A stretch of 64,000 nt of DNA from Acidobacteriota bacterium (GTDB lineage: Bacteria > Acidobacteriota > UBA6911 > RPQK01 > JAJDTT01): assembly GCA_965217775.1 (NCBI GenBank), contig CBDCJH010000002.1, positions 5,760,001-5,824,000 on the forward strand, written 5' to 3'. How positions within the stretch are numbered: the stretch's first letter is position 1; each line of letters begins with the position of its first letter. The position numbers were made by a program, and so were the translations under genes. A model generated the notes under the pieces. The model searched no databases, was not told the origin of the DNA, and saw only the letters and a list, made by a program, of their open reading frames with translations. Shown here one piece after another: positions 1 to 64,000 of this stretch.

Positions 1-102
1 CGCCGCCCCTGCCCACAATCGGTGTTGAGTCTCCAGGCGCCTTTCCTCCGCCGCATCGGTGCCAAGCAGATACGGTTCGTCCGACTCGAGGTGCTTGTCC
101 AT
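1..102 (-). CDS. N-terminus of probable class I SAM-dependent methyltransferase (partial, runs off window)
   Basis: Manual translation from ATG at 102 (AGGAAACG upstream): MDKHLESDEPYLLGTDAAEERRLETQHRLWAGAA. The 'YLLG..E..RL..Q' pattern is typical of this family's N-terminus. Confidence 0.5.
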   Translation of the reverse strand, partial: MDKHLESDEPYLLGTDAAEERRLETQHRLWAGAA

Positions 103-146
103 CGTTTCCTTCGCGGCGCTTTCATTGTTCTCGGACAGGCTCCTAG

Positions 147-217
147 CAGTCCGTGGTGAAAGTCCCGCGAGCACCGAGACCGTTCCTGCGCCCGCCGGAC
201 AAGGCGCGATGAGGGAG
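147..217 (+). mobile_element. MITE-like repeat copy 1, left part (interrupted by the IS110 element)
   Basis: CAGTCCGTGGTGAAAGTC...GATGAGGGAG matches the 5' part of the intact copy at 8256-8413; preceded by CTAG (143-146). Confidence 0.9.
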
Positions 218-272
218 TATCCATGTTGCAAATCTTCCGATTTTCCAGGGATTGTTTCCTCCCTGGTTAGAC

Positions 273-1226
273 TCATCCGACCGCCCTGACTGGCCGCGGT
301 GTCCACACCCGATCCTGGCTCAGCAGGACGTTGGCCAAAATCACCATCTTGCGCATGATCGCCGTGAGCGCCACCTTCGGCGCCTTGCCCCGCTCACGCA
401 GCTGGCGATACTTCTGGATGTAGTCCGGATTGTGTCGAATGGCGGTGAGGGCGGCCATATACAGCATCCGCCGCACCCGATGCCGGCCCCCGCGGATGAA
501 GCGACGTCCCTTCCAGGTCCCCGACTCCCGAGCCACCGGCGCCAGACCGGCCAAGCTGGCCACCGCCTTGGAGTCGATCTGTCCCAGTTCCGGCATCAGA
601 GAGAGCAGGCCCGCGACCGTGACCGGACCCATTCCCGGAATCGAAGTCAGCACTTCGGCTTTGCGCGCCAGCGCCGGATCGGCTTTCAGCAACTTGCGGA
701 ACTCGCCGTCCAGGGCCCGGATCTGGCGCTCAATCTGAGCCAGCCGCTGTCGCAAATGCCGCTTCACCATCGGGTGGCGCGCGTGGTGGCTCCGGTTGCG
801 AGCCGCCGTCCGATCCTTCACCAGCCCGTCCCGCGCCGAGATCAGTTCCTCCAACTGGCGCTGCGTGGGCGAGGACACGTCCACACGCCGCAACGGGAGC
901 GCCTCCCCCATCCGGGCCAGGATCCGGGCATCCACCGCGTCGGTCTTGGCCTCCTGGCCCAGCGCCTGCGCGAACCGCCGCGCCCGCATCGCGTTGACCC
1001 GAGCCAGCGGCAACCGAGCGGCCAGAGCTTCCTCCATCGCCCGGTGCCAGGGGCCCGTGGACTCATACACCACGCACCGGACCTCCGGTCCGATCCAGCG
1101 GGCCAGGGCCTGGAACCCTGCCGTGTCGTTGGGGAACCGCTTCGACCGTCCCGAAGGCCACTCGTGCACGTCCAAATGCGCCTTCGAGATGTCCACACCC
1201 ACCGTCTTTGAGGTATCTTGAGTCAT
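273..1226 (-). CDS. IS110 family transposase/recombinase (DEDD_Tnp_IS110 + Transposase_20)
   Basis: Motifs VGVDISK, YESTG and KTDAVDA give the DEDD tetrad. C-terminal SIPGMG and GLAPVARESG contain the catalytic Ser. AGGAGG RBS upstream. Confidence 0.97.
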   Translation of the reverse strand: MTQDTSKTVGVDISKAHLDVHEWPSGRSKRFPNDTAGFQALARWIGPEVRCVVYESTGPWHRAMEEALAARLPLARVNAMRARRFAQALGQEAKTDAVDARILARMGEALPLRRVDVSSPTQRQLEELISARDGLVKDRTAARNRSHHARHPMVKRHLRQRLAQIERQIRALDGEFRKLLKADPALARKAEVLTSIPGMGPVTVAGLLSLMPELGQIDSKAVASLAGLAPVARESGTWKGRRFIRGGRHRVRRMLYMAALTAIRHNPDYIQKYRQLRERGKAPKVALTAIMRKMVILANVLLSQDRVWTPRPVRAVG

Positions 1227-1235
1227 CTTTCCTTC

Positions 1236-1390
1236 CTCCTGTGCTTGTCGTGCGAGCCTTGACGCTCACGTATCCATTCAGGACGTTGGGAAAGACGGTG
1301 GCGGCCCCACTCCCTCCCGGCCCTTGACGGCCGGCATACATAACGGCCCGACCACCGCCGCCGAGGCGCCTCTGGCCAGAGGCGCCTCGG
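1236..1390 (-). ncRNA. Predicted IS110 bridge RNA (5' hairpin, target-binding loop, donor-binding loop)
   Basis: Perfect 30-bp palindrome at 1361-1390. Two internal loops are each capped by a GUCAAG hairpin (1323-1328, 1258-1263). Guides match the target (1334-1339, 1310-1316) and the donor (1270-1277, 1244-1249). Ends are approximate. Confidence 0.82.
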
Positions 1391-1660
1391 ATGGATCCTC
1401 CCAAAAGATCCCAACCCGTATCGGAATAACCCACCAGAAATCATGCCGGCGCCACCGAGCCAAGCCTGGACGATGGCTGGGTCACGGCCCTGCGCCTGCT
1501 GTCGCCACTGGCGGCGTTGACGGGGGCAGGGGGGGCCGGCCCCCCCTGAGACCCCCCGGATGCAAAGAGACACATACCCACTTGAAATCCCTGAAACGAG
1601 AGCCCCGAGGCCCCCTCGTCACCCGGAACCCGCCTGTGGAAAATCAAAGATTTCCCACAG

Positions 1661-1805
1661 GGTGCTCCCTTTTTGCTGACACCACAATCTGTACCCCCCC
1701 AAGAAGAAAGACAGACAAGAAATAACAGACAAGGGTGCTCCCTTTTTGCTGACACCACAATCTGTACCCCCCAAGAAGAAAGACAGACAAGAAATAACAG
1801 ACAAG
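1661..1805. repeat. Tandem duplication of a 73/72-bp unit at the IS left end, containing four ACAGACAAG copies
   Basis: GGTGCTCCCTTTTTGCTGACACCACAATCTGTAC(n)AAGAAGAAAGACAGACAAGAAATAACAGACAAG at 1661-1733 and 1734-1805; the units differ by one C in the C-run. Confidence 0.95.
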
Positions 1806-1892
1806 CATACCGGGAGTATGCGACCGAGTCGCAACGCAGTCCGCCGGGATGCAGGGACGGTCGAATGCCGTGGCGACTTTTGCCACGGGCTG
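1806..1892 (+). mobile_element. MITE-like repeat copy 1, right part
   Basis: CATACCGGGAGTATG...GACTTTTGCCACGGGCTG followed by CTAG (1893-1896), which duplicates 143-146. The two halves sum to 158 bp. Confidence 0.9.
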
Positions 1893-2312
1893 CTAGGTAA
1901 ACGTCGGAATCGCGAGCCCTTCGGATCGTCCGGCGGCGCTGAGCCGACGGTCCAGGGTTGCAAGAGGCAAATGCAAGCGGACCGCCAGTTCGAGATACGT
2001 GGCGTCGTAGACGGAGAGTCGGTGCTCCGTCGCCAGTTCAAGCGCAACATTCCAGACGCGGGACGTGGAAATCGGATCGATTTCGATCGGTAGTGCATCG
2101 AGAATTGCGTGAATTTGGCGCCAATCGCCCCTGGTGATCCGGCCCCGACGAGTCGCGATGAGGAGCACGTTTCCAACTTCGACGGGCCAGAGGGACGGAA
2201 CGAACGCCCTCCCCTCGATCAGCGATTCCCTTAGCTGATTCGTCGATTCCGTGGCCTCGTCGGGAAAGACCCACGCCATGGTCACCGAGCAATCGAGTAC
2301 GAACGCCATCAA
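1893..2312 (-). CDS. vapC: Type II toxin-antitoxin VapC family PIN-domain toxin
   Basis: FVLDCSV N-terminus, WPVEVGN, LSVYDATYLELA and LATLDRRL PIN motifs. Confidence 0.92.
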   Translation of the reverse strand: MMAFVLDCSVTMAWVFPDEATESTNQLRESLIEGRAFVPSLWPVEVGNVLLIATRRGRITRGDWRQIHAILDALPIEIDPISTSRVWNVALELATEHRLSVYDATYLELAVRLHLPLATLDRRLSAAGRSEGLAIPTFT

Positions 2313-2551
2313 TACTTGCGTCCCTCCTCGATCATCTGACGGACAGAGAGGCCAGCCAAGCTATGGGTCTCCTGAAACGCCTTCATACTATCGATCGCAT
2401 CCCGGATTTTTCCGGCGTCACGTGGTCTGAACGGAATCAACTCCGCCACCGGTCGATTGTGCTTCGTGATGACGAATCGTTCCCCCTCCTGCACGCGTTT
2501 CAGCAACCGCGACAGGTTCGTTTTGGCTTCGAATGCGCCCACTTCAGACAT
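2309..2551 (-). CDS. Phd/YefM family antitoxin
   Basis: VGAFEAKTNLSRLL..V..GE..VITKHNRPVAEL motif; overlaps the toxin start; GGAGGA RBS favours the ATG at 2551. Confidence 0.92.
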   Translation of the reverse strand: MSEVGAFEAKTNLSRLLKRVQEGERFVITKHNRPVAELIPFRPRDAGKIRDAIDSMKAFQETHSLAGLSVRQMIEEGRKY

Positions 2552-2584
2552 TCGACGATCCTCCATTATTCGCCCGGCAAGGAA

Positions 2585-2609
2585 ATAAACTATACTCAGA
2601 CTAGTTTAT
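2585..2609. promoter_or_regulatory. Probable autoregulatory operator of the TA operon
   Basis: AT-rich inverted repeat ATAAACTA-N9-TAGTTTAT just upstream of the antitoxin, overlapping a TATAGT -10-like hexamer on the minus strand. Confidence 0.55.
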
Positions 2610-2647
2610 ATGCGTGCTGTTTTCAATCCGCCGTCCGGAAAGGTCGG

Positions 2648-3631
2648 CTATTTCCTCTGCGGACCCGTCACGTCCCACCACATTCCTCCGTTCGTCGTTT
2701 TGAGCACGCCCCCCTCACCCCCGTAGTAGAGGGTCGGTGGAGTGGTCTTCGTATCGAAGACCAGCGTCCAGGTCCGGTTGGACCATTGCAGTCCGGCCGG
2801 CCGGAAGCGGGAACCCCCGTCGGTGCTTCGGAAGACGCCCTTCGTCGTTCCCGCGTAGACGTGACTCGGGGCGGCAGGGTCTACCGTCAGTGCCAGGATG
2901 TGCCGAGTCAGAGGCTCTTGCCCCGATATCCAGATCTGGCCCCCGTCCGTGGATTTGGAGACACCGCCAGAGTCGGTCGCTGCGTAGAGGACGCTGGGAT
3001 TCGACGGATCGATGGCGATGGCTCGAACGTCGATGTCGTACAAGCCGTTCCGATTCGCCGACCAGATCTCTCCGCCATCCGTCGATTTGTAGACTCCGTG
3101 CCAGGTGCCGGCATAGAGGATCCCCCTGTTGCCAGGATCACCGACGAGACAGCGTAGCGTCTTGTCGATCAGTCCCCGGTTCGCCTCTCGCCAGCTCTTC
3201 CCGCCGTCGACGGTCTTGAAGACGCCACCACCATCCGTCCCCGCATACACGATTTGCCCGTTCTGCGGATCGATGACCAGGCCGCGGATTCTCCCGTTGG
3301 TGATTCCGGAACTGGTGCGGGTCCATGACCGGGCCCCGTCTGTGGACTTGTACACGCCCATCTCGTAGGTGCCCACGTAGAGCACTTGCGGCTGCGACCT
3401 GTCCAGGATGATGGCGCGCGGAGAGAGCGCCTCGAGGCCGCTTGAGGGCCAGTTGTCCTTGCCGCCCGAGGTGGTTTTGCAGAGACCCTTGGCGGCGCCC
3501 GCGTACAGGGTTCCGGGATCCGTCGGGTGCAGCGCGATCGCCTGCGTCTCGCCGCCTCCTGGCGAACCCATCTGCGCCAGGCCCGGAACCTGGGACGACA
3601 CCGCTGCAAACATGAGCAGAAGAACTCTCAT
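2648..3631 (-). CDS. Secreted BNR/Asp-box (WD40/YVTN-like) beta-propeller protein
   Basis: Signal peptide; repeated G(V)YKSTDGG..W Asp-boxes; start overlaps the upstream stop (ATGA). Confidence 0.85.
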   Translation of the reverse strand: MRVLLLMFAAVSSQVPGLAQMGSPGGGETQAIALHPTDPGTLYAGAAKGLCKTTSGGKDNWPSSGLEALSPRAIILDRSQPQVLYVGTYEMGVYKSTDGARSWTRTSSGITNGRIRGLVIDPQNGQIVYAGTDGGGVFKTVDGGKSWREANRGLIDKTLRCLVGDPGNRGILYAGTWHGVYKSTDGGEIWSANRNGLYDIDVRAIAIDPSNPSVLYAATDSGGVSKSTDGGQIWISGQEPLTRHILALTVDPAAPSHVYAGTTKGVFRSTDGGSRFRPAGLQWSNRTWTLVFDTKTTPPTLYYGGEGGVLKTTNGGMWWDVTGPQRK

Positions 3632-5583
3632 TGGAGTCCGTCCGGCCCGTCCCACGGAAAGGCATATCGAGGCGTCGAAACGAATCGATCGAGTCCGATC
3701 TTGAGAGTGATGCCCGTTCCAGGTTCGAGGTCGACTCGGAAATACGTTCCATTGGCCTGAGTCGTTCGGCTTTCGGCCTCGTCGGCATCAGGCGGACTGG
3801 AGCCCGGCACCCATGCCGATGCCGCCGCTTGGTACGCGACGTCCCTGATTCGATGCTCGCCGTAGGCCCCGCCCTGGACGATCAGCCTCCGCTTCTCGAA
3901 CAGGTTCGTGTTGACGAGTTCGACGGTCACCGAATCCGACGCAATCCCGGTGACCAGCGCCGCGACGCCTTGCGGCAGTCCGGCCTGGCGCTTGTCGAGG
4001 TCGAAGTAGCGGACGTACGAATGCAGCATCTCTCCGCGCTTGTGTACCGGCAGTCCTCCAATCGTGAGCCGCACCAGGTTGTCCGTCGGCATGGGCTCGA
4101 GTGAGAGCCAGTGCGCGTCGTACCAGGTTTCGGGATCTCCGTGCTCATTGAGGATCCGCGCGAGCCGGCGCTGGACGAACTCCAGATCCCGGCGGAACGC
4201 GTCAACGGGAAACTGCGAATTTTTCCCTTGTACGAAGTAGGCCCACGCCAAATCGGGGTCGCGAAGTTCTCCTCGCGCCTTTTCGAGCTCGGCGAGGCGT
4301 TCGACCTGACCCCAGTCCTGCCCGGCCTGCGACATGTGCCAGAGCTGGACGTACGGGGAGGACGGCTCCTTGGTGAAGTGGTGCCACTTGCGGCGGCCGT
4401 CGAAACGGATGGGCACCATGGCGACGCCGTCCCGGACCTCCCCGCGTGTCCTCATCACCCGTGTCTGGCTCCGGGGCAGGTCCAGCCAGTGCGTCTCGCC
4501 TGTCATCAGCAGAACCGCCTTGGATGCGGTCAGGGTCGCCAGCACGATGTCCGTGCCGCCCCGCGGCCATTTCCAGCCGTAGTACCCGCCCCACCAGTGG
4601 CCTCCGGTGTACTCCCCGATCTTCCCGCTGAGGCCGACGTTGTCAGGGGTGATCCCGCCGTTCAATTCTGTGAGCTCGATCCATTTGCTCACGTAGTCGA
4701 CGATCCACCGGCGGTACTTCTCGTCCCCCGTATAAAGGAATGCGTTGGCGACCAAAGGCACTGCTGTGAGATTGATGGGAAAGTCTCCCCGTGCCATGCG
4801 GTCGCTCATGGTCTCGACGATCCGCCCGAACTGGTCGTCCTCGGGACCATCGTTGATCCATCCCGTCGGGGAGTTCACGCCCGGGATGTCGTCGAAGGGC
4901 AAGTGGTAATAGGCGAGGTTCGCGTTCGTCGGTATCCAGTCGCGCTTCGTCCATTGCAGCTTCGGACCGCGGCTGCCCGTCATCGAGGCACGCATCAGCC
5001 TCTGCTCAGTGTTGTAGTTGGGCGCTTCGGGATCCTCGCCGGTGTACATGGCCGCAAAGCGGATCGACCGGTTCCGGAAGACTTTGTCATGCGGATCCGC
5101 CATCCCCAAGGGGTAGAAGGACACGTAGCCCTCCCCGTGGTGCATCCAGTCCCAGTTGCTGTCGAATTCGCGGTAGATCTGACCATACCGTGTGAACTGC
5201 CGGGTGATGCCTTCCCAGACCCGGCGGTGGAGGATATCCAGCTCCTTGGAGCCTCCGAGCACGTGGTGCAGAGAGAGGCCGCGGAACCCCTCGTATGCAT
5301 CGTCCGAGGAGTTCATTCCACCCTCGTACCGTTCCTTCCATCGCAAACTGCCGTCGGGGAGTGTGTAGGCCTTGACGAACTCGGCGCCGGCGCGATCCAG
5401 CGTTTCGATGAGGTGACGCTGCAAGACAGCCCAGGTGGGGGCCGGACGTGGAACGTCAGCGCGGATGACGGGAATTCCAGAAAGAGGCTCGCCCCGTCCG
5501 GCGGCGGCGACCGCACCCGATGCAAGCACAGCAAACTGCACCGCCGCGGCAGCCTGTAGCAGGAAGCGTTGCCGACTCGTCAT
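3628..5583 (-). CDS. Conserved hypothetical exported protein (probable alpha/alpha-toroid enzyme family), paralog of 23318-25191
   Basis: Long ORF with signal-like N-terminus. Shares DDAxE, EF...DWxHxGE, EDPxAPNY, GSRGP, PxNxG, WxGGxYGW, RYFD and GAYGEH motifs with the paralog. Confidence 0.75.
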   Translation of the reverse strand: MTSRQRFLLQAAAAVQFAVLASGAVAAAGRGEPLSGIPVIRADVPRPAPTWAVLQRHLIETLDRAGAEFVKAYTLPDGSLRWKERYEGGMNSSDDAYEGFRGLSLHHVLGGSKELDILHRRVWEGITRQFTRYGQIYREFDSNWDWMHHGEGYVSFYPLGMADPHDKVFRNRSIRFAAMYTGEDPEAPNYNTEQRLMRASMTGSRGPKLQWTKRDWIPTNANLAYYHLPFDDIPGVNSPTGWINDGPEDDQFGRIVETMSDRMARGDFPINLTAVPLVANAFLYTGDEKYRRWIVDYVSKWIELTELNGGITPDNVGLSGKIGEYTGGHWWGGYYGWKWPRGGTDIVLATLTASKAVLLMTGETHWLDLPRSQTRVMRTRGEVRDGVAMVPIRFDGRRKWHHFTKEPSSPYVQLWHMSQAGQDWGQVERLAELEKARGELRDPDLAWAYFVQGKNSQFPVDAFRRDLEFVQRRLARILNEHGDPETWYDAHWLSLEPMPTDNLVRLTIGGLPVHKRGEMLHSYVRYFDLDKRQAGLPQGVAALVTGIASDSVTVELVNTNLFEKRRLIVQGGAYGEHRIRDVAYQAAASAWVPGSSPPDADEAESRTTQANGTYFRVDLEPGTGITLKIGLDRFVSTPRYAFPWDGPDGLQ

Positions 5584-5821
5584 AGAAGGAATCGACAATC
5601 AAACTACCACTATTGCCATTCCTTTTCCGGGTGCAGGCCAGTGGCACGCCCAGCATCGCTCCGCTTCGCGACCATCCGGATGCCGTGTGTGGCACCGTCC
5701 ATTCCATACCCGGCAATCCAGAATAGATTGACTTTGATTTCGGTAGGGCGAGGGCGCCGTGCTCTCGCTTCGTAGCCAATTCTTGCGGACTGGGCAGCGC
5801 CCTTGGCCAGTCCGGTTTGTC

Positions 5822-7084
5822 TCAGCTTCGCCAGAATTGCGACTCCCGGGGGGCTTGGTAGCTCACCGACAAGTGGGGCGTCTCGAGAGTTTTTCCGTCT
5901 TGGGCGAGTGACCGAACCCCGGCCTCGACCAGGCCGGAGGTGAGCAGCGTCCGTTCCGCCGGATAGGGGGCACTTCCCGTCAGCACCATCTCCTCCACCT
6001 TGGACATCAGGGCCGCTGAATAAACGACGTTGGGACTCGGGGGAAGGTAGAACAGGGTAGAGAGAGGCTCCGCGCGATCCGAGAGCCGGGCGGCGAAGGT
6101 GAAGTCTCCGACCAGGCCGTTCAGGAGCAGCATGGTGGCCTTCAATCCATCGTTGTACTGGAAACGGTAAACGACCGGTTCCTCCACCCATTGCCGGATC
6201 TGCTCAGAGCTGGGATACCGGTGGTTCACGTCTTCCGCCTGTGTGAGCGTGTGGCTGCGGGAGAGGCACGAGTGGAACAGTTGCGGGTCCCAGCCTCCGC
6301 CGTCAAAGGAGCCTTTTCCCATGGCGTCCCAGACCGGATCGCCCCGCAGTCCCTGGAGCCAGGCGACTCCGGTTTCACCGCCGCGGCGGCGTTCGGCCAT
6401 GCACTGGATCGTTTCCAGGGCATGGAAGTCATAGCTGTCCACGCCGCCCATGGCCACGCACATCACTTCCTCGACCTCGGCTCCATGGGGCATGTCGATG
6501 TCCGGCATTCTCCAGGTGACGGGCAAAGATGAGCCCGCCAGAAACGGAAACCCCATGGTTCGGGCCGTGTCGACCATCTCCTTGGCCCAGGCCCATTTCC
6601 AGGAAAGATGTTTGTCATTGAAGACGGGTACCGTAAGACCGTCCTGCTTGAAGACTTCTACGATTTCCTTGAAGAATTCGTAGCGGGGATAGAGCGTTTG
6701 GCCCAGGTCGTTGACCGGGTATTTTCCGTGTTCGCCGATCAAGAGAACGACGTCGACGGCCAGTTTGTCACCGCCGCAGCGTAGAGCCTCGGCGATGGTG
6801 GGATAGATGTGGAACCCGAACTCCCGCGCCCGGTGACGGCTCAGGTCGTTCTTCGGTTCCTGGTCCACATAGGCCGAAGCCAGTTCGATCGGAGACCGGT
6901 GCCACCGTCCCTCCATGGGGTATCCCGCCAGGAATCGCTCCCCCATGTGCCAGGCATGGGACCGGAATCGCCATTCGGTGGTCACGAGAGCCAGACGCTT
7001 GGCTTGCCTCGGCTTGGTCCAAAGTAGAGGCGCGGCCGCCAGGCTGCTCCCCAGGGCTCCGATGAAGGTGCGTCGCTGGATCAT
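5822..7084 (-). CDS. Tat-exported hypothetical protein, Gfo/Idh/MocA-like fold (copy A)
   Basis: QRRTFI twin-arginine signal; VLLIGEHG, PVFNDKHL, AGSSLP and YDFHALE motifs; near-identical to 8556-9818. Confidence 0.75.
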   Translation of the reverse strand: MIQRRTFIGALGSSLAAAPLLWTKPRQAKRLALVTTEWRFRSHAWHMGERFLAGYPMEGRWHRSPIELASAYVDQEPKNDLSRHRAREFGFHIYPTIAEALRCGGDKLAVDVVLLIGEHGKYPVNDLGQTLYPRYEFFKEIVEVFKQDGLTVPVFNDKHLSWKWAWAKEMVDTARTMGFPFLAGSSLPVTWRMPDIDMPHGAEVEEVMCVAMGGVDSYDFHALETIQCMAERRRGGETGVAWLQGLRGDPVWDAMGKGSFDGGGWDPQLFHSCLSRSHTLTQAEDVNHRYPSSEQIRQWVEEPVVYRFQYNDGLKATMLLLNGLVGDFTFAARLSDRAEPLSTLFYLPPSPNVVYSAALMSKVEEMVLTGSAPYPAERTLLTSGLVEAGVRSLAQDGKTLETPHLSVSYQAPRESQFWRS

Positions 7085-7195
7085 CGTCGGATCTCCGTCA
7101 GGTCAATTGTGAATTCATTTCTCGCACGGCGGCTGCGGGCCGGCTGAACTTCCATCCCGCTCTCAGGGGAACGGCGGCAACCCCAGGATCCGCTC

Positions 7196-7987
7196 GGCGG
7201 AGACTCGCTACAGGGAAGATATCACCTGCTGCGCCTGCACCCATTGTCAGTCGCCGAACTGGGCCTCGAGTCTGCGGATGACTTCGCACAATTGTTGAAG
7301 CTGGGCGGATTTCCCGAACCGTTCTTTTCGGGTTCCGAGGTTCAGGCGCGGCGCTGGTCGAGGGGATATCGGAATCTGCTAATTCGCGAAGAGATCAGGG
7401 AACTGGAACGGATCCAGGATCTGGGAAACCTCGAGTTGCTTGTCATGCGCCTGCCGGAACTGGTCGGATCATTGCTCTCACTCAACGCGCTCCGGGAAGA
7501 TCTGCAAGTGAGCCACAAGGCGATCCGCAATTGGGTGGCCGCGTTGGAACGGCTCTACGCCCTGTTTCGGATCTCCCCGTTCGGCAGCCCCAAGATCAGG
7601 GCGATCAAGAAGGCGCAGAAGCACTACCATTTCGATTGGTCACTGGTTCCCCGGCGCGGTCCGCGGCTCGAAAACCTGATCGCCGCGCATTTGTTGAAGT
7701 GGGTCCACTACCGGCAGGACGCCGAGGGGCTTGATCTCGACCTCCAGTTCTTTCGCGATACCGATGGGCGCGAGGTGGACTTCATTGTCACCGACAGGAG
7801 GCAGCCCGTACTGGCGGTCGAATGCAAGTGGTTCCAGTCGAGTCCGGACCGGAGCCTTCGCTACTGGAAAAAACGGTTCCCGGAATGCGAGAGCTGGATG
7901 GTGACAGCCCGCGAGGGGCGGGAATTCGTAACGGCGGACGGGATTCGAGTGTGCCATGCACTCAGGTTTCTCAGTCGTCTCATCTGA
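7196..7987 (+). pseudogene. 5'-truncated AAA+ ATPase / DUF4143 protein
   Basis: Homology starts at GGDSLQGRY..LHPLS. It has GGFPE, KHYHFD, ENL and REVDF..ECK motifs. The Walker A region is absent and there is an in-frame stop at 7145. Confidence 0.7.
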
Positions 7988-8037
7988 TCGGCGAGTTTGG
8001 GGAGGGGGATTGAAAGGCGCCGGCCAAGTGCCGGGAT

Positions 8038-8202
8038 TCAGAGGAATTCGCAGGCAAGATAGATGATGGCCAAGACCGCGCCCTGAATCCATATGGCCCG
8101 GACAAAATCGCGCCTGAACTTGACTATGTCTGCGCGGAGCGCCTGAAATCCAGTGGATTCAAGGTTCTGCTTGACGGTGTCCGAATCGAATGCAGGACTC
8201 AT
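8038..8202 (-). CDS. Short or degenerate DUF1640 (CCDC90-like) paralog
   Basis: MSPAFDS..V...LESTGF and C-terminal RAIWIQGAVLA resemble the protein at 9894-10310; the central coil is missing. Confidence 0.5.
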   Translation of the reverse strand: MSPAFDSDTVKQNLESTGFQALRADIVKFRRDFVRAIWIQGAVLAIIYLACEFL

Positions 8203-8255
8203 CGGCGCCTCTCTGGGATCTTCGCTGAACTGTCCTCCGACTTCAACACCCTCAA

Positions 8256-8413
8256 CAGTCCGTGGTGAAAGTCGCGCGAGCACCGAGACCGTTCCTGCGC
8301 CCGCCGGACAAGGCGCGATGAGGGAGCATACCGGGAGTATGTGACCGAATCGCAACGCAGTCCGCCGGGATGCAGGGACGGTCGAATGCCGCGACGACTT
8401 TTGCCACGGGCTG
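8256..8413 (+). mobile_element. MITE-like repeat copy 2 (intact, 158 bp, TCAA target duplication)
   Basis: Imperfect terminal inverted repeats CAGTCCGTGGTGAAAGTC / GACTTTTGCCACGGGCTG, flanked by TCAA at 8252-8255 and 8414-8417. Confidence 0.92.
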
Positions 8414-8477
8414 TCAACCGGAGTTCGCCCGAAAGGTGAGGCGGATTCTCCTCAGGGGGTCGACAATGGGAGGTTGA

Positions 8478-8510
8478 CAGTCCGTGGTAAGAGTCCCACG
8501 TAGCACCGAA
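8478..8510 (+). repeat. Degenerate partial left end of the same MITE
   Basis: CAGTCCGTGGTAAGAGTCCCACGTAGCACCGAA resembles CAGTCCGTGGTGAAAGTCCCGCGAGCACCGAG. Confidence 0.6.
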
Positions 8511-8555
8511 AGGGGCGGTGCCCGCAGCGTCGGCCACTACGATTTTCGTCGCATC

Positions 8556-9818
8556 TCAACTCCGACAGAATTGAGACTTTCTCGGTGCCTGGTAGCTCAC
8601 CGACAAGTGGGGTGTCTCAAGGGTCTTCCCGCCTTGGGCGAGTGACCGTACCCCGGCCTCGACCAAACCGGTGGTCAGCAGGGTCCGTTCCGCCGGATAG
8701 GGGGCTGCCCCGGTCAGAACCATCTCCTCCACCTTGGACATCAGGGCTGCGAAATGAACCACGTTGGGCACCGGCGACAGGTAGAACAGTGTGGAGAGAG
8801 GCTCTGAGCGATCCTCGAGGCGCGCGGCAAATGTGAAGTCTTCAACCAGGCCGTTCAGTAGGAGCATCGTCCCCTTCAATCCATCGTTGTATTGGAACCG
8901 GTATGCGACCGGTTCTTTCACCCACTGCCGAATCTGCTCCGGAGTGGGGTATCGGTGATTCATGTTTTCCGGCTGAGTGAGCTTGTGGCTTCGGCAGAGG
9001 CACGACCGGAACAGTTGCGGGTCCCAGCCCCCGCGGTCGAAGGAACCTTTTCCCATGGCATTCCAGACCGGATCGCCCCGTAACGCCTGGAGCCAGACGA
9101 CTCCGGTTTCCCCTCCCCGGCGGCGCTCGGCCATGCACTGAATCGTCTCCAGGGCGTGGATGTCGTAGCTGTCCACGCCGCCCGAGGCCACGCACATCAC
9201 TTCCTCGACCTCGGCGCCATAGGGCATGTCGATGTCCGGCATTCTCCAGGTGACGGGCAAAGATGAGCCGGCCAGAAACGGAAACCCCATCGATCGGGCC
9301 GTGTCGACCATCTCCTTGGCCCAATCCCATCTCCAGGAAAGATGTTTGTCATTGAAGACGGGCACCGTACGCCCATCCTGCTTGAAGACTTCGACCACCT
9401 CCTTGAAGAACTCGTAGCGGGGGTAGAGCTTCTGGCCCAGATCGTTGACCGGGTATCGACCGTGTTCGCCGATCACGAGGACCACGTCGACGGCCAATTT
9501 GTCCCCGCCGCAGCGAAGCGTCTCGGCGATTGTGGGATAGATGGGAAACCCGAACTCTCGTGCGCGGTCGCGGCTCAGGTCATTCTCCGGTTTCTGGTCG
9601 ACGTAGGCTGATACGAGCCTGATGGGGGACTGGTGCCAACGCCCCTCCACGGGATAACCTGCAAGAAACCGTTGACCCGTGTGCCAGGCATGAGAATAGA
9701 GACGCCATTCGGTGGCCACCACGGCCAGCCGCTTCGGTTTTGCGTGGCCTTTTCCAAGGAGAGGAGCGGTCGCCAAGCTGCCCCCGAGGGCGCCGATGAA
9801 GGTGCGTCGGTGGATCAT
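8556..9818 (-). CDS. Tat-exported hypothetical protein, Gfo/Idh/MocA-like fold (copy B)
   Basis: HRRTFI signal; 420 aa, colinear with and highly similar to 5822-7084. Confidence 0.75.
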   Translation of the reverse strand: MIHRRTFIGALGGSLATAPLLGKGHAKPKRLAVVATEWRLYSHAWHTGQRFLAGYPVEGRWHQSPIRLVSAYVDQKPENDLSRDRAREFGFPIYPTIAETLRCGGDKLAVDVVLVIGEHGRYPVNDLGQKLYPRYEFFKEVVEVFKQDGRTVPVFNDKHLSWRWDWAKEMVDTARSMGFPFLAGSSLPVTWRMPDIDMPYGAEVEEVMCVASGGVDSYDIHALETIQCMAERRRGGETGVVWLQALRGDPVWNAMGKGSFDRGGWDPQLFRSCLCRSHKLTQPENMNHRYPTPEQIRQWVKEPVAYRFQYNDGLKGTMLLLNGLVEDFTFAARLEDRSEPLSTLFYLSPVPNVVHFAALMSKVEEMVLTGAAPYPAERTLLTTGLVEAGVRSLAQGGKTLETPHLSVSYQAPRKSQFCRS

Positions 9819-9893
9819 CAGAGATCTCCTTCAGTTCAATCCTGATTCGTTCCTCGAGCGGCACTACCCAAGGGCCGACCGAACGCCGGTCTG

Positions 9894-10310
9894 TCAGAAG
9901 ATTTTGGAGGCGAGGACAATGCCGGCCAGTCCGGCGCCTTGTATCCACAGGGCCCGGAAAAGTTCGCCCCTGTGTTTGCCCATCTCGGCGCGCAATTCCG
10001 CTGCCATGGCCGCGATCTCGGAACGCAACGCGGCCGTATTGGCCGCGATCTCGGAACGCAACGCGGCCGTATTGGCCTCCAGGTCGGAACGCAACGCGGC
10101 CGTATTGGCCGCGATCTCGGAACGCAACGCCGCCGTACTGGCCTCCAGGTCGGAACGCAACGCCGCCACATTCGAGTCCAGATCCCGTTTCGTGGCGGCG
10201 GTATCCCGACTCTCCTGAATGGCGAAAACGATCGCCTCGGCCTGTTTGGTTGCAATTCCGGCGGCTTCAAGTCTGCGGGCGGTGGACAAGGTATCGTATG
10301 GGGTGCTCAT
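9894..10310 (-). CDS. DUF1640/CCDC90-like coiled-coil protein with C-terminal membrane anchor
   Basis: YDTL...RRLEAAG...QAEAIV and ATKRDL motifs, 11-aa coil repeats, hydrophobic tail; GGAGA RBS. Confidence 0.8.
   Translation of the reverse strand: MSTPYDTLSTARRLEAAGIATKQAEAIVFAIQESRDTAATKRDLDSNVAALRSDLEASTAALRSEIAANTAALRSDLEANTAALRSEIAANTAALRSEIAAMAAELRAEMGKHRGELFRALWIQGAGLAGIVLASKIF
10008..10172. repeat. Five in-frame 33-bp tandem repeats within the DUF1640 gene
   Basis: Unit GGCC(GCGATC/TCCAGG)TCGGAACGCAACGCSGCCGTAYT, encoding AALRS(E/D)(I/L)(A/E)ANT. Confidence 0.95.
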
Positions 10311-10634
10311 CTGCGTATCTCCCAAATCATGGCTGAATGGATGACTGACTTCAATGCACATAACGAGTCCCAGGGTGTTTCCATGAATGGCAAGCTATGG
10401 CCTCGTGCAGGAAAGCAGGACTGCGCATTGCCCGGGAGGAACCCGCTCGCCTGCAACCGCGGCGCCGAGTGGGTGTGATTCCGGCGTCCTTCCCCGCCGG
10501 CAGCGGACGATTCCCGGACTGTGGACTCGATAACTTCGACCCTCTACCATTACTGCCCGTGTCAGGAGTCCCCGTGGCATCCCCATCGATGGACTCTGAC
10601 CATGGACCGAGATCGCCGACAAGGAGTACTTCAT

Positions 10635-13600
10635 ATGCCAGGAATTTCATGGACGGAGGAGTCGTTTTCGGGCCTCAGGTGGCGTCTGGCGGGGCCGTTT
10701 CGCGGTGGGCGGGTGGTGGCGGTGGCCGGCCACCCCACCAAGCCCATGGTCTTCTACTTCGGCGCCGTGGCCGGCGGGGTCTGGAAGACGGAAGACGGCG
10801 GCACCTATTGGGAGAACATCTCGGACGGCTTCTTCAACACCTCGTCCATCGGCGCCCTGGCCGTTTCTCCGTCCGACCCCAACGTGATCTATGCCGGGAC
10901 CGGAGAGACGACCATCCGCACCGACGTCTCCTACGGCGACGGAGTGTACCGCTCCACCGACGGGGGAAAGACCTGGGTCCATCTGGGACTCGAGGAGACC
11001 CGTCACATCGGAGAGATCAGAATCCATCCCCAGGACCCGGATCTGGTCTATGTCGCCGCCTTGGGCCATGCCTTCGGTCCCAACCGGGAGCGAGGGGTCT
11101 ATCGCAGCCGGGACGGGGGCGCCAACTGGGAGCATGTGTTGTTTCACAGTCCCCGTGCGGGGGCGGTGGATCTGGCCATGGATGCGACCAATCCCAGGAT
11201 CCTTTTCGCCACTGTCTGGCAGACTCACCGGCACTTCTGGGAACTCTCCAGCGGCGGTCCCGACAGCACCCTCTACCGCTCCAACGACGGAGGAGACACC
11301 TGGACCGACATCGGCGGGAACAAGGGCCTGCCGAAGGGTATTCTGGGAAAGATTGGGATCACCGTCAGCCCGGCCCGGCCCCAACGGGTCTGGGCCATCA
11401 TCGAGGCCGAAAAGGCCGGCGTCTACTGCTCTGACGACGGCGGGGACACCTGGGAGCGGCTCAACAGCTCCCGGGATCTGCTGAACCGTCCCTGGTACTA
11501 CCTTCACATCTTCGCGGATCCGCAGGATCCGGAGACGGTCTGGGTCACGAATCTCAGCACCTGGAAGTCGACCGACGGAGGACGCAACTTCTCCCGGATC
11601 TCCGCCCCCCACGGGGACGACCACGACATGTGGTTCGATCCCGCCAATCCCCAGCGCATGATCCAGGGAAACGACGGGGGCGCCTGCGTCAGCTTCAATG
11701 GCGGGGAGACCTGGTCCACCATCTACAACCAGCCCACGGCCCAGATCTACCGCATCGATCTGGACAACCGGTTCCCCTACCGGATCTACGGAACCCAGCA
11801 GGACAATTCCAGCATCGCGGTTCCCAGCGCCACTGAGCACGGCGCCATTCCATGGGGAATGTGTTATGCCGCCGGCACCGGCGAGAGTGGATACATCGCG
11901 GTGCATCCGGAGAATCCCGATATCGTCTATGTGGGCGCCGTGGGCAGTTCCCCCGGCGGGGGAGCTCCGTTGCAGCGCTACGATCGGAAGACCCGCCAGA
12001 TCCGCCTGGTGACGGTCTGGCCCGATGTGGCTTCCGGCCGGGCTCCGGCCGATCTGAAATACCGGTTCAACTGGACCTACCCCATCCTGTTCTCTCCTCA
12101 CGACCCCGGCCTGTTGTATGCCGCCGGCAATCGGGTCTTCTACACCCGGGACGAGGGGAGCAGTTGGCAGCTCATGAGCCCCGATTTGAGCCGCCGGGAC
12201 CGCTCCAAGCTGGTGGCTTCGGGTGGTCCCCTCACCAAGGACGTCAGCGGCGCCGAGGTCTACGCCACCGTCTCCACCCTGGTCGAGTCGCCACTCACCC
12301 CGGGACTGCTCTGGGCCGGGACCGACGACGGCCTGGTCCATATCACCCGGGACGGCGGCGAAAACTGGAGGGAGATCACGCCCCCCGGGGTGCCCGAGTG
12401 GTCCCTCATCTCCAGAGTGACCGCATCACCTTATGATCCGGCCACCGCCTACGTCGCCGCGACCCGCTACAAACTGGACGACTACGATCCCTACCTCTAC
12501 GTGACCCGGGACTACGGCGAGACTTGGCAGGATCTGGGCCGAGCCTTGCCCAGGGGAGAGATCACGCGGGTGATTCGGGAGGACCCGGTTCGGCGGGGTC
12601 TGCTCTACGTCGGAACCGAGACCGGCATTTTCGTCTCCCTGGATGAGGGGAAGTCCTGGTTCCGCCTTCGGAACAACCTGCCGGTGGCACCCATCTATGA
12701 CCTGGCGGTCAAGGACGGAGATCTGGTAGCAGCCACTCACGGGCGATCCATCTGGATCCTGGATGACGTGACGCCCCTGCGGCAGGCGGCCGCCGGTGAG
12801 ACGGAAGGTCGGGCGGTTCTCTTTCCACCGCGGCCGACGATGCGGATGTGGCTCCAGTGGGGGGCCGCCGGGGGCGACTGGCCGGGCAAGAATTACATGT
12901 TGGGACTGGGTATGGAAGGCACCTATCGCCAGGATCCCACCGAGGAGAACGAACCCCGTCTTCAAGGTCTGGACGTGGGAGAGAACCCGCCCCGGGGCGT
13001 CATCGTCTACTACTACCTGAGCGAGGTGCCTTCCGAGGACCTGCGCCTGACCTTCCTGGACCGGAAGGGAAACAAGATCAAGAGCGTCGCCAGAAAGGAC
13101 GATGGAGACGAGGCGCCGGCCGATGACGACAGTGGCGACTCTTCCAAGAAAGAGCGGTACCTGACGGCCCACGCCGGGATCAACCGCTTCGTTTGGGACC
13201 TGTGCTATCCCGAGGCGGAGAAGTTCGACGGCGACGTCACCACCAAGGGGGCGGACACGTCCTTGATGGCCGCCCCGGGAACCTATCGAGTGGTGCTGGA
13301 GTTGGGGGACCGGAGTTGGACGCACGACTTCCGGCTCACCAAGGATCCCCGGTCGTCCGCCACCCAGGAGGACCTGGAGGCCCAGTTCCAGACCTTGGTC
13401 CGGATCCGGGACAAGGTATCCGAAACCCATGGGATGCTTGGGCAGATCGCTCGAATTCGGGACCAGGTGAAACGATGGATCGAGCGGCTTCAGGAGTCCG
13501 GGCGGAAAGAAGCGGCCCGGGAGGCGGCGAACCAGGCGGATGAACTGAGCCGAAAACTGGATGGGATCGAGTCCCGCCTGGTGACCTTCGGCGCCGAGGG

Positions 13601-13829
13601 AGACTTCGACTGGATCCGGATTCCTGCGGGCCTCAACTACCGGCTCATCTCCTTGATGAGCGTCGTCTCCTCCGCCGATGCGGCGCCGACCCGGCAAGTG
13701 CTTGACGTGTTCGAGCATCTCTCCGCCGAAGCGGATGCAGCCTCGCGAGAATTGGACGCGCTGGTGAATCGCGAGGTGGCCGCCTTCAATCGTCTGGTGG
13801 CGGAAACCGGAATCCCTCCCGTGGGGTGA
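10635..13829 (+). CDS. VPS10/sortilin-like BNR-repeat glycosyl hydrolase-like protein
   Basis: WRLAGPFRGGRV N-terminus, many S.DGG.TW Asp-boxes, HGDDH, YRFNW and ATHGRS motifs; AAGGAG RBS before ATG 10635. Confidence 0.88.
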   Translation: MPGISWTEESFSGLRWRLAGPFRGGRVVAVAGHPTKPMVFYFGAVAGGVWKTEDGGTYWENISDGFFNTSSIGALAVSPSDPNVIYAGTGETTIRTDVSYGDGVYRSTDGGKTWVHLGLEETRHIGEIRIHPQDPDLVYVAALGHAFGPNRERGVYRSRDGGANWEHVLFHSPRAGAVDLAMDATNPRILFATVWQTHRHFWELSSGGPDSTLYRSNDGGDTWTDIGGNKGLPKGILGKIGITVSPARPQRVWAIIEAEKAGVYCSDDGGDTWERLNSSRDLLNRPWYYLHIFADPQDPETVWVTNLSTWKSTDGGRNFSRISAPHGDDHDMWFDPANPQRMIQGNDGGACVSFNGGETWSTIYNQPTAQIYRIDLDNRFPYRIYGTQQDNSSIAVPSATEHGAIPWGMCYAAGTGESGYIAVHPENPDIVYVGAVGSSPGGGAPLQRYDRKTRQIRLVTVWPDVASGRAPADLKYRFNWTYPILFSPHDPGLLYAAGNRVFYTRDEGSSWQLMSPDLSRRDRSKLVASGGPLTKDVSGAEVYATVSTLVESPLTPGLLWAGTDDGLVHITRDGGENWREITPPGVPEWSLISRVTASPYDPATAYVAATRYKLDDYDPYLYVTRDYGETWQDLGRALPRGEITRVIREDPVRRGLLYVGTETGIFVSLDEGKSWFRLRNNLPVAPIYDLAVKDGDLVAATHGRSIWILDDVTPLRQAAAGETEGRAVLFPPRPTMRMWLQWGAAGGDWPGKNYMLGLGMEGTYRQDPTEENEPRLQGLDVGENPPRGVIVYYYLSEVPSEDLRLTFLDRKGNKIKSVARKDDGDEAPADDDSGDSSKKERYLTAHAGINRFVWDLCYPEAEKFDGDVTTKGADTSLMAAPGTYRVVLELGDRSWTHDFRLTKDPRSSATQEDLEAQFQTLVRIRDKVSETHGMLGQIARIRDQVKRWIERLQESGRKEAAREAANQADELSRKLDGIESRLVTFGAEGDFDWIRIPAGLNYRLISLMSVVSSADAAPTRQVLDVFEHLSAEADAASRELDALVNREVAAFNRLVAETGIPPVG

Positions 13830-13856
13830 CTTCCGGGCTGCCGTGACTGCCAGCCG

Positions 13857-16160
13857 TCAGTTTCTCTTTTCCGGCCAGTTCAGGTGTTTGTGCAGGAAGG
13901 AGAAGGTGCCCTTGCCGTTGATGGTGTGGGGTCCCACGAACCACTCGATCTCGACCCGGTCGGACAGCCCCAGGCGCGCTTGGTACAGGTGGCGCACCTT
14001 GGCGAATTCATACCCCACCATCTCGTCGGGCGCCACCCCGTCGAAATGCCCCCGCTCCACCATGAAGGGCCGGGGCGCGATCAGGGCCGCCATCTCGGCG
14101 TAGTTGAAGGTGCTGCCCAGGTCGAACTCGAAGATTTCGTACTCGCCGTGGAAGACGTAGCTGTACTTGGCTCGGGACGAGGCGTTCTTCCAGACCCACT
14201 CGTTGAAGTCGGCCGAGCAGATGGAGAGGGCGTAGTCGGTCAACAGGGCGGGGACCCGCATGGCCGTCTTCCCTCCATAACTGAGGCCGTAGAAGCCGAT
14301 CCGGCCGGGGTCCACCCAGGGGAGGGTCTTGAGCCAGTCCAGGATCTGCTGATGTTGGACCGCGATGATGGAGAAGAGGGACTTCTTTAGCGGATTCGCT
14401 TTCCTTTGCAGGGTGCGGAAGCGGTCCCGGAAGATGTAGAGATTCTGGGGCGCGAAGGTGATGAAGCCCCGCTCGGCCAGCTTGGCCGTGAAGTCGTGAT
14501 AGGCCCTGTGGTCGCCGCGGATGGTTTCCTGAGGCCGGCCTTCCAGGCCATGTTGGCAGACCACCACGGGCCGCCGCTCACCGGAGACCAGGTCCTTGGG
14601 AAGCAGCAGGATCCCGTAGGCGATGACGTCGGGATAGACCTCCAGCACCACCTCGTGTCCGGTCCATTCGGGTGCGTCGTAGATCTGGCGGCTGCGGGGA
14701 TTGGGCGGCAGGCGTTCCTCGTGGAACCAGCCGATGACCTCGTCCCGGAAGATCCGGCGGTAGTCCCGGGTGCTCTTCCGATAGGCTTCCAGCGACGTCG
14801 TGTCCAGCTTCTCCATGAAGGTTTGACGGACGTAAGGGCTCTCCGAGAGCAGCCACTGGTTATGCCGGTCCATTTCGCCGACCTGGCGCTCCATTCGAAC
14901 CCCGGGATCGAAGGAGTCCGGCACGAAGGAAGGCGAGGGACCGGAGGGAGCGAGTTCACATGAAAGGGCCCCGAGCAGAGCCGTCAGGGCCGGGTCGCTG
15001 CCCGGGGGACCGGTGCCCTGAGAGCCACTGGTCACCAGTTGGATCCGGGTCGCCGTATTCAGGCTGGCCACGAGTGCCTGCGCCCGTTCGACCTCTTGGC
15101 GGACCGTTTCGAGTGGGGGCGTGACCAGACGCGCCGGAGCTCCCCCTTTTCCGGGAAGCTCCAACTCGGGCCCCCGGGCCGCTTCGAGAATCAAGGAGCG
15201 GGGTGCGATCATCGAGGCCAGTTCCGCATCGCCGAACTGCTCCAGCAGCCCGAATACGTTGCGGTCGATGGGCTGTTTCCAGATGTTCCGCCGGTCGCTG
15301 AAATACCCGCTGACCAGGGCGGCGTCGATTCGAGTGTCCAGAGCGGCCGCGTAGAGAGCCAGCCCTGCTCCCTCGCCGTGACCGGCGATTCCGATGCGCG
15401 GGTCTCCATTTGCGGCGTCCTGCGAGAGCCAATCCACCAGGGCCAGAATCTTCTGGATCTCGTAACCCAGCAGGTGGCGCCCCAGTTCGAAGGCGGACCG
15501 GTAGATGAACTCCCGATGGGTCAAGATGGGACGTCCGATCCGCTTCTTCATTTCCCGGCTGATGAGGGTCGGCACCACCACCCGGCAGCCGCTCTCGGCC
15601 AAGCGGCGCGCGAACTGCGATGCGGGGGGAACTCCCGGGACCAGGCCGGCGACCTGCTCCGGGGTCTGGTCCGCATCGGGGACGGCGATGACGTCGGCGG
15701 CCGGCCGGCCCTTACGGGGAACCAGGAGCAGCCCTTCTCCGTGCATCTGACGGATGGAGGGCCAGCGGATGGAGAACACGTCGTAGGAGTCGGTCCCGCC
15801 GATGCGCGCCGATTGCCGGATCGTGGCCAGCAGCTCCGGACTCGAAAAGGGGACTCGAGGATCCCGGACTCCCAGGATATGGGCCAGCCGCTTCCGGTTC
15901 GGTTCCAGGGATCGGCTGTAGTCCTCGGCGGATGAGAAGTCGCGTTTCCAGTGGCGCGCCCGGTCCCGGCGGGATTGCTCCAACTTGTCCAGAAGGAAAC
16001 GGTCGGCGCCGGCCACCAGGTGGGAAGCGATGTCTCCCGTCATCTCCAAGGGGAGAGTCCGGCGCGAAAGCTCTGAAGCAGGCTGTCCAAAGGCCGTCCG
16101 GCCGTCCGCCCAAGCCGCCAGCAGGACTCCTGCCAGAATCAGAAGGGGAGAAAATCTCAC
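13857..16160 (-). CDS. Exported tandem alpha/beta hydrolase (dienelactone hydrolase/acetylxylan esterase-like)
   Basis: Two hydrolase domains; VVCQHG and GLSYGG nucleophile elbow; signal peptide after GTG at 16160 (start uncertain). Confidence 0.8.
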   Translation of the reverse strand: MRFSPLLILAGVLLAAWADGRTAFGQPASELSRRTLPLEMTGDIASHLVAGADRFLLDKLEQSRRDRARHWKRDFSSAEDYSRSLEPNRKRLAHILGVRDPRVPFSSPELLATIRQSARIGGTDSYDVFSIRWPSIRQMHGEGLLLVPRKGRPAADVIAVPDADQTPEQVAGLVPGVPPASQFARRLAESGCRVVVPTLISREMKKRIGRPILTHREFIYRSAFELGRHLLGYEIQKILALVDWLSQDAANGDPRIGIAGHGEGAGLALYAAALDTRIDAALVSGYFSDRRNIWKQPIDRNVFGLLEQFGDAELASMIAPRSLILEAARGPELELPGKGGAPARLVTPPLETVRQEVERAQALVASLNTATRIQLVTSGSQGTGPPGSDPALTALLGALSCELAPSGPSPSFVPDSFDPGVRMERQVGEMDRHNQWLLSESPYVRQTFMEKLDTTSLEAYRKSTRDYRRIFRDEVIGWFHEERLPPNPRSRQIYDAPEWTGHEVVLEVYPDVIAYGILLLPKDLVSGERRPVVVCQHGLEGRPQETIRGDHRAYHDFTAKLAERGFITFAPQNLYIFRDRFRTLQRKANPLKKSLFSIIAVQHQQILDWLKTLPWVDPGRIGFYGLSYGGKTAMRVPALLTDYALSICSADFNEWVWKNASSRAKYSYVFHGEYEIFEFDLGSTFNYAEMAALIAPRPFMVERGHFDGVAPDEMVGYEFAKVRHLYQARLGLSDRVEIEWFVGPHTINGKGTFSFLHKHLNWPEKRN

Positions 16161-16213
16161 TTTCAGGACCCTACTGAAGTGGCCGCCGGTTTGCAATTCC
16201 TGGTGGCTGTCGG

Positions 16214-16570
16214 TCACGGCCAGAGGGGATAGCCTTGCATTCGGGCCGAGACCCAAGCCGCCACGGCGCCTGCCGACAGGTAACCCGCCACTCCCGCCAG
16301 CAGTCCGGCCCAGAGGCGGGACCGGAGCCTGAGACCCCACCAGGCGCCGGCAATCGCTCCGGCGGTCATCCCTGCAAAGGGGACGTAGAATCCGAGCTTC
16401 CCCTGGCTGCACCAGGGGCACCAGGGTCCCTGGAGGTTGTGCACGTTGCAGTAGGCCATTCCATCCAGGAAGGTGCACCCGCACCCGAAGAGCAGCCCGC
16501 AGTAGGCGGTGACGGTGGCCGCCTCCAGGACCAGCAGAAGCCCAACGCAGATCCATAGCCGTGCCTGCAT
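16214..16570 (-). CDS. Small Cys-rich membrane protein
   Basis: Three hydrophobic segments and a CGLLFGCGC...CNVH...CPWC loop; co-directional with the hydrolase. Confidence 0.6.
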   Translation of the reverse strand: MQARLWICVGLLLVLEAATVTAYCGLLFGCGCTFLDGMAYCNVHNLQGPWCPWCSQGKLGFYVPFAGMTAGAIAGAWWGLRLRSRLWAGLLAGVAGYLSAGAVAAWVSARMQGYPLWP

Positions 16571-16772
16571 ATTTGTAAACCAGTCTACACCGCCACCCTC
16601 ATCCCGGCTGTTGAGTAAATGCCGCAACGGGTCGCGCCAGGGTGATCGGCGACAATGATCCCGCTGGGCGGGGTGTGTCGTCGCCGGCGGGAGTTACGGT
16701 CATTTGAACTGTCTCCAGCCCAGCGCATAGTATGGAAGCGTTTTTCACTTGCGGAACGAGAGGAACAGGTCC

Positions 16773-17972
16773 ATGAGCACCACCGGGAAGACGTTGGCTC
16801 GCGGTGATCGGATCGGGGGATACAGCTTGGAGGACATCGAGGCGCGTCTGGAGTCCGGCAAAGGGATCTCCGGCGTGTTCAAGACCGATCTCCCCACTCC
16901 TTCCCTGCTGCTGGATCTGGATCTCTTCGAGGCCAACATCGAGACCTTGGCCCGGCACGCCGCGAGCCGCTCCATCGGCTTGCGGCCCCATTCCAAGACC
17001 CACAAGTGTCCGGAGGTTGCCCGGCGCCAATTGGATGCCGGCGCTCTGGGAATCTCCACGGCCACCGTCGCCGAAGCCGAGACCATGGCTCAAGCCGGCA
17101 TTTCCGGCCTCTTGATCACCTCCGAGATAGCGGACCCCAACAAATTCCAGAGACTGGTCCGCTTGACCCGGCACCACCCCGATACCATGGCTGTGGTGGA
17201 CCATCCGTGGCAGGCGGAGCAGATGAACGAAGCGGCCGAGGCCGGCGGCGTACGGCTCAACATCATGGTGGACATCGACCCGGCCAACCGCCGCACCGGG
17301 GTCGAAGCCGGAGAGCCGGCGCTCCGTCTGGCCCGCAAGGTGGACCTTCTCCCGCACCTGAACCTGAGGGGGGTGCACTGCTACTGCGGAAAGTCGTCCC
17401 ACGTCCACGGCTTCGAAGAGCGGCGAAGGCATTCGATGGAATCCCTGGCGGCTCCGCTGGAGACCTTCTTCAGGATGAAGCAGGAAGGGCTTCCGGTGGA
17501 GATTTTCTCCGGTTGCAGCACCGGGACCTACAATATCGATCCCGAGATCGAGGGCATCACCGAGATGCAGGCGGGATCCTACGTCTTCATGGACCTGGAC
17601 TACAGGTTGATCGGGGGCCGGGGGGGGGAAGTCTACGACGACTTCAAGTCCGCATTGACGGTTCTCTCCACGGTCACCAGCAGGAATCTCCCCGGCCAGG
17701 CCACATTGGATGCCGGGCTCAAGGCCTTCTCCACCGACCGGGCCTTCGGACCACAGCCGGTGGGAATCGAGGGTGCGAGCTTCCGTTGGGGTGGGGATGA
17801 ACATGGCATTCTCGTCCTGGACGGGGCGGTCGGCGACGTTCGTCTGGGCGAGAAGCTGGAATTTCACCCTCCCCATTGTGACCCGACCGTCAACCTCTAC
17901 GATCGCATCTACTGCACCCGGGGAGACCAGGTCGTAGACGTCTGGCCGATCCTCGCCCGCGGCCATCGCTGA
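16773..17972 (+). CDS. DSD1 family PLP-dependent enzyme (D-threonine aldolase / D-serine dehydratase / 3-hydroxy-D-aspartate aldolase-like)
   Basis: LPTP.LLLD, LRPHSKTHK (PLP Lys), RTG, STGT, E.QAGSYVFMD, DEHG and HCDPTVN motifs. Confidence 0.92.
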   Translation: MSTTGKTLARGDRIGGYSLEDIEARLESGKGISGVFKTDLPTPSLLLDLDLFEANIETLARHAASRSIGLRPHSKTHKCPEVARRQLDAGALGISTATVAEAETMAQAGISGLLITSEIADPNKFQRLVRLTRHHPDTMAVVDHPWQAEQMNEAAEAGGVRLNIMVDIDPANRRTGVEAGEPALRLARKVDLLPHLNLRGVHCYCGKSSHVHGFEERRRHSMESLAAPLETFFRMKQEGLPVEIFSGCSTGTYNIDPEIEGITEMQAGSYVFMDLDYRLIGGRGGEVYDDFKSALTVLSTVTSRNLPGQATLDAGLKAFSTDRAFGPQPVGIEGASFRWGGDEHGILVLDGAVGDVRLGEKLEFHPPHCDPTVNLYDRIYCTRGDQVVDVWPILARGHR

Positions 17973-18031
17973 AGATTCCACAGAGCTTCGAATCCGGTAC
18001 TCAGGGCGGGTGGCACCGAAGGAGGCATGCT

Positions 18032-19657
18032 ATGCAGGTGTCCGAGTTGATCGTCCGGGAAGCCAGGGAGCGGGGCCTGAACCACTACTTCGGCATACCA
18101 GGTGGTGGGCTGCCCTTGGACATCATGGATTGGGGACGGCGTCTGGGCCTCAATTTCGTCGCCGTGGCCCATGAGTCTTCGGCGGCCATCATGGCCGCCT
18201 ATTACGGACTCACGAGAGAGACGGCGGGACTGGCTTTGGCCGTCAGGGGCGTCGGTGCCGGCAACTTGGCTGGAGGCGCCGTCAACGCCCATTTCGAACG
18301 CGTTCCCGTCATCTGTTGCTGTGAGAGCAGCCCGGTTTCCACCGGCCACCTGGAGTTGGTCTGCCAGTGCTCCCACGGCAAGCTCTTCGAAGCCGTCGTC
18401 AAGTCGCAGCATACTTTGTCCGTCGACACGGCTCGCGAGAGTCTTCGAAGCGCCTTCTTCCAGGCCTTCGACGGCCGGCCGGGTCCGGTTCTATTGGATG
18501 TGCCGACCGAGCTGGCGACCGCTCCGGTCCCGGGTCCCGTACTCGATCCGCTGGAGGCACCTCCTCCCGCCCTCCCCGATGAATCCCAACTCAGGGTCCT
18601 GAGGGAGCTTCTGTCGAAATCCCGAAGACCGGTGATCCTCGCCGGACAGGACGTGATCCGAGCCGGCGCCTGCAACGCCTTGCGCGCGTTGGTGGAGGCG
18701 GTGGGGGCCGCCGTTCTGGTCCAGATGGACGCCCATGGCGTCTTTCCCGAGTCCCATCCCCTCTGGGCCGGCACCTTCGTCGGACACCAGATCCCCAACA
18801 CCGTGGAAGGCGAGCTGGCCCCGCAAGCGGACCTGGCGCTCCTGGTCGGCTGCGACTCCCTGACCTCGGACAAGAAGTGGGACTCGGCGGCACCCGCCTG
18901 CGAGTTGGCGCAGCGCGCGGAGTACGAATCGCTGGCCGCCCGGCCCCTCCATCGCATCGACGGCGACCTGACCGTCTCCCTGAACCGGCTGCTCCCCTCG
19001 TCTCCCCGGGCCGGATTCCCGCCCGCCGATGTCCGGAAGACACGGGAAAGCGTGTTGAGGCACTTTCGCCGTCCGGGGGCCGCCCGGCTGGCGGCGCAGG
19101 ACATCATCGAGATCACGCGGACCCAGATGCCGAGTGACGGTCTGCTCGTTTCCGAAACCGGGATCTTCATCCTCATGCTGCACCATCTTTGGCCCGTGGA
19201 CCGTCCCGGAAGCCACCTCTGCACTGCCGGCGGGCGGACCATGGGCCTCATGCTTCCGGCCATCCTCGGCGCCAAGCTGGCTCGGCCCGAACGGCCCATG
19301 ATCGGAATCGGAGCCGACGGCAGCACTTTGATGCGGCTGGGAGAGCTGGAGGTATTCGCCCGCACCGGGGTCCGGGTTCCTCTCGTGATCCTGAACGACC
19401 ATGCCCTGGGCACCATGAAGTCAAGGCAACAGAGCCGGGGAATGGAGGACTACGGCCTGGATCTGCACCCCATCGATCTGGCGGCCGTGGCCCGGGCTTC
19501 GGGTCTGGCCGGAGTCGTGGTCCGGACGCCGGAGGAGTACGAGAGAGAGCTCAAGAAGGCGCTGGTTGCGGACACCACCACGCTGATCGACGCCCGGGTC
19601 GATCCTCAGGCCTACCAGGACAGTTTCGCCGCCACTATCGGGATCGTGGGAACCTGA
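18032..19657 (+). CDS. Thiamine pyrophosphate-binding enzyme (acetolactate synthase-like)
   Basis: FGIPGG, HE.SA..MA and RPGPV motifs; GADGS...LND TPP-binding motif; GGAGG RBS. Confidence 0.9.
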   Translation: MQVSELIVREARERGLNHYFGIPGGGLPLDIMDWGRRLGLNFVAVAHESSAAIMAAYYGLTRETAGLALAVRGVGAGNLAGGAVNAHFERVPVICCCESSPVSTGHLELVCQCSHGKLFEAVVKSQHTLSVDTARESLRSAFFQAFDGRPGPVLLDVPTELATAPVPGPVLDPLEAPPPALPDESQLRVLRELLSKSRRPVILAGQDVIRAGACNALRALVEAVGAAVLVQMDAHGVFPESHPLWAGTFVGHQIPNTVEGELAPQADLALLVGCDSLTSDKKWDSAAPACELAQRAEYESLAARPLHRIDGDLTVSLNRLLPSSPRAGFPPADVRKTRESVLRHFRRPGAARLAAQDIIEITRTQMPSDGLLVSETGIFILMLHHLWPVDRPGSHLCTAGGRTMGLMLPAILGAKLARPERPMIGIGADGSTLMRLGELEVFARTGVRVPLVILNDHALGTMKSRQQSRGMEDYGLDLHPIDLAAVARASGLAGVVVRTPEEYERELKKALVADTTTLIDARVDPQAYQDSFAATIGIVGT

Positions 19658-20934
19658 AACCGGGTGTCCGATCTCGCCTCTGGAAGAGGCAGCCAGCGGG
19701 GGTGGTCGGCTCCCTGGCCCTTCCAGCCGTCAGTGACGTGTCTGGCGTCAGCTCCTTCCGAATCCATGCGCCAGATGGCGGGCATCTGGCCCGTCTTCGC
19801 ACGGCAGAAAAGGATGATGCGTCCGTCGGGGGATGGCTGTGGCCGGAAGTCCCAGAGGGGCGGACGGCTCTCGGTCAGGCGCTGCATCTCGCCGTTCTTG
19901 GGGTCGATTCGGCAGATCTCCGTGCCGCCCCGTGCCAACTTGGGCTTGAAGTCACGGTTGAAATGGTCCGTGTCCGGGCGCTGCCGCTGATACTCCCACG
20001 GCACCTTGCTGCCAGGGAGCTTTCGAGAAAAGAGGATGGATTCGTCTCGAGTCCACGAAAGCATGTTGGAACCGCTGCCGCGGTTGGCCGGACTGCCGTA
20101 GCTGGCGCCGAACCAGTGGGATTGACCTTCAGTCAGGACTCGCCGCTCGGATCCATCGGGCCGGGCGACGCAGACATCGGCCCAGTCGTGACCCGGATCT
20201 TCCCGGAAATGACAGTCCAGGTAGGCGAGCCAATCCCCACCCGGAGACCATACGGGTCCGAAATAGAGATGGTCGGGATGGGCTGCAATGAGCGTGCGGC
20301 GACCTCCGTCGAAGTCGCTGGTCCAGATCTGATAGCCCGAAGGGCTGGCCAGATGGAAGGCGACGCGCTTCGCCCGCGGGTTGAGGCTGAAACCATACGG
20401 CAGGCCTTCTCCGGCTCCCGTGAATTCCCGCGCGTCAGTGCCGTCCAGATTCATGCTGAAGACTTGGCCGGCCCGGTGGCGGATGACTTGGACCAACATG
20501 CGTTCGTTGTCCAGCAACAGTTGGGGAGTGCAAAAAACGGCGATCCGCTCTTTGGTGGCGATCTCGGTCAGGCTCTTCTCTTCGAGATCATAGATCCAGA
20601 TATGCGTGGGTGTCTGGGTGTAGTACTCGGCGAACGGCCGACCCGGACCGTCTCGGCGTGCTTCCATGCTCAGCAGCAGGATTCTGCGGCCCCCGGAGAA
20701 GAACCCTGCCGGTTGCCAGGTCACTTGATTCGGCTCCCGGAGATCCAACACTTGCAGATTGCCGCCACAGGCAACCATCATGGCCGTCCTGCCCGCCGTC
20801 GAGAAGAGGAAACGCTTCGGGGAGGCGGACGGGGCACCGGACTTCGGTGCCGAGCCGTGACGGGGAGTCAAGGCCAGCGTGGAGCCGAAGAGAAGGGTAG
20901 CCAGAAGTTCGCGGCGGGACAGTTTGAAGTCCAT
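19612..20934 (-). CDS. Tat-exported TolB-like (PD40 repeat) beta-propeller protein
   Basis: SRRELL signal; P.WSP.G, PSPDG and DG...R.LT repeats. Confidence 0.8.
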   Translation of the reverse strand: MDFKLSRRELLATLLFGSTLALTPRHGSAPKSGAPSASPKRFLFSTAGRTAMMVACGGNLQVLDLREPNQVTWQPAGFFSGGRRILLLSMEARRDGPGRPFAEYYTQTPTHIWIYDLEEKSLTEIATKERIAVFCTPQLLLDNERMLVQVIRHRAGQVFSMNLDGTDAREFTGAGEGLPYGFSLNPRAKRVAFHLASPSGYQIWTSDFDGGRRTLIAAHPDHLYFGPVWSPGGDWLAYLDCHFREDPGHDWADVCVARPDGSERRVLTEGQSHWFGASYGSPANRGSGSNMLSWTRDESILFSRKLPGSKVPWEYQRQRPDTDHFNRDFKPKLARGGTEICRIDPKNGEMQRLTESRPPLWDFRPQPSPDGRIILFCRAKTGQMPAIWRMDSEGADARHVTDGWKGQGADHPRWLPLPEARSDTRFQVPTIPIVAAKLSW

Positions 20935-21064
20935 GATCTCAGAGCCGGAGTTGATGCCTCCAAATGGTGACGCCTCAACTCGAATCTGTAAATGTCGTTC
21001 CGAATGGTTGCCGCGTGCGAAAGGGGAACGATTGACGGTGGAGGGTCCTGCTTGAGGAACTGCG

Positions 21065-22135
21065 GTGAAGGATAGAGTTACTCCGTCGGCATCGGTCGTT
21101 GCCCTGTGGCTGGCATCCGTTCTGCTCGTGGGCTGCGCCTCATCTCCGCGTGAGCAGGAAAAAAGAATTCAAGTGTCCGCGGATCTGGACTTTCACCGTC
21201 TCCAAGTGACCCCCCTGGTGCATTCCACCTATCCGACATACCGGCGCTACCATGATGCTCTGGCCCCCCAGGTCGTGGTCGTTACGGCTCAGGGACTGGA
21301 CCGGATCGGTTGGGAAGATCGCCCTGAGAAGGCTTCCTGGATCCTGAGGTTGCCGGAGCAGATCCACGTCAATGGAAGGAAGCTCCACTACCAGGTGGGG
21401 ATGAAATGGGTGAGAGAAGGAGAGAGATGGACCTACTCCGACAGTCCGGTGAGAGATCTGAACGGCCTCTGGAAGCAGGATCCGAAGTCCGACTTCTACC
21501 GGTTCCAACTCGACCCGGCTGCGGAGCGGAAACCCGTGCTGGGCCAGCAGGATGTCAGCATCCACGCGGACTCCACCGGCGCCCACTATTTCTTGTCGGT
21601 CACCAACGATTCCGATGAACCTTGGAAAGACGTCCATACCTGGGTCTGCCTGGACCACTACCACACGCCGGTCACCGGATATCGGCCCTATCTCAAGGTC
21701 GGGTCTTCCTGGACCGATTACCAGAAGCTTCCAGGGGTCGGGCCTTCCACGTTTCTACCGGTGATGGAAAGAAGAGACGAGTTTCTCAGAGTCCGGCCGA
21801 GGTCGAAGGCGCCTGCCTCAGTGAGCTTTCCCGGAGTGGTCTGCTGGAACATTACCGACAAAGGACACCTCCTGACCGCGCACCTGTCGCGGGACGCTCT
21901 GGCCGTACTCGCGAATCAGAATGCTCCCTGCACCGATCTGCTCCTCTGGTTCGGCGATCTGCAGCCGGGCCAGCGAGTCACCCGTAGCGGGCACGTTCTC
22001 GTCGCCCGTGCCAGCCTGGAGGAATTCAAGCGGCAGGAGAGCGGCATGATGCGGCTCTTGGACGGCATCGGGAAGGGAAGCTCGCCCGAACCACCGATAT
22101 CCTCTTTGTCCTCGGCGTCTGCGCAGGGATCGTGA
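21065..22135 (+). CDS. Hypothetical lipoprotein
   Basis: LVGC lipobox; first gene of a run of co-directional overlapping ORFs. Confidence 0.65.
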   Translation: MKDRVTPSASVVALWLASVLLVGCASSPREQEKRIQVSADLDFHRLQVTPLVHSTYPTYRRYHDALAPQVVVVTAQGLDRIGWEDRPEKASWILRLPEQIHVNGRKLHYQVGMKWVREGERWTYSDSPVRDLNGLWKQDPKSDFYRFQLDPAAERKPVLGQQDVSIHADSTGAHYFLSVTNDSDEPWKDVHTWVCLDHYHTPVTGYRPYLKVGSSWTDYQKLPGVGPSTFLPVMERRDEFLRVRPRSKAPASVSFPGVVCWNITDKGHLLTAHLSRDALAVLANQNAPCTDLLLWFGDLQPGQRVTRSGHVLVARASLEEFKRQESGMMRLLDGIGKGSSPEPPISSLSSASAQGS

Positions 22136-23292
22136 CCGTAACGCAGATCGATCGCCGGGATTTCTTCAAGGGCATGGGTACGGCCGCCGCCAAAGGGGCG
22201 CTGGTGTCGGGAACCTTTGGCTTGACCTCTTCGCGTTGCCCGAGACGCGGCGGCCCCTCGAATCCTCCCGACACCGACCCAAATACTGGAGACAGAGAAA
22301 TGACGGTACCAAACACCGCCGGCGGGGACAGACGTTTCAGAGACGCGAGGGACCGCGGCTGCGCATTCCTCCTGGATCGTTTGCGACCTGACGGAGGCTT
22401 CGGCGACGTCGAACCAGGGTTGTCTCAGTACTACAAGGTTCCTGCAGCGCTCGCCGCTTGCGGCGAGACGGGGGCGGCCAACCGCCTCTGCAGCTGGATT
22501 CGGGAAAATGGAATGCTCCCGAACGGGGACTTCGGACCGAGACCCGTGTCGATTCGAGGGTACGGCTATACCTACTACAACTCGTGGGTGATCAAGGGGG
22601 CCCACCGGCTGGGGCATTTCGATCTCTCCCAGCGAGGCATGGATTTTCTGATGACTTTCCGGGACAGCGAGACCGGCGGGTTCCTGTCCAGTCCTGCGGA
22701 ACAGGATCCTCTGCTGCAACAGGACCTCTGGGTGGTTGCCGGCTGCGGTTGGTCGGCCCTCTACACCGGCAGGATCGAAATCGCCCGGGGGGTCGGGCAC
22801 TGGATGAAGACCCTCATGGAGGCGCAACCCAACTACCCCAGGAAGCTGTACGGGGTCTACAGCAGGGAAAAGGGACTGCATGTCGAGCACGAGCCGGGCG
22901 AGGCATTCCGATACGTCCTGAATCAGGACGCCGAGCGGGACGAACCCTTCTACAACCCGGGCATTGCAGGAGGATTCCTGGCACAACTCCATCAGGCGAC
23001 CGGCGAAAAGGAGTGGTTGGAGTTGGCCCGGGAGTACCTGCGCCTGGCGGAAGACGCCAGCGGTTTTCTCTACGGTCTGGTCCGCGCCGGCAAGTTGGGA
23101 TGGGCCGCATCCTTGCTCTACACGCTCACTTCCGAGGAGAAGTACCGGGACATGGCCGTTCGTGTGGGCGACAGCCTGATCGCGTCCCAGTCGGGCGCGG
23201 GTTGGTGGGGAAACGTCGGCGAGACCTCGCCCAACAACGACATCACCGCCGAAATGGTCTATTGGCTCGACCAGATTTACCAATCCGTGTGA
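22132..23292 (+). CDS. Tat-signal hypothetical protein, prenyltransferase/terpene-cyclase-like alpha/alpha toroid
   Basis: DRRDFFK signal; QW-like repeats (L.RLRPDGGF, ASQSGAGWW). Confidence 0.65.
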   Translation: MTVTQIDRRDFFKGMGTAAAKGALVSGTFGLTSSRCPRRGGPSNPPDTDPNTGDREMTVPNTAGGDRRFRDARDRGCAFLLDRLRPDGGFGDVEPGLSQYYKVPAALAACGETGAANRLCSWIRENGMLPNGDFGPRPVSIRGYGYTYYNSWVIKGAHRLGHFDLSQRGMDFLMTFRDSETGGFLSSPAEQDPLLQQDLWVVAGCGWSALYTGRIEIARGVGHWMKTLMEAQPNYPRKLYGVYSREKGLHVEHEPGEAFRYVLNQDAERDEPFYNPGIAGGFLAQLHQATGEKEWLELAREYLRLAEDASGFLYGLVRAGKLGWAASLLYTLTSEEKYRDMAVRVGDSLIASQSGAGWWGNVGETSPNNDITAEMVYWLDQIYQSV

Positions 23293-23317
23293 GGAAAGAG
23301 GTGGGGTCCGGGTTCCG

Positions 23318-25191
23318 GTGAGTAGGACGTTCGTTCGATACCATCTGTTGCCTGTGTTTGGGCATAGGGTTCGAAACTTGGCGGAACTCCTCGCCTGGCT
23401 CCTGACGGGGGTCGGCAGCGCGGCCCCAAACCCGGTTGCGATTCACATCGAAACGCCCATGCCGCCGCCCGCGTGGGCCCTGCAGCAGCGGGAGCTGATC
23501 CGCGCCAATACCAGAGCCTGCCGGGAGTTCTTCCGGAAATACTTCGATGACCGGGGCTATCTGCTCTGCGTCGAGCGTTGGGGCGCCGCCGACGGTCCGG
23601 ACGACGCCATCGAAAACGTGGCCGACTGGCCGATCCTTCATGCCCTCGGGGCCCCCGACGATGTGCTCCACATGTACAAGAAGGCCTGGGAAGGACATCT
23701 TCGGCAATACACGGAAGCCAGAACGGTGCAGGTTCCCCTGGCGCGCCAGGGGATGTACTACCAGGAATTCCCGGTGATGTTCGACTGGTATCACATCGGC
23801 GAGATCCTTCGCGTCTTCAACCTGCAAGGACTTTCCGATCCCGGTGACGAGGCCTTCGGCAGGCGCGTGAGACGTTATGCGGGCTTCTACCTGAACGAGG
23901 ATCCCGGGGCCCCCAACTACGACCCGGAACACAGGATCATTCGGAGCTACTTCAACGGCAGCCGCGGGCCGCTCCTGCGCAACACGACGGCAGTGGACTG
24001 GGCGGGGGATCCCTTCGAACCTTTCGAGGGTGTTCCCGCTACCTACTACCAGAGGTTGCTCGCCACCTACGCGCACTACAGCGAGACCCTGGGGGACCAT
24101 CCCATGAACCTGGGCGCCACGACGCTCGCTGCCAACGCCTACGTGCTGACGGGCGAGGAAAAAACAAGAAGTGGCTGTTGGAGTACGTCGACGCCTGGGT
24201 GGCCCGGACCCGGGAAAATCAAGGGATCATCCCCAGCAACATCGGCACGGACGGCCGTATCGGCGGAGCAGCCGGCGGCCGATGGTACGGTGGGACCTAC
24301 GGCTGGGCCTTCACCTTCAAGAACCCGGAGACCGGCGCGTTCAGCCATTACAATCGCGTCGGGCGCGGCCTGATCGGATTCGGGAACGCCTACCTGCTCA
24401 CCGGGGACCGCCGCTACATCGAAGTCTGGACCTCAATGATGGACAAGATCAACTCCCACCGGGGCGGCATGTACGGAGCGCCCGGGGCTCAACTGGGAGC
24501 CACGGCGGGAGCTTTCCCCAGGATGCATGGGGACCAGGGATGGTACGCCTTCACGCCGGGCCGGTGGTCGGAGGGAGCGCTGGATTGCTACTTCTGGACC
24601 TGCGACGCCAGGGATCGAGAGCGGGTTCCCGCCGACGAATGGATACGCTATCTCCAAGGGGAATCTCCCGAGTACCCGGAACGCGCACTGCGAGCCGACT
24701 TTCGGAATATCCGCAGCAAGATTTCCGCCATGCGAAAGGACCGTTCCACACCGCGCACGCGACTGTCCAACGGTCCGACGCAGTACAACCCCGTATCCAT
24801 CTCCTCGCTGCGCCAGCAGATGCTGGCCGGTATCGACCCCGGCCGGGGCGGCGCCCTTCTGCACTGCCGCTTGAGGTACTTCGACCCTGAACGCCGCCGG
24901 GCGGGCATCCCCGAGGACGTGGCGGCCCTGGTCGACGAGATGACCGACACCCGGGTGTCAGTGACGCTGGTCAACGTCAACCAGGTCGAGGCTCGGGAAC
25001 TGCTGGTACAAACCGGCGCCTATGGGGAACACCAGTGCCGGAGCGTTGAGTTGGACGGCCGGGAGTTCCAAGTCTCCCGGTCCTGGTTCCGGCTCCGCTT
25101 GGAACCGGGATGCGGAGCCCGAATCGTCGTCAACAACACCCGATATGCCAATGATCCCACGCTCCTCTTCCCTTGGGATCGAGAGCTTTGA
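23318..25191 (+). pseudogene. Frameshifted paralog of the 3628-5583 protein family
   Basis: Homology switches frame at the A-run 24159-24164. Adding one base gives TGEEK(Y/N)KKWLLEYV, matching TGDEKYRRWIVDYV in the paralog. Confidence 0.8.
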
Positions 25192-25213
25192 TCCACCGGA
25201 AAGAGAGTCCAGG

Positions 25214-26203
25214 ATGAGCATCAGTATGACCCGCCGCGAATGGTTGACTGCCGGCGCCCTGACCCTCTCGGCGCCCAGGATGGTGCTGGGAAGGAGCCCG
25301 AAGTCCATGCACGGAGCCTTCATCATCCTCGCGACTCCCTATACCGAGTCCAAGGAGGTCGATTTCGAGGATCTGGCCGCGGAAGTCGAATTCCTGGACC
25401 GCTCCGGTGTCCAGGGCATGGTCTGGCCCCAGAACGCCAGCGAGCTTCGCTACCTGAGCCGTGAAGAGCGAATGAAGGGCATGGAAGTGCTGGCTCGAGC
25501 GGCTCGCGGCCGATCGCCGGCGTTGGTCCTGGGGGTCCAGGGGCGGAACACGGAGGCCATGCTGGAATACGCTCGCCATGCCGAATCTCTGAATCCGGAC
25601 GCCCTCATTGCCATTCCACCCACCGAAGCGAAGTCGCTGGACGATTACCGGGAGTACTTCGCGGAGTTGGGACGCCTCACCCGGCGGCCGGTCTTCATCC
25701 AGACGGGAGGAGGCGCACCCGAAATCGGTGTCACCGCCGAGTTCGTTCTGGAGACGGCCCGCAAGTTTCCCAACGTGGGCTATGTCAAGGACGAACACGA
25801 ATTGGGATTCGAGCATTTCGAAAGAAAGCGAAAGCTTGCCCAACACAGCCCGGACCCGATGAAGAGCGTCCTCACCGCGGGGCGGGCCCGGGCCTGGACC
25901 TACGAGATGCGCCTCGGGGCCCACGGCATCATGACGGGCGGTCCCATGTATGCGGAAGTCTACGCACTCATCTGGCGGCTGTATCAGGAAGGCGAACGGG
26001 ACCGGCTGCGGGAGGTCTTTGGCAAGCTCCTGATGATGACGATCCTGGAGCAGCACATCCCGGGAGTGAAGCCCTACATGATGAAGCGGCGCGGACTCTT
26101 CAAGACTTCGGTCTCCCGGGTCTGGGACAAGGTCCTGACGCCGGCCCAGGTCGACGAGATCGAGTACAAGTTCAAGGGGCTCCAACCCTATCTGAATGGA
26201 TAA
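25214..26203 (+). CDS. Dihydrodipicolinate synthase family (class I aldolase) protein with Tat signal
   Basis: TRREWL signal; ATPY, SE...LS.EER and YVKDE (Schiff-base Lys) motifs. Confidence 0.85.
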   Translation: MSISMTRREWLTAGALTLSAPRMVLGRSPKSMHGAFIILATPYTESKEVDFEDLAAEVEFLDRSGVQGMVWPQNASELRYLSREERMKGMEVLARAARGRSPALVLGVQGRNTEAMLEYARHAESLNPDALIAIPPTEAKSLDDYREYFAELGRLTRRPVFIQTGGGAPEIGVTAEFVLETARKFPNVGYVKDEHELGFEHFERKRKLAQHSPDPMKSVLTAGRARAWTYEMRLGAHGIMTGGPMYAEVYALIWRLYQEGERDRLREVFGKLLMMTILEQHIPGVKPYMMKRRGLFKTSVSRVWDKVLTPAQVDEIEYKFKGLQPYLNG

Positions 26204-26270
26204 TCTCGATTTGCCTCCGGGGCGGCGGGGAAATCAGGCTCCGGATATGTGACGTGAAGCCCGCTGACGG

Positions 26271-27593
26271 TCAGGGTCGAACCGTGATCCGGCGTGCTTC
26301 GTACAGCGTCTTCATGTCCCGCAAGAAATGCTCGCTGTCGTTTTCCCAGATCCGTAGCGTTTCGCCCAGCGATTTCCCCGGCAACACGAATCGATACGAA
26401 AGCACCACGCATGAAGCGGGCCCGGTGGCTGCGATCTGGGTGTACCCTTGCGTCAGCGGCTCGGCGATCTTGCGGGGCCGGCTCCAGGTATATCCCTTGT
26501 CGGGACTGAACATGACGTAGTCTCCGGCCGCTGCCGAAGGATCTTCTATCCCGACTTGGCTCTTGTAGCGCTTCTGATAGTCGGCGAGACCCGCGGGATA
26601 ATACCCGCCGTTGGGATCCTCCCAGTAGATGTACCGCATCGGGCGCCAGCCGAAGCTGCAGACCAGAATCCCGTTGCCCAGCAGAGTGATTTTCGGCTGT
26701 AGGCCCAGTGTCTCCAGAGAGACCGGCTCGCTCCAGGTCTGTCCTCCGTCCAGGGAACGGCACTGAAATAGCGGCGCGTAGCGGCCGGTTCGCATGATCA
26801 CCAGCAACTCGCCGCCGCCGAAATCCGCGATGGCCGGCTCGCAGAAACTCTCCTGCCCGGTCTTGCCGTCGTAGGCGATGGTCGAGAGATACTCCCAATT
26901 CTTGCCGTCATCGTTGGAGGACAACATGTAGGTGCGGTACATGGGCGCCACGCCCAGTTTGGTCTCGAATCCGCTGATGGGCACATCGTCGCCGACGAAG
27001 TTGCCGTAGGAGAGCGCCAGCAGTGTTCCGTCCGACAGCTCATGGGCGAGATCGACGATGGGAGCTTGGAACACGGTCTTGTAGTCGTCACCGATTACAG
27101 GCTTGAACCGGGGCACTGAGATGACGGTTTCCCGCCAGGATTCGTCGTTTATGTCCTCGAAGTCGCCGAGTCCGTTCAATGTCAGATGCCCGGCGAGGAA
27201 GATCCCTGGCCGTTCTGACGGTTTCGCGCCGCGCTTCAGAAGATAGAAGGAGCCGTCCCGCCGCTGCAGCGTCTGAAATCGGGAGATCGGAACCTGCTGC
27301 TTCTGCCAAGTGAGACCGCCGTCGGTGGAACGCAGAATCTTGTCCGTCGTCCCACTGAGGATGATGGAGTCGTCGAGCAGTTTGAGCAGCAGCGTGTGGC
27401 GAAAGTAGTAGGGGGGCGCCGCCCCTTCTTCATGCACGATGGAGGGCTCGGAGACGGTCGCCGAAGTGACTGCGGCCCGGGAATGAAGCAGCATCGGTTT
27501 CTCTTCTGGCGGGGCTGCCGACCCGTGAGCGCCGGCAAAGCCAATTCCGAGCAGGCAAGTCAGCAACAGAGTCCCGGTCACTGGAACAGACAT
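26271..27593 (-). CDS. Secreted sialidase-family (BNR) protein
   Basis: Signal peptide; Asp-boxes STDGGLTW, SNDDGKNW, SLDGGQTW and SPDKGYTW; FCEP..MRTG. Confidence 0.82.
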   Translation of the reverse strand: MSVPVTGTLLLTCLLGIGFAGAHGSAAPPEEKPMLLHSRAAVTSATVSEPSIVHEEGAAPPYYFRHTLLLKLLDDSIILSGTTDKILRSTDGGLTWQKQQVPISRFQTLQRRDGSFYLLKRGAKPSERPGIFLAGHLTLNGLGDFEDINDESWRETVISVPRFKPVIGDDYKTVFQAPIVDLAHELSDGTLLALSYGNFVGDDVPISGFETKLGVAPMYRTYMLSSNDDGKNWEYLSTIAYDGKTGQESFCEPAIADFGGGELLVIMRTGRYAPLFQCRSLDGGQTWSEPVSLETLGLQPKITLLGNGILVCSFGWRPMRYIYWEDPNGGYYPAGLADYQKRYKSQVGIEDPSAAAGDYVMFSPDKGYTWSRPRKIAEPLTQGYTQIAATGPASCVVLSYRFVLPGKSLGETLRIWENDSEHFLRDMKTLYEARRITVRP

Positions 27594-27638
27594 GGTTTCC
27601 TTCCTCGCTGTCCGATTGAGAGGGAACGCACCGTGAGT

Positions 27639-30440
27639 CTATCTGAAGGTGAAACCGTAGAGCCGGGCTTGACCGGCGAGCCGGAAGCGGAGCCGCAGCG
27701 TTCCCGGCAGCGGACGCTGAATCCCTTGGCTGGAGGTCCACCGTACCGGGACCGCCACTCCATCCTGGTTCAGGACTTCACCCGTGGCCAGCACCTTCCG
27801 GGCACCGATCAACTCGACGGCGATTCGGCCCGCGTCACCGGATAGCCCTTCGGCGTTCACCTCAAGATCCGGAGGATGAGAGTCCCCGGTCAGAGGAATC
27901 GTGGTGAACCAGCCCGAGTCCTTCCCTTCAGCCACTTCCAGGCTCACCCACCCGTCTTGCCGAATTGTGGCCAGCCCGGTCTCCATGGGAAGATCGATCC
28001 AGTCGTGGAGCGGCCCGATGCTCACCGGGCTGCCCGAATAGTAGAGCCACAACTCGTCATCCACCCGTATCGGAAGATCTGCAGGGGAGATCCAGCCGGC
28101 ATCCCAGGTCCCGGGTGGCCCCAATGCGACGGCGGGGACACCGTCGAAGACATGGACGAAATGGCGGCCGTCCCGGCTCATCGCCAGTTGTTGGGGACTC
28201 AACTGCAGAGCATCCCAGGCATCGAACAGGCCGACGTAGAACTGGCCCTCGATCCAGACCGACATGGCGTGCTGCTCCACCTCGGATCCGGCCCGCGGCT
28301 GCAGAATTGGATTTTGCGGATCCGGCGTCCATCGGATCAGGTCGGGGCTCCAATACCGGCAGGTCCGGCGAGTGTAGCGCGGAGACAGCAGTCCGGTGCC
28401 GAAACAGTGACGGCCGAAGACCTTCCAGCGGCGTGCCGGATCCGTTTCCAGTTCGTCATGGAAAAGGTTTCTCCGATCACCGAAACGGCCCGGATTTGTC
28501 CCGCCTTCAGGGAGCCGGTCCGGGTTGACCAGCACCCCTTCGGTCCACCGATAGCCGTCCGCCGAGTAGTGGAGGCGGTTGCCACCCGTGTGGTCCACCA
28601 GCGCCTTGTAGCGCTGCTCCGAATCAGGTTCCCGCTCGTCCTTCACCACCATGGCCCAATGGCCGCTCGGCCGGTAAGCGAAGTCCACAATATTGTTCTC
28701 GTTGGACCCCCGGTACTCAACTTGGTTCAGGACGGGCTTGGCCCAGCGGATCCCGTCCTCGCTCTCGGCGTAACCGACTCGATAGCCTCCGGAAATCCTG
28801 CCTTTGAGGGACGCCCTGTCGGTGCCCGAGTACCACATTCGAAACCGGCCGTCATCGAGTAGAACTTCTCCGTAGGCGATGGCCCTGCCGTCGTCCCAGC
28901 TTCCAGCCGGACTGGTGCGCAGAACCGGGTTGGCCGGGTGCTTCCGCATGGGGTGGAAAGAGCGCTTCAGGCCGTCGAGACCGCTCACCTCCTGCATATC
29001 CAGGAACAATACCCTTCGACCGGGCGCCGGTTTCAGGTCGGGAACCTTCAAGCCGTCGAAGTAGACACCTCCGTCGGGGCCTCGGGTGGAGAGGGCCATC
29101 CCCAGAGTTCCGGCGTGCCGGCCCCGGCCTCTCCCCACGGTGTGGAAATGACTCAGGGAAGGGGCTCGCGTCGCCTCTTCGTGGGATACCGGATCTCCGC
29201 CGACCGTCCGGCCCGCATACGGCGCGCCGAACCGGGAGCCAAGCCAACGGGAGTAGAACGTATGACTCCGGGTCGTATTGGTCCAGAACACCCACCCCAC
29301 GTCATGTTGGTCTCGAACCAGGATGGGATGATGGGTGTGCTCCTGTCCCGTGTGCAGTCCCTGGACCGACCAGGTTTCGCCGTCGAAGAAGGCATAGAGG
29401 ATCTGATGCTCCACCTTTTCCCAGGCCACCAGCGCTTGCCGGCCCCAACCGATGACGCTGTGGCTGACGAAACCGGTTCCGTTCCAGGGGACCCAGAGGG
29501 CGGAGGCGGCAAAATCGAGTTGACGTCCGAAATCCTCCACGAAGTTGGGAAATTGGAGGTAAAAGAGATGGTTGAAGCCCTCTCTTGACGACGTCAGATG
29601 CAACGTGCCGAAGCGGTCCAGATCGGCGGCCGGGGCGCCGAAGTCGCCAGGTCGGGTCAGCCGCCGGCGGATCCACTCTCCATCCCTTGGTGAGGTGGCC
29701 CAGAGTTGCCGGGCGGGCCGGCGGGCTCGTCTCGAATAGTGTTGTCCCTGGTCCTGGACCGCATAGATGGTCTCGGAAGACGTTTGGACGACCTGACTGT
29801 AGAGAACCCAGGGCCGTCCCCCGGCGTCGGACACAAGATCTCCCAGTTGGACCCCTTCGCCCTGGTCGAGCCTTTCCGGGCCCGGGGTCCTGCCGTCGGC
29901 CCGGGTCCACTCTTTCTTCTGGGACAGATTGGCGGAAGGGTCCTCGTCTCCGACGGGGCAGCGGGCATACCAGATCCCTTCAGGCTCGGAACTCTGAAAG
30001 ACCAGATGCAGAACGTCGTCCCGGTCGATCACGAGGCTTGCTGTCCGGGCCCCCCGAAACGGGCCGGTCAGGACGGACTGGCTCGATCCTCCGGCAACCA
30101 CTACGGAGGAGTGAAAATCACCGGCAAATTCCGGTTCGGCGCCTTTGGACACCGACAGGTGGATTGCGGGGGCTCCTCCGGCGGCGCCGTCGTGGGCCAG
30201 GAACCAGATTCCCTTGGAGTTGCTGGCGATCTGTCGTCCGTTGGTTCGAGGGAAAGGAGGAACTCCGTTGTGGCTACCCGTACGCAAGGTCAGGACCGCG
30301 CTCGCGTCGGCCATGGACCAGAACATGCAAACGGAGAGAATCATTCCACGTGCACAAGCGCGGGTCCGGGCCTTGACCGAAGCAAGAGCCCCTCTCGCGG
30401 GAATGAATTCTTCGGCGCAATCGGCGCGACGTGGAATCAT
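27639..30440 (-). CDS. Large secreted protein with C-terminal GH32/GH43-like five-bladed propeller
   Basis: KHPANPVL, FRMWY, YAESEDGIRW.KP, SRDG.HF, G.WD and G.ATIR.DGWVS motifs; start codon uncertain. Confidence 0.7.
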   Translation of the reverse strand: MIPRRADCAEEFIPARGALASVKARTRACARGMILSVCMFWSMADASAVLTLRTGSHNGVPPFPRTNGRQIASNSKGIWFLAHDGAAGGAPAIHLSVSKGAEPEFAGDFHSSVVVAGGSSQSVLTGPFRGARTASLVIDRDDVLHLVFQSSEPEGIWYARCPVGDEDPSANLSQKKEWTRADGRTPGPERLDQGEGVQLGDLVSDAGGRPWVLYSQVVQTSSETIYAVQDQGQHYSRRARRPARQLWATSPRDGEWIRRRLTRPGDFGAPAADLDRFGTLHLTSSREGFNHLFYLQFPNFVEDFGRQLDFAASALWVPWNGTGFVSHSVIGWGRQALVAWEKVEHQILYAFFDGETWSVQGLHTGQEHTHHPILVRDQHDVGWVFWTNTTRSHTFYSRWLGSRFGAPYAGRTVGGDPVSHEEATRAPSLSHFHTVGRGRGRHAGTLGMALSTRGPDGGVYFDGLKVPDLKPAPGRRVLFLDMQEVSGLDGLKRSFHPMRKHPANPVLRTSPAGSWDDGRAIAYGEVLLDDGRFRMWYSGTDRASLKGRISGGYRVGYAESEDGIRWAKPVLNQVEYRGSNENNIVDFAYRPSGHWAMVVKDEREPDSEQRYKALVDHTGGNRLHYSADGYRWTEGVLVNPDRLPEGGTNPGRFGDRRNLFHDELETDPARRWKVFGRHCFGTGLLSPRYTRRTCRYWSPDLIRWTPDPQNPILQPRAGSEVEQHAMSVWIEGQFYVGLFDAWDALQLSPQQLAMSRDGRHFVHVFDGVPAVALGPPGTWDAGWISPADLPIRVDDELWLYYSGSPVSIGPLHDWIDLPMETGLATIRQDGWVSLEVAEGKDSGWFTTIPLTGDSHPPDLEVNAEGLSGDAGRIAVELIGARKVLATGEVLNQDGVAVPVRWTSSQGIQRPLPGTLRLRFRLAGQARLYGFTFR

Positions 30441-30447
30441 CGAGCCG

Positions 30448-33348
30448 TCAACGATAGGTGATCCAGATGGGGGAGGACCAGGCCACATGCCCGTCGTCCT
30501 GTTGGAGACGGACGTAATAGAAGTGGGTTCCGGGCTCCGGGTCCGTTTCCAGAAAGGAGAAGTCGACCCGGCTCCGGCCCGGCTTTCGGGTGTAGACGAC
30601 CCGGTTGTCCCGGATCAGGACGACGTCGGCAACCGGCCCGGTTCCCTCGGCGTGAACCCGGAGCGTGGGACCCGAATCGGCGTCGAAGGCATCCCCCATG
30701 ATGTGGGTGCGGCCACCCTCTTCCGCCCTGAAATCGAGGACGATGTTGTCGGTGGCGGCGTAGGCGTGGCGCCGGCGCATGGCGTCCATCAACCCTTCGG
30801 CGTCGAAGCGCTCGACCAGCAGGCAGGCGTAGGAGTAGTGGGTGGACCAGTGATCGGAGCTGGCCTGCACTCCCAGCCGGTACCCCTTCTCCCAGGCCTT
30901 CCAGACAAAGCCTTCCTCCAGGTAGCCGCCCCGATGGGTGGAGGCATCTTCCCGAACCGCCGCGAGAGGAGCTCCCGGACGTTCGTAGGAGGTCCGGTCC
31001 CCCTGGAAGATCTCCACCAGCGGCTCCACGTCCCCGGCATGGTCCCGCCAGTCGGTCCCCATGGTGGGGGTTCCGGAAGTGTGGGGCATGGAGAGCCCCT
31101 GGTACTTCCTGAGGTAGTCGTAGAGTACGTCGCCCGTATCGACGGCTCCCGAACGCTCCCGGGGTCCGGCCTGGAGTACGGGCGCTCCTCTACCGGCAAA
31201 GACCACGTTCCGGTGTCCGTTGGGGTAACCCATGTTCCGCTCGTATCCCAACAGCGGAACGAACCTGCCGGGGAGGTGGAAACGCTGGATCGATTTCTGG
31301 GTCTCCCACCAGACATACTCTCCCGGGTAGTGGTCGGTGACGGCCAGAAAGTCCAGTGAGGCGGCGTCCAGGGCGTAGCGGTAGGTCTCATGGAGTGAAC
31401 CGTCCAGTGTGCCGTCACCGGAGTAATCGGTGTGCCGGTGCATGTCTCCCCGGACGATCCGGTAGGTCCTCTCGTCCAACTCGATGCGGTAGGAGCGGAT
31501 CCGGTCGAGGTCGCCCGGCTCGTCCCGGTGGTAGGGTTCGACGGGTTCTTCTCGAGGCTGGTGATTTCTCAGTTCAGACACCTCGCCGGCGCGGGGTAGT
31601 TCCAGCCGCCCCACCACCACGTCTTCCTGCAAGGTTCTGGAGTCGGGAGAGGCGCGGTGGATCGATCGGTGGTCCGTAAGCCACGCCATCCATAGAGTTC
31701 CATCCGCAGAGGCATCCAGTGCCAGGGGCATGTCCAACCGCCCCATGCTCCGGGGAAGGACGAAGGGAGTGGACCAGGAGGAACCCTGGTAGAAGACGGC
31801 GTAGGCCTCCCAGCCCGGCCGGTTCATGGATCCATCCCCGGCAGTCGTTTCCTGGTGGCGAAAGAAGAGCCACATACGTCCTCGGCGGTCCCAGAACAGC
31901 CGGGGCAGATCATTGTCGTTTCGAAATCGGATCTGGTGGGATTCTGGCGGACGGCGAAGCCGCAATCCGCTCCGCGAAAGATCGGAGAAATGGTTTTCCA
32001 GGGTCCGAGACAGTTCTTCTACTGGTCGGCTCCACCGATTCCCATCGTAAACGGCCACCCGTATGGTCCGTTCGTCCAGAAAGGTCTGCCGCGACCGGTC
32101 GACCCAGAAGCCCGAATCCTTACCCCAGTTGGGGCCGGATTCGTTCCAGGCGATCCAGACCCGATCCCGGTCGTCACAGGCGACATCGGCATAGGCCTCG
32201 AAGTTTCCGGAGCGAGCCACCGGGACGATTTCCTCCATTCCCTGAGTACCCACCTGGCGCAGGAGAAGGTCGTAGTCGCCCCGTTCGTAGGTATCCCAGA
32301 CGACGTGGACACCGCCCCGGGAATCGACGGCGAGAACGGGTTTCCAATCGTTGGCCATCGACTGACTCACTCTTCGTTCCGGACCCCAGACGCCGGATTG
32401 CATGGATTTGATAAAGATGTCCGATTGGCCCCGGCGAAATCCCTGCCAAACCAGGTGGACCTCTTCTCCGGGCCCGGGTGCGGATCGAGGGTAGAGGTCG
32501 GGATGGGGATCCTCGGTGAGGCGCGTCACCGGGCCCAACACGCCGTCCTGCTCGGAGCGGGCAAAGAGGTCCCAGTTCCCGTCCAGTTGTTGCGACCAGA
32601 TCCACGAGAGGCTGCCGTCGCCGGCTCTCACCATCTGAAGGCCGGAGAGGTCCTGACCCCTTGCGATCTCCAGAGAGGGAGACCAGGCTCCGTCGGCCAG
32701 AACGCGGCTCAGGATCCGTTGCGCGCCGTCCTTGAATTCGATCCAACCGATCCGGCAACCTCCCTCCGCTACGACCAAGGCGGGGAAATCATCGTAGGTC
32801 TGTTCCTGCGTCAGGACCTGGAACAAAGGAACCTGGCTGGCGGCCGCCCGTCCTGCCATGAGGCGGTTTCTCACACCCGGCAACAAGGTGCGGGTGTCGA
32901 CCTTGAAGCGACCTTCAATGGTGGACAGAGTCAGTTCCTGCGGTCGATCCGTCATCGCCAGCAGACCTGGCCACTCCAGCCGCGAATAGGCGCTCGTGCT
33001 ACGGAGAGAGTTCCCTCCAACGAACATCTGGTTGCCGGTCGGCTCTTCCCAATAGAGCGGGGTGCGAGGATCATATTTCCGGGTTCGTGCGGTCCAGGAG
33101 AATCCTGGACCCACCGAGGTGTCCCCGCCGGTTCGCCAAGGCAGGATTCGGACCGACCCCGGCTCCGCTTCCAGGCGTCCACTCCAATCGGATGGCCTGG
33201 GATCGTCGAGTCCCAACTCGATCAGGAAGCACTGCTTCCGCGAGGTCAGATCGGACGGCAGCGTCCGGTCTCCTGCCGGCCCGGTTCCGCAGCCGGACAA
33301 GAGGAGGGCTGCGATCAGGAAACCGGCTTTAAGTGTCGTGTGCTTCAA
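30448..33348 (-). CDS. Lipoprotein with C-terminal PHP-like metallohydrolase (CehA/McbA / DUF3604-like) domain
   Basis: LSGC lipobox; GDMHRHT..S.DG, DF.AVTDH, GYE, GHRNV, ASSDH and YYVRL.Q.DG..AWSSPIW motifs. Confidence 0.8.
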   Translation of the reverse strand: MKHTTLKAGFLIAALLLSGCGTGPAGDRTLPSDLTSRKQCFLIELGLDDPRPSDWSGRLEAEPGSVRILPWRTGGDTSVGPGFSWTARTRKYDPRTPLYWEEPTGNQMFVGGNSLRSTSAYSRLEWPGLLAMTDRPQELTLSTIEGRFKVDTRTLLPGVRNRLMAGRAAASQVPLFQVLTQEQTYDDFPALVVAEGGCRIGWIEFKDGAQRILSRVLADGAWSPSLEIARGQDLSGLQMVRAGDGSLSWIWSQQLDGNWDLFARSEQDGVLGPVTRLTEDPHPDLYPRSAPGPGEEVHLVWQGFRRGQSDIFIKSMQSGVWGPERRVSQSMANDWKPVLAVDSRGGVHVVWDTYERGDYDLLLRQVGTQGMEEIVPVARSGNFEAYADVACDDRDRVWIAWNESGPNWGKDSGFWVDRSRQTFLDERTIRVAVYDGNRWSRPVEELSRTLENHFSDLSRSGLRLRRPPESHQIRFRNDNDLPRLFWDRRGRMWLFFRHQETTAGDGSMNRPGWEAYAVFYQGSSWSTPFVLPRSMGRLDMPLALDASADGTLWMAWLTDHRSIHRASPDSRTLQEDVVVGRLELPRAGEVSELRNHQPREEPVEPYHRDEPGDLDRIRSYRIELDERTYRIVRGDMHRHTDYSGDGTLDGSLHETYRYALDAASLDFLAVTDHYPGEYVWWETQKSIQRFHLPGRFVPLLGYERNMGYPNGHRNVVFAGRGAPVLQAGPRERSGAVDTGDVLYDYLRKYQGLSMPHTSGTPTMGTDWRDHAGDVEPLVEIFQGDRTSYERPGAPLAAVREDASTHRGGYLEEGFVWKAWEKGYRLGVQASSDHWSTHYSYACLLVERFDAEGLMDAMRRRHAYAATDNIVLDFRAEEGGRTHIMGDAFDADSGPTLRVHAEGTGPVADVVLIRDNRVVYTRKPGRSRVDFSFLETDPEPGTHFYYVRLQQDDGHVAWSSPIWITYR

Positions 33349-33553
33349 TGGACGAATCTGATTCGACTCCGGGATTCGGGTTCAAAAAGAGCGTAGGCTC
33401 GGTTCCAAGCGCCGGAGAATTGCGTGGCCGCCGCCGAATTATGGCGGGGTACGAGATCTCCGACAGAAAGGTACCACAGGCTCGAAACGTTTTTCGGGCT
33501 GACCTTGGAAGAATAAACGATTAAAATGCTCTGATCCGGGGAGAGCGATTTCC

Positions 33554-34684
33554 GTGAAGAGGCTTTTCGTCGTCCTGATTCTGGGTGCTCTTTTGGCGTG
33601 GGTAGGGCTGCGCCTTTATCGCGAGTTGGCGGTGGAGTCTATGGACGCTCCACAGCGAGGGCCCGCCCTTCTGGTCGAGACCGCCACTGTACGGTCACAC
33701 GCGTTCGAGACCAATCTGGACCTTCTGGGCGAGTTGAGGCCCCAGGCCGTGGTCGAGGTCATGTCCCGGATCAGTGGACGGCTTCAGCAAGTTCTGGCCG
33801 ATCGGGGCGATCCTGTCACCAAAGGGCAGTTGCTGGCCGTCGTCGACGACGTGGATCTCCTGCAGCAGATCCACCGGGCCGAGGCGGCCGTGTCGGTGGC
33901 ATCGGCCGCAGTCACTCGGGAAGAAGCGACCTACCAGAACCTGAAGGTCCAGGTCGCGCGCTACCGTGAGCTCCACGAAGAAAACCTCATCTCGACCCAG
34001 GATCTGGAGGATCTGGTCAGCCGGATGCGGGTTTCGCAGGCGCAGCTGGAACTGGTCAAGGCACAGGTCAGACAGGCGGAGGCCGCGCTGAGCGAGTATA
34101 CGATTCAGCATGACCAGACTCGCATCTACTCTCCGCTGGACGGGTTCGTCGGAGTCCGGCACTTGGAACCGGGGGCATTGGTGAACCCCAGCGTCACCAT
34201 CGTCTCGGTGCTGGAGCTGGAGCGGGTCAAGACGGTGGTTCCGGTCTCGGAAAGCGGGATCAGCAGCATTCGGGTGGGTCTGCCCGCCCGAGTCGTCGTC
34301 GACGTCTATCCCGACCGGGTCTACCAGGGGACCGTCACCCGGATCAGCCCCTTCCTCAATCCGGAGACGCGGAGCGCCGACGTCGAGATCGAGATCATGA
34401 ATCGTGACGGGATGCTGAAGCCGGGGATGTTTGCCCACGCGAGGATCGACGCCAAAATCTCCGAGACGGCGCTCAGCATCCCCCGCTCGGCGTTGCTGAC
34501 CCGCGGCGAGCAGCACGGCGTCTATTTTCTGACCCGGGAACGGACCACGGTGTTTCGGGAGATCGAGATCGGGCGCATCGTGGGCGATGTGGTGGAGGTT
34601 CTGGCCGGCCTGCACGATGGCGCCGAGGTGGTCGCCTCCGGAGCCCAGAACTTGAACGAAGGGGATGCGGTGAGGTCCGAATGA
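33554..34684 (+). CDS. RND efflux periplasmic adaptor (MFP) subunit
   Basis: N-terminal TM helix, lipoyl halves (G..V.KGQLL, I.SPLDG.V), coiled hairpin, LKPGMF. Confidence 0.95.
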   Translation: MKRLFVVLILGALLAWVGLRLYRELAVESMDAPQRGPALLVETATVRSHAFETNLDLLGELRPQAVVEVMSRISGRLQQVLADRGDPVTKGQLLAVVDDVDLLQQIHRAEAAVSVASAAVTREEATYQNLKVQVARYRELHEENLISTQDLEDLVSRMRVSQAQLELVKAQVRQAEAALSEYTIQHDQTRIYSPLDGFVGVRHLEPGALVNPSVTIVSVLELERVKTVVPVSESGISSIRVGLPARVVVDVYPDRVYQGTVTRISPFLNPETRSADVEIEIMNRDGMLKPGMFAHARIDAKISETALSIPRSALLTRGEQHGVYFLTRERTTVFREIEIGRIVGDVVEVLAGLHDGAEVVASGAQNLNEGDAVRSE

Positions 34685-37600
34685 GTCTTCCCGACCTGGC
34701 GATCCGGCGTCCCGTCTTCATCATCGTCGTCTTCCTCATCGTCGCCCTCATGGGCGGGATCTCCTTTCTCAATCTCCCCGTCGACCTGATGCCGGACGTC
34801 ACTTTTCCCACCATCAGCGTGACCACCACCTATCAGGGCGTGGGGCCACGGGAGATCGAGGAACTGATCACCATTCCTCTGGAACGGACCCTGGCCTCCA
34901 CTCCCGGCATCAAGGAAATGACCTCCCGGTCCTCCGAGGGGACCAGCCGCGTGCGGGTCTCGTTCGAGTGGGGAGTGGACCTGGAGGCAGGCGCCGAAGA
35001 ACTCCGCGCCCGGATCGACCGCATTCGTGGACAGTTGCCCGAGGATGCCGATCCTCCGACCTTGTACAAGTACGATCTGAGCATCTTCCCCATCATGTTT
35101 CTGGGAATCTCCAGCGAGTTGCCCCCCAGGGAGTTGCGTGAATTCGCGGAAAAGCAGATCCAGTACCGGTTCGAGAGGATTCCCGGCGTGGCCCAGGCCG
35201 ATATCTGGGGAGGCCTGGAGCGTGAGATCCACGTGGTGATGGACCGGGCCAAGATGCATACCCTCCGCATCAGCCCGGCCCAGGTCATGGCCGCACTGCG
35301 CCGCGAGAATCTGAACGAGCCTGCCGGACACGTCATCGAGGACACGTTCGAAGTGCTGATGCGAACCGAGGGCGAGTACGCCTCGATGGACGAGATCCGG
35401 CGAACCATGGTGACCATCCGGCAGGGTACCCCCATCTACATCGAGGACATCGCCACGGTCGAGGACAGCCATCAGGAAATTCGGCATATGGTGCGGGTCA
35501 ACGACGTCCCGGGCATCAGGATGGGCGTCCGCAAGCAGTCCGGTGCCAACACCGTGCTGGTGGCACGAGAGGTAGACAGGGCCATCGAGAGGATCAATCG
35601 GGACTATCCGCAGGTCCGGGTCTACTCCCTTTACGACACCTCCAAGTTCATCAGCCGGGCGGTGGCCAACGTGCGGGACGCTGCCTTCTATGGTTCGCTC
35701 CTCGCCGTCTTCATTCTCCTGGTGTTCCTGCGCAACTTCCGCAGTGTGCTGGTGGTGGCCATCTCCATCCCCATTTCAGTGCTGGCCGCCTTCGGTTTGA
35801 TGTACTTCAGCGGGTTTACGTTGAACGTGATCACCTTCGGAGGTCTTGCACTGGGGGTCGGCGTGCTCGTGGACAACGCCATCGTCGTGCTGGAGAACAT
35901 CTTCCGGCACCGGCAGGATGGCGAGGAGAAGAAGGCGGCGGCCCGCAACGCAACCAAAGAAGTCGCTCTCGCCATCACTGCGTCGACCCTCACCACCATT
36001 GCCGTATTCCTGCCGGTCGTCTTCATGAGCGGCATGTCCGGTCTCATGTTCCAGCAACTGGCCTGGGTGGTCTCCTTCTCGCTGTTCAGCTCCCTCCTGG
36101 TGTCGCTCACTCTGGTTCCCTTTCTCTCCAGCCGCTTCATTCGCGTCAGGGCACCCGAACGCAAAGGGTGGATCCATGCGATCTCCCGGAAAGGCGAACA
36201 GTGGATGGAAGGATTGGACCGGAGCTATGAGGGCGTTCTCCGCTGGTCCCTGCGGCACCCGATTCTGATCGTTTCCTCCAGCGCCGTGCTGGTTCTGGGC
36301 GGGTTTCTGCTGTTGCCCTTCATCGGTCTCGAGCTGCAGCCGGAGGCGGACGAGGGTCAGGTCCGGGTCCGTCTGGAACTGGCCGAAGGGACCCGCCTGG
36401 AGGTGACGGACCAGTTCGCGCACAAGGCGGAGAGACTGGTGCGGGAGCTGGTTCCAGAACTCGACAACCTCCTGGTGGAGGTCGGTTCGCGCGGAGGTTG
36501 GCGAACGGCCAACACCAATACCGTGACTCTCCGGGTGTACCTGGTTCCGCTGGCGGAGCGGGAGCGGAGCAGCCAGCAGATCGCCGACGCCCTGCGTCCG
36601 GTGTTCGCCAACTTCACGGGAGTCGTCCCCCGTGTCCGCACCAGCGGCGGCAACTATGCCATGCGCTGGGCCACCGAGAGTGAAGGCGATCGCCTCTCCA
36701 TCGACATTCGCGGTCACGACATGAACGAATGTTTCAACCTTGCCGTGCGGATCAAACGGATCATGGAGTCGCTGGAGGGAGTTTCCGACGCCGCCATCAG
36801 CAGGAGCCCGGGCCGGCCCGAAAGTCACATCCGGATCGATCGGGCCAAGGCCGCTACCATGGGTCTCACCGTCTCCAATGTTGCCACCACGGTGCGCGCC
36901 AGCATCGGGGGCAGCGTGGCCGGCTACTTCCGGGAGGGAGGAGACGAGTACGAGATTCTGGTGCGCTATCGGGAAGAGGATCGGCTGAGCAGCGAGGACG
37001 TCCTGGCGATTCCGATCCAGACTCCGGCGGGTTCCGTGTTGCCGCTACGCTCACTGGTGGCTCTGGACCGGAGTGAAGGCCCCAATTCCATCTCCCGGAA
37101 GGATCAGCAGAGAATCGTCTCGGTCTCGGGCAACCTCTCCGGAACCCGCGACATGGGGTCGGTGGTACGCGAGCTGCAACAAGAGGTGCGGCCGCTGGCG
37201 ATGTCTCCGGACATCGCGCTGGTCTTCTCGGGCGAGTGGGAGGAACAGGAGGAGGCCCGATTCCTGTTGCAGATCAGCTTCCTGCTGGCGGTGATCCTGG
37301 TCTATCTGGTGATGGCGGCCCAGTTCGAGTCGTTCAAGTACCCGTTTCTGATCATGTTCTCCATTCCGCTCGCCTTCATCGGAGTGATCCTGGCGTTGTT
37401 TCTGACTCAGACGAACTTCAATCTCCAAGGCTTCATCGGCCTGATCATGTTGGTCGGGATCGTGGTGAACAACGCCATCGTCCTGGTCGACTACGTCCTG
37501 CAGCTCCAACGCCGACACGGTCTGGCGCTGATGGACGCCCTGGTGACGGGAGGCCGCCGCCGGCTTCGTCCGATCCTGATGACCACCCTGACCACGGTCC

Positions 37601-37812
37601 TGGGACTCACTCCCATGGCGATAGGCATCGGCGAAGGCGCCGAGCTTCAGGTCCCGATGGCCCGCGTCCTCATCGGCGGCTTGATCTCTTCCACCTTCAT
37701 GACCCTCTTTCTGATCCCCACCCTGTTTCTCATCCTGGAGCGGCTGTGGAGCTTCCGCCGCCGGGAGACGCCGGATCTGGCCCTGAGCCAACCGTCGAGG
37801 GTGACGGGTTAA
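34681..37812 (+). CDS. RND efflux permease (AcrB/MdtBC family)
   Basis: [31 protein letters not shown] and RLRPILMTT motifs; 1043 aa. Confidence 0.96.
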
Positions 37813-37814
37813 TC

Positions 37815-38867
37815 TCACCCGCTCCGAGTTCTCCTCGCCAGTCTGCGGATGGCGGCGGCGGCCTCGTCTACGTCCGACTCGCTGATGTCGAGATAGGTGA
37901 CGGCCCTCAAGAAGGTTCCGGGCGTACTGACCCGGACTCCCTCCTCCTCTTCGAGGCGCCGGGCGAACTCCGTGTGGGAGAGGTCCAGTCCCGAAATCTC
38001 GAACCGCACGATGTTGGTCTCCACGGAGGCCAAGTCGATTTCGAGGCCGGGGATCTCCGCGATCTGCAAGGCCAGCCGGCGGGCATTTTCGTGGTCCTCG
38101 GCCAGACGGGTGACATGGTGGCGAAGCGCATGGATCCCGGCTGCCGCAATGATGCCGGCTTGGCGCATGGCCCCGCCGATACGCTGCTTCCACTGCCACG
38201 CTTCCTCGATGAACTCCCGGCTTCCGGCCAGGACGGCGCCTACCGGAGCGCCCAGACCCTTGCTCAGGTCGATCCAGACGGAATCCAGGGTGGCGGCGTA
38301 GTCGGCGACGTCGATCCCGCTGGCCACCGAGGCGTTGAAGAGCCGGGCGCCGTCCATGTGGGTTCGCAATCCCCACTCGTGAGCGATCCGGCAGACCTCC
38401 CGCAACTGCTCCAGAGGCCAGATGCGCCCGCCCGGGGCGTTGACCGTCTGTTCGATGGAGACGGTCCGCATGGTCGGACGATACCGGCTGGGCGGAGCCA
38501 TCAGGGCTCTCACCTGATCCGGTGTGAACATTCCATTCGGCCCGTCAATGGGATACGCCGTGGCCGCCGCCAGCACCGCCGTCCCTCCCGACTCGGCGAT
38601 GAGAGGGTGGGCGGTCCGGTCCAGAAGGATCACGTCTCCAGGCCGGCAGTGGACCGCCAGGGAAATCTGGTTGCACATGGTTCCCGAAGGGAGAAAGACC
38701 GCATCCTCCTTTCCCAGCATCTCCGCCACCATTGCCTGGAGTTCGTTGACCGAAGGGTCCTCTCCCTTCTGCTCGTCCCCGACCGGGGCGAAACAGGCGA
38801 AACGCCGCATTTCCGGAGTGGGCAGGCTCAAAGTGTCGCTGTAAAGGTCGATCCTGATTTCGGGCAT
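37815..38867 (-). CDS. ltaE: Low-specificity L-threonine aldolase
   Basis: IDL.SDT, EDPSV..L, F.PSGTM.NQ, HMDGARLFNA, SKGLGAPVG and GG.MRQAG motifs. Confidence 0.9.
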   Translation of the reverse strand: MPEIRIDLYSDTLSLPTPEMRRFACFAPVGDEQKGEDPSVNELQAMVAEMLGKEDAVFLPSGTMCNQISLAVHCRPGDVILLDRTAHPLIAESGGTAVLAAATAYPIDGPNGMFTPDQVRALMAPPSRYRPTMRTVSIEQTVNAPGGRIWPLEQLREVCRIAHEWGLRTHMDGARLFNASVASGIDVADYAATLDSVWIDLSKGLGAPVGAVLAGSREFIEEAWQWKQRIGGAMRQAGIIAAAGIHALRHHVTRLAEDHENARRLALQIAEIPGLEIDLASVETNIVRFEISGLDLSHTEFARRLEEEEGVRVSTPGTFLRAVTYLDISESDVDEAAAAIRRLARRTRSG

Positions 38868-38871
38868 CGGT

Positions 38872-39612
38872 TTACTCCTGATCTTGGTTAATTCCCGTGG
38901 GTATCAGCATTGGCACCCTCTTCCGGTACCGGCGGTAGTCGTCCCCGTGCCGAGTCACCAGATCCCGCTCCTCCAGTGGAATGGCCAGGAGAATGTAGCC
39001 GGTGGCGGCCGCGGAGAACATCAGGTGTCCGGCACTCATCACCGGTGTGGCCCAGAAGGCGATGACCAGGCCCAACATCAGAGGGTGGCGGACGAATCGG
39101 TAGAACCCCGGCGTTCGAAAGCGGTCGGGCCGAGAATCCCGCCGTTTGAATCGAAGGTAGGTCTGGCGCAGGCCGAACAGATCGAAGTGGTCGATCATGG
39201 CGGCGGACAGCACCACGATTCCCCACCCCAACCAGAAAAATCCGGTCAGAAACAGGACTCCGGCTCCATGCTCCACCTGCCAGACCGGCTCGGGAACGGA
39301 CCGCCATTGCCAGAACAACAACAGCAGGACGCCGCTGGTAAAGAGAACGTAGGTGCTTCGCTCCACCGGCTTGGGCACAATCCTGGTCCAGATGGTCTTG
39401 AATCCAGGACGGGCCATGATGCTGTGCTGAAGGGCAAAGAGACCCAGCAGCCCGGCATTGACCGGAACCGCATCGGCCCAGGGAAATGGTGTCCCGGAGT
39501 CGATGCTCTTGGGGACGATCACGTTTCCCAGGAATCCGACGGTGTAGAGAACGGTGGCGAGGGAAACGGCGTAGGCTGCGGCCCCGTAGACAAGCGCTGC
39601 AATTCCGCTCAT
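38872..39612 (-). CDS. mddA: Methanethiol S-methyltransferase (ICMT-like membrane methyltransferase)
   Basis: LFALQHSIMARP.FK..WTRIVP...ERSTYVL, HFDLFGLRQ, VRHPLMLG..IAFWATP.M and EERDL motifs. Confidence 0.85.
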   Translation of the reverse strand: MSGIAALVYGAAAYAVSLATVLYTVGFLGNVIVPKSIDSGTPFPWADAVPVNAGLLGLFALQHSIMARPGFKTIWTRIVPKPVERSTYVLFTSGVLLLLFWQWRSVPEPVWQVEHGAGVLFLTGFFWLGWGIVVLSAAMIDHFDLFGLRQTYLRFKRRDSRPDRFRTPGFYRFVRHPLMLGLVIAFWATPVMSAGHLMFSAAATGYILLAIPLEERDLVTRHGDDYRRYRKRVPMLIPTGINQDQE

Positions 39613-39738
39613 GAGTGCGCCATTCTACTCTGTGCCGGAATCGAGGGTCATCCGGGGCTGACCAGTCGCTTGACTCGGGTTTGCAAATGCCTCAACGTCG
39701 GCGACGATTCGACTGCTGAACCAATTGGAGATTTAGAC

Positions 39739-41214
39739 ATGCGCGCAGATTCCGGAATCCGGATCAAATTGTTTTCGTGGATTGTCCATGCTGCCCTGCT
39801 TTCCGCTATTGGGCTTCATGCGGAAGTTCAGCGAGATGGGGGCCGGGTGGTTCAGGTCGGGCCGGAATACAATCTGGAAGAGTTGTTCCTTCACGACGAC
39901 TGGATCGTGGAGCGGACTCAGGGCTTGGTGCTGACTCCGGCGAAGGTGCGAAAACATCCGGGGAATCCAATCCTGGTCAAGGATCGCCCCTGGGAAGTGG
40001 GAATCATCAATTACACGTGTGTGCTCCAGGACCGGGAAGAGGGTCTCTTCAAGATGTGGTACCAGATCATCCGGCCCAAGGCGGGGGGCGGCGGAAACGA
40101 GAGCTGGTGCCTCTACGCCACCTCTCCCGACGGGCTGGTCTGGGAAAAGCCGGAACTGGGGATCGTGGAGCACGACGGTTCCACCCGCAACAATATCCTC
40201 TTCTACGAGCATGAGGGAATCCGCGGAACGCCGTCCTACTGGGTGGAGAAGGACTATGCCGCCTCCGATCCTTCCCGCCGCTACAAGATGATGTTGCAGC
40301 GGTGGGACTTTCGTGGGCGCTCCGCCGCCATGGCCCATTCCCCCGACGGCATCCGTTGGACCATTCCCCGCTACGGCAACCGGCTGGGTCCCTTCGATAC
40401 CCGGAACATCTTTTTCTGGGACGACATCGCCGGAGCCTACGTGGGTTACTTTCGGAGTCATGTGGGTGGGCGGCGTTCGATTTCCCGGGCGACCAGTCCC
40501 GACGGCTACCACTGGTCTCGGCCAGTCACGATTCACACACCCGACGAACAGGATTCTCCCACCTGGCACCTTTACACCCCGGGCATCTTCAAGTACGCGG
40601 GGGCGCGTCACGCCTACTTCATGCTCACCGCGGGCTTCGACGAGGTGTCCCACGCCATGTACGGAGAGCTGGGAGTGAGCCGGGACGGTATCGAGTGGCA
40701 TCGTTTCCGCCAGCCCTTTCTGGGAACTGCCCGTAAGGGTGAGTGGGACGGCGGGCACGTCATGCCCATTCCCGCCGATGCGTCCATGGCAGGCGAGACC
40801 GCTCTGTTCTATCAGGGAAGTACCAAGCCTGCCCACGACTCCACGGGGAAACGCGGCATCGGCGTGGCCTTCCTGGGACGCGGCGCTTTCGTCGGCTGGA
40901 GGGCGGCTTCCCAAGGGCAGCTTGTCACTCACCGTCTACGGATTCGGGACAACCGGAGCCGTTTCTACATCAACGCCGATGCCGGGGAAGGATCCATCCG
41001 GGCCGAGCTGCTGGACGATTCGGGGCAGGTCCTGGAGGGGTTCTCGCGAGAAGACTGTCGGCCCATCCAGGGCCGGGGAAGCCGGCTTCCGGTTCATTGG
41101 ACCGGACAGGAGACGCTGAAGCAGCACCTGCGCCGCGGGGCGGTTCGGCTCAAGCTCTACCTGGACCAGGCGACGGTCTACGGCTTCTACTGCAGGCGTC
41201 CGCCGCGCCGGTGA
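39739..41214 (+). CDS. Secreted GH32/GH43-like beta-propeller hypothetical protein
   Basis: GGAG RBS; KHPGNPIL..DRPWE, FKMWY, S.DG..W.KP.LG, SRDGIEW and INADA motifs. Confidence 0.75.
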   Translation: MRADSGIRIKLFSWIVHAALLSAIGLHAEVQRDGGRVVQVGPEYNLEELFLHDDWIVERTQGLVLTPAKVRKHPGNPILVKDRPWEVGIINYTCVLQDREEGLFKMWYQIIRPKAGGGGNESWCLYATSPDGLVWEKPELGIVEHDGSTRNNILFYEHEGIRGTPSYWVEKDYAASDPSRRYKMMLQRWDFRGRSAAMAHSPDGIRWTIPRYGNRLGPFDTRNIFFWDDIAGAYVGYFRSHVGGRRSISRATSPDGYHWSRPVTIHTPDEQDSPTWHLYTPGIFKYAGARHAYFMLTAGFDEVSHAMYGELGVSRDGIEWHRFRQPFLGTARKGEWDGGHVMPIPADASMAGETALFYQGSTKPAHDSTGKRGIGVAFLGRGAFVGWRAASQGQLVTHRLRIRDNRSRFYINADAGEGSIRAELLDDSGQVLEGFSREDCRPIQGRGSRLPVHWTGQETLKQHLRRGAVRLKLYLDQATVYGFYCRRPPRR

Positions 41215-41239
41215 CGGGCGGGGCCGGTACATCCCGTAG

Positions 41240-41397
41240 CAGTCCGTGGTGAAAGTCCCGCGAGCACCGAGACCGTTCCTGCGCCCGCCGGACAAGGCGC
41301 GATTCGGGTGCATACCGGGAGTATGTGCCCGAATCGCAACGCCGTCCGCCGGGATGCAGGGACGGTCGAATGCCGTGATGACTTTTGCCACGGGCTG
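41240..41397 (+). mobile_element. MITE-like repeat copy 3 (158 bp, GTAG target duplication)
   Basis: Same terminal inverted repeats; GTAG at 41236-41239 and 41398-41401. Confidence 0.92.
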
Positions 41398-41412
41398 GTA
41401 GAGGATAGATTC

Positions 41413-43164
41413 ATGAATCGTCGGCGCAAGTGTCTTCTGATCCTGTCGGTCGTGCTTCTGCCCGTGGTTTCCTGCCAGGCTCCAACGGGAACTGAGACGA
41501 CCCTGAGACCGGCGCCCAACTGGCCGCCCCGGATCATCTACAACACCGACGGCAACTGGGCCTTCAACTACTTGACCAACCGCGACACCCGGGACCTGAC
41601 GGTGATTCTGGCCGCACTCCAGGGGACCGCCGTGGACATCGTCACGGTCCTGGTGGGCATCGACGACGATCTCTCCTGGCGCGGGAGTCCACACGGCCAG
41701 CTCTGGGGAGACAACATCGAGGATTGGGACCCGGACGACGACACCGCCGTGGCCTCAGTCGGCGGCATGAGCATGTCCGACGTGGAGCGTCTGCACCAGA
41801 ACCTGGCCGCGGTGGTCGACGACGGCCACGATCTCTTGAAGATCTACATCGACCGGGCTCGGGAATTGGAACTGGGAATGTTCGCTTCCTTCCGCATGAA
41901 CGACGCCCACGTCAATCTCGAGGACCGGGGCTGGTACGGCCGGTCCGCCCAGAAGCTGGAGAGGACCGACCTGCTCCTGGGCCACCCGGTCTGGTGGGGA
42001 GCCGGCCAGGCCGACAAGTGGAACTTTTCCTGGCAGTGGAACTACGCCAAGAAAGAGGTGCGAGACCGCTTTCTGGGCCTTTTCGAGGAAGTTTTGACCC
42101 GCTACGACTTCGATGGATTGGAGTTGGATTTCAGCCGGGGCTATCTCCTGTTTCGAACCGGTGAACGGTTCAAGAACATCCCGACGCTGACCCAATTCAT
42201 GCGCAACGCCAGGGAAATCGTGCGCCGGAAGCAGTTGGAAAAGGGCCGGGAGATCAAGCTCATTACTCGTGTTCCCGTCAGCATCGACGCCGCTCTGGAA
42301 CTGGGTTTCGATCTCGAAACCTGGATCCGGGAAGGGCTCGCGGACGCGGTGATCCTGGGCTCTCCTTCCTATTGCATGCAGCGCATCGACGTCGAAAGGG
42401 CCGTCAAGGCCGCTTCCGAGAGTAGGGTTCTGGTCTACGCCGGATTCGATTCCTCGACCCACGCGACCTCGCCCCAGGGGGGGTACGAGCGAAATCCCGT
42501 GACGGTATTGAGGGCATCGGCATTGAACGGATACAAGCAGGGTGCCGCCGGGGTCCATCTTTTCAACTACGACTATCGAGGTCATCGCCAGCGGCCCGTT
42601 CCGGAAGGCACCGAAGTGGTGGCCAAGTCGGCGGGCACCGGCATGAGGGGCCATTTCACCGCGTCGGATCTTCAGGACCTGAAAGACTTAGGGGATGCCA
42701 TGGCCTTGGAGCGGCTGGACCGCTGCTACTATGCCGAGACTCGCGCCAGGAACTTCCCGGGGGACTACCCGCCGCAGGTGCCGCAGCAATTGTCTCTGGT
42801 GGGCCGGGGTGCCGGATCGGCTCACGCCATTCGGATCCGCGTGGACGACGACATCGGCTCCGGTCGGGCGGATGGGAGAATCCGAAGGACCGAGTTGCGG
42901 CTGCGTCTGACCCACGTGGAGAAGTCGTTCGGCCGTGTCCGCTGCGAAGTCAACGGGAATCGAGTCGATCTGTCCACGGCCGGACGTATCCGGAACCGGA
43001 AGGGAGAAGAGTGGCTGGTGGTGGAGAACCCGCCGGTCCGAAGGGGAGTCAACAGCGTCCTCGTGGTCCTGGAAGGGAAGAAGACCCCGGAGGAGCACAC
43101 CGATCGGTACGCGCCCTGGCCCACCCTCGAGAGCTGCGAGATCATCATCAAGACTGAGTCGTGA
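41413..43164 (+). CDS. Lipoprotein, GHL10/DUF187-like TIM-barrel glycoside hydrolase-like protein
   Basis: VVSC lipobox; IIYNTDG, SFRMNDAH, YDFDGLELDF.R and G..GVHLFN motifs. Confidence 0.72.
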   Translation: MNRRRKCLLILSVVLLPVVSCQAPTGTETTLRPAPNWPPRIIYNTDGNWAFNYLTNRDTRDLTVILAALQGTAVDIVTVLVGIDDDLSWRGSPHGQLWGDNIEDWDPDDDTAVASVGGMSMSDVERLHQNLAAVVDDGHDLLKIYIDRARELELGMFASFRMNDAHVNLEDRGWYGRSAQKLERTDLLLGHPVWWGAGQADKWNFSWQWNYAKKEVRDRFLGLFEEVLTRYDFDGLELDFSRGYLLFRTGERFKNIPTLTQFMRNAREIVRRKQLEKGREIKLITRVPVSIDAALELGFDLETWIREGLADAVILGSPSYCMQRIDVERAVKAASESRVLVYAGFDSSTHATSPQGGYERNPVTVLRASALNGYKQGAAGVHLFNYDYRGHRQRPVPEGTEVVAKSAGTGMRGHFTASDLQDLKDLGDAMALERLDRCYYAETRARNFPGDYPPQVPQQLSLVGRGAGSAHAIRIRVDDDIGSGRADGRIRRTELRLRLTHVEKSFGRVRCEVNGNRVDLSTAGRIRNRKGEEWLVVENPPVRRGVNSVLVVLEGKKTPEEHTDRYAPWPTLESCEIIIKTES

Positions 43165-43165
43165 C

Positions 43166-44758
43166 ATGCGCTACGTCACGCTTCAAGTCTTGTCGGTACT
43201 TCTTGGAATCGGATCCTCCGCCTTTGCGCTTACTGGAATGTCAGCGCCGGAAGACCTGTCCCCGGCCCTGCTGAACCGGCCCGCGTGTCCGGACATCGGT
43301 TCCCGGTTGGAGATCTTCGTCGACTACTTCCTGATCGATCGGCTGCAGGGAGCGCGCCTCAAACTGAATCATCCCCGGCCGGCGGAGGTGGTGATTCGGA
43401 AGGACCGCCCTTGGGAGGGCGAGCACGGTTTCGGCCAGGACGTGATCCGGGATGGCGGCCGCTACCTGATGTACTACTTTTCGGACGGTCGCATGAGTTA
43501 TGCGGAGAGCCGGGACGGTGTCCGATGGACCAAGCCGTCGCTGGGCCTCATCGAAGTCGACGGTAGCCGTGAGAACAATCTGGTGGGGACGGCGGATGGC
43601 CGGGAACTGTACGAACACAAGACCGAACCCTCCGCCCGCTTCTTCCTCGACCGGCGACCGGGCGTGCCCGCCGGGGAGCGGTTCAAGGCCTTGAAGTTGA
43701 ACGAGGGGTGGCGGGCCCACCCCACACCGGAGGACGAGGCCCGGAAGTTCACGCTGGACGATCGAGGGCTCTGGCTGGGCAGTCCCACCGACGTGATCGC
43801 CTTCGTCTCCGGTGACGGCAAGCTCTGGACCAGGCTCCGGGAGGAGCCGATTCTGAGGGACAGCACCTACGGGAAGTTCGACGGCGACTACTCGCTGTTC
43901 TGGTCGGAGTCCGAGAACCAGTACCTGATCTACACCCGCTTCTACACCTCGCCGACTCGTCCGGCCGGAAGGCGCTCCATCGGAAGGCTCACCTCTCCCG
44001 ACCTGTTCAACTGGTCCCGGCTGGAGCCCATGACCTTCGGCGACGGGGGCGCCATTCCCGAGAATCAGCTCTATATCAACAAGACCCAGCCCTATTACCG
44101 GACCCCCCACATCTATCTCGCCTTTCCCGCGCGCCTGATGGAAGGGCGCCAGGCCCTCAGCGACGAACAGGCCCAGGCGGCGTCCCGCCAGCAAGGAGTC
44201 CCGGTGGAGCGCTGGCAGGACTGTTCGGAAACGATCCTCATGAGCACCCGCGGAGGCACTCGGTACGACACCACTTTTCGCGAGGGTTTCATCCGGCCGG
44301 GCAGGGGGGCGCTGAATTGGAAGACCCGGACCACCTACGCCCTCCAGGGCGTCGTTCCCACCGGCAAGGAGGAGATGTCGATCTATGTCACCCGGGCGGC
44401 CGGAACACCCTCCTGGCACGTCCGCAGGTATGTCCTGCGGGTGGACGGTTTCGCGTCGGTGCACGCTCCCTACGCGGGTGGGGAGATGGTCACGAGGCTC
44501 TTCACGTTTTCGGGACGCGAACTGGTCCTCAATTACTCCACCTCGGCGGCGGGGAGCGTCCGGGTCGAAATCCAGGATGCTGCGGGAAATCCGGTTTCCG
44601 GCTATTCCCTGATCGACTCCATCGAGATCATCGGGGATCAGGTTCAAAGGGTGGCGTCCTGGACCGGAGGCAGCGACGTCTCCTCCTTGGAGGGCCGGCC
44701 GGTCCGGCTTCGGTTCGCCATGAAGGACGCCGATCTCTATTCCATTCGCTTTCGGTAG
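43166..44758 (+). CDS. Secreted GH32/GH43-like beta-propeller hypothetical protein
   Basis: Signal peptide; LEIFVD..LID, DRPWEG, YAES.DG.RW.KP.LG, LR.DGFAS and ADLYS.RF motifs. Confidence 0.75.
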   Translation: MRYVTLQVLSVLLGIGSSAFALTGMSAPEDLSPALLNRPACPDIGSRLEIFVDYFLIDRLQGARLKLNHPRPAEVVIRKDRPWEGEHGFGQDVIRDGGRYLMYYFSDGRMSYAESRDGVRWTKPSLGLIEVDGSRENNLVGTADGRELYEHKTEPSARFFLDRRPGVPAGERFKALKLNEGWRAHPTPEDEARKFTLDDRGLWLGSPTDVIAFVSGDGKLWTRLREEPILRDSTYGKFDGDYSLFWSESENQYLIYTRFYTSPTRPAGRRSIGRLTSPDLFNWSRLEPMTFGDGGAIPENQLYINKTQPYYRTPHIYLAFPARLMEGRQALSDEQAQAASRQQGVPVERWQDCSETILMSTRGGTRYDTTFREGFIRPGRGALNWKTRTTYALQGVVPTGKEEMSIYVTRAAGTPSWHVRRYVLRVDGFASVHAPYAGGEMVTRLFTFSGRELVLNYSTSAAGSVRVEIQDAAGNPVSGYSLIDSIEIIGDQVQRVASWTGGSDVSSLEGRPVRLRFAMKDADLYSIRFR

Positions 44759-44806
44759 GGCGAATGGGTCGTCCGGAGCGAGTCCGGGCGGCCCCTGGCT
44801 CCGCCG

Positions 44807-46342
44807 TCACAACGGAGGTTCGGAGACGCCGTAGAGTGATCGCAGGCGTTTGAGTTCGGCCTGTAGTTCAGCGGTGACCTGTTCCATGCCGTTTCTCCCA
44901 AACAGGCTCTGCAGTTCCTGCGGGTCCCGCTCCAGGTCGAAAAGCTCCCACTCGCCGCTCTCGTAGAAGCGGATCAGTTTGTAACGCTCGGTCCGCACCC
45001 CTTCATGCGCCGGGACGCCGTGAGCCAACTGGCTCTCGTAGTAGTGGTAGTAGAAGGACCGGCGCCAATCCTGGGGCACCGTGCCCTTGAGGATGGGAAC
45101 CAGGCTGCGGCCCTGCATCCGGGGAGGGATCCGGACACCGGCCATCTCCAGAAAGGTGGCGGCGTAGTCCAGGTTGGAGACCAAATCGCGGCTGGCGGAG
45201 CCGGGCTCGACCGCACCGGGCCACCGTATCACCAAGGGAGTCCGCAACGACTCGCGGTACATCCAGCGCTTGTCGAACCAGCCGTGCTCCCCCAGATAGA
45301 AGCCCTGATCGGAGCTGTAGACCACGATGGTGTTCCGGGACAGACCGGTGGCGTCCAGGTAACGGAGCAGGCGCCCGACGTTGTCGTCGACGGAAGCGAT
45401 GCAGCGCAAATAGTCCTTGATGTAGCGTTGGTACTTCCAACGGAGGAGTTCCTTCCCCTGCAGATCGGCCGCCTGAAAGGCCTTGTTCTTGGGTTCGTAA
45501 ATGGCATCCCAGACGGCTTTCTGCTCCGGATTCATCCTTCCGTAGGTTCGTCTCCACCGGATCAGGAACGGGTCGTCCCCGGCGGTTCCCGGAAGCGGCC
45601 GGAACTTCAGATCGTGGGGGGTCATGTGCCGTCCGATCTCCATCCGGTTCCGGGACGCCGGCGATGCCCGTCCGGCGTAGTCGTCGAACAGAGTCGGCGG
45701 TTCCCACATCTGCTCGTCGTCGTAGAGGGTCAAGTGCTCCGGTCCGGACATCCAGTGGCGATGCGGCGCCTTGTGCTGGCTCATGAGCAGGAAGGGCTGG
45801 TCCGGGTTCCGGTTCCGGAGCCACTCCAGTGAGAGATCCGTGATGATGTCCGTCGTGTAACCGGTATGCCGGCGGCGCGTGTCGTCCGGGCCGACCCGCA
45901 TGTCCGGGTTGTAGTAGGCCCCCTGTCCCGGCAGCACTTCCCAATCGTCGAAGCCGGTGGGCGCCGACTTCAAATGCCACTTCCCGAAGATGGCCGTCTG
46001 GTACCCGGCCTCCCGCAGCAGCTTGGGAAAGGTCTGCTTCGAGCCGTCGAACGGCAGGCGATTGTCCAGGACTCCGTTGAGGTGACTGTACTTGCCGGTG
46101 AGGATCACGGCCCGGCTGGGGGCGCAGATGGAATTCGTGACCAGCGCCCGGTCGAACCGCATTCCCTCGCGGGCGATCCGGTCGAGGTTGGGGGTTCGGT
46201 TCAGCTTCGAGCCATACGCGCCGACCGCCTGGTAGGCGTGGTCGTCGGTGAAGATGAAGAGGATGTTGGGCGGTTTGGCGGGGGCGGGCCGGTACCAGGC
46301 CAACAGCAGCAACAGCGGCGTCGAAGCAGCGATCAGGCGCAT
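44807..46342 (-). CDS. Sulfatase (formylglycine-dependent S1 family, N-acetylglucosamine-6-sulfatase-like)
   Basis: [22 protein letters not shown] signature, [19 protein letters not shown]. Confidence 0.95.
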
Positions 46343-46406
46343 ACCCAGGGGAATTCTACTACCGTCGCCGGGTGTCCCGCACCCATGGGCGTTCTCAGAG
46401 GTTGAT

Positions 46407-46442
46407 ATACATAGAACTACAATGCATTATTGTTCTATGTAT
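46407..46442. promoter_or_regulatory. Probable PadR operator overlapping a promoter
   Basis: 36-bp near-perfect palindrome ATACATAGAAC-tac-AATGCATT-att-GTTCTATGTAT; TTGATA-N17-CATTAT overlaps it. Confidence 0.65.
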
Positions 46443-46486
46443 CGATCCATGATTCCTGTTGCCGCCGTCGTGGGAGATGGGAAGAC

Positions 46487-46855
46487 ATGAACTTCGGCAA
46501 GGATCTGGTGGCGGCTTCGGCGACGCCGCTGGTGCTGGCGATACTGGCCGAGGGAGACAGCTACGGTTACGCGATCCTGAAACGCGTCCGCGAGCTCTCC
46601 GGGGGCCGGTTGCAGTGGACGGACGGAATGCTCTATCCGGTGCTGCACCGGCTGGACCGGCTCGGGTACGTCGAGACCCGGTGGGAGACCTCCCGGAGCG
46701 GCCGCAGGCGCAAGTACTATCGAATCAGTCGGCGGGGACGGGAGCAACTGGAGGATCAACGTCGGCAGTGGCAGGTGGTGGACGCCACGTTGCGAGCCGT
46801 CTGGCTGGAGAGGTCCACAGCGGCGTCTGGACCACCGCTGATGCAGGAGAGTTGA
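46487..46855 (+). CDS. PadR family transcriptional regulator
   Basis: LAIL...DSYGY.I, G.LYP.L.RL...G and R.RKYY.I...G motifs. Confidence 0.93.
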   Translation: MNFGKDLVAASATPLVLAILAEGDSYGYAILKRVRELSGGRLQWTDGMLYPVLHRLDRLGYVETRWETSRSGRRRKYYRISRRGREQLEDQRRQWQVVDATLRAVWLERSTAASGPPLMQES

Positions 46856-46860
46856 CGAAG

Positions 46861-48237
46861 ATGGCCGTATCCGGAAGACAACGGGAGACCCTGGAGGGGC
46901 AGATCGCCGAGTGGCGGGTTTACCTGCGCCGTCGCCGGGCAATACTCGACCCTGATGTGGAAGAGCTGGAAATTCACCTGCGGGAACAGGTCAACGAGCT
47001 GGTCGACGCCGGCCTGGCGTCGGACGAAGCCTTTCTGGTGGGAGTCAAGCGGATGGGCCGCCTGGACGCTCTTTCCCGAGAGTTCGCGCGGGAGCATTCG
47101 GAGCGCCTTTGGAAACAACTGGTCCTGGCGCCGGACGAGGACAGCGGCCAAAGTCGGGGCTCTACGGTGGAGGTGGCCGTGGCTGTCTGTCTGGCCGCCG
47201 CCGCCGCGATGGCCGTCAAGGTGCCCGAGCTCGTCGGCCACTCCCACATCGGCTACGGCGACGGATTCTATCCCCGGAACATCAGCCTCTTGGTTCTGCC
47301 TCTGCTCACCGGCTACTTCGTCTGGAAACGGCGCACTCTCGATCTCCGCTGTCTCTGGTTGGCACTTCCGTTCGTTGTGGCTGCCCTATTCATGAATCTT
47401 CTTCCCTTCAAGCTGCGCGGGCACACGGAGGTGCTCGCGGTGCTTCACCTGCCGATTGCGCTCTGGCTGGCCGTGGGCGTCGCCTATGCGGGCGGACGTT
47501 GGCGCCACGGAGGCGGGCGCATGGACTTCGTCCGTTTCTCCGGCGAGTTGTTCATCTACTACGTGCTGATCGCTCTGGGCGGCGGCGTGCTGACGGCCTT
47601 CACGGGGGTCATGTTCAAGGCCATCGGCCTGGACGTGGAGTGGCTGGCCGAGAAATGGCTGCTGCCCTGCGGCGCCGCGGGGGCCGCCATCATCGGGGCC
47701 TGGCTGGTGGAGGCCAAGCAGAGCGTCATCGAAAACATGGCGCCGGTCCTGACCCGTCTTTTCACGCCTCTGTTCACCGTGGTCCTCCTGGCCTTTCTGG
47801 CGACCATGGTCTGGACCGGCAGCGGCATCGACGTGAAGCGGGAAGTGCTCATCGGGTTCGACCTGTTGTTGGCGCTGGTCCTGGGATTGCTGCTCTACGC
47901 CGTTTCGGCCCGCGACCCCTTGTCGCCGCCCGATGCCTTCGACGTGCTGCAGTTCGTGCTGGTGGTCAGCGCTCTGGTCGTCGACCTTCTGGCTCTGGCG
48001 GCCATCGCGACTCGCATCTCCGAGTTCGGATTCAGCCCCAACCGGGTGGCGGCGCTGGGCGAGAACCTGATCCTGCTGGTCAATCTGGGGTGGTCGGCCT
48101 GCCTCTACGCCCGCTTCCTGCTGGGCAGAGGTTCGTTTGTCGCCCTGGAGCGCTGGCAGACCATGTACCTTCCCGTCTATGCCGTATGGGCCGGCTTCGT
48201 CGTCGTGGGCTTCCCCCCGCTGTTCGGCTACGTCTGA
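46861..48237 (+). CDS. Permease-prefix-domain membrane protein (PadR-associated)
   Basis: ELE.HLRE....L..AGL..DEAF...VKRMG prefix followed by multiple TM helices. Confidence 0.85.
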   Translation: MAVSGRQRETLEGQIAEWRVYLRRRRAILDPDVEELEIHLREQVNELVDAGLASDEAFLVGVKRMGRLDALSREFAREHSERLWKQLVLAPDEDSGQSRGSTVEVAVAVCLAAAAAMAVKVPELVGHSHIGYGDGFYPRNISLLVLPLLTGYFVWKRRTLDLRCLWLALPFVVAALFMNLLPFKLRGHTEVLAVLHLPIALWLAVGVAYAGGRWRHGGGRMDFVRFSGELFIYYVLIALGGGVLTAFTGVMFKAIGLDVEWLAEKWLLPCGAAGAAIIGAWLVEAKQSVIENMAPVLTRLFTPLFTVVLLAFLATMVWTGSGIDVKREVLIGFDLLLALVLGLLLYAVSARDPLSPPDAFDVLQFVLVVSALVVDLLALAAIATRISEFGFSPNRVAALGENLILLVNLGWSACLYARFLLGRGSFVALERWQTMYLPVYAVWAGFVVVGFPPLFGYV

Positions 48238-48271
48238 ATTCAATTGGGTCGGACCGCTCGATTCTCATTTC

Positions 48272-49588
48272 CTATTCGGCGGCAGGACCCTCGTTACGCC
48301 ACCAGCGGAATTCGTTGCTTCCGATCTCGGCGACGGCGGCCACGTCCAGGTCCCCGTCTCCATCCAGATCGGCCAGAATGACCATGTTGGCGCGTGGCCA
48401 CGAGGTCTTCAGGGAATGGGCCGGCCATCGCGAACGGGAAGTCCCGGGATTCTCGAGCCAGAGTATCTGCCCGGCGGTACCCCACGCCGTAGCCGCAACA
48501 TCCGGGTCGCCGTCGCCGTCCAGATCACCGGCCACGGCCTCAAAGGCGCCCGGAAGGGATTCGAGGATGGTGTGGCGGGGCCAAGGGCCGTCTCCCGGTG
48601 TGCCGTCGTTCTCGTACCAGACGACTCCGGAGTGGTCCTCCCCGCCCGGACTCGCTCCCATTCCCAGGGCCAGCACCAGATCCGGGTCGCCGTCGTTATC
48701 CATGTCCACCGGATTCCCGTGCATGGGCCGGCGTGCATCGGCGTCGATGAGGTGACGCTTCCAAGGCTGTGAGAGCGGATCGCCGCTGTTTTCGTACCAG
48801 AGGACCAGCCCGTCGCCGGCTGCCGTTCCCAAGAGGTCCTCGTCGCCGTCTCCATCCACGTCGGCCACGCGGATGCATCGAGTCTCCGCCACGTTCACGT
48901 CAATCAGGTGTTTGGGCCACTCCCGTCCCTCTTCATAGCAGAGCTGGGTCGGAGGACCGATGCACACGGTTCCCGGGTTCTCGAACCAGGCGAACTGGTT
49001 CCCCATCCTCCAGGAGGAGGCGGCCACGTCCGGGTCGCCGTCGGCGTCCAAATCCGAGATCGCGACGCTGTAGGCTCCCGCCAGGTTGGTGGTGATGACG
49101 TGCCGCTTCCACAGTTCCCGGCTCTCCGGATTCCCGGGGTTCTGGAACCAGAGAAGGTGGCCGTACAGATTTTTGACGATCACCACATCCGGGTGGGTAT
49201 CCTGGTTGACGTCGCCCACCATGTGCCGCTCCAACCGCTCCGGATCGTCCTTCTGGATGAAGCGCCGGCTGAAGGTCCCCGACCCGTCGTTCTCGAACCA
49301 GTAGAGGTCGTTGGCGGGAGTGTAATCGGCACTGGTCAGGTCCAGATCGCCGTCCTTGTCCAGGTCGGCGGCCCAGATGCCGTAGGGATAGGCGTAGCCG
49401 TCCATGATCAGGTGCTCGGTAAATCGAACCGGAGCCGGAGAGGAGGTGTCAACCGGGCCAACGCCTTTGGGAGCCTCCTCCGGCTGACAGGCCGCCAGGA
49501 CGCCGGACAAGACCAGCAGGCATCCAAGTCGGCGCCGGCTCTTGGCGCCGGTCCTGGGAACTCGAATCGGAATCGGGACGGATCTCAC
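48272..49588 (-). CDS. FG-GAP/VCBS repeat lipoprotein
   Basis: LAAC lipobox; repeated D(L/V)DGDGDxD and W.EN.G motifs. Confidence 0.88.
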   Translation of the reverse strand: MRSVPIPIRVPRTGAKSRRRLGCLLVLSGVLAACQPEEAPKGVGPVDTSSPAPVRFTEHLIMDGYAYPYGIWAADLDKDGDLDLTSADYTPANDLYWFENDGSGTFSRRFIQKDDPERLERHMVGDVNQDTHPDVVIVKNLYGHLLWFQNPGNPESRELWKRHVITTNLAGAYSVAISDLDADGDPDVAASSWRMGNQFAWFENPGTVCIGPPTQLCYEEGREWPKHLIDVNVAETRCIRVADVDGDGDEDLLGTAAGDGLVLWYENSGDPLSQPWKRHLIDADARRPMHGNPVDMDNDGDPDLVLALGMGASPGGEDHSGVVWYENDGTPGDGPWPRHTILESLPGAFEAVAGDLDGDGDPDVAATAWGTAGQILWLENPGTSRSRWPAHSLKTSWPRANMVILADLDGDGDLDVAAVAEIGSNEFRWWRNEGPAAE

Positions 49589-49670
49589 TGTGTGCCCTCC
49601 CGGGGTGGTCCGTGGAGACGATCGCCACGGACGGTCTGGTCAGGATAGCGCCCGGACGAGCCATTACCAA

Positions 49671-49767
49671 GTAGGGGCGGCCCTTGTGGCCGCCCTCCCT
49701 TGTGGCCGCCCTCCCCGGGGCCGAACAGTGAGGAGCGACAGAGGGCACCCACAAGGGGCGCCCCTGC
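49671..49767. repeat. GTAG-type REP doublet (REPIN-like)
   Basis: GTAGGGGCGGCCCTTGTGGCCGCCCT (49671-49696) and an inverted partner AGGGCACCCACAAGGGGCGCCCCTGC (49742-49767). Confidence 0.75.
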
Positions 49768-49943
49768 GTCGCGAGCCTCGTTCAAACCTGCTTCCCCTGT
49801 TCTACCGAACCCCAAGACAAATGGGGAAAGTCCTGTTCCGGGCTGATTGTGATCCGGTCACGGCTTTGCTATGATGCCGTGCGGTTGCCATATTCCCACT
49901 GCAGAATTTAAAATCCGACCGGAGTTTTCAAGGAGTCATTTCG

Positions 49944-50282
49944 ATGGAAGTTCACACGGAGCGGAAAGGCGGCGCCATGATCGCCAGGGCGGTGGGTCGT
50001 ATCGACGGCGCCAACGCGCGTGAGTTCGAAAATGCCCTCCATGCGACACTCGGCGAAAATGACAAGGCCTTGATTCTGGACATGCAGTCGCTCTCCTACG
50101 TCAGCAGCGCGGGCCTTCGTGTCATCCTGATGGCTGCAAAGATGCTCCAAAGGCGGGGCGGAAAATTCGTGGTCTGCTCACTCTCGGATTCCATAAACGA
50201 GGTCTTCGAGATCAGTGGCTTCAACCGGATCATCCCGACCCACGCGACCCGTTCCGAAGCGCTCGCCGCCCTCGGCGAGTAG
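49944..50282 (+). CDS. STAS domain anti-sigma factor antagonist (RsbV-like), copy 1
   Basis: GRID..NA, LSYVSSAGLR phospho-Ser motif, VFEISGF. Confidence 0.93.
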   Translation: MEVHTERKGGAMIARAVGRIDGANAREFENALHATLGENDKALILDMQSLSYVSSAGLRVILMAAKMLQRRGGKFVVCSLSDSINEVFEISGFNRIIPTHATRSEALAALGE

Positions 50283-50476
50283 GAAACCCTTGCGTAGACT
50301 GGATTCCGGAGACCCATCCGTCGGACAGGTGGCGACGACGTTGAATTACGAGTATATCTGACCCACATTCGTGCCCACTGCCGGGAGGTCGTCGCAGCTT
50401 ACGCTGCTGGGTCCCGGCGCGAGCAATGGATCATCGGAAATGGTAGGCGTACGGCAAAGTCTACGGGAGACCTGAC

Positions 50477-51667
50477 GTGGAACCGACGAAATTGGACCTG
50501 ATGAACCGTCCCTGCAAGATCCTGGTGGTGGACGACGAACCGGATCTTGAGCCGCTCATGCTTCAGCGCATGCGGCGGGCCATCCGCGCGGGCCAGTACA
50601 CCTTCGTGTTCGCCCGTAACGGTGTCGAAGCCCTGGATCGGCTGAACGAGGAACAGGACATCGACATGGTGCTGTCGGACATCAACATGCCTCAGATGGA
50701 CGGCCTCACCTTGTTGCAGCAGATCCCCAAGGTCGACCCCAACATCCGTTCCGTCATCATTTCGGCGTACGGCGACATGAAGAACATCCGTACGGCCATG
50801 AATCGGGGCGCCTTCGACTTCGTCACCAAGCCGCTGGATTTCAAGGACCTGCGAATCACCATCGAGCGGACGGTGCAACACATGTTGGAGTGGCGCGAGG
50901 CCCTGGCGTCGCGCGACAAGCTGGTAGCGCTGCAGAACGAGCTCAACGTTGCCAACCAGATGCAGCAATCCATTCTTCCCAGCCATTTCCCCAAGACCGC
51001 CGAATACGAAGTCTCCGCCAGCATGGAGGCGGCGCGGAATGTGGGCGGCGATTTCTTCGATGTCATCTACCTTCACGCAGGCCGGATCGGTCTGGCCATT
51101 GCAGACGTTTCGGACAAGGGCGTGCCCGCCGCTCTCTTCATGATGTCCAGCCGGACTCTGCTCAAGGGTGCCGCCATCGGAACTCTGTCACCGGGCCCGG
51201 TACTGCGGGAGGTCAATAACCTGCTGGACGAGGACAATGACGCCGGCATGTTCGTCACCGTTCTGTATGCGGTGTACGATCCAGCCACCGGGGAACTCAC
51301 CTATGCCAATGGTGGGCACAACTCCCCGCTCGTCGTCCATGCCGATGGCAGTTCGTCCCTGCTTCCCCTCACTGAGGGGATCGCCCTGGGCGTGATCCCC
51401 AATCTCGATTTCCTCGAGAACACCGTGGTCCTCTCACCCGGAGACACCGTGGTTTTCTACACGGACGGCGTCACCGAGGCGATGGACGACGACGGCCAGG
51501 AGTTCGGTACGAAGCGCCTTTTCAACATCTTCGCGGATGGCTCCCCCAATGATTCCCAAGAGGCCACCGAAGCCGTCTTCAAGGCAGTGAGAGACTTTGT
51601 CGGAGATACGCCGCAATCGGACGACATTACTTGCATGACGCTCTATCGCGGGGAGAGGGATCGTTGA
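50477..51667 (+). CDS. Response regulator receiver fused to SpoIIE/PP2C phosphatase (RsbU-like)
   Basis: ILVVDDE, SDINMP.MDG and FVTKP receiver motifs; VGGDFFD, IADVSDKG, YTDGVTE and DDIT phosphatase motifs. Confidence 0.95.
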   Translation: MEPTKLDLMNRPCKILVVDDEPDLEPLMLQRMRRAIRAGQYTFVFARNGVEALDRLNEEQDIDMVLSDINMPQMDGLTLLQQIPKVDPNIRSVIISAYGDMKNIRTAMNRGAFDFVTKPLDFKDLRITIERTVQHMLEWREALASRDKLVALQNELNVANQMQQSILPSHFPKTAEYEVSASMEAARNVGGDFFDVIYLHAGRIGLAIADVSDKGVPAALFMMSSRTLLKGAAIGTLSPGPVLREVNNLLDEDNDAGMFVTVLYAVYDPATGELTYANGGHNSPLVVHADGSSSLLPLTEGIALGVIPNLDFLENTVVLSPGDTVVFYTDGVTEAMDDDGQEFGTKRLFNIFADGSPNDSQEATEAVFKAVRDFVGDTPQSDDITCMTLYRGERDR

Positions 51668-52083
51668 GTGGGAAACTATCCCTGAAGGTCGAACCCAGAG
51701 CCGAAGAATTGGATACGATCACCGCCGCCGTGGAGGAATTCGGCGACGCCGAACAATGGCCTCCCGACCTGATCTTTCGGGTCAACCTGGTTATCGAGGA
51801 GGTGGGACTCAACATCATCAATCACGGGAGGACCGACGATCTTCATGAGATCGAGATCACTGTGACCTCGAAGCCGGAATCCCTCACCATCGAGATCGTG
51901 GACAATGGTCTCCCCTTCGATCCGCGAAAAGACGCGCCCGAGCCCGATGTCGACGCCGGGGTCGCGGAACGTCCCATAGGCGGTCTGGGTGTCTATCTGG
52001 TGCGCACCATGATGGACGAGTTGCGCTATCGCCGCGAGGGGGACAGAAACTATCTGACGCTGGTCAAAGGGCGAGTCGAGTGA
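51664..52083 (+). CDS. Anti-sigma factor / Ser kinase (RsbW-like HATPase_c), copy 1
   Basis: EE...NII.HG, DNG.PFDP and R.IGGLGVYLVR.MMD motifs; TTG start as in the paralog. Confidence 0.92.
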   Translation: MSGKLSLKVEPRAEELDTITAAVEEFGDAEQWPPDLIFRVNLVIEEVGLNIINHGRTDDLHEIEITVTSKPESLTIEIVDNGLPFDPRKDAPEPDVDAGVAERPIGGLGVYLVRTMMDELRYRREGDRNYLTLVKGRVE

Positions 52084-52260
52084 AGCGGAGGTCCGACTCG
52101 ACCACCAGGCTCCAAGCTGCCGGCTTCCAGTGTTCCACGGCGGCGCGACGGGTGGAACGGGCGGTCACCTTCGCGATAGCCTGAGGTCGTCAGCCCCGGC
52201 GAGAAACGCCCGCTGCTACGGGACACGCGAACGATCCGCTCGGTCGCGTATGGGTTTGCG

Positions 52261-53238
52261 ATGGACAGGGCCGCTGCCATGGAAACGCCGTCCGGCAAGG
52301 CCGCGACGGATGAGAACTTCCCCGTCGGCTCCTGGTTGTTGCCGGCGCACCTGCGACCCCATATCGCGACCTTCTATGCCTATGCCCGGGCGATCGACGA
52401 TATCGCCGACAATCCTGACCTGGGTCCGGACGAAAAGGTCGAGCGACTGCTCGGCTTCGCCAAAGCGGTGAGTGGCGTCGAAACAGCAGATCCCGCCTTT
52501 CGAAAAGCACACGAGATCCGCCGGAGCCTGGTTGCGACGCAGATAACGCATCGTCATTGCGTCGATCTGACGCGTGCGTTCATACAGGATGCGACCAAAC
52601 TGCGCTACGCCGACTGGAACGATCTGCTCGGCTACTGCGTCCTCTCGGCGGCGCCCGTGGGCCGGTACCTGGTCGATCTGCATGGTGAGTCGAAAGCTGC
52701 GTATCCGGCCAGCGATGCTCTTTGCAACGCTCTCCAGATCCTCAATCACCTGCAGGACTGCGGGGATGACTACAGGGCGTTGAACCGCGTCTATCTGCCC
52801 CAGAACTGGATGGCGGCAGCGGGCGCCGGGGTCGAGGCGCTCGGCCGGAAGCATTCAACGCCGGCACTCAGGCAAGTGTTGGATCGGTGCCTCGATGCAA
52901 CCGATAAGCTGTTGGAGTCGGCTGATCGATTGCCGATCCGGTTTCGCAACCTTCGTTTCGCCATGGAGACGGCCGCGATCTTCGCCATCGCCAAGAAGCT
53001 CGGTGCTGAGCTGCGCGGGCGGGACCCCCTGGCGGAACGAGTCGTGCTGACCAAGGTGCAGTATGCGGCCTGCATCCTACGCGGAGTCGGTCGGGTTCTG
53101 GACCGAAGGGTCTGGCGGCGGCGCCATCCGGCGGCGGCGCGCCCCTTGCAGTCCGTAGTGAAAGTCACGCGAGCACGGAGACCGGTCCTGCGCCCGCCGG
53201 ACAAGGCGCAACGGACGGAGCATACCGGGAGTCTGTGA
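52261..53238 (+). CDS. hpnC: Squalene synthase HpnC (C-terminus extended into a MITE)
   Basis: ENFPVGS.LLP, YAYAR..DDIAD, YC..SAAPVGR and ALQILNHLQD motifs. Confidence 0.92.
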   Translation: MDRAAAMETPSGKAATDENFPVGSWLLPAHLRPHIATFYAYARAIDDIADNPDLGPDEKVERLLGFAKAVSGVETADPAFRKAHEIRRSLVATQITHRHCVDLTRAFIQDATKLRYADWNDLLGYCVLSAAPVGRYLVDLHGESKAAYPASDALCNALQILNHLQDCGDDYRALNRVYLPQNWMAAAGAGVEALGRKHSTPALRQVLDRCLDATDKLLESADRLPIRFRNLRFAMETAAIFAIAKKLGAELRGRDPLAERVVLTKVQYAACILRGVGRVLDRRVWRRRHPAAARPLQSVVKVTRARRPVLRPPDKAQRTEHTGSL

Positions 53239-53307
53239 CCGAGTCGCAACGCAGGCCGCCGGGATGCAGGGACGGTCGAATGCCGTGACGACTCGCACCA
53301 CGGGCTG
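53149..53307 (+). mobile_element. MITE-like repeat copy 4 (diverged; overlaps hpnC 3' end)
   Basis: CAGTCCGTAGTGAAAGTC...GACTCGCACCACGGGCTG; flanks CTTG/CTAC are imperfect. Confidence 0.88.
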
Positions 53308-53341
53308 CTACCAAACCCATTAGCGCGTTGGCGCCGCATCG

Positions 53342-54271
53342 GTGTTCCGACATGACGAAATCAACCGCGGGAATTCTCTCGACGTGAGCACGGCATCCCG
53401 ATCTCATGCCGGTCCGGGCAGATGGTCGTGCGGTCAGGTCAAGCCCCGGGATCACGTGAATCGCGTCGTGGAACGATCAGGCACGTCGTTCCTGTGGGCC
53501 ATGAGGGCGCTCTCGGCGGAACGGCGCCGTGCAATCTATGCGATCTACGCGTTCTGCCGGGAAGTCGACGACATTGCCGACGAACCGGGAGAAAACGCTG
53601 ACAAGAGGCGAGCATTGGCGGCTTGGCGGGAAGAGATCGACCGACTCTATGCGGGGAAGCCGAAGGGGCCGACGACAAGAGCACTGTTGGAACCGGTTCG
53701 GCGATTCAACTTGCCTCGAGAGGAATTCCTCGCGGTGATCGACGGCATGGAAATCGATGCCAAGGCCACGGTTCGGATGCAGAACCTGGATGATTTGCTG
53801 CACTATTGCCGCAAGGTTGCGGGAGCCGTCGGAATCCTTTCCATCCATGCATTCGGCGTGCCGCGGAACCCGGGATTTCAAATCGCCGAGAAGCTCGGAA
53901 ACGCCCTGCAGCTGACCAACATCCTGCGCGACCTGAAAGAGGATGCGGCATTGCAGCGTCTCTACGTGCCTCTGGAACTGCTCAGCAAGCATGGTGTCGC
54001 CACCACCTCGTTGAACGCGGTTTTGGTCGATCCGGGCTTTAGCGGAGCCTGCGCCGAACTCGCCGGCCTCGCTCGCCGTTACTATTCCGAAACCGAGAGC
54101 CTGATTACGGAATTCGGATGGCGGAGGATTCGGCCTGCCGTTCTCATGATGGCGGTCTATCGAGAATTGCTCGACCGCCTCGAAGAACGGGGATGGACGC
54201 GAATCGATGTATCGATCCGGCTGACGCGGCTCCGGAAGATGCTGCTCGCTCTGCGTTACGGCCTTTGCTGA
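53342..54271 (+). CDS. hpnD: Presqualene diphosphate synthase HpnD
   Basis: SGTSF.WAMR, YAFCREVDDIAD, YC.KVAGAVG and ALQLTNILRD motifs; start uncertain. Confidence 0.92.
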   Translation: MFRHDEINRGNSLDVSTASRSHAGPGRWSCGQVKPRDHVNRVVERSGTSFLWAMRALSAERRRAIYAIYAFCREVDDIADEPGENADKRRALAAWREEIDRLYAGKPKGPTTRALLEPVRRFNLPREEFLAVIDGMEIDAKATVRMQNLDDLLHYCRKVAGAVGILSIHAFGVPRNPGFQIAEKLGNALQLTNILRDLKEDAALQRLYVPLELLSKHGVATTSLNAVLVDPGFSGACAELAGLARRYYSETESLITEFGWRRIRPAVLMMAVYRELLDRLEERGWTRIDVSIRLTRLRKMLLALRYGLC

Positions 54272-54283
54272 CGGACGTTCACC

Positions 54284-55561
54284 GTGCCCCGAACCCACAT
54301 CGTCGGTGCCGGCTTGGCGGGTCTTGCCGCCGCAGTGTCGTTGGTGCGCCACGGCCGGGAGGTGACGGTCTACGAAGCCAGTGGGCATGCGGGCGGCCGC
54401 TGCCGCTCATTCGTTGACGGCAAGCTCGATCGCACGATAGACAACGGCAACCATCTGCTGCTCAGCGGCAACCGGTCCGCGATGCGCTATCTGGCGGACA
54501 TCAAGGCCGCGGACTCCCTGATCGGCCCGGTCTCGGCCTGCTTTCCATTCCTGGATCTGCGCACGGGTCAGCGATGGCTATTGCGGCCGAACGCCGGGAG
54601 AGTTCCATGGTGGATACTGAATTCCAGGCGGCGCGTGCCGGACACAAAGGTCTGGAATTACCTTTCGGCGCTGCGGTTCGCCATGGCTGGAGCCGATACG
54701 ATTGTGACCGACTGCGTCGGCGACTCCGGAGTTCTGTTCGAGAGATTCTGGAGACCGCTGGCGGTGGGGGCATTGAATACTCCGGCTCGCGCCGGTGCGG
54801 CGCAGCTCTTGTGGTCCGTGTTGCGCGAGACCTTTGCCCAGGGAGAGGCGGCCTGCCGTCCGCGGATCGCGAAGGCGGGACTCTCCGCCGCCTTCGTCGA
54901 GCCGGCGCTGAAATTGCTGCAACAAAAGGGCGCAACGGTTCGGTTTGGCCACCGCTTACGCAGAATCAACTACCGGTGCCGCCGTGCGAGTGGTCTGGAC
55001 TTCGGATCGGAAAGAATAAAATTGCGAGATGGAGAGGCCGTGGTTCTGGCCGTTTCGCCGCCGGCTGCGGCGGAACTGGTGCCGGCGCTGGCCGTCCCCG
55101 AAGAGACCCACGCCATCGTCAACGTTCATTATCGCTTGACGGCACCGGCTGGCCTGCCGCCGGAGCTTCCCCTGCTGGGGCTGATCGGAGGGACCGCGCA
55201 GTGGCTCTTCGTTCGTGGTGACGTTGCTTCCATCACGGTCAGCGCGGCGGATGCCCTGGCGGCCGAGCCGTCCGGAAAGATTGCCCGCAAGGCCTGGAAC
55301 GACGTGGCGACGGCACTGGGCCATCAGCGGGAGAAAGTGCCGCCCTGTCGCATCGTCAAGGAGAAGCGCGCCACCTTTGCCCAGACGCCGGATCAGGTGA
55401 AGCGTCGTCCACAAACCAGAAGCGAGTTTACCAACCTGTATCTGGCGGGGGATTGGATCGATACGGGTCTGCCCGCAACCATCGAGAGCGCCGTTCGGTC
55501 CGGTCAAATGGCGGCTCGGGCCATAGCCGGAAATGGACCGACGACCACCGGTCGACTTTAG
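54284..55561 (+). CDS. hpnE: Hydroxysqualene dehydroxylase HpnE
   Basis: GAGLAGL FAD motif, GGRCRS, IDNGNHLLL, EKRATF and LAGDW..TGLPATIE.AV.SG motifs. Confidence 0.93.
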   Translation: MPRTHIVGAGLAGLAAAVSLVRHGREVTVYEASGHAGGRCRSFVDGKLDRTIDNGNHLLLSGNRSAMRYLADIKAADSLIGPVSACFPFLDLRTGQRWLLRPNAGRVPWWILNSRRRVPDTKVWNYLSALRFAMAGADTIVTDCVGDSGVLFERFWRPLAVGALNTPARAGAAQLLWSVLRETFAQGEAACRPRIAKAGLSAAFVEPALKLLQQKGATVRFGHRLRRINYRCRRASGLDFGSERIKLRDGEAVVLAVSPPAAAELVPALAVPEETHAIVNVHYRLTAPAGLPPELPLLGLIGGTAQWLFVRGDVASITVSAADALAAEPSGKIARKAWNDVATALGHQREKVPPCRIVKEKRATFAQTPDQVKRRPQTRSEFTNLYLAGDWIDTGLPATIESAVRSGQMAARAIAGNGPTTTGRL

Positions 55562-55754
55562 CCTGACCCAAAGTTCTCGCCAAGCCAGAAACGCTGCCTT
55601 CCCCATCAGCAGAATTCGGCGCCGCCCTGGATATCCCGGCGAGGATTTCCATCGGTTGGCGGTGCGGTAGTGGTTTTGCTTGGATGTCCACGGGTGGTAA
55701 TATCCCCGAAAAGTTGTCGGGAGGTTTCGGCCACAATATCCGGGAGTTAGAGCA

Positions 55755-56093
55755 ATGGAGGTTCAAGCCGAGCGGGAAGACGGGACCTTGATCGCACGGG
55801 CGGAGGGTCGTGTCGACGGCAACAATGCCCGCGAGCTCGAGGAGGCGCTCAATGCGGCAATCGGAGAAAACGATCGTCTCCTGATCATGGACTTGCAGGA
55901 TCTCTCCTACATCAGCAGCGCCGGCCTTCGAGTTTTTCTGATGATTGCCAAGAAGTTCCAGAGACGAGACGGGAAATTCGTGGTCTGCTCGCTCGCCGAA
56001 ACCATCAGCGAGGTTTTTGAGATCAGTGGTTTCAATAAGATCATCCCAACTCATACCTCCCGGGCCGACGCACTCGCCAGGCACGGTGGTTAG
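55755..56093 (+). CDS. STAS domain anti-sigma factor antagonist, copy 2
   Basis: 112 aa, colinear paralog of 49944-50282; LSYISSAGLR. Confidence 0.93.
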   Translation: MEVQAEREDGTLIARAEGRVDGNNARELEEALNAAIGENDRLLIMDLQDLSYISSAGLRVFLMIAKKFQRRDGKFVVCSLAETISEVFEISGFNKIIPTHTSRADALARHGG

Positions 56094-56253
56094 CAGCCCG
56101 TGGCAAAAGTCGTCACGGCATTCGACCGTCCCTGCATCGTGCGCGGACTGCGTTGCTATCGGCTCACATACTCCCGGTATGCTCCCTCCGTTGCGCCTTG
56201 TCCGGCGGGCGCAGGAACGGTCTCGGTGCTCGCGCGACTTTCACCACGGACTG
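56094..56253 (-). mobile_element. MITE-like repeat copy 5 (inverted)
   Basis: Reverse complement of the repeat; flanks TTAG/TCAG; the left flank includes the STAS stop codon. Confidence 0.9.
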
Positions 56254-56424
56254 TCAGAATCTCACCGCGGAGACCCGTTTTGGTGCCGGTCGAGTCTTCT
56301 GCATTTCGCCGTCGGGGCACACTTGATGACGAGCAATATTCGAAGCGGAAGGGGATTGCGTTGGTGACAAGGCGCAGTCGTCCGTTTTCTCCTGCATGAC
56401 GTTCCTTCGGAGCGAGAGGCATCG

Positions 56425-56844
56425 TTGAGCCGGAAGCTGTCCCTGGAGATCGAACCCAGCGTCGAAGAACTGAGTACGATTACGGCCGCCGTAGAGCAGT
56501 TCGGGGACGCGGAGCAATGGCCGCCCGACCTGGTCTTTCAAATCAATCTGGTGATCGAAGAGCTGGGACTCAACATCATGACCCACGGGATGAGCGAGGA
56601 TCTCGAGAAGATCGAGATCACGCTGACCGTGGAAGGGGAATCCCTCACCATCGAAATCGTGGACAATGGTCGTCCCTTCGATCCGACCAGCGATGCTCCC
56701 GAGCCCGACCTGGATTCCGGCATAGGGGAACGTAGTATCGGCGGACTCGGTGTCCATATCGTACGCAGCTTGATGGACAGCTTGTGCTACCGGCGTCAGG
56801 GGGGGAGAAATCATGTGACTCTGGTCAAGGAGCGGGTCCGATGA
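56425..56844 (+). CDS. Anti-sigma factor / Ser kinase (RsbW-like), copy 2
   Basis: Colinear paralog of 51664-52083. Confidence 0.92.
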   Translation: MSRKLSLEIEPSVEELSTITAAVEQFGDAEQWPPDLVFQINLVIEELGLNIMTHGMSEDLEKIEITLTVEGESLTIEIVDNGRPFDPTSDAPEPDLDSGIGERSIGGLGVHIVRSLMDSLCYRRQGGRNHVTLVKERVR

Positions 56845-58025
56845 AGCGATCGTCCCGCCGGCTGGCCGCTCTTTTCGTGCTCGTAATTCCTTGGCTATTG
56901 ACGGCAATGCCGGTGCCGGCGCAGCAACCCGGTGTTTCCGACGAACGCATTCTTTTCGGACAGTCCGCCGCCTTCAGCGGTCCTGCCCAAGAGTTGGGGA
57001 AAAGCATGCGCGTCGGGATCGAGGCCGCCTTCCACGAAGTCAACCGGGCGGGCGGCGTCCACGGCCGGCGGTTGGAGTTGAAGTGGCTGGACGACGTCTA
57101 CGAGCCGGAAGCCGCCGTCGCCAATACTCTTGCTCTGATCAGGGAACAAGAGGTTTTCGCTCTCATCGGCGCTGTCGGCACACCGACTTCGCGCGCGGCG
57201 GTTCCGGTTGCCGCGGACGCGGGTGTGCCCTATATCGCCCCGTTCACGGGTGCCGCGTTCCTGCGCGATGCCAAATGGAGCAACGTCATCAACCTCCGAG
57301 CCTCCTACAACCAGGAGACAGAGGAAATGGTGGCCCGGTTGACCGAGGACATGGGCATCAAGCGGATCGCCGTGCTGTACCAGGACGATTCCTTCGGTCG
57401 AGCCGGATACCGCGGAGTGCGGACCGCACTCGACCGGAGAAAGATGACGCCGGTGGCCATCGGACTGTATCCTCGCAATACCCTGGCAGTGAAAATGGCT
57501 CTCCTGGATGTGAACGAGGGGGACCCCAAAGCCGTAATTCTCATCGGAGCGTACAAACCTCTCGCCACGTTCATCTCGTGGGCGCGGTTTTCGGGTCTGC
57601 ATGCCGTATTCATGAACATCTCCTTCGTGGGCAGCAACGCATTGGCGCAAGAGCTTGGATCCGGCGGCGCCGGTGTCTATGTCACTCAGGTCGTTCCCTT
57701 TCCGACCGACAGATCTCTTCCCATCGTCCTCGACTACCATCGCGCCCTGTCCGCCTACGCATCCGGCACGGTTCCCGGGTTTATCTCCTTCGAAGGCTAT
57801 CTGGCCGGACGCCTGGCCATTGCCGGCCTGAAGAGTTGTGGGCGTGAGGTCAGCCGCACCCATTTTCTGGACGGTTTTCGCCAAGCCGGAATGATCGATC
57901 TCGGCGGGTTTCGACTTCGATTCGGGAATCAGGACAACCAGGGGTCGGACGCTGTTTTTCTGACCGTGATCGGTCGTGACGGTCGATATCGTCCGATCAG
58001 CTCACTGCTGGAAGCGGCGCCGTGA
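56841..58025 (+). CDS. Periplasmic substrate-binding protein (type I, LivJ-like), no cognate permease in the window
   Basis: Signal peptide; GQSAAFSGP, N..GGVHGR.LE...DD.Y.P, GTP and YQDDSFG motifs. Confidence 0.9.
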   Translation: MKRSSRRLAALFVLVIPWLLTAMPVPAQQPGVSDERILFGQSAAFSGPAQELGKSMRVGIEAAFHEVNRAGGVHGRRLELKWLDDVYEPEAAVANTLALIREQEVFALIGAVGTPTSRAAVPVAADAGVPYIAPFTGAAFLRDAKWSNVINLRASYNQETEEMVARLTEDMGIKRIAVLYQDDSFGRAGYRGVRTALDRRKMTPVAIGLYPRNTLAVKMALLDVNEGDPKAVILIGAYKPLATFISWARFSGLHAVFMNISFVGSNALAQELGSGGAGVYVTQVVPFPTDRSLPIVLDYHRALSAYASGTVPGFISFEGYLAGRLAIAGLKSCGREVSRTHFLDGFRQAGMIDLGGFRLRFGNQDNQGSDAVFLTVIGRDGRYRPISSLLEAAP

Positions 58026-60202
58026 TCGAACGACTGAACCGTTTGCTCGGAAGTCTGCTGCAGAGTCGCTTTCGGATCTCGACGCAGCTCTACGCCACCA
58101 TCGGGGGCGCCGTCGCCCTGACCATTTCCGCGAGCCTGGTGGGCTGGTTTTCCTTCGATCGCGTGGGCGATCTCCAGAGTCGTGTCAACGAACTCCGCTT
58201 CCCGGAATTGGAGGCCGCGTTCGGCGTTGCCCAGTTCAGTGGAGTCCTGGTCGCGGCCGCACCGCGCCTGACCACGGCCGAAACGCAGGAGGACTTTAAC
58301 CAGGTTGCAGCCGGCATCGCGGAAGCGAATCAGGCGCTTGAGGACCAATTGGCCGTTCTGGAGCGCCAGGATTCGGCGGATGAACGCTTCCAGCGCATAC
58401 GTGCGCAGGCCGATACGCTGATATCCAACATCCGGGCGATTGAAACCGATATGTCCGCGATTTACGAGCTGGCCGATCGGAGTGCGGATCTGCGAACGGA
58501 ACTCTTGGATTTGCAAGGGCGTCTGCAGCGGGTGATTTTTCCGGCCGTCGACGATCAGTTCTTCTACACCATCACGGGGCACCGCACCCTGGGTGAACCT
58601 CCGGCCCCCCGTTGGAAACATTTTTCGGAAGCAGAGTTCGATCGTTTTCGTCATCTGACGGATCTTCTCGCGGACGCCAATACTGCAACCCAACTTCTGG
58701 AGAGCGCATTCACGGTTTCGGATGCCTTCTTGATTGAGCCTTTGAGAGACAAGTTCGAGGCCTCCCGCAACCGCATAGAACGGAGCCTTTCGACCTTGGA
58801 AGGATCCCAATTGGGTGGCCGGATCTCGTCTGATTTACAACGCCTGTTCGAGTTGGGGGCCGGGGAGGAGGGCTGCCTGAATCTGCTGGTCCGTCAACTC
58901 AGACTTACGGCGCGGCAGCGGGGACTCTTGGCGCGGAACCAGGAGATCACCATCGATCTGGTGACCGAAGTCGATGACCTGGTCAAAGCGTCGCAAGCGA
59001 GCGCGGCAGCCGACACTCAAGAATCCACACAGGCCATCCTGGCAGGCCGGACCCTCCTCGTCGCCATCAACGGGCTCAGCATCGTCGGCGCCGTGCTCAT
59101 CGCCTGGCTGATTGTGGGCCGGATATTGCTCCGCCGTCTGGCGCTGTTGTCGCAGCGCATGCGGCGAATGGCCGGCGGAGAACTGGAAGGCAAGGTCGAG
59201 ATCGAAGGGAGGGACGAGGTAGCCGACATGGCTGCGGCCCTTGAGGTGTTTCGCCGTCACGCGCTGGAGGTTCAGCGTCTGAACTTGGTGGAGAAGCTGG
59301 CGGAGGAGTTGCGCGGTAAGAACGCCCAATTGGAGAGCGTGCTCGCGGACTTGCGGAAGGCTCAGGACCAGATCGTCATGCGTGAAAAGCTGGCGGCGCT
59401 CGGTGAGCTCACAGCGGGCGTCGCCCATGAGATCAAGAATCCCTTGAACTTCGTCAAGAACTTCGCGGAGGCGTCGGAGGAACTCCTGGAGGAACTCCAG
59501 GAAATCCTCGAAGCAGAGAGCGAAAAATTTAAAGCGGACGACCGCGAGTTGGTCGAGGAATTGATTCAGGATCTCAACGATAATCTTCGGCGCATCCACT
59601 CACACGGTGAACGGGCCAACCGCATCGTTCACGACATGCTCATGATGGGACGCGGCTCAGGCGAGTGGCAGGTGATCGACGTCAACAATCTGCTCGATGA
59701 ACACACCCGGCTCGCCTACCATAGCGCCAGGGCGACCGATCCTGACTTCCAACTCCACATGCAGATGAGTCTGGATCCGGAGACGGGTCAGTTCGAAGTC
59801 GTTCCGCAGGACATGGGCCGGGTGTTTCTGAACATGGTGGGCAACGCCTGCTACGCGACCGATCAGAAACGGCGCGCGGCTGTCGAGGCGGGGAAAGATT
59901 TTTTCGCCTACATGCCCACTCTGTGGGTCGCCACCCGGCGTCTCGATGACCGGGTCGAGGTCCGGATCAAGGATAATGGGAACGGAATCCCACCCGAGAT
60001 CGTGGACAAGATCTTCAATCCGTTCTTCACGACGAAGCCGACCGACCAGGGAACAGGGCTGGGCCTTGCTCTTTCCAACGACATCGTGCGGGAGCATGGG
60101 GGATCCATTCGAGTGGAAACCGAACCCGGCGAGTTCACCGAAATGATTGTCGAGGTCCCCGCGATGCGGCCCGTTGCCATGGAAGGGGCTCCCGGGCAAT
60201 AG
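58022..60202 (+). CDS. Sensor histidine kinase with helical TorS-like periplasmic domain and HAMP
   Basis: Two TM segments around a long helical sensor; GRDEV..MA.AL HAMP; GVAHEIKNPLNF H-box; DNG.GI, PFFTTK and GTGLGL. Confidence 0.92.
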   Translation: MIERLNRLLGSLLQSRFRISTQLYATIGGAVALTISASLVGWFSFDRVGDLQSRVNELRFPELEAAFGVAQFSGVLVAAAPRLTTAETQEDFNQVAAGIAEANQALEDQLAVLERQDSADERFQRIRAQADTLISNIRAIETDMSAIYELADRSADLRTELLDLQGRLQRVIFPAVDDQFFYTITGHRTLGEPPAPRWKHFSEAEFDRFRHLTDLLADANTATQLLESAFTVSDAFLIEPLRDKFEASRNRIERSLSTLEGSQLGGRISSDLQRLFELGAGEEGCLNLLVRQLRLTARQRGLLARNQEITIDLVTEVDDLVKASQASAAADTQESTQAILAGRTLLVAINGLSIVGAVLIAWLIVGRILLRRLALLSQRMRRMAGGELEGKVEIEGRDEVADMAAALEVFRRHALEVQRLNLVEKLAEELRGKNAQLESVLADLRKAQDQIVMREKLAALGELTAGVAHEIKNPLNFVKNFAEASEELLEELQEILEAESEKFKADDRELVEELIQDLNDNLRRIHSHGERANRIVHDMLMMGRGSGEWQVIDVNNLLDEHTRLAYHSARATDPDFQLHMQMSLDPETGQFEVVPQDMGRVFLNMVGNACYATDQKRRAAVEAGKDFFAYMPTLWVATRRLDDRVEVRIKDNGNGIPPEIVDKIFNPFFTTKPTDQGTGLGLALSNDIVREHGGSIRVETEPGEFTEMIVEVPAMRPVAMEGAPGQ

Positions 60203-60318
60203 CCGAGTTAGTCCCTGACCCGAGACCCTCCGGGTCACCATCGTTGCTGAAGCGGTAGTGGTGCCGGATAGCGAGATGTTCTAATATCGATCGCTATCTC
60301 CCTTCGCGAGTCGGCCAC

Positions 60319-61752
60319 ATGGAATTTCGATCCTACGACCTGGACGTCCAGTACTACGACGAAATGTTCCGTGCGGACGGCACTCCGCGAGAACATAGTC
60401 AATTACTGTACGAAGCCCTGAGCCGACTGTCGGTCGAGGAAGTCGGCAGCATTCAGGAACGCGTGACGAGTTCGTTCTCCCATGAAGGAATCACCTTTAC
60501 CGTTTACGGCGACGAAGAAGCCGAGGAGCGCATCATCCCCATCGACTGCGTTCCCCGAATTCTTTCGGGAGATGAGTGGCGCCAGTTGGAAGCCGGCCTG
60601 ACCCAGCGGCTCACGGCTCTGAACCATTTTCTGCAGGATATATACAACGAGGCTCGCATTATTGCGGACGGGGTCATCCCGTTGGACATGGTGCGGGGTT
60701 GTCCGCAGTACCGTCTGGAAATGCGTGGATTTTCGGCGCCCCATGGCGTCTGGGTCGGCGTCTGCGGAACCGACCTGGTCCGCACCCATGACGGATTCTG
60801 CGTGTTGGAAGACAATCTGCGGGTCCCCTCGGGGGTGTCGTACATGGTCGCCAACCGGAAGGCGGTGAAGGCCAGTCTTCGCCTCCTTTACCGAAACTCC
60901 CGGGTGAGAGAAGTGGAGCACTACGGACGAGTCCTGCTCCGGACCCTGCGAGAGCTGGCGCCCAAAGATCGGTCGGGAGCCTGCATCGTGCTGCTGACAC
61001 CCGGCGTCTACAATTCCGCGTTCTACGAGCACATATTTTTGGCAAACGAGATCGGTGCGGAATTGGTGGAAGGCCGTGACTTGTTGGTCAACGATGGCTA
61101 CGTGTACATGCGAACTACGGCGGGCCTGAAGCGCGTCGACGTGATTTACCGGCGTGTGGACGACGATTTTCTCGATCCTCTGGTATTTCGACCCGACTCT
61201 CTGCTGGGGGTCCCGGGGCTGATCCATGCCTACAAGCAGGGCAATGTTTCCCTGGTGAACGCGCCCGGTACCGGCGTCGCCGATGACAAGAGCGTTTATG
61301 CTTATGTGCCGGACATGGTCCGTTACTACTTGGGTGAAGAGCCGCTTTTGAACAACGTGAAGACTTGGATTTGCCGCCGGCCCGAAGAACTTGAATATGC
61401 GCTCGACAACCTGGAGAACCTGGTGGTGAAACGGGTAGGAGAGTCCGGCGGGTATGGCATGCTGGTCGGTCCGCACTCGACTCGCCAAGAGCGTGTCGAA
61501 TACGCGAAGCAGATGCAGGCCAACCCGGCCGATTTCATTGCGCAACCGGTATTGTCGCTCTCTCGCGCGCCCTGTGTCATCGACGGCCAGGCTGAACCGC
61601 GCCACGTCGATCTGCGTCCATTCGTTCTCAATGGCCGTCGGATTCGCATCGTCCCCGGAGCCTTCTGCCGCGTGGCGCTGCGCCGGGGCAGCCTGGTGGT
61701 GAACTCGAGTCAGGGCGGAGGCGGCAAGGACCTGTGGGTGTTGGAAGACTGA
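60319..61752 (+). CDS. Circularly permuted type 2 ATP-grasp protein
   Basis: YDEM, GITF.VY, LEDNLRVPSG.SY, NSAFYEH, IYRRVDDDFLDP, ADDK..Y, PRHVDLRPF and VVNSSQGGG.KD.WV motifs. Confidence 0.95.
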   Translation: MEFRSYDLDVQYYDEMFRADGTPREHSQLLYEALSRLSVEEVGSIQERVTSSFSHEGITFTVYGDEEAEERIIPIDCVPRILSGDEWRQLEAGLTQRLTALNHFLQDIYNEARIIADGVIPLDMVRGCPQYRLEMRGFSAPHGVWVGVCGTDLVRTHDGFCVLEDNLRVPSGVSYMVANRKAVKASLRLLYRNSRVREVEHYGRVLLRTLRELAPKDRSGACIVLLTPGVYNSAFYEHIFLANEIGAELVEGRDLLVNDGYVYMRTTAGLKRVDVIYRRVDDDFLDPLVFRPDSLLGVPGLIHAYKQGNVSLVNAPGTGVADDKSVYAYVPDMVRYYLGEEPLLNNVKTWICRRPEELEYALDNLENLVVKRVGESGGYGMLVGPHSTRQERVEYAKQMQANPADFIAQPVLSLSRAPCVIDGQAEPRHVDLRPFVLNGRRIRIVPGAFCRVALRRGSLVVNSSQGGGGKDLWVLED

Positions 61753-61832
61753 GTGGACGGCGTCGGGAGGTGAGTGCGGCGCCCGGCGAATGATCCTGCT
61801 GTGATGACTCGACTGCGACTTGGGAGGGAGCA

Positions 61833-63221
61833 ATGAGAGAAGGAGCGAAGACGCCGCTGCACAGACGGTTGGTGCGGGGCGTGGCAGGGAAACTGTTGCT
61901 GGTGGTGATCTGTCTGCTCTGCGGGACGGCGGCGGCGCAGGCGGCGGTGGACGAAGAGGTGCTGTACGTGTTCAACACCTTCTCGTTCATGATCTGGGGC
62001 GCCATGGTGATGTGGATGTGCGCCGGGTTCACGATGCTGGAGTCGGGATCGGTGCGGACCAAGAACGCCTCCATGATCTGCATGAAGAACATCGGGCTGT
62101 ACTCGATCGCGGGGCTGGCCTACTACGTGATCGGGTACAACCTGATGTACACGGACGTGGGGAGCGTGATCGGGTCGTTCAAATTGCTGTACGGGCCGTC
62201 GGCGGAAGATCTGGCGCTGGTGGCGGGCCAGGACGGGGCGGCGGCCGCGGTGACGGGGGCCGACAGCAAGTACTCGACCATGTCGGACTGGTTTTTCCAG
62301 ATGGTGTTCGTGGCGACGGCGGCGTCGATCGTCTCGGGGGCGCTGGCCGAGCGGGTGAAGATGTGGTCGTTTTTCGTGTTCGTGGCGGTGCTGACGGCGG
62401 TGATCTACCCGGTGGTGGGCGCGTGGACCTGGGGCGGCGGCTGGCTGAACGCGATGGGATTCCAGGATTTCGCCGGTTCCACGATCGTGCACAGTACGGG
62501 CGGCTGGGCCGCGTTGGCGGGGATCCTGATCGTGGGGCCGCGGCTGGGCAAGTACCGGAAGGACGGGACGGTGAAGCCGACGCCGCCGTCGAACGTGATC
62601 CTGGTGACGCTGGGGGTGTTCATCCTCTGGTTCGGGTGGTTCGGATTCAACGGCGGGTCGCAGTTGGCGCTGGGGAGCGCGGCGGACGCGATGGCGATGA
62701 GCCACGTGCTGGTGAACACGAACCTGGCGGCGGCGGCCGGGGTGGTGACGGCCCTGATCGTGTCGCGGCCGATCCTGGGACGCAATGACCTGTTCGCGAC
62801 GTTGAACGGGGCGATAGCGGGCCTGGTGGCGATCACGGCGGGACCGGACATCGTGTCGCACCACTGGTCGATCATCATCGGCGCCATCGGAGCCATCCTG
62901 TGCACGGCGGGGATCAAGTTCCTGGAGAAGTTCAAGATCGACGACGTGGTGGGGGCGGTGCCGGCGCACCTGTTTGCGGGGACCTGGGGAACGATCGCGG
63001 TCTGCATCGCGGCGGGCGGCAACATCGGGGTCCAGTTGCTGGGCATCTTGGCGGTGGGTGCGTTCGTATTCGCGACTTCACTGATCGTGTGGAAGGTACT
63101 GGCGGTGACGATGGGCGTTCGGGTGTCGGCCCAGGTGGAACGGCTGGGACAGGACGTGGGCGAGCTGGGCATGGAAGCCTATCCCGAGTTCGTCCTCATG
63201 CCTGAAGAACTGGACGACTAG
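61833..63221 (+). CDS. amt: Ammonium transporter (Amt family)
   Basis: M.AGF.MLE.G.VR.KN, FFQMVF.AT..SIVSGA.AER, DFAGSTIVH, W.GW.GFNGGS and IDD.VGA.P.H motifs. Confidence 0.96.
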   Translation: MREGAKTPLHRRLVRGVAGKLLLVVICLLCGTAAAQAAVDEEVLYVFNTFSFMIWGAMVMWMCAGFTMLESGSVRTKNASMICMKNIGLYSIAGLAYYVIGYNLMYTDVGSVIGSFKLLYGPSAEDLALVAGQDGAAAAVTGADSKYSTMSDWFFQMVFVATAASIVSGALAERVKMWSFFVFVAVLTAVIYPVVGAWTWGGGWLNAMGFQDFAGSTIVHSTGGWAALAGILIVGPRLGKYRKDGTVKPTPPSNVILVTLGVFILWFGWFGFNGGSQLALGSAADAMAMSHVLVNTNLAAAAGVVTALIVSRPILGRNDLFATLNGAIAGLVAITAGPDIVSHHWSIIIGAIGAILCTAGIKFLEKFKIDDVVGAVPAHLFAGTWGTIAVCIAAGGNIGVQLLGILAVGAFVFATSLIVWKVLAVTMGVRVSAQVERLGQDVGELGMEAYPEFVLMPEELDD

Positions 63222-63344
63222 GAGTCTGCGCGGTAGAAATGATCGTAGCGAGAAAGTGGTCTACCGCTTTCGCAGTAGATCAATTTCTGCGGTGCAGGCT
63301 CCTGGTTCGACGAATAATCGGGGTTGATCGGCAGGAGATCCAGG

Positions 63345-64000
63345 TTGCTTTCGCGCAACGCCCAAGGTCTGTATTGGATGGGCCGTTACCTTGAGAGGGC
63401 GGAGTATCTCTCCCGCCTGTTGCGACTGCAGGTCGAGGCTCTGGTGGATCGGCCGATTCGTGAGATCCACTTTGGGTGGAGCCGTATCTACATCAGTCTG
63501 AACCGGCATCCGCCCGGGGGGCCCCTGGAGCTTCTGGGAGGCGAGGAGGACGATCCTTTAGGCGATTCCTATACGCTGGCCGATTCCTACACCTTGGCCG
63601 ACGATCTCACTTTCGAAAGGTCGAATCCCGATTCGGTATTCAGTTGTTTCGCCATGGGCCGTGAAAACGCCCGCCAGATGCGCAATCGGATCAGTGCCGA
63701 GATGTGGAGTTGTCTGAACCGGGCTTATCTGCGGCTCCAGGACATGACCATCCAGAAGATCTGGAAGGTCTCCCCGGAGAATTTCTACGTGGCAACGGCG
63801 CGTGACATCGACACCTTCAACGGGGTCGCGGAAGTGACCATGTATCGTGATGAAGGCTGGCGTTTCTGGCGGCTGGGGCGCGCCATCGAACGGTCCCAGT
63901 CCTCGGCCGGGTTGTTTCTGGCCCAAATGAACGCCGGCCGTCGGCTCGACTCGTCTTTGGGAGAGGACTGGACCGGTCTTCTGCGCTTCTGTCAGGCGTT
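63345..64000 (+). CDS. Alpha-E domain-containing protein (DUF403), partial
   Basis: Manual translation from TTG 63345 (AGGAG upstream): MLSRNAQGLYWMGRYLERAE...NPDSV..C...GRENAR.MR..IS.EMW...LGRAIER. It runs off the window end. Confidence 0.92.
   Translation, partial: MLSRNAQGLYWMGRYLERAEYLSRLLRLQVEALVDRPIREIHFGWSRIYISLNRHPPGGPLELLGGEEDDPLGDSYTLADSYTLADDLTFERSNPDSVFSCFAMGRENARQMRNRISAEMWSCLNRAYLRLQDMTIQKIWKVSPENFYVATARDIDTFNGVAEVTMYRDEGWRFWRLGRAIERSQSSAGLFLAQMNAGRRLDSSLGEDWTGLLRFCQA

Follow-up and report, generated by a model that had tools for sequence, protein, structure and literature searches.

The insertion sequence (IS) at positions 218–1805 of the window, which is the whole 64,000-nt stretch of DNA analyzed here from the 6.43-Mb genome of a sponge-associated acidobacterium (G000), is very probably an autonomous IS110-group element whose recombinase is directed to a 12-bp site of a MITE by a bridge RNA encoded upstream of its gene. 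The original prediction for this DNA, that an RNA-guided element of the IS110 family is aimed at a multicopy non-autonomous element, is borne out by the fidelity of the insertion site, by the matches of the predicted guides, and by covariation between guides and flanks. Membership of the element in the RNA-guided IS110 family, and within it in the IS110 group, is clear. Its anatomy, its site fidelity, the complementarity of its guides, and the covariation of left guide and left flank in sister ISs are observed directly and are described below, followed by the proposed mechanism, the competing explanations, and a comparison with known systems.

The Interrupted MITE and Its Relatives

The IS splits a plus-strand MITE into a left part of 71 bp (147–217, with a terminal inverted repeat at 147–164) and a right part of 87 bp (1806–1892, with a terminal inverted repeat at 1875–1892). 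The final 7 bp of the left part, GAGGGAG, make up the right half of the IS target together with its core, as read on the strand of the IS. The right part opens with the hairpin CATAC-CGGGA-GTATG, an arm of which is the left half of the target. Target-site duplications CTAG lie outside the two parts at 143–146 and 1893–1896, and the latter overlaps the stop codon of a PIN-domain gene on the minus strand. Excision of 218–1805 restores the MITE, as had been predicted: 143–217 joined to 1806–1896 reads CTAG, 158 bp, and CTAG again. The rejoined MITE is 96.8, 93.9, 92.7, and 89.8% identical to the four other full-length copies in the window. Copy 2 (8256–8413, plus strand) and copy 5 (56094–56253, minus strand) are empty and carry the intact 12-bp target at 8320–8331 and 56177–56188, respectively. 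Copy 3 (41240–41397, plus strand) belongs to the TCGGGTG subfamily; its target segment reads GAT-TCGGGTG-CATAC, with 3 of the 12 target positions changed, including the first core base. Copy 4 (53149–53307, plus strand) reads GACGGAG-CATAC, a private one-base difference in the segment facing the right guide. These readings of copies 3 and 4, the unoccupied sites of copies 2 and 5 with their core positions, and the hairpin, which was found in all copies, agree with the original prediction.

Genome-wide, there are 213 full-length copies of the MITE, or 217 with the 4 occupied ones, and they are 90–98% alike. The ends are CAGTCCGTGGTGAAAGTC and GACTTTTGCCACGGGCTG, which are 18-bp inverted repeats. 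Among the 209 genomic copies with canonical ends, the 4-bp duplication is perfect in 153 and agrees at 3 of 4 bases in a further 36, and its central TA is found in 148. The genome also contains three to four elements of 1468–1476 bp with the ends of the MITE. The one examined (1475 bp) is IS5-like, is flanked by a CTAG duplication, and encodes a DUF772/DDE transposase; the DUF772 match is firm (E 1.5e-17), the DDE matches are weak and below the cut-off, and the C-terminal DDE part of this copy lies in another frame. At one locus (L002) of a congeneric genome, G007, the sequences flanking the MITE abut within ~41 bp in G000, where the MITE is absent. Because of the inverted ends, the 4-bp duplications, and the parent sharing those ends, the 158-bp non-coding repeat is read as a MITE that derives from an IS5-like element, and the alternatives considered, a structured RNA gene and a REP sequence, were rejected on the same grounds.

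Anatomy of the Insertion Sequence

The IS is 1588 bp long, is encoded on the minus strand, and occurs in four genomic copies with 99.8–100% identity. It has no terminal inverted repeats, its ends CTTGTCTG... and ...ATGGATA being unrelated in that sense, and on its own strand the core CT marks its limits. On the forward strand this core appears as AG at both junctions (216–217 and 1804–1805), and the boundary 218–1805 is ambiguous by 2 bp. The core CT is present at both junctions in all four genomic copies. Thus, the core dinucleotide is common to the IS ends and the target, and there is no target duplication, as is typical of the IS110 group.

The minus-strand recombinase gene (273–1226) encodes 317 amino acids with an N-terminal DEDD/RuvC-like domain and a C-terminal Tnp domain, which match PF01548 (DEDD_Tnp_IS110; E 1.5e-19) and PF02371 (Transposase_20; E 8e-21). 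Against the PDB chains of IS621 and ISCro4 the protein scores an E-value of about 1e-27 (6e-28 to 8e-28). Its motifs vgvD, vyEstg, ktDavDar, and reSG align with the catalytic residues of these chains, and the D, E, D, D, and Ser-Gly positions are identical in the alignment. In IS621 the catalytic residues are given as D11, E60, D102, D105, and S241 in the consulted text of PMC11208158. A search of genome contigs for related loci returned 8, three of which come from a G007-like MAG, with the others at 33–52% identity.

The left end (LE; 1227–1805, minus strand) is a non-coding region of 579 nt upstream of the recombinase gene, and the right end (RE; 218–272, minus strand) comprises 55 bp, terminates in ...TTGCAACATGGATA, and contains the left-donor sequence. 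An LE longer than the RE is again the arrangement of the IS110 group. The features of the IS1111 group are not found here, in that the RE is just 55 nt, the guides lie upstream of the gene, and there are no subterminal inverted repeats. The outermost part of the LE (1661–1805, minus strand) is a tandem duplication of 72 + 73 bp, each unit of which opens with CT TGTCTG. This duplication is found in two of the four G000 copies and is absent from the copies of the sister genome; the single-unit form is also represented in the contigs of the sequencing runs.

A −35-like TTGCAA lies within the RE, and joining of the RE to the LE would give TTGCAA-17 nt-TATTTC; both promoter readings were made by eye. 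A promoter scan of 150–1900 detected no sigma-70-like site in the linear element. The same scan marked three terminator-like sites. The RE-LE circle junction was not seen in the contigs of four sequencing runs, which says little because contigs drop rare forms. Joints in run contigs that skip 1588 bases were considered as excision of the IS and rejected, as they are other, empty MITE copies. Contigs from RNA libraries cover the IS, on terms that leave strand and ends unspecified and DNA carry-over possible. Two parts of the IS, 720–781 and beyond 1588, are uncovered in these libraries, and such gaps carry no meaning.

Fidelity of the Insertion Site

On the strand of the IS, the target reads GTATG-CT-CCCTC. 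Base composition predicts 0.87 occurrences of the intact 12-mer in the 6.43-Mb genome; 89 were counted, all of them inside MITE matches and none elsewhere. Together with the filled sites, 4 of 93 targets are occupied. The four IS copies of G000 share the same MITE position and orientation, and the sequences flanking their host MITEs differ (CTAG, CCGG/CCGA, TTAA, and GTAA). Congeneric G007 likewise has four IS copies, with 89% identity to the IS of G000, all at the same MITE site and in the same orientation. Both junctions are available in three of them; the fourth is cut by a contig end and offers one junction only, with a MITE match that ends 12 bp short of it. The insertion loci of G007 are not orthologous to those of G000, where they map elsewhere. 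Thus, the two genomes represent 8 separate insertions. When the position of the IS was checked genome-wide, as the original prediction had proposed, all 8 proved to lie in the 12-bp MITE target and none at an unrelated site.

The Predicted Bridge RNA and Its Guides

A bridge RNA is predicted at 1238–1390 on the minus strand, with a 5′ stem-loop at 1361–1390, a target-binding part at 1294–1359, and a donor-binding part at 1238–1282. Its start lies ~415 nt from the tip of the LE, or ~343 nt in copies without the tandem duplication. The region folds with a minimum-free-energy z-score of −5.35, and the predicted fold has the 5′ stem-loop and the two stem-loops with internal loops that are expected for the IS110 group. 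A consensus fold of 8 distinct sequences from the genus conserves this architecture and includes compensatory pairs at 46–89 and 128–139. A 156-nt contig from an RNA library spans 1242–1397, which is a weak hint only, its strand and ends being unspecified and DNA carry-over being possible. The depth of this contig differs from that of the gene contigs, which is likewise a hint only. A scan of window positions 1–3000 against Rfam 15, with E up to 1, found no relevant family, a result of little weight. The hits Xoo5, mir-255, and mascRNA in that scan were rejected as chance-level.

Within 1238–1359, the arrangements GTATGC-hairpin-GAGGGAG and ATGGATAC-hairpin-GACAAG form two stem-loops, which bring together four predicted guides, all on the minus strand. 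The left target guide GUAUGC (1334–1339) equals the top strand of GTATG plus the first core base, and the right target guide GAGGGAG (1310–1316) is the reverse complement of CT+CCCTC. The left donor guide AUGGAUAC (1270–1277) equals the RE end ATGGATA plus C, and the right donor guide GACAAG (1244–1249) is the reverse complement of the LE start CT+TGTC. The matches to either side of the core thus amount to 6 + 7 nt for the target and 8 + 6 nt for the donor. The left target guide pairs five non-core bases and one core base, fewer than the 7 + 2 given for IS621, and in both left guides, target and donor, the second core base is unmatched. In 20000 dinucleotide shuffles of the LE, the arrangement of the target guides appeared 5 times and that of the donor guides 0 times.

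The guides were also compared in five lineages of the genus, including sister ISs that occupy a different repeat. The donor loop and the IS ends are constant among them, and the left target guide and the left flank vary jointly, as GTATG|C, ACCGCCG|C, GTCGCCG|CT, GACGCCG|CT, and CACGCCG|CT.

Proposed Mechanism

In the proposed mechanism, the target-binding loop would read GTATG-CT-CCCTC, in which the CT core is flanked by 5 bp of target on either side. Within G000, this 12-bp site is found only in the central hairpin of the 158-bp MITE. The donor-binding loop would recognize ATGGATA-CT-TGTC, the sequence formed where the IS ends are joined. The circular IS would then recombine with the MITE at the CT core, always in the same orientation and duplicating nothing except the core. 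Production of the RNA and its binding by the recombinase, excision of the IS as a circle, and strand exchange at CT are steps carried over from IS621 and its relatives, and they presumably apply here by analogy. With its target confined to the MITE, the IS would thus have ~90 gene-neutral landing sites at its disposal, of which 4 are filled.

Alternative Explanations

The TCGGGTG subfamily, to which copy 3 belongs, raises the question of whether the MITE responds to the IS. The original prediction took the changes in copy 3 as a possible escape from insertion. In its full form, this idea holds that the TCGGGTG subfamily, with its remodelled hairpin, is immune to the IS and is for that reason the newest and largest burst in the two IS-bearing genomes, and that its spread, and that of isolated variants like copy 4, is owed to this immunity; the result would be an arms race of two selfish elements, in which a bridge-RNA IS parasitises one MITE lineage. 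Several patterns speak in its favor. The three target columns with the most variation, 79, 80, and 84, rank in the top four of all 158. Copies of the non-target subfamily differ pairwise by 2.0% on average, compared with 7.3% among target-bearing copies, which makes this subfamily the youngest. Non-target copies outnumber target copies only in the two IS-bearing genomes (87:73 and 40:24), the ratio being 5:78 in G006, which lacks this IS. However, G000 and G007 are close kin (flanks 93–97% identical), so that the contrast between genomes amounts to about one observation. The haplotype is moreover a single linked set rather than the product of repeated independent events, and its markers extend outside the target (103C in 74, 118C in 67, and 154T in 66 of 86 copies). 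It is the largest of the MITE subfamilies (86/217) and occurs in all nine genomes of the genus, in seven of which no full copy of this IS was found. There is also a structural explanation that requires no IS: with the changes at 79, 80, and 84 and the compensatory A103C, a previously interrupted stem becomes a hairpin of 17 bp, two pairs of which are G-T. Finally, the IS puts little pressure on the MITE, as it occupies just 4 of 93 sites.

The diversity of the target segment, which had been suggested as a check, gave a divided answer. The 12 target columns hold more rare variants than the rest (3.58 vs. 1.92 per column; MWU p 0.004), but the density is equally high at the non-target positions 112–126, and as a window the target comes only 21st of 147. 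Selection against insertion is unneeded to explain the haplotype of copy 3, and its reading as an escape variant is left unsupported by its being the commonest subfamily, by its presence in all nine genomes, and by the linked markers at 103, 118, and 154. We consider a spread of the subfamily through immunity unlikely, and the immunity of the subfamily as the cause of its recent burst is doubtful to the same degree.

The way in which the IS reached its four sites in G000 has also been viewed differently. The original prediction noted that, with both MITE termini intact, the MITE and the IS could move together, and a 1.75-kb composite formed once and then carried to new sites by the IS5-like transposase acting on the MITE would make the IS a passenger. 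The MITE ends are indeed intact in all four composites, each of which has a 4-bp flank of its own, and the genome contains a parent element with identical ends. Copying as a unit should, however, leave the MITE and IS parts equally similar, whereas the MITE bodies differ at 3–4 of 158 positions pairwise and the ISs inside them at just 1–4 of 1515 (Fisher p 0.0004–0.02 per pair). In G007, moreover, two IS-bearing MITEs belong to different subfamilies, with TTCGG-GAGGGAG and TCT-GAGGGAG flanks, and in the examined parent the C-terminal DDE part is, as noted, out of frame. Movement of the composite by the transposase of the MITE is possible in principle, but it finds no support in these copies, and we regard this origin as very improbable. 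Because of the same difference in divergence between MITE bodies and ISs, the four composites fit better with separate insertions of the IS into MITE copies that had already diverged, as far as these sequence comparisons indicate.

Spread of the IS among MITE copies by homologous recombination or gene conversion over the 71-bp and 87-bp arms, which the 90–98% likeness of the MITEs would permit and which also predicts a constant position and orientation, is equally improbable, as the occupied MITEs differ as close as 10 bp to the junction, where copy A has GTATGC and the others have GTATGT, so that very short tracts would be demanded, and as both the upstream RNA loops matching the target and the IS ends and the guide-flank covariation in sister ISs of a different repeat would be left unexplained.

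Comparison with Known Systems

RNA-guided insertion of the IS into the MITE can be compared first with IS621 of E. coli, another member of the IS110 group and the reference system for bridge-RNA recombinases. The two share both protein domains and the aligned catalytic D, E, D, D, and S, a long LE upstream and a short RE, and the CT core. They also share an LE-encoded RNA, here a predicted one, in which the order is 5′ stem-loop, target loop, and donor loop. Left guides equal the top strand and right guides are complementary in both, following the model as outlined in the consulted text of PMC11208160, and both use a multicopy extragenic repeat as target. However, protein similarity is only ~100 bits, and the target is a REP sequence there and a transposase-mobilised MITE here. 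Pairing at the 11-bp site of IS621, ATCAGGCCTAC, is 7 + 2 + 2, whereas it is 5 + 2 + 5 here. The LE also differs, with 579 nt here and ~340–415 nt ahead of the RNA fold, in contrast to an LE transcript of ~177 nt in IS621.

ISPpu9 and ISPpu10 of Pseudomonas putida, also of the IS110 group, offer a parallel in the position of the target. According to the sections of PMC12288879 that were available, all their copies are found at one position of a palindromic repeat. A dinucleotide is likewise common to the IS end and the target in the accounts at hand, and a stem-loop lies directly 5′ of the target (PMC12288879; preprint 10.64898/2026.03.19.712850, both as excerpted). Similarly, the 3′ arm of a hairpin supplies the left target for the present IS and for its sister ISs. 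The repeat itself is different: theirs is a REP/BIME, whereas the MITE described here carries inverted ends and a 4-bp duplication and has an IS5-like parent.

Other mobile elements as targets are known from the same superfamily. In the portions of PMC11187229 and PMC11208160 that were consulted, IS4321 and IS5075 are described as targeting the inverted ends of Tn21-family transposons, and the IS1111 members ISPst6 and ISKpn4 as targeting attC sites of integron cassettes. As far as those portions tell, these four elements resemble the present IS in being aimed at another mobile element, and differ from it in belonging to the IS1111 group, with subterminal inverted repeats and a guide RNA downstream of the gene, whereas the present IS has its non-coding region upstream and no subterminal inverted repeats. 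Their targets, on the same reading, are on plasmids and transposons, unlike the 200-copy chromosomal MITE described here.

The targeting mechanism was already known, and the present IS illustrates it clearly in a natural setting. No description of an IS110-family element with a MITE as its target turned up in the literature searched; MITE-like targets might already be listed in the supplements of PMC11187229 and PMC11208160. The present IS extends the known habit of IS110/IS1111 elements of entering repeats and mobile elements (REP, attC, and Tn21 ends) to a transposase-mobilised MITE in Acidobacteriota. The 8 independent insertions and 89 empty perfect sites also constitute a natural data set for bridge-RNA targeting, to which more than 100 natural near-cognate sites with 1–3 mismatches, including a core mismatch, can be added. 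All those sites share one sequence context in one genome, and they could form a specificity panel for the recombinase.

An IS110-group element within a MITE

An interrupted repeat occupies window 143-1896. Between two CTAG sequences, a 1588-bp insert (218-1805) splits it into a left part of 71 bp and a right part of 87 bp. The original observation was that excision of 218-1805 restores a 158-bp MITE between the two CTAG sequences. Indeed, when rejoined, the 71- and 87-bp parts make up an element of 158 bp that has inverted ends of 18 bp and is 90-97% identical to the window's four other full-length copies. The insert carries on the minus strand a 317-aa recombinase ORF (273-1226) with the Pfam domains DEDD_Tnp_IS110 and Transposase_20. 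Aligned with the IS621 and ISCro4 recombinases of solved structure (E about 1e-27), this ORF is identical to them at the DEDD and Ser-Gly positions (catalytic residues of the IS621 recombinase are named in PMC11208158). Because 55 nt of non-coding DNA lie downstream of the gene versus 579 nt upstream, the insert is an IS110-group element by layout, not an IS1111 element (layouts from PMC11208160 and PMC11187229). The IS has no inverted ends, and the dinucleotide CT (IS strand) is present at both of its junctions. A PIN-domain/Phd-YefM toxin-antitoxin pair (1893-2566, minus strand; Pfam E 4e-10 and 3e-12) adjoins the MITE. The PIN gene's stop codon and the CTAG duplication overlap, and therefore the MITE insertion left the end of this reading frame intact.

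The 158-bp repeat is a MITE. Our sample was 217 copies, made up of 213 full-length copies and 4 restored from the occupied state. The 4-bp duplication, with the motif NTAN, is perfect in 153 of 209 copies with canonical ends, and 36 more agree at three of four positions. The MITE ends also recur on three to four elements of 1468-1476 bp. The parent copy examined is flanked by CTAG, and its protein, with DUF772 and weak matches to DDE, is IS5/IS1182-like; the last DDE part is in another frame. Since one MITE locus of the congeneric genome G007 is without any MITE in G000, the genome studied here, the MITE has moved recently. Short derivatives of about 103 bp (G000:C2:985931-986033, 3579131-3579227, 4889631-4889733 and 5007956-5008058) are without the central ~54 bp, hairpin and IS target included, and the ortholog of the 985931 derivative in G007 (locus L012) is a full-length MITE that holds the IS. 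In places, MITE copies follow one another head to tail and share a single 4-bp TTAA (G000:C2:2174454-2174780; run X1, joint 1892 to 147), as though the duplication of one had served as the insertion site of the next.

Site fidelity of the IS

G000 (6.43 Mb, 62% G+C; the window is G000:C2:5760001-5824000) has four IS copies of 99.8-100% identity, in four different MITE copies with differing flanks. G007, whose flanks are 93-97% identical to those of G000, has four copies of an 89%-identical IS. Three of these lie in a MITE with both junctions seen; the fourth is truncated where its contig stops, with MITE sequence beside its RE (the end downstream of the gene) and a match that ends 12 bp before the junction. 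Tabulating the IS positions, as had been proposed, gives one MITE site and one orientation for the four copies of G000 and the three fully seen in G007. The four G007 loci map in G000 to places other than its IS sites, so that the insertions are eight separate ones. G000 has 89 occurrences of the intact target 12-mer (GTATG-CT-CCCTC on the IS strand, CT being the core), where 0.87 would be expected. Since all 89 occurrences lie within MITE matches, 4 of 93 target sites are filled, and the MITE would be the sole address that the guide can read in this genome.

A predicted bridge RNA and its guides

The 150 nt before the ribosome-binding site are predicted to form a 5' hairpin and two stem-loops, each interrupted by an internal loop (z-score -5.35 against 200 shuffles). 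In the first loop, the guides GUAUGC and GAGGGAG are separated by a small hairpin; the former has the top-strand sequence of the left flank, GTATG, with C added, and the latter is complementary to CT plus CCCTC. In the second loop, the guide AUGGAUAC equals the RE end ATGGATA plus C, and GACAAG is complementary to CT plus TGTC, the start of LE (the end upstream of the gene). Dinucleotide shuffles of LE gave paired guide arrangements in 5 of 20000 cases for the target and 0 of 20000 for the donor.

IS ends and donor loop are kept in all genus relatives, and the left target guide and left flank vary jointly. The left guide is GTATG-C in this IS and its 89% relative, ACCGCCG-C in relatives R1 and R4 and genome G006, GTCGCCG-CT in R3 and G004, GACGCCG-CT in G003 and CACGCCG-CT in G001. 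The sole exception to guide-flank agreement is R2, with one mismatch to its own flank. Right guides match 4-7 bases, core included, and the RNA stems stay paired through compensatory changes (8 distinct sequences). The joint change of left guide and flank is the strongest support for the predicted guide RNA. An RNA-guided IS aimed at another mobile element, as originally proposed, is what the matches of the guide loops to target and IS ends and this covariation point to.

The IS is covered by contigs from four runs, two of which are sponge metatranscriptome libraries. A contig from an RNA library extends over 1242-1397, near the predicted RNA (1238-1390), and the contigs show neither ends, strand nor level. 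A circle junction was sought in the contigs of the four runs and none was seen.

The guide, target and donor logic is the same as that published for IS621 (PMC11208160). Unlike in IS621, the left target guide pairs with only 5+1 bases, the second core base is matched by neither left guide, and the predicted fold begins about 415 nt from the LE tip. By analogy, the IS would work like IS621, ISPpu9 and ISPpu10. It has every testable feature of the IS110 family, its bridge RNA being predicted and its circular intermediate putative. REP targets are common. IS4321/IS5075, which aim at Tn21 ends, and the IS1111 members that aim at attC are likewise directed at another mobile element (PMC11187229; PMC11208160). 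A MITE as target address was not found in full-text searches of main article texts. The IS/MITE system can be used as a natural specificity panel, and in a minor way it bears on the turnover of MITE subfamilies.

Target variants and the composite

Among the 217 copies, 88 have the perfect 12-mer, 86 TCGGGTG-CATAC (the form of copy 3, 41240-41397), 20 TCGGGAG-CATAC and 23 other forms; GACGGAG of copy 4 (53149-53307) is a singleton. The suspected variability of the target is real, as columns 79, 80 and 84 all rank in the top four of the MITE for variability. It was further proposed that the changes in copy 3 reflect selection against insertion. We consider it improbable that target diversity records such an arms race, in which the non-target TCGGGTG subfamily grew as an escape from the IS. 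This subfamily is the youngest (2.0% mean difference versus 7.3%), and it outnumbers target copies 87:73 and 40:24 in the two IS-bearing genomes, the ratios elsewhere being 5:78, 10:13, 2:11, 1:5, 2:3, 3:3 and 3:1. However, the two IS-bearing genomes are close kin, so that the contrast amounts to about one observation. The TCGGGTG form is also one linked haplotype, marked beyond the target by 103C (74 of 86 copies), 118C (67) and 154T (66), and it is present in all nine genus genomes, seven of which yielded no full copy of this IS. As read from the sequence, the stem around CATAC-CGGGA-GTATG, otherwise interrupted, becomes a 17-bp hairpin with two G-T pairs through the changes of this form at 79, 80, 84 and 103. 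In per-site diversity, the proposed comparison, rare variants are denser in target columns (3.58 versus 1.92 per column elsewhere, p 0.004), but positions 112-126 reach the same density, and among 147 windows that of the target is 21st.

The suggestion that the composite (MITE with IS inside) could be moved by the MITE transposase is not supported, since the MITE bodies of the four composites (differing at 3-4 of 158 positions) are more divergent than their ISs (1-4 of 1515), which fits four insertions into MITEs already diverged and not the copying of one composite.

LE structure and related IS110 elements

Two of the four G000 copies have a tandem duplication of the outermost 72 bp of LE (window 1661-1805); the single-unit form is also found in run contigs. 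The inner boundary reads GCACC-CT-TGTCTG and the unduplicated form GCACC-CT-GTGGG, and therefore the boundary lies at CT with the right-donor half-site alone kept. Similar one-sided matches to the donor, at the boundaries of repeat units, are described in a preprint (10.64898/2026.08.14.744561). Window 1517-1711 (IS coordinates 95-289) shares 77-80% identity with a subterminal part of another multicopy IS of sister genomes, with the end TGAGGGTGTCCCGTTTTCGTGGACGG (loci L013-L026). The long LE is also present, at 85-87% identity, in IS110 elements of G003 and G001, yet their recombinase is of the sister type. LE modules seem to have been exchanged between elements.

A sister IS110 element (55% aa identity; G000:C2:1161105-1162660, 2744275-2745830, 2676739-2680150 and 4662165-4665574), with the same IS ends and donor loop, lies just 3' of REP-like hairpins, CGGCGNC-loop-GNCGCCG-CT. 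Two of its four copies are ~3.4 kb versus ~1.55 kb, with ~1.9 kb of extra DNA between gene and RE and a different target loop. A third IS110-like gene (G000:C2:4367322-4368206; 47% aa identity) occurs in one copy, has its own bridge-RNA-like upstream region and lies ~170 bp from a full-length MITE.

Follow-up and report, generated by a model that had tools for sequence, protein, structure and literature searches.

A probable IS621-type bridge RNA with target and donor guides readable from the genome, in an IS110-group element of an Acidobacteriota bacterium

Does the non-coding DNA upstream of an IS110-group transposase gene in an Acidobacteriota bacterium specify a bridge RNA, and can the guides of such an RNA be read against the target and donor of the very element that carries it? 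The element lies near the start of a stretch of 64,000 nucleotides (contig CBDCJH010000002.1, positions 5,760,001 to 5,824,000), called here the window, and all coordinates are those of the window. A first-pass annotation made from the letters of this DNA had read an RNA of the IS621 type at this place. The published rules make such a reading precise. According to the parts of the descriptions of IS621 that are used here, the first loop of the bridge RNA recognizes the target and the second one the donor; on their 5′ sides the loops repeat the top-strand sequence of the left arm and core, and on their 3′ sides they complement that strand over the core and right arm (PMC11208160). The handshake guides, two nucleotides located 3′ of each right guide, pair after the exchange with positions 7 and 6 of the other DNA (PMC11208158). 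The RNA is found in the left end in the IS110 group, where the left end is longer than the right end, and in the right end in the IS1111 group (PMC11208160).

The element is read on the minus strand, and its parts, other than the RNA itself, are the following.

150 to 217, minus strand: right part of the interrupted target repeat (comparison of copies and repeats)
216 to 217, minus strand: CT core of the right junction, ATGGATA-CT-CCCTC (sequence and comparison of copies)
216 to 1805, minus strand: whole IS110-group element, CT core at both junctions included (four copies with identical bodies; same ends in a blind decoding)
218 to 272, minus strand: right end, 55 bp (sequence)
273 to 1226, minus strand: IS110 recombinase of 317 amino acids, DEDD/Ser type (PF01548 and PF02371; alignment to IS621 8wt6 and ISCro4 9t56)
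1391 to 1660, minus strand: conserved non-coding leader between the left terminus and the bridge RNA (aligns to locus L021 with single-base indels, and to the relic in L030/L055)
1661 to 1805, minus strand: tandem duplication of the left terminus in units of 72 (1805-1734) and 73 nt (1733-1661), each beginning with CT-TGTCTG; present in two of four copies
1804 to 1805, minus strand: CT core of the left junction, GTATG-CT-TGTCTG (sequence; single CT at empty sites)
1804 to 1897, minus strand: left part of the interrupted target repeat of about 160 bp, with the hairpin GCATAC-TCCCG-GTATGC terminating at the core C

The recombinase looks intact, and its catalytic residues can be predicted from the alignment. 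The open reading frame is whole, and both Pfam domains, the N-terminal RuvC-like DEDD domain (PF01548, E 1.5e-19) and the C-terminal Tnp domain (PF02371, E 8.1e-21), scored above their curated cut-offs. The closest solved relatives by phmmer were the ISCro4 transposase (9t56, E 6.2e-28) and IS621 (8wt6, E 8e-28), aligned over residues 8-301. Residues D12, E55, D96, D99 and S235-G236 align to IS621 D11, E60, D102, D105 and S241-G242, positions reported as essential in the published work (the chain numbering of 8wt6 is offset by two from the residue numbers of the paper). The enzyme had been described before as intact and compact; the first part of that description agrees with the domains and the aligned D/E/D/D/S residues, and the second was overstated, 317 amino acids being inside the family range of about 300-460 that was already published (PMC11208160). 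The same holds for the right guides, which had been called long at 6-7 nt and fall inside the published range of 4-7 nt (PMC11208160).

The genome (6.43 Mb, two contigs) contains four copies of the element with bodies that are 100% identical, 1588 bp long in the window and 1516 bp long in the two copies without the terminal duplication. All four occupy the identical position within a repeat of about 160 bp with inverted-repeat-like ends, in repeat copies that differ in their flanking bases. The dinucleotide CT was found at both junctions in all four copies, and the empty sites have a single CT, in line with the IS110 group, whose members lack terminal inverted repeats and insert site-specifically at a short core that then flanks the element on both sides. 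When the reconstructed empty site was compared by BLAST with the same genome, 222 of the 270 rows spanned the junction and represented uninterrupted copies of the repeat. The commonest form at the site, GGTATGCACCCGA (87 copies), is without the CT core; a second form, GGTATGCTCCCTC-ATCGC, accounts for 36 copies, and other CCCTC variants occur besides. The exact 12-mer target, GTATGCTCCCTC, is present 89 times in the genome, compared with 0.87 times expected from base composition. Because a single CT is present at empty sites and one on either side at occupied ones, the reconstructed target GTATG-CT-CCCTC and donor ATGGATA-CT-TGTC, already proposed in the first-pass annotation, are real. The movement of the element appears to be recent, because the four bodies are 100% identical and each length variant is found at two sites. 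The left arm of the target is the 3′ arm of the hairpin GCATAC-TCCCG-GTATGC, and most relatives also insert just after a hairpin. With a left end of 577 bp (505 bp unduplicated) compared with a right end of 55 bp, and the RNA region upstream of the gene in the left end, the layout is that of the IS110 group.

The minus strand from 1390 to 1242, directly upstream of the transposase gene, consists of a 5′ hairpin followed by two internal loops, in which the following parts were recognized.

1361 to 1390, minus strand: 5′ stem-loop of the bridge RNA, a perfect palindrome of 30 nt (sequence and fold; in relatives the hairpin is in place with a different sequence)
1293 to 1360, minus strand: target-binding loop module (fold; outer stem retained with compensatory changes)
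1334 to 1339, minus strand: left target guide GUAUGC, identical to 1810-1805 (GTATG and the core C); tracks the left flank in relatives
1310 to 1316, minus strand: right target guide GAGGGAG, reverse complement of CTCCCTC at 217-211; covariation in relatives
1308 to 1309, minus strand: handshake guide UG of the target loop; by the rule in PMC11208158, U would meet donor A7 (U:A) and G donor T6 (G.T)
1270 to 1277, minus strand: left donor guide AUGGAUAC, identical to 224-217 (ATGGATA of the right end and the core C)
1244 to 1249, minus strand: right donor guide GACAAG, reverse complement of CTTGTC at 1805-1800 (CT and TGTC of the left end)
1242 to 1243, minus strand: handshake guide CA of the donor loop; by the same rule, C would meet target G7 (C:G) and A target T6 (A:T)
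1231 to 1240, minus strand: Shine-Dalgarno-like AGGAGGAAGG in the 3′ strand of the closing stem of the donor loop, whose UCCUG/CAGGA pairs are conserved

Within the target module the order is outer stem, left guide, inner hairpin, right guide, handshake dinucleotide and outer stem. The left target guide is short (6 nt), and its pairing in the core is limited to the C and excludes the T. Both inner hairpins, CCGGCC/GGCCGG at 1334-1317 and GUGAGC/GCUCGC at 1269-1252, carry the loop GUCAAG. The strings and coordinates from which an IS621-type architecture had originally been read were correct base for base on the minus strand, and the architecture itself, a 5′ stem-loop, two closed loops and four guides in the published polarity, was recovered together with the handshake pairing, which is Watson-Crick between CA and the target and consists of U:A and G.T between UG and the donor. 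The UG of the target loop is also able to form wobble pairs with T6 and G7 of its cognate target; cognate handshake pairing is described as inhibitory in IS621 (PMC11208158).

Folding of the minus strand had been named as a check of this reading. The fold of 1400-1227 showed a 5′ hairpin of 13 bp, then an internal loop that contains an inner hairpin and is closed by a long stem, and then a second loop of the same kind. Its minimum free energy was -91 kcal/mol (z -5.05), and none of 200 shuffled sequences was as stable. Searches of Rfam returned only three sub-threshold and unrelated matches in positions 1-2500 in E-value mode and none in the whole window in gathering mode; Rfam 15 appears to have no model that reaches this bridge RNA.

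Short guides can match a sequence by coincidence, and the four matches were therefore scored together over the RNA region of 162 nt, in the order sense left-target, antisense right-target, sense left-donor and antisense right-donor, with the junctions fixed independently. The ordered score was 27 (6+7+8+6), with the guides at RNA positions 52, 75, 114 and 142. None of 5000 dinucleotide shuffles reached this value, and the highest score among them was 20. A blind decoder, ignorant of the loops and of the ends of the element, was then given 1.1 kb upstream and 0.7 kb downstream to search. Its output was exactly the four guides and the independently known ends, and with the junctions free in this way one of 300 shuffles reached a score of 27. 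All four guides obey the strand polarity described for IS621 (PMC11208160, PMC11208158).

The structure was also compared among relatives. The consensus of an alignment of 11 relatives contains the outer stem of the target loop, the closing stem of the donor loop and the inner hairpin of the donor loop. Nine of its 28 pairs showed two-sided (compensatory) change, and 93.5% of the cells were paired, compared with 33-48% when the partners were slid by one to three columns. The covariation score was reached by none of 500 column shuffles, a figure that is not a probability because the sequences are related. A covariance model built from this alignment found ten places in the genome of origin (four of the window type, four in paralogs and two weak) and matched in 8 of the 76 genomes of the order, this genome included; beyond it, the matches were in six of the eight further genomes of the genus and in the single genome of one other genus.

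Comparison of two paralogs that reside in the same genome, L008 and L010, revealed where the variation is concentrated. Their target loops agree at 25 of 38 positions (66%), compared with 47 of 48 in the 5′ part of the RNA, 78 of 79 in the 3′ part and 933 of 948 in the gene. The target loop thus behaves as a hypervariable cassette on a conserved scaffold, with 66% identity compared with 98-99% around it. On the basis of these sequences, this is how a retargeting module would be expected to look.

If the loops are guides, those of homologous elements should follow the DNA into which each element has inserted, and this covariation had been put forward as a check. Among 401 genomes of the phylum, a protein search identified relatives with E ≤ 1e-30 in 24, the genome of origin included, and a scan of species-representative genomes identified an 88%-identical element in an Acidobacteriota MAG (L021, L022) with the repeat target and the guides unchanged. 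L021 differs from the window less in the RNA, whose segments show 92-98% identity, than in the gene, at 89% nucleotide identity. A subfamily defined by a common donor loop (AUGGAUAC...GACAAG) and the termini ATGGATA-CT-TGTCTG includes the window, L021/L022, the paralogs L007-L010 of the same genome (55% amino acid identity), L030, L032/L055, L031, L054 and L033. The donor loop is invariant within this subfamily, which carries eight different target loops. The left guides and the left flanks compare as follows.

Left guide GUAUGC: left flank GTATG-CT
Left guide GUCGCCGCU: left flank GTCGCCG-CT
Left guide ACCGCCGC: left flank ACCGCCG-CT
Left guide ACCGACGC: left flank ACCGACG-CT
Left guide GACGCCGCU: left flank GACGCCG-CT
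Left guide CACGCCGCU: left flank CACGCCG-CT
Left guide GGUCGCU: left flank GGTCG-CT

On the right side, the guide of L030, CTCCAGAC, faces the flank CT-CCAGAC, and the right guides of L033 and L054 agree with their own flanks over CTCCCGT and CTCCCAT. The target matches, left plus right, were 8+8 in L030, 6+7 in L033, 8+5 in L031 and 6+7 in the window. The outcome was positive in that the eight types of target loop follow their flanks; in a matrix of contiguous matches where every loop was tried at every site, the own or an identical loop was the best one at eight of the ten loci with both flanks known. At the other two, L008 and L009, the right guide of a sister element fits better than their own. 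The right guide of L008 and L009 could pair discontinuously by means of a bulged U; the right donor guide of IS621 is described as pairing with flipped-out bases (PMC11208158). In another genome (G260), six independent insertions of the L054 type all have (A/G)CCGCCG-CT on the left, and the right flanks match over the full CTCCCAT in two, CTCCCA in one, CTCCC in one and CTCC in two. This one-sided matching resembles the "half-match" tolerance described for IS621 (preprint 10.64898/2026.08.31.748434). In the more distant relatives L036, L042, L052 and L040 the left donor guide is a different one (ACAGUCGC, ACAGUUGC and GACAGUAUC) and agrees with the right end of the element concerned. Loci decoded with a plausible right junction and an ambiguous or wrong left one (L034, L035, L037-L041, L049, L050, L057, L058 and L025-L028) were left out as evidence, and L043 and L045, where the downstream DNA is too short, gave no decode.

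We consider it very probable that the minus strand from 1390 to 1242 is a functional-type bridge RNA of an intact IS110-group element that works as in IS621. Several observations weigh against this reading: the shortness of the left target guide (6 nt), the better fit of a sister loop at L008 and L009, right-flank matches that are full in two of the six G260 insertions, and, as described below, the distance of the RNA from the left terminus, the empty promoter scan with a weak -10 box at the candidate junction promoter, the circle junction missing from the assembly and the RNA-library contigs, and contigs that may contain DNA. By analogy, the DEDD/Ser recombinase would bind the bridge RNA, the first internal loop would pair with both strands of the genomic target GTATG-CT-CCCTC inside the repeat of about 160 bp, and the second loop would pair with the joined ends of the element, ATGGATA-CT-TGTC. 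The two DNA molecules would then be exchanged at the CT core with the assistance of the handshake dinucleotides UG and CA. It is from homology that we infer RNA binding, the formation of a circle, strand exchange, a promoter at the circle junction and reprogrammability; in this last respect, the earlier suggestion that the system may be reprogrammable keeps the strength with which it was made.

A genuine bridge RNA gene could still belong to an element that is now silent, in which the leader separates the RNA from the junction promoter and the copies were spread earlier or in trans. Several features of the left end bear on this reading. Joining of the ends of IS621 in the circle recreates a promoter, and a left end of 191 bp holds an RNA of 177 nt (PMC11208158, PMC11208160). 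In the window, 413 nt separate the left terminus from the start of the RNA, and in the unduplicated copies 341 nt, compared with about 14 nt implied by the IS621 lengths, because of the extra conserved non-coding leader, which is missing from the paralogous elements. The leader (1732-1391) folds no better than its shuffles (z -1.54). A leader peptide was considered and rejected, the open reading frames of the leader being disrupted by single-base indels relative to L021. A scan of 150-1900 for sigma-70-like promoters found none, a result of little weight since the promoter rules of the host phylum are unknown. The hexamer TTGCAA at 231-226 lies 8 nt from the right terminus, and it is conserved in relatives at a spacing of 8-9 nt; with the ends joined it is located 17 nt before TATTTC of the left end, a weak -10 box. 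By analogy with the IS621 junction described in PMC11208158 and PMC11208160, TTGCAA is a candidate -35 box of a circle-junction promoter.

Contigs from four metatranscriptome runs, all of one study, covered 1242-1397 in every run, and in three of them separate contigs of 151-156 nt were present. These short contigs (1242-1397, 1243-1397 and 1252-1396) had depths of 25-42 compared with 2.4-12.7 for contigs of the gene, depths that are no measure of RNA level. The segment 1588-1773 was without a contig in all four runs, and gaps in assembled contigs are uninformative. The ends, strand and level of the RNA are unreadable in such contigs and carry-over of DNA is possible; their presence over the bridge RNA region is compatible with expression and does not prove it. 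The 15-mer of the circle junction had no match in the assembly, and no back-joint was seen among the contigs of the four RNA-library runs. The four copies with identical bodies at different sites are the sole sign of activity, an indirect one read from the genome. The length of the leader (341-413 nt), its absence from the paralogs and the empty promoter scan would suit a silent element, and help in trans is conceivable from paralogs that have identical donor ends and an identical donor loop. Nevertheless, the identity of the four bodies, with both length variants at two sites each, and the intact open reading frame with its catalytic residues speak against it, as do, within the limits just given, the RNA-library contigs in four of four runs. 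We consider silence of the element improbable.

Less probable yet, in our judgment very unlikely, is that the structured region is a 5′ leader only, controlling translation of the transposase, for example by hiding the ribosome binding site in the closing stem, and that its matches have no guide role. The RNA adjoins the start codon, and AGGAGG (1240-1235), which is Shine-Dalgarno-like, lies within the conserved closing stem of the second loop. However, such a leader would explain neither the four ordered matches to independently defined junctions nor the covariation with the flanks across eight types of target loop, nor a target loop at 66% identity amid surroundings at 98-99%. Translation control may be a function added to that of the bridge RNA rather than an alternative to it. 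The most improbable reading takes the internal matches for remnants of nested insertions or of duplicated ends, a DNA history rather than RNA guides: end duplication does occur (the 72/73-nt tandem left terminus in two of four copies), as do decayed internal relics of elements (L030/L055), but the matches are of 6-8 nt in the single-stranded sides of two conserved internal loops, each pair has one sense and one antisense member exactly as in the IS621 rule, the target guides match host DNA beyond the element, a result that end duplication cannot give, and the loop sequences follow the flanks in homologous elements.

Accepting the bridge RNA, a more tentative proposal joins three ideas: one donor module combined, in this acidobacterial genus, with at least eight possibly exchangeable target modules, the sharing of RNAs among elements, and the production of RNA from integrated copies. 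As a whole we regard it as possible and rather unlikely. An element could employ the RNA of another that has the same ends, and such sharing, if true, would explain why the L008 and L009 insertions fit a sister loop better. It would also explain chimeras such as L030/L055, which move as single units made up of an intact paralog and, joined to it, the decayed remains of a window-type element. The conserved leader of 270 nt may mean that in this lineage integrated copies also supply bridge RNA, through an internal promoter or processing, in addition to the circle.

The principle itself is little advanced by this locus, since the IS621 work of 2024 established it and most IS110 elements were already predicted to follow it; Durrant et al. 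predicted bridge RNAs in 85.7% of the IS110 elements in ISfinder (PMC11208160). The value of the locus is that of an unusually clean natural case, in which both substrates can be read from one genome that still has 89 free exact targets, and its close relatives provide naturally swapped guides on a donor module that stays constant. They could serve as a compact set of orthologues for the evolution of target loops, for determining the minimal length of the left guide when the target carries a hairpin, and for studying the origin of duplications and chimeric elements from half-matches and shared donor ends. A limited literature search found no paper that names both bridge RNA and Acidobacteriota; this element or its relatives may be among the predicted bridge RNAs listed in the supplement of PMC11208160.

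Compared with IS621 of E. coli (PMC11208160, PMC11208158; 8wt6), as far as it is described in the parts of those papers used here, the element shares both Pfam domains and the aligned D/E/D/D/S residues, an RNA in the 3′ part of the left end that adjoins the gene, and the order 5′ stem-loop, target loop and donor loop. The polarity of the four guides, the CT core, handshake pairing with the non-cognate DNA and a repeat as the natural target are also common to both. The protein is distant, and the target and the left part of the donor have other sequences. The left target guide has 6 nt and includes the first core base only, compared with 9 nt in IS621 (PMC11208158), and the right guides match contiguously over 6-7 nt, in contrast to the pairing of 4 nt by the right target guide of wild-type IS621 (PMC11208158). 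A left end of 505-577 bp with a leader of 341-413 nt takes the place of the 191-bp left end of IS621 (PMC11208160). These differences are of degree, and the RNA has the canonical form of the IS110 group. The ISCro4 transposase (9t56) is the best-scoring solved relative, a likeness drawn from the protein alone. ISPpu10 of Pseudomonas putida, as described in a preprint (10.64898/2026.03.19.712850), likewise inserts into many identical intergenic repeats of which the 5′ part is a stem-loop, although its target is a short REP and not a repeat of about 160 bp with inverted-repeat-like ends. A further comparison is offered by the co-resident paralogs L007-L010, which have the identical donor loop and termini and the same RNA scaffold, and which the same covariance model recognizes. 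They differ in their target loops and targets and in a longer right end, and their left end of 180 nt without a leader has the IS621-like layout. One subtype among these paralogs is 3.4 kb long and contains two extra open reading frames.

The left end of the window-type element, the IS110-group insertion sequence with four copies in this genome, carries two features on the outer side of its bridge RNA.

1661-1805, minus strand: tandem duplication of the left terminus (72-nt and 73-nt units, both with CT-TGTCTG at the start)
1391-1660, minus strand: conserved non-coding leader, left terminus to bridge RNA, from sequence comparison with L021, the 88%-identical element of another Acidobacteriota genome

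The duplication was found in two of the four copies (the window copy and L002). Its inner boundary reads GCACC-CT-TGTCTG and retains the right-donor half-site alone. The length variants with and without the duplication occupy two sites apiece, and therefore both moved or were copied. Section 8 of a preprint (10.64898/2026.08.14.744561) describes non-coding units that are repeated in tandem and match the donor on one side only, and the duplicated terminus is similar to them. The leader is restricted to the window-type element, and the single-base indels that separate it from its counterpart in L021 indicate that it is non-coding. RNA folding of the leader gave no significant fold, and a search for promoter-like sites within it found none.

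Remains of the window-type left end were also found in two relatives, L030 (genome G200) and L055 (genome G088), both of which have composite left ends of 820-830 nt. In each, an intact bridge RNA and gene of the paralog type come after a leader and a decayed donor loop, both of the window type, together with remnants of a transposase and a right-end/left-end junction that has decayed. This arrangement looks like the outcome of a fusion between two elements whose donor ends were the same and which would now be mobile as a single unit.

The paralog type is represented in the window's own genome (G000) by a second IS110 element, with 55% amino acid identity.

G000:C2, about 1.16, 2.68, 2.74 and 4.66 Mb: paralogs L007-L010

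Their termini and donor loop are identical to those of the window element, while their target loops differ and are of two kinds. The L007/L010 subtype is 3.4 kb long and includes, between transposase and right end, a 446-aa ORF, for which a Pfam search returned no match, and a 141-aa DUF6788 protein. The right flanks of L007 and L010 agree with the right guide over CTCC only. In the same genome the covariance model of the bridge RNA also gave two lower-scoring matches, at G000:C2:4368220-4368391 (62 bits) and C2:5910839-5910950 (33 bits). Both probably represent elements that are decayed or incomplete; the latter adjoins a paralog-type left terminus.

The window element interrupts a repeat of about 160 bp, which lies beside two overlapping genes.

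150-217 and 1804-1897: two parts of the interrupted target repeat
about 8259-8413, 41243-41401, 53152-53310 and 56091-56250: intact repeat copies
1893-2566, minus strand: overlapping genes for a Phd/YefM antitoxin (85 aa, PF02604) and a PIN-domain protein (139 aa, PF01850)

The ends of the repeat are inverted-repeat-like (CCGTGGnnAAAGTC), and an Rfam search of the whole window returned no match. At least 222 genomic copies span the insertion site, and in 87 of them GCACCCGA replaces the CT-core site. Summed depth of RNA-library contigs, which is not a measure of expression, was very high over the flanking repeat parts. The two adjoining genes are a type II toxin-antitoxin pair, and the PIN stop codon lies no more than a few bases from the repeat start.
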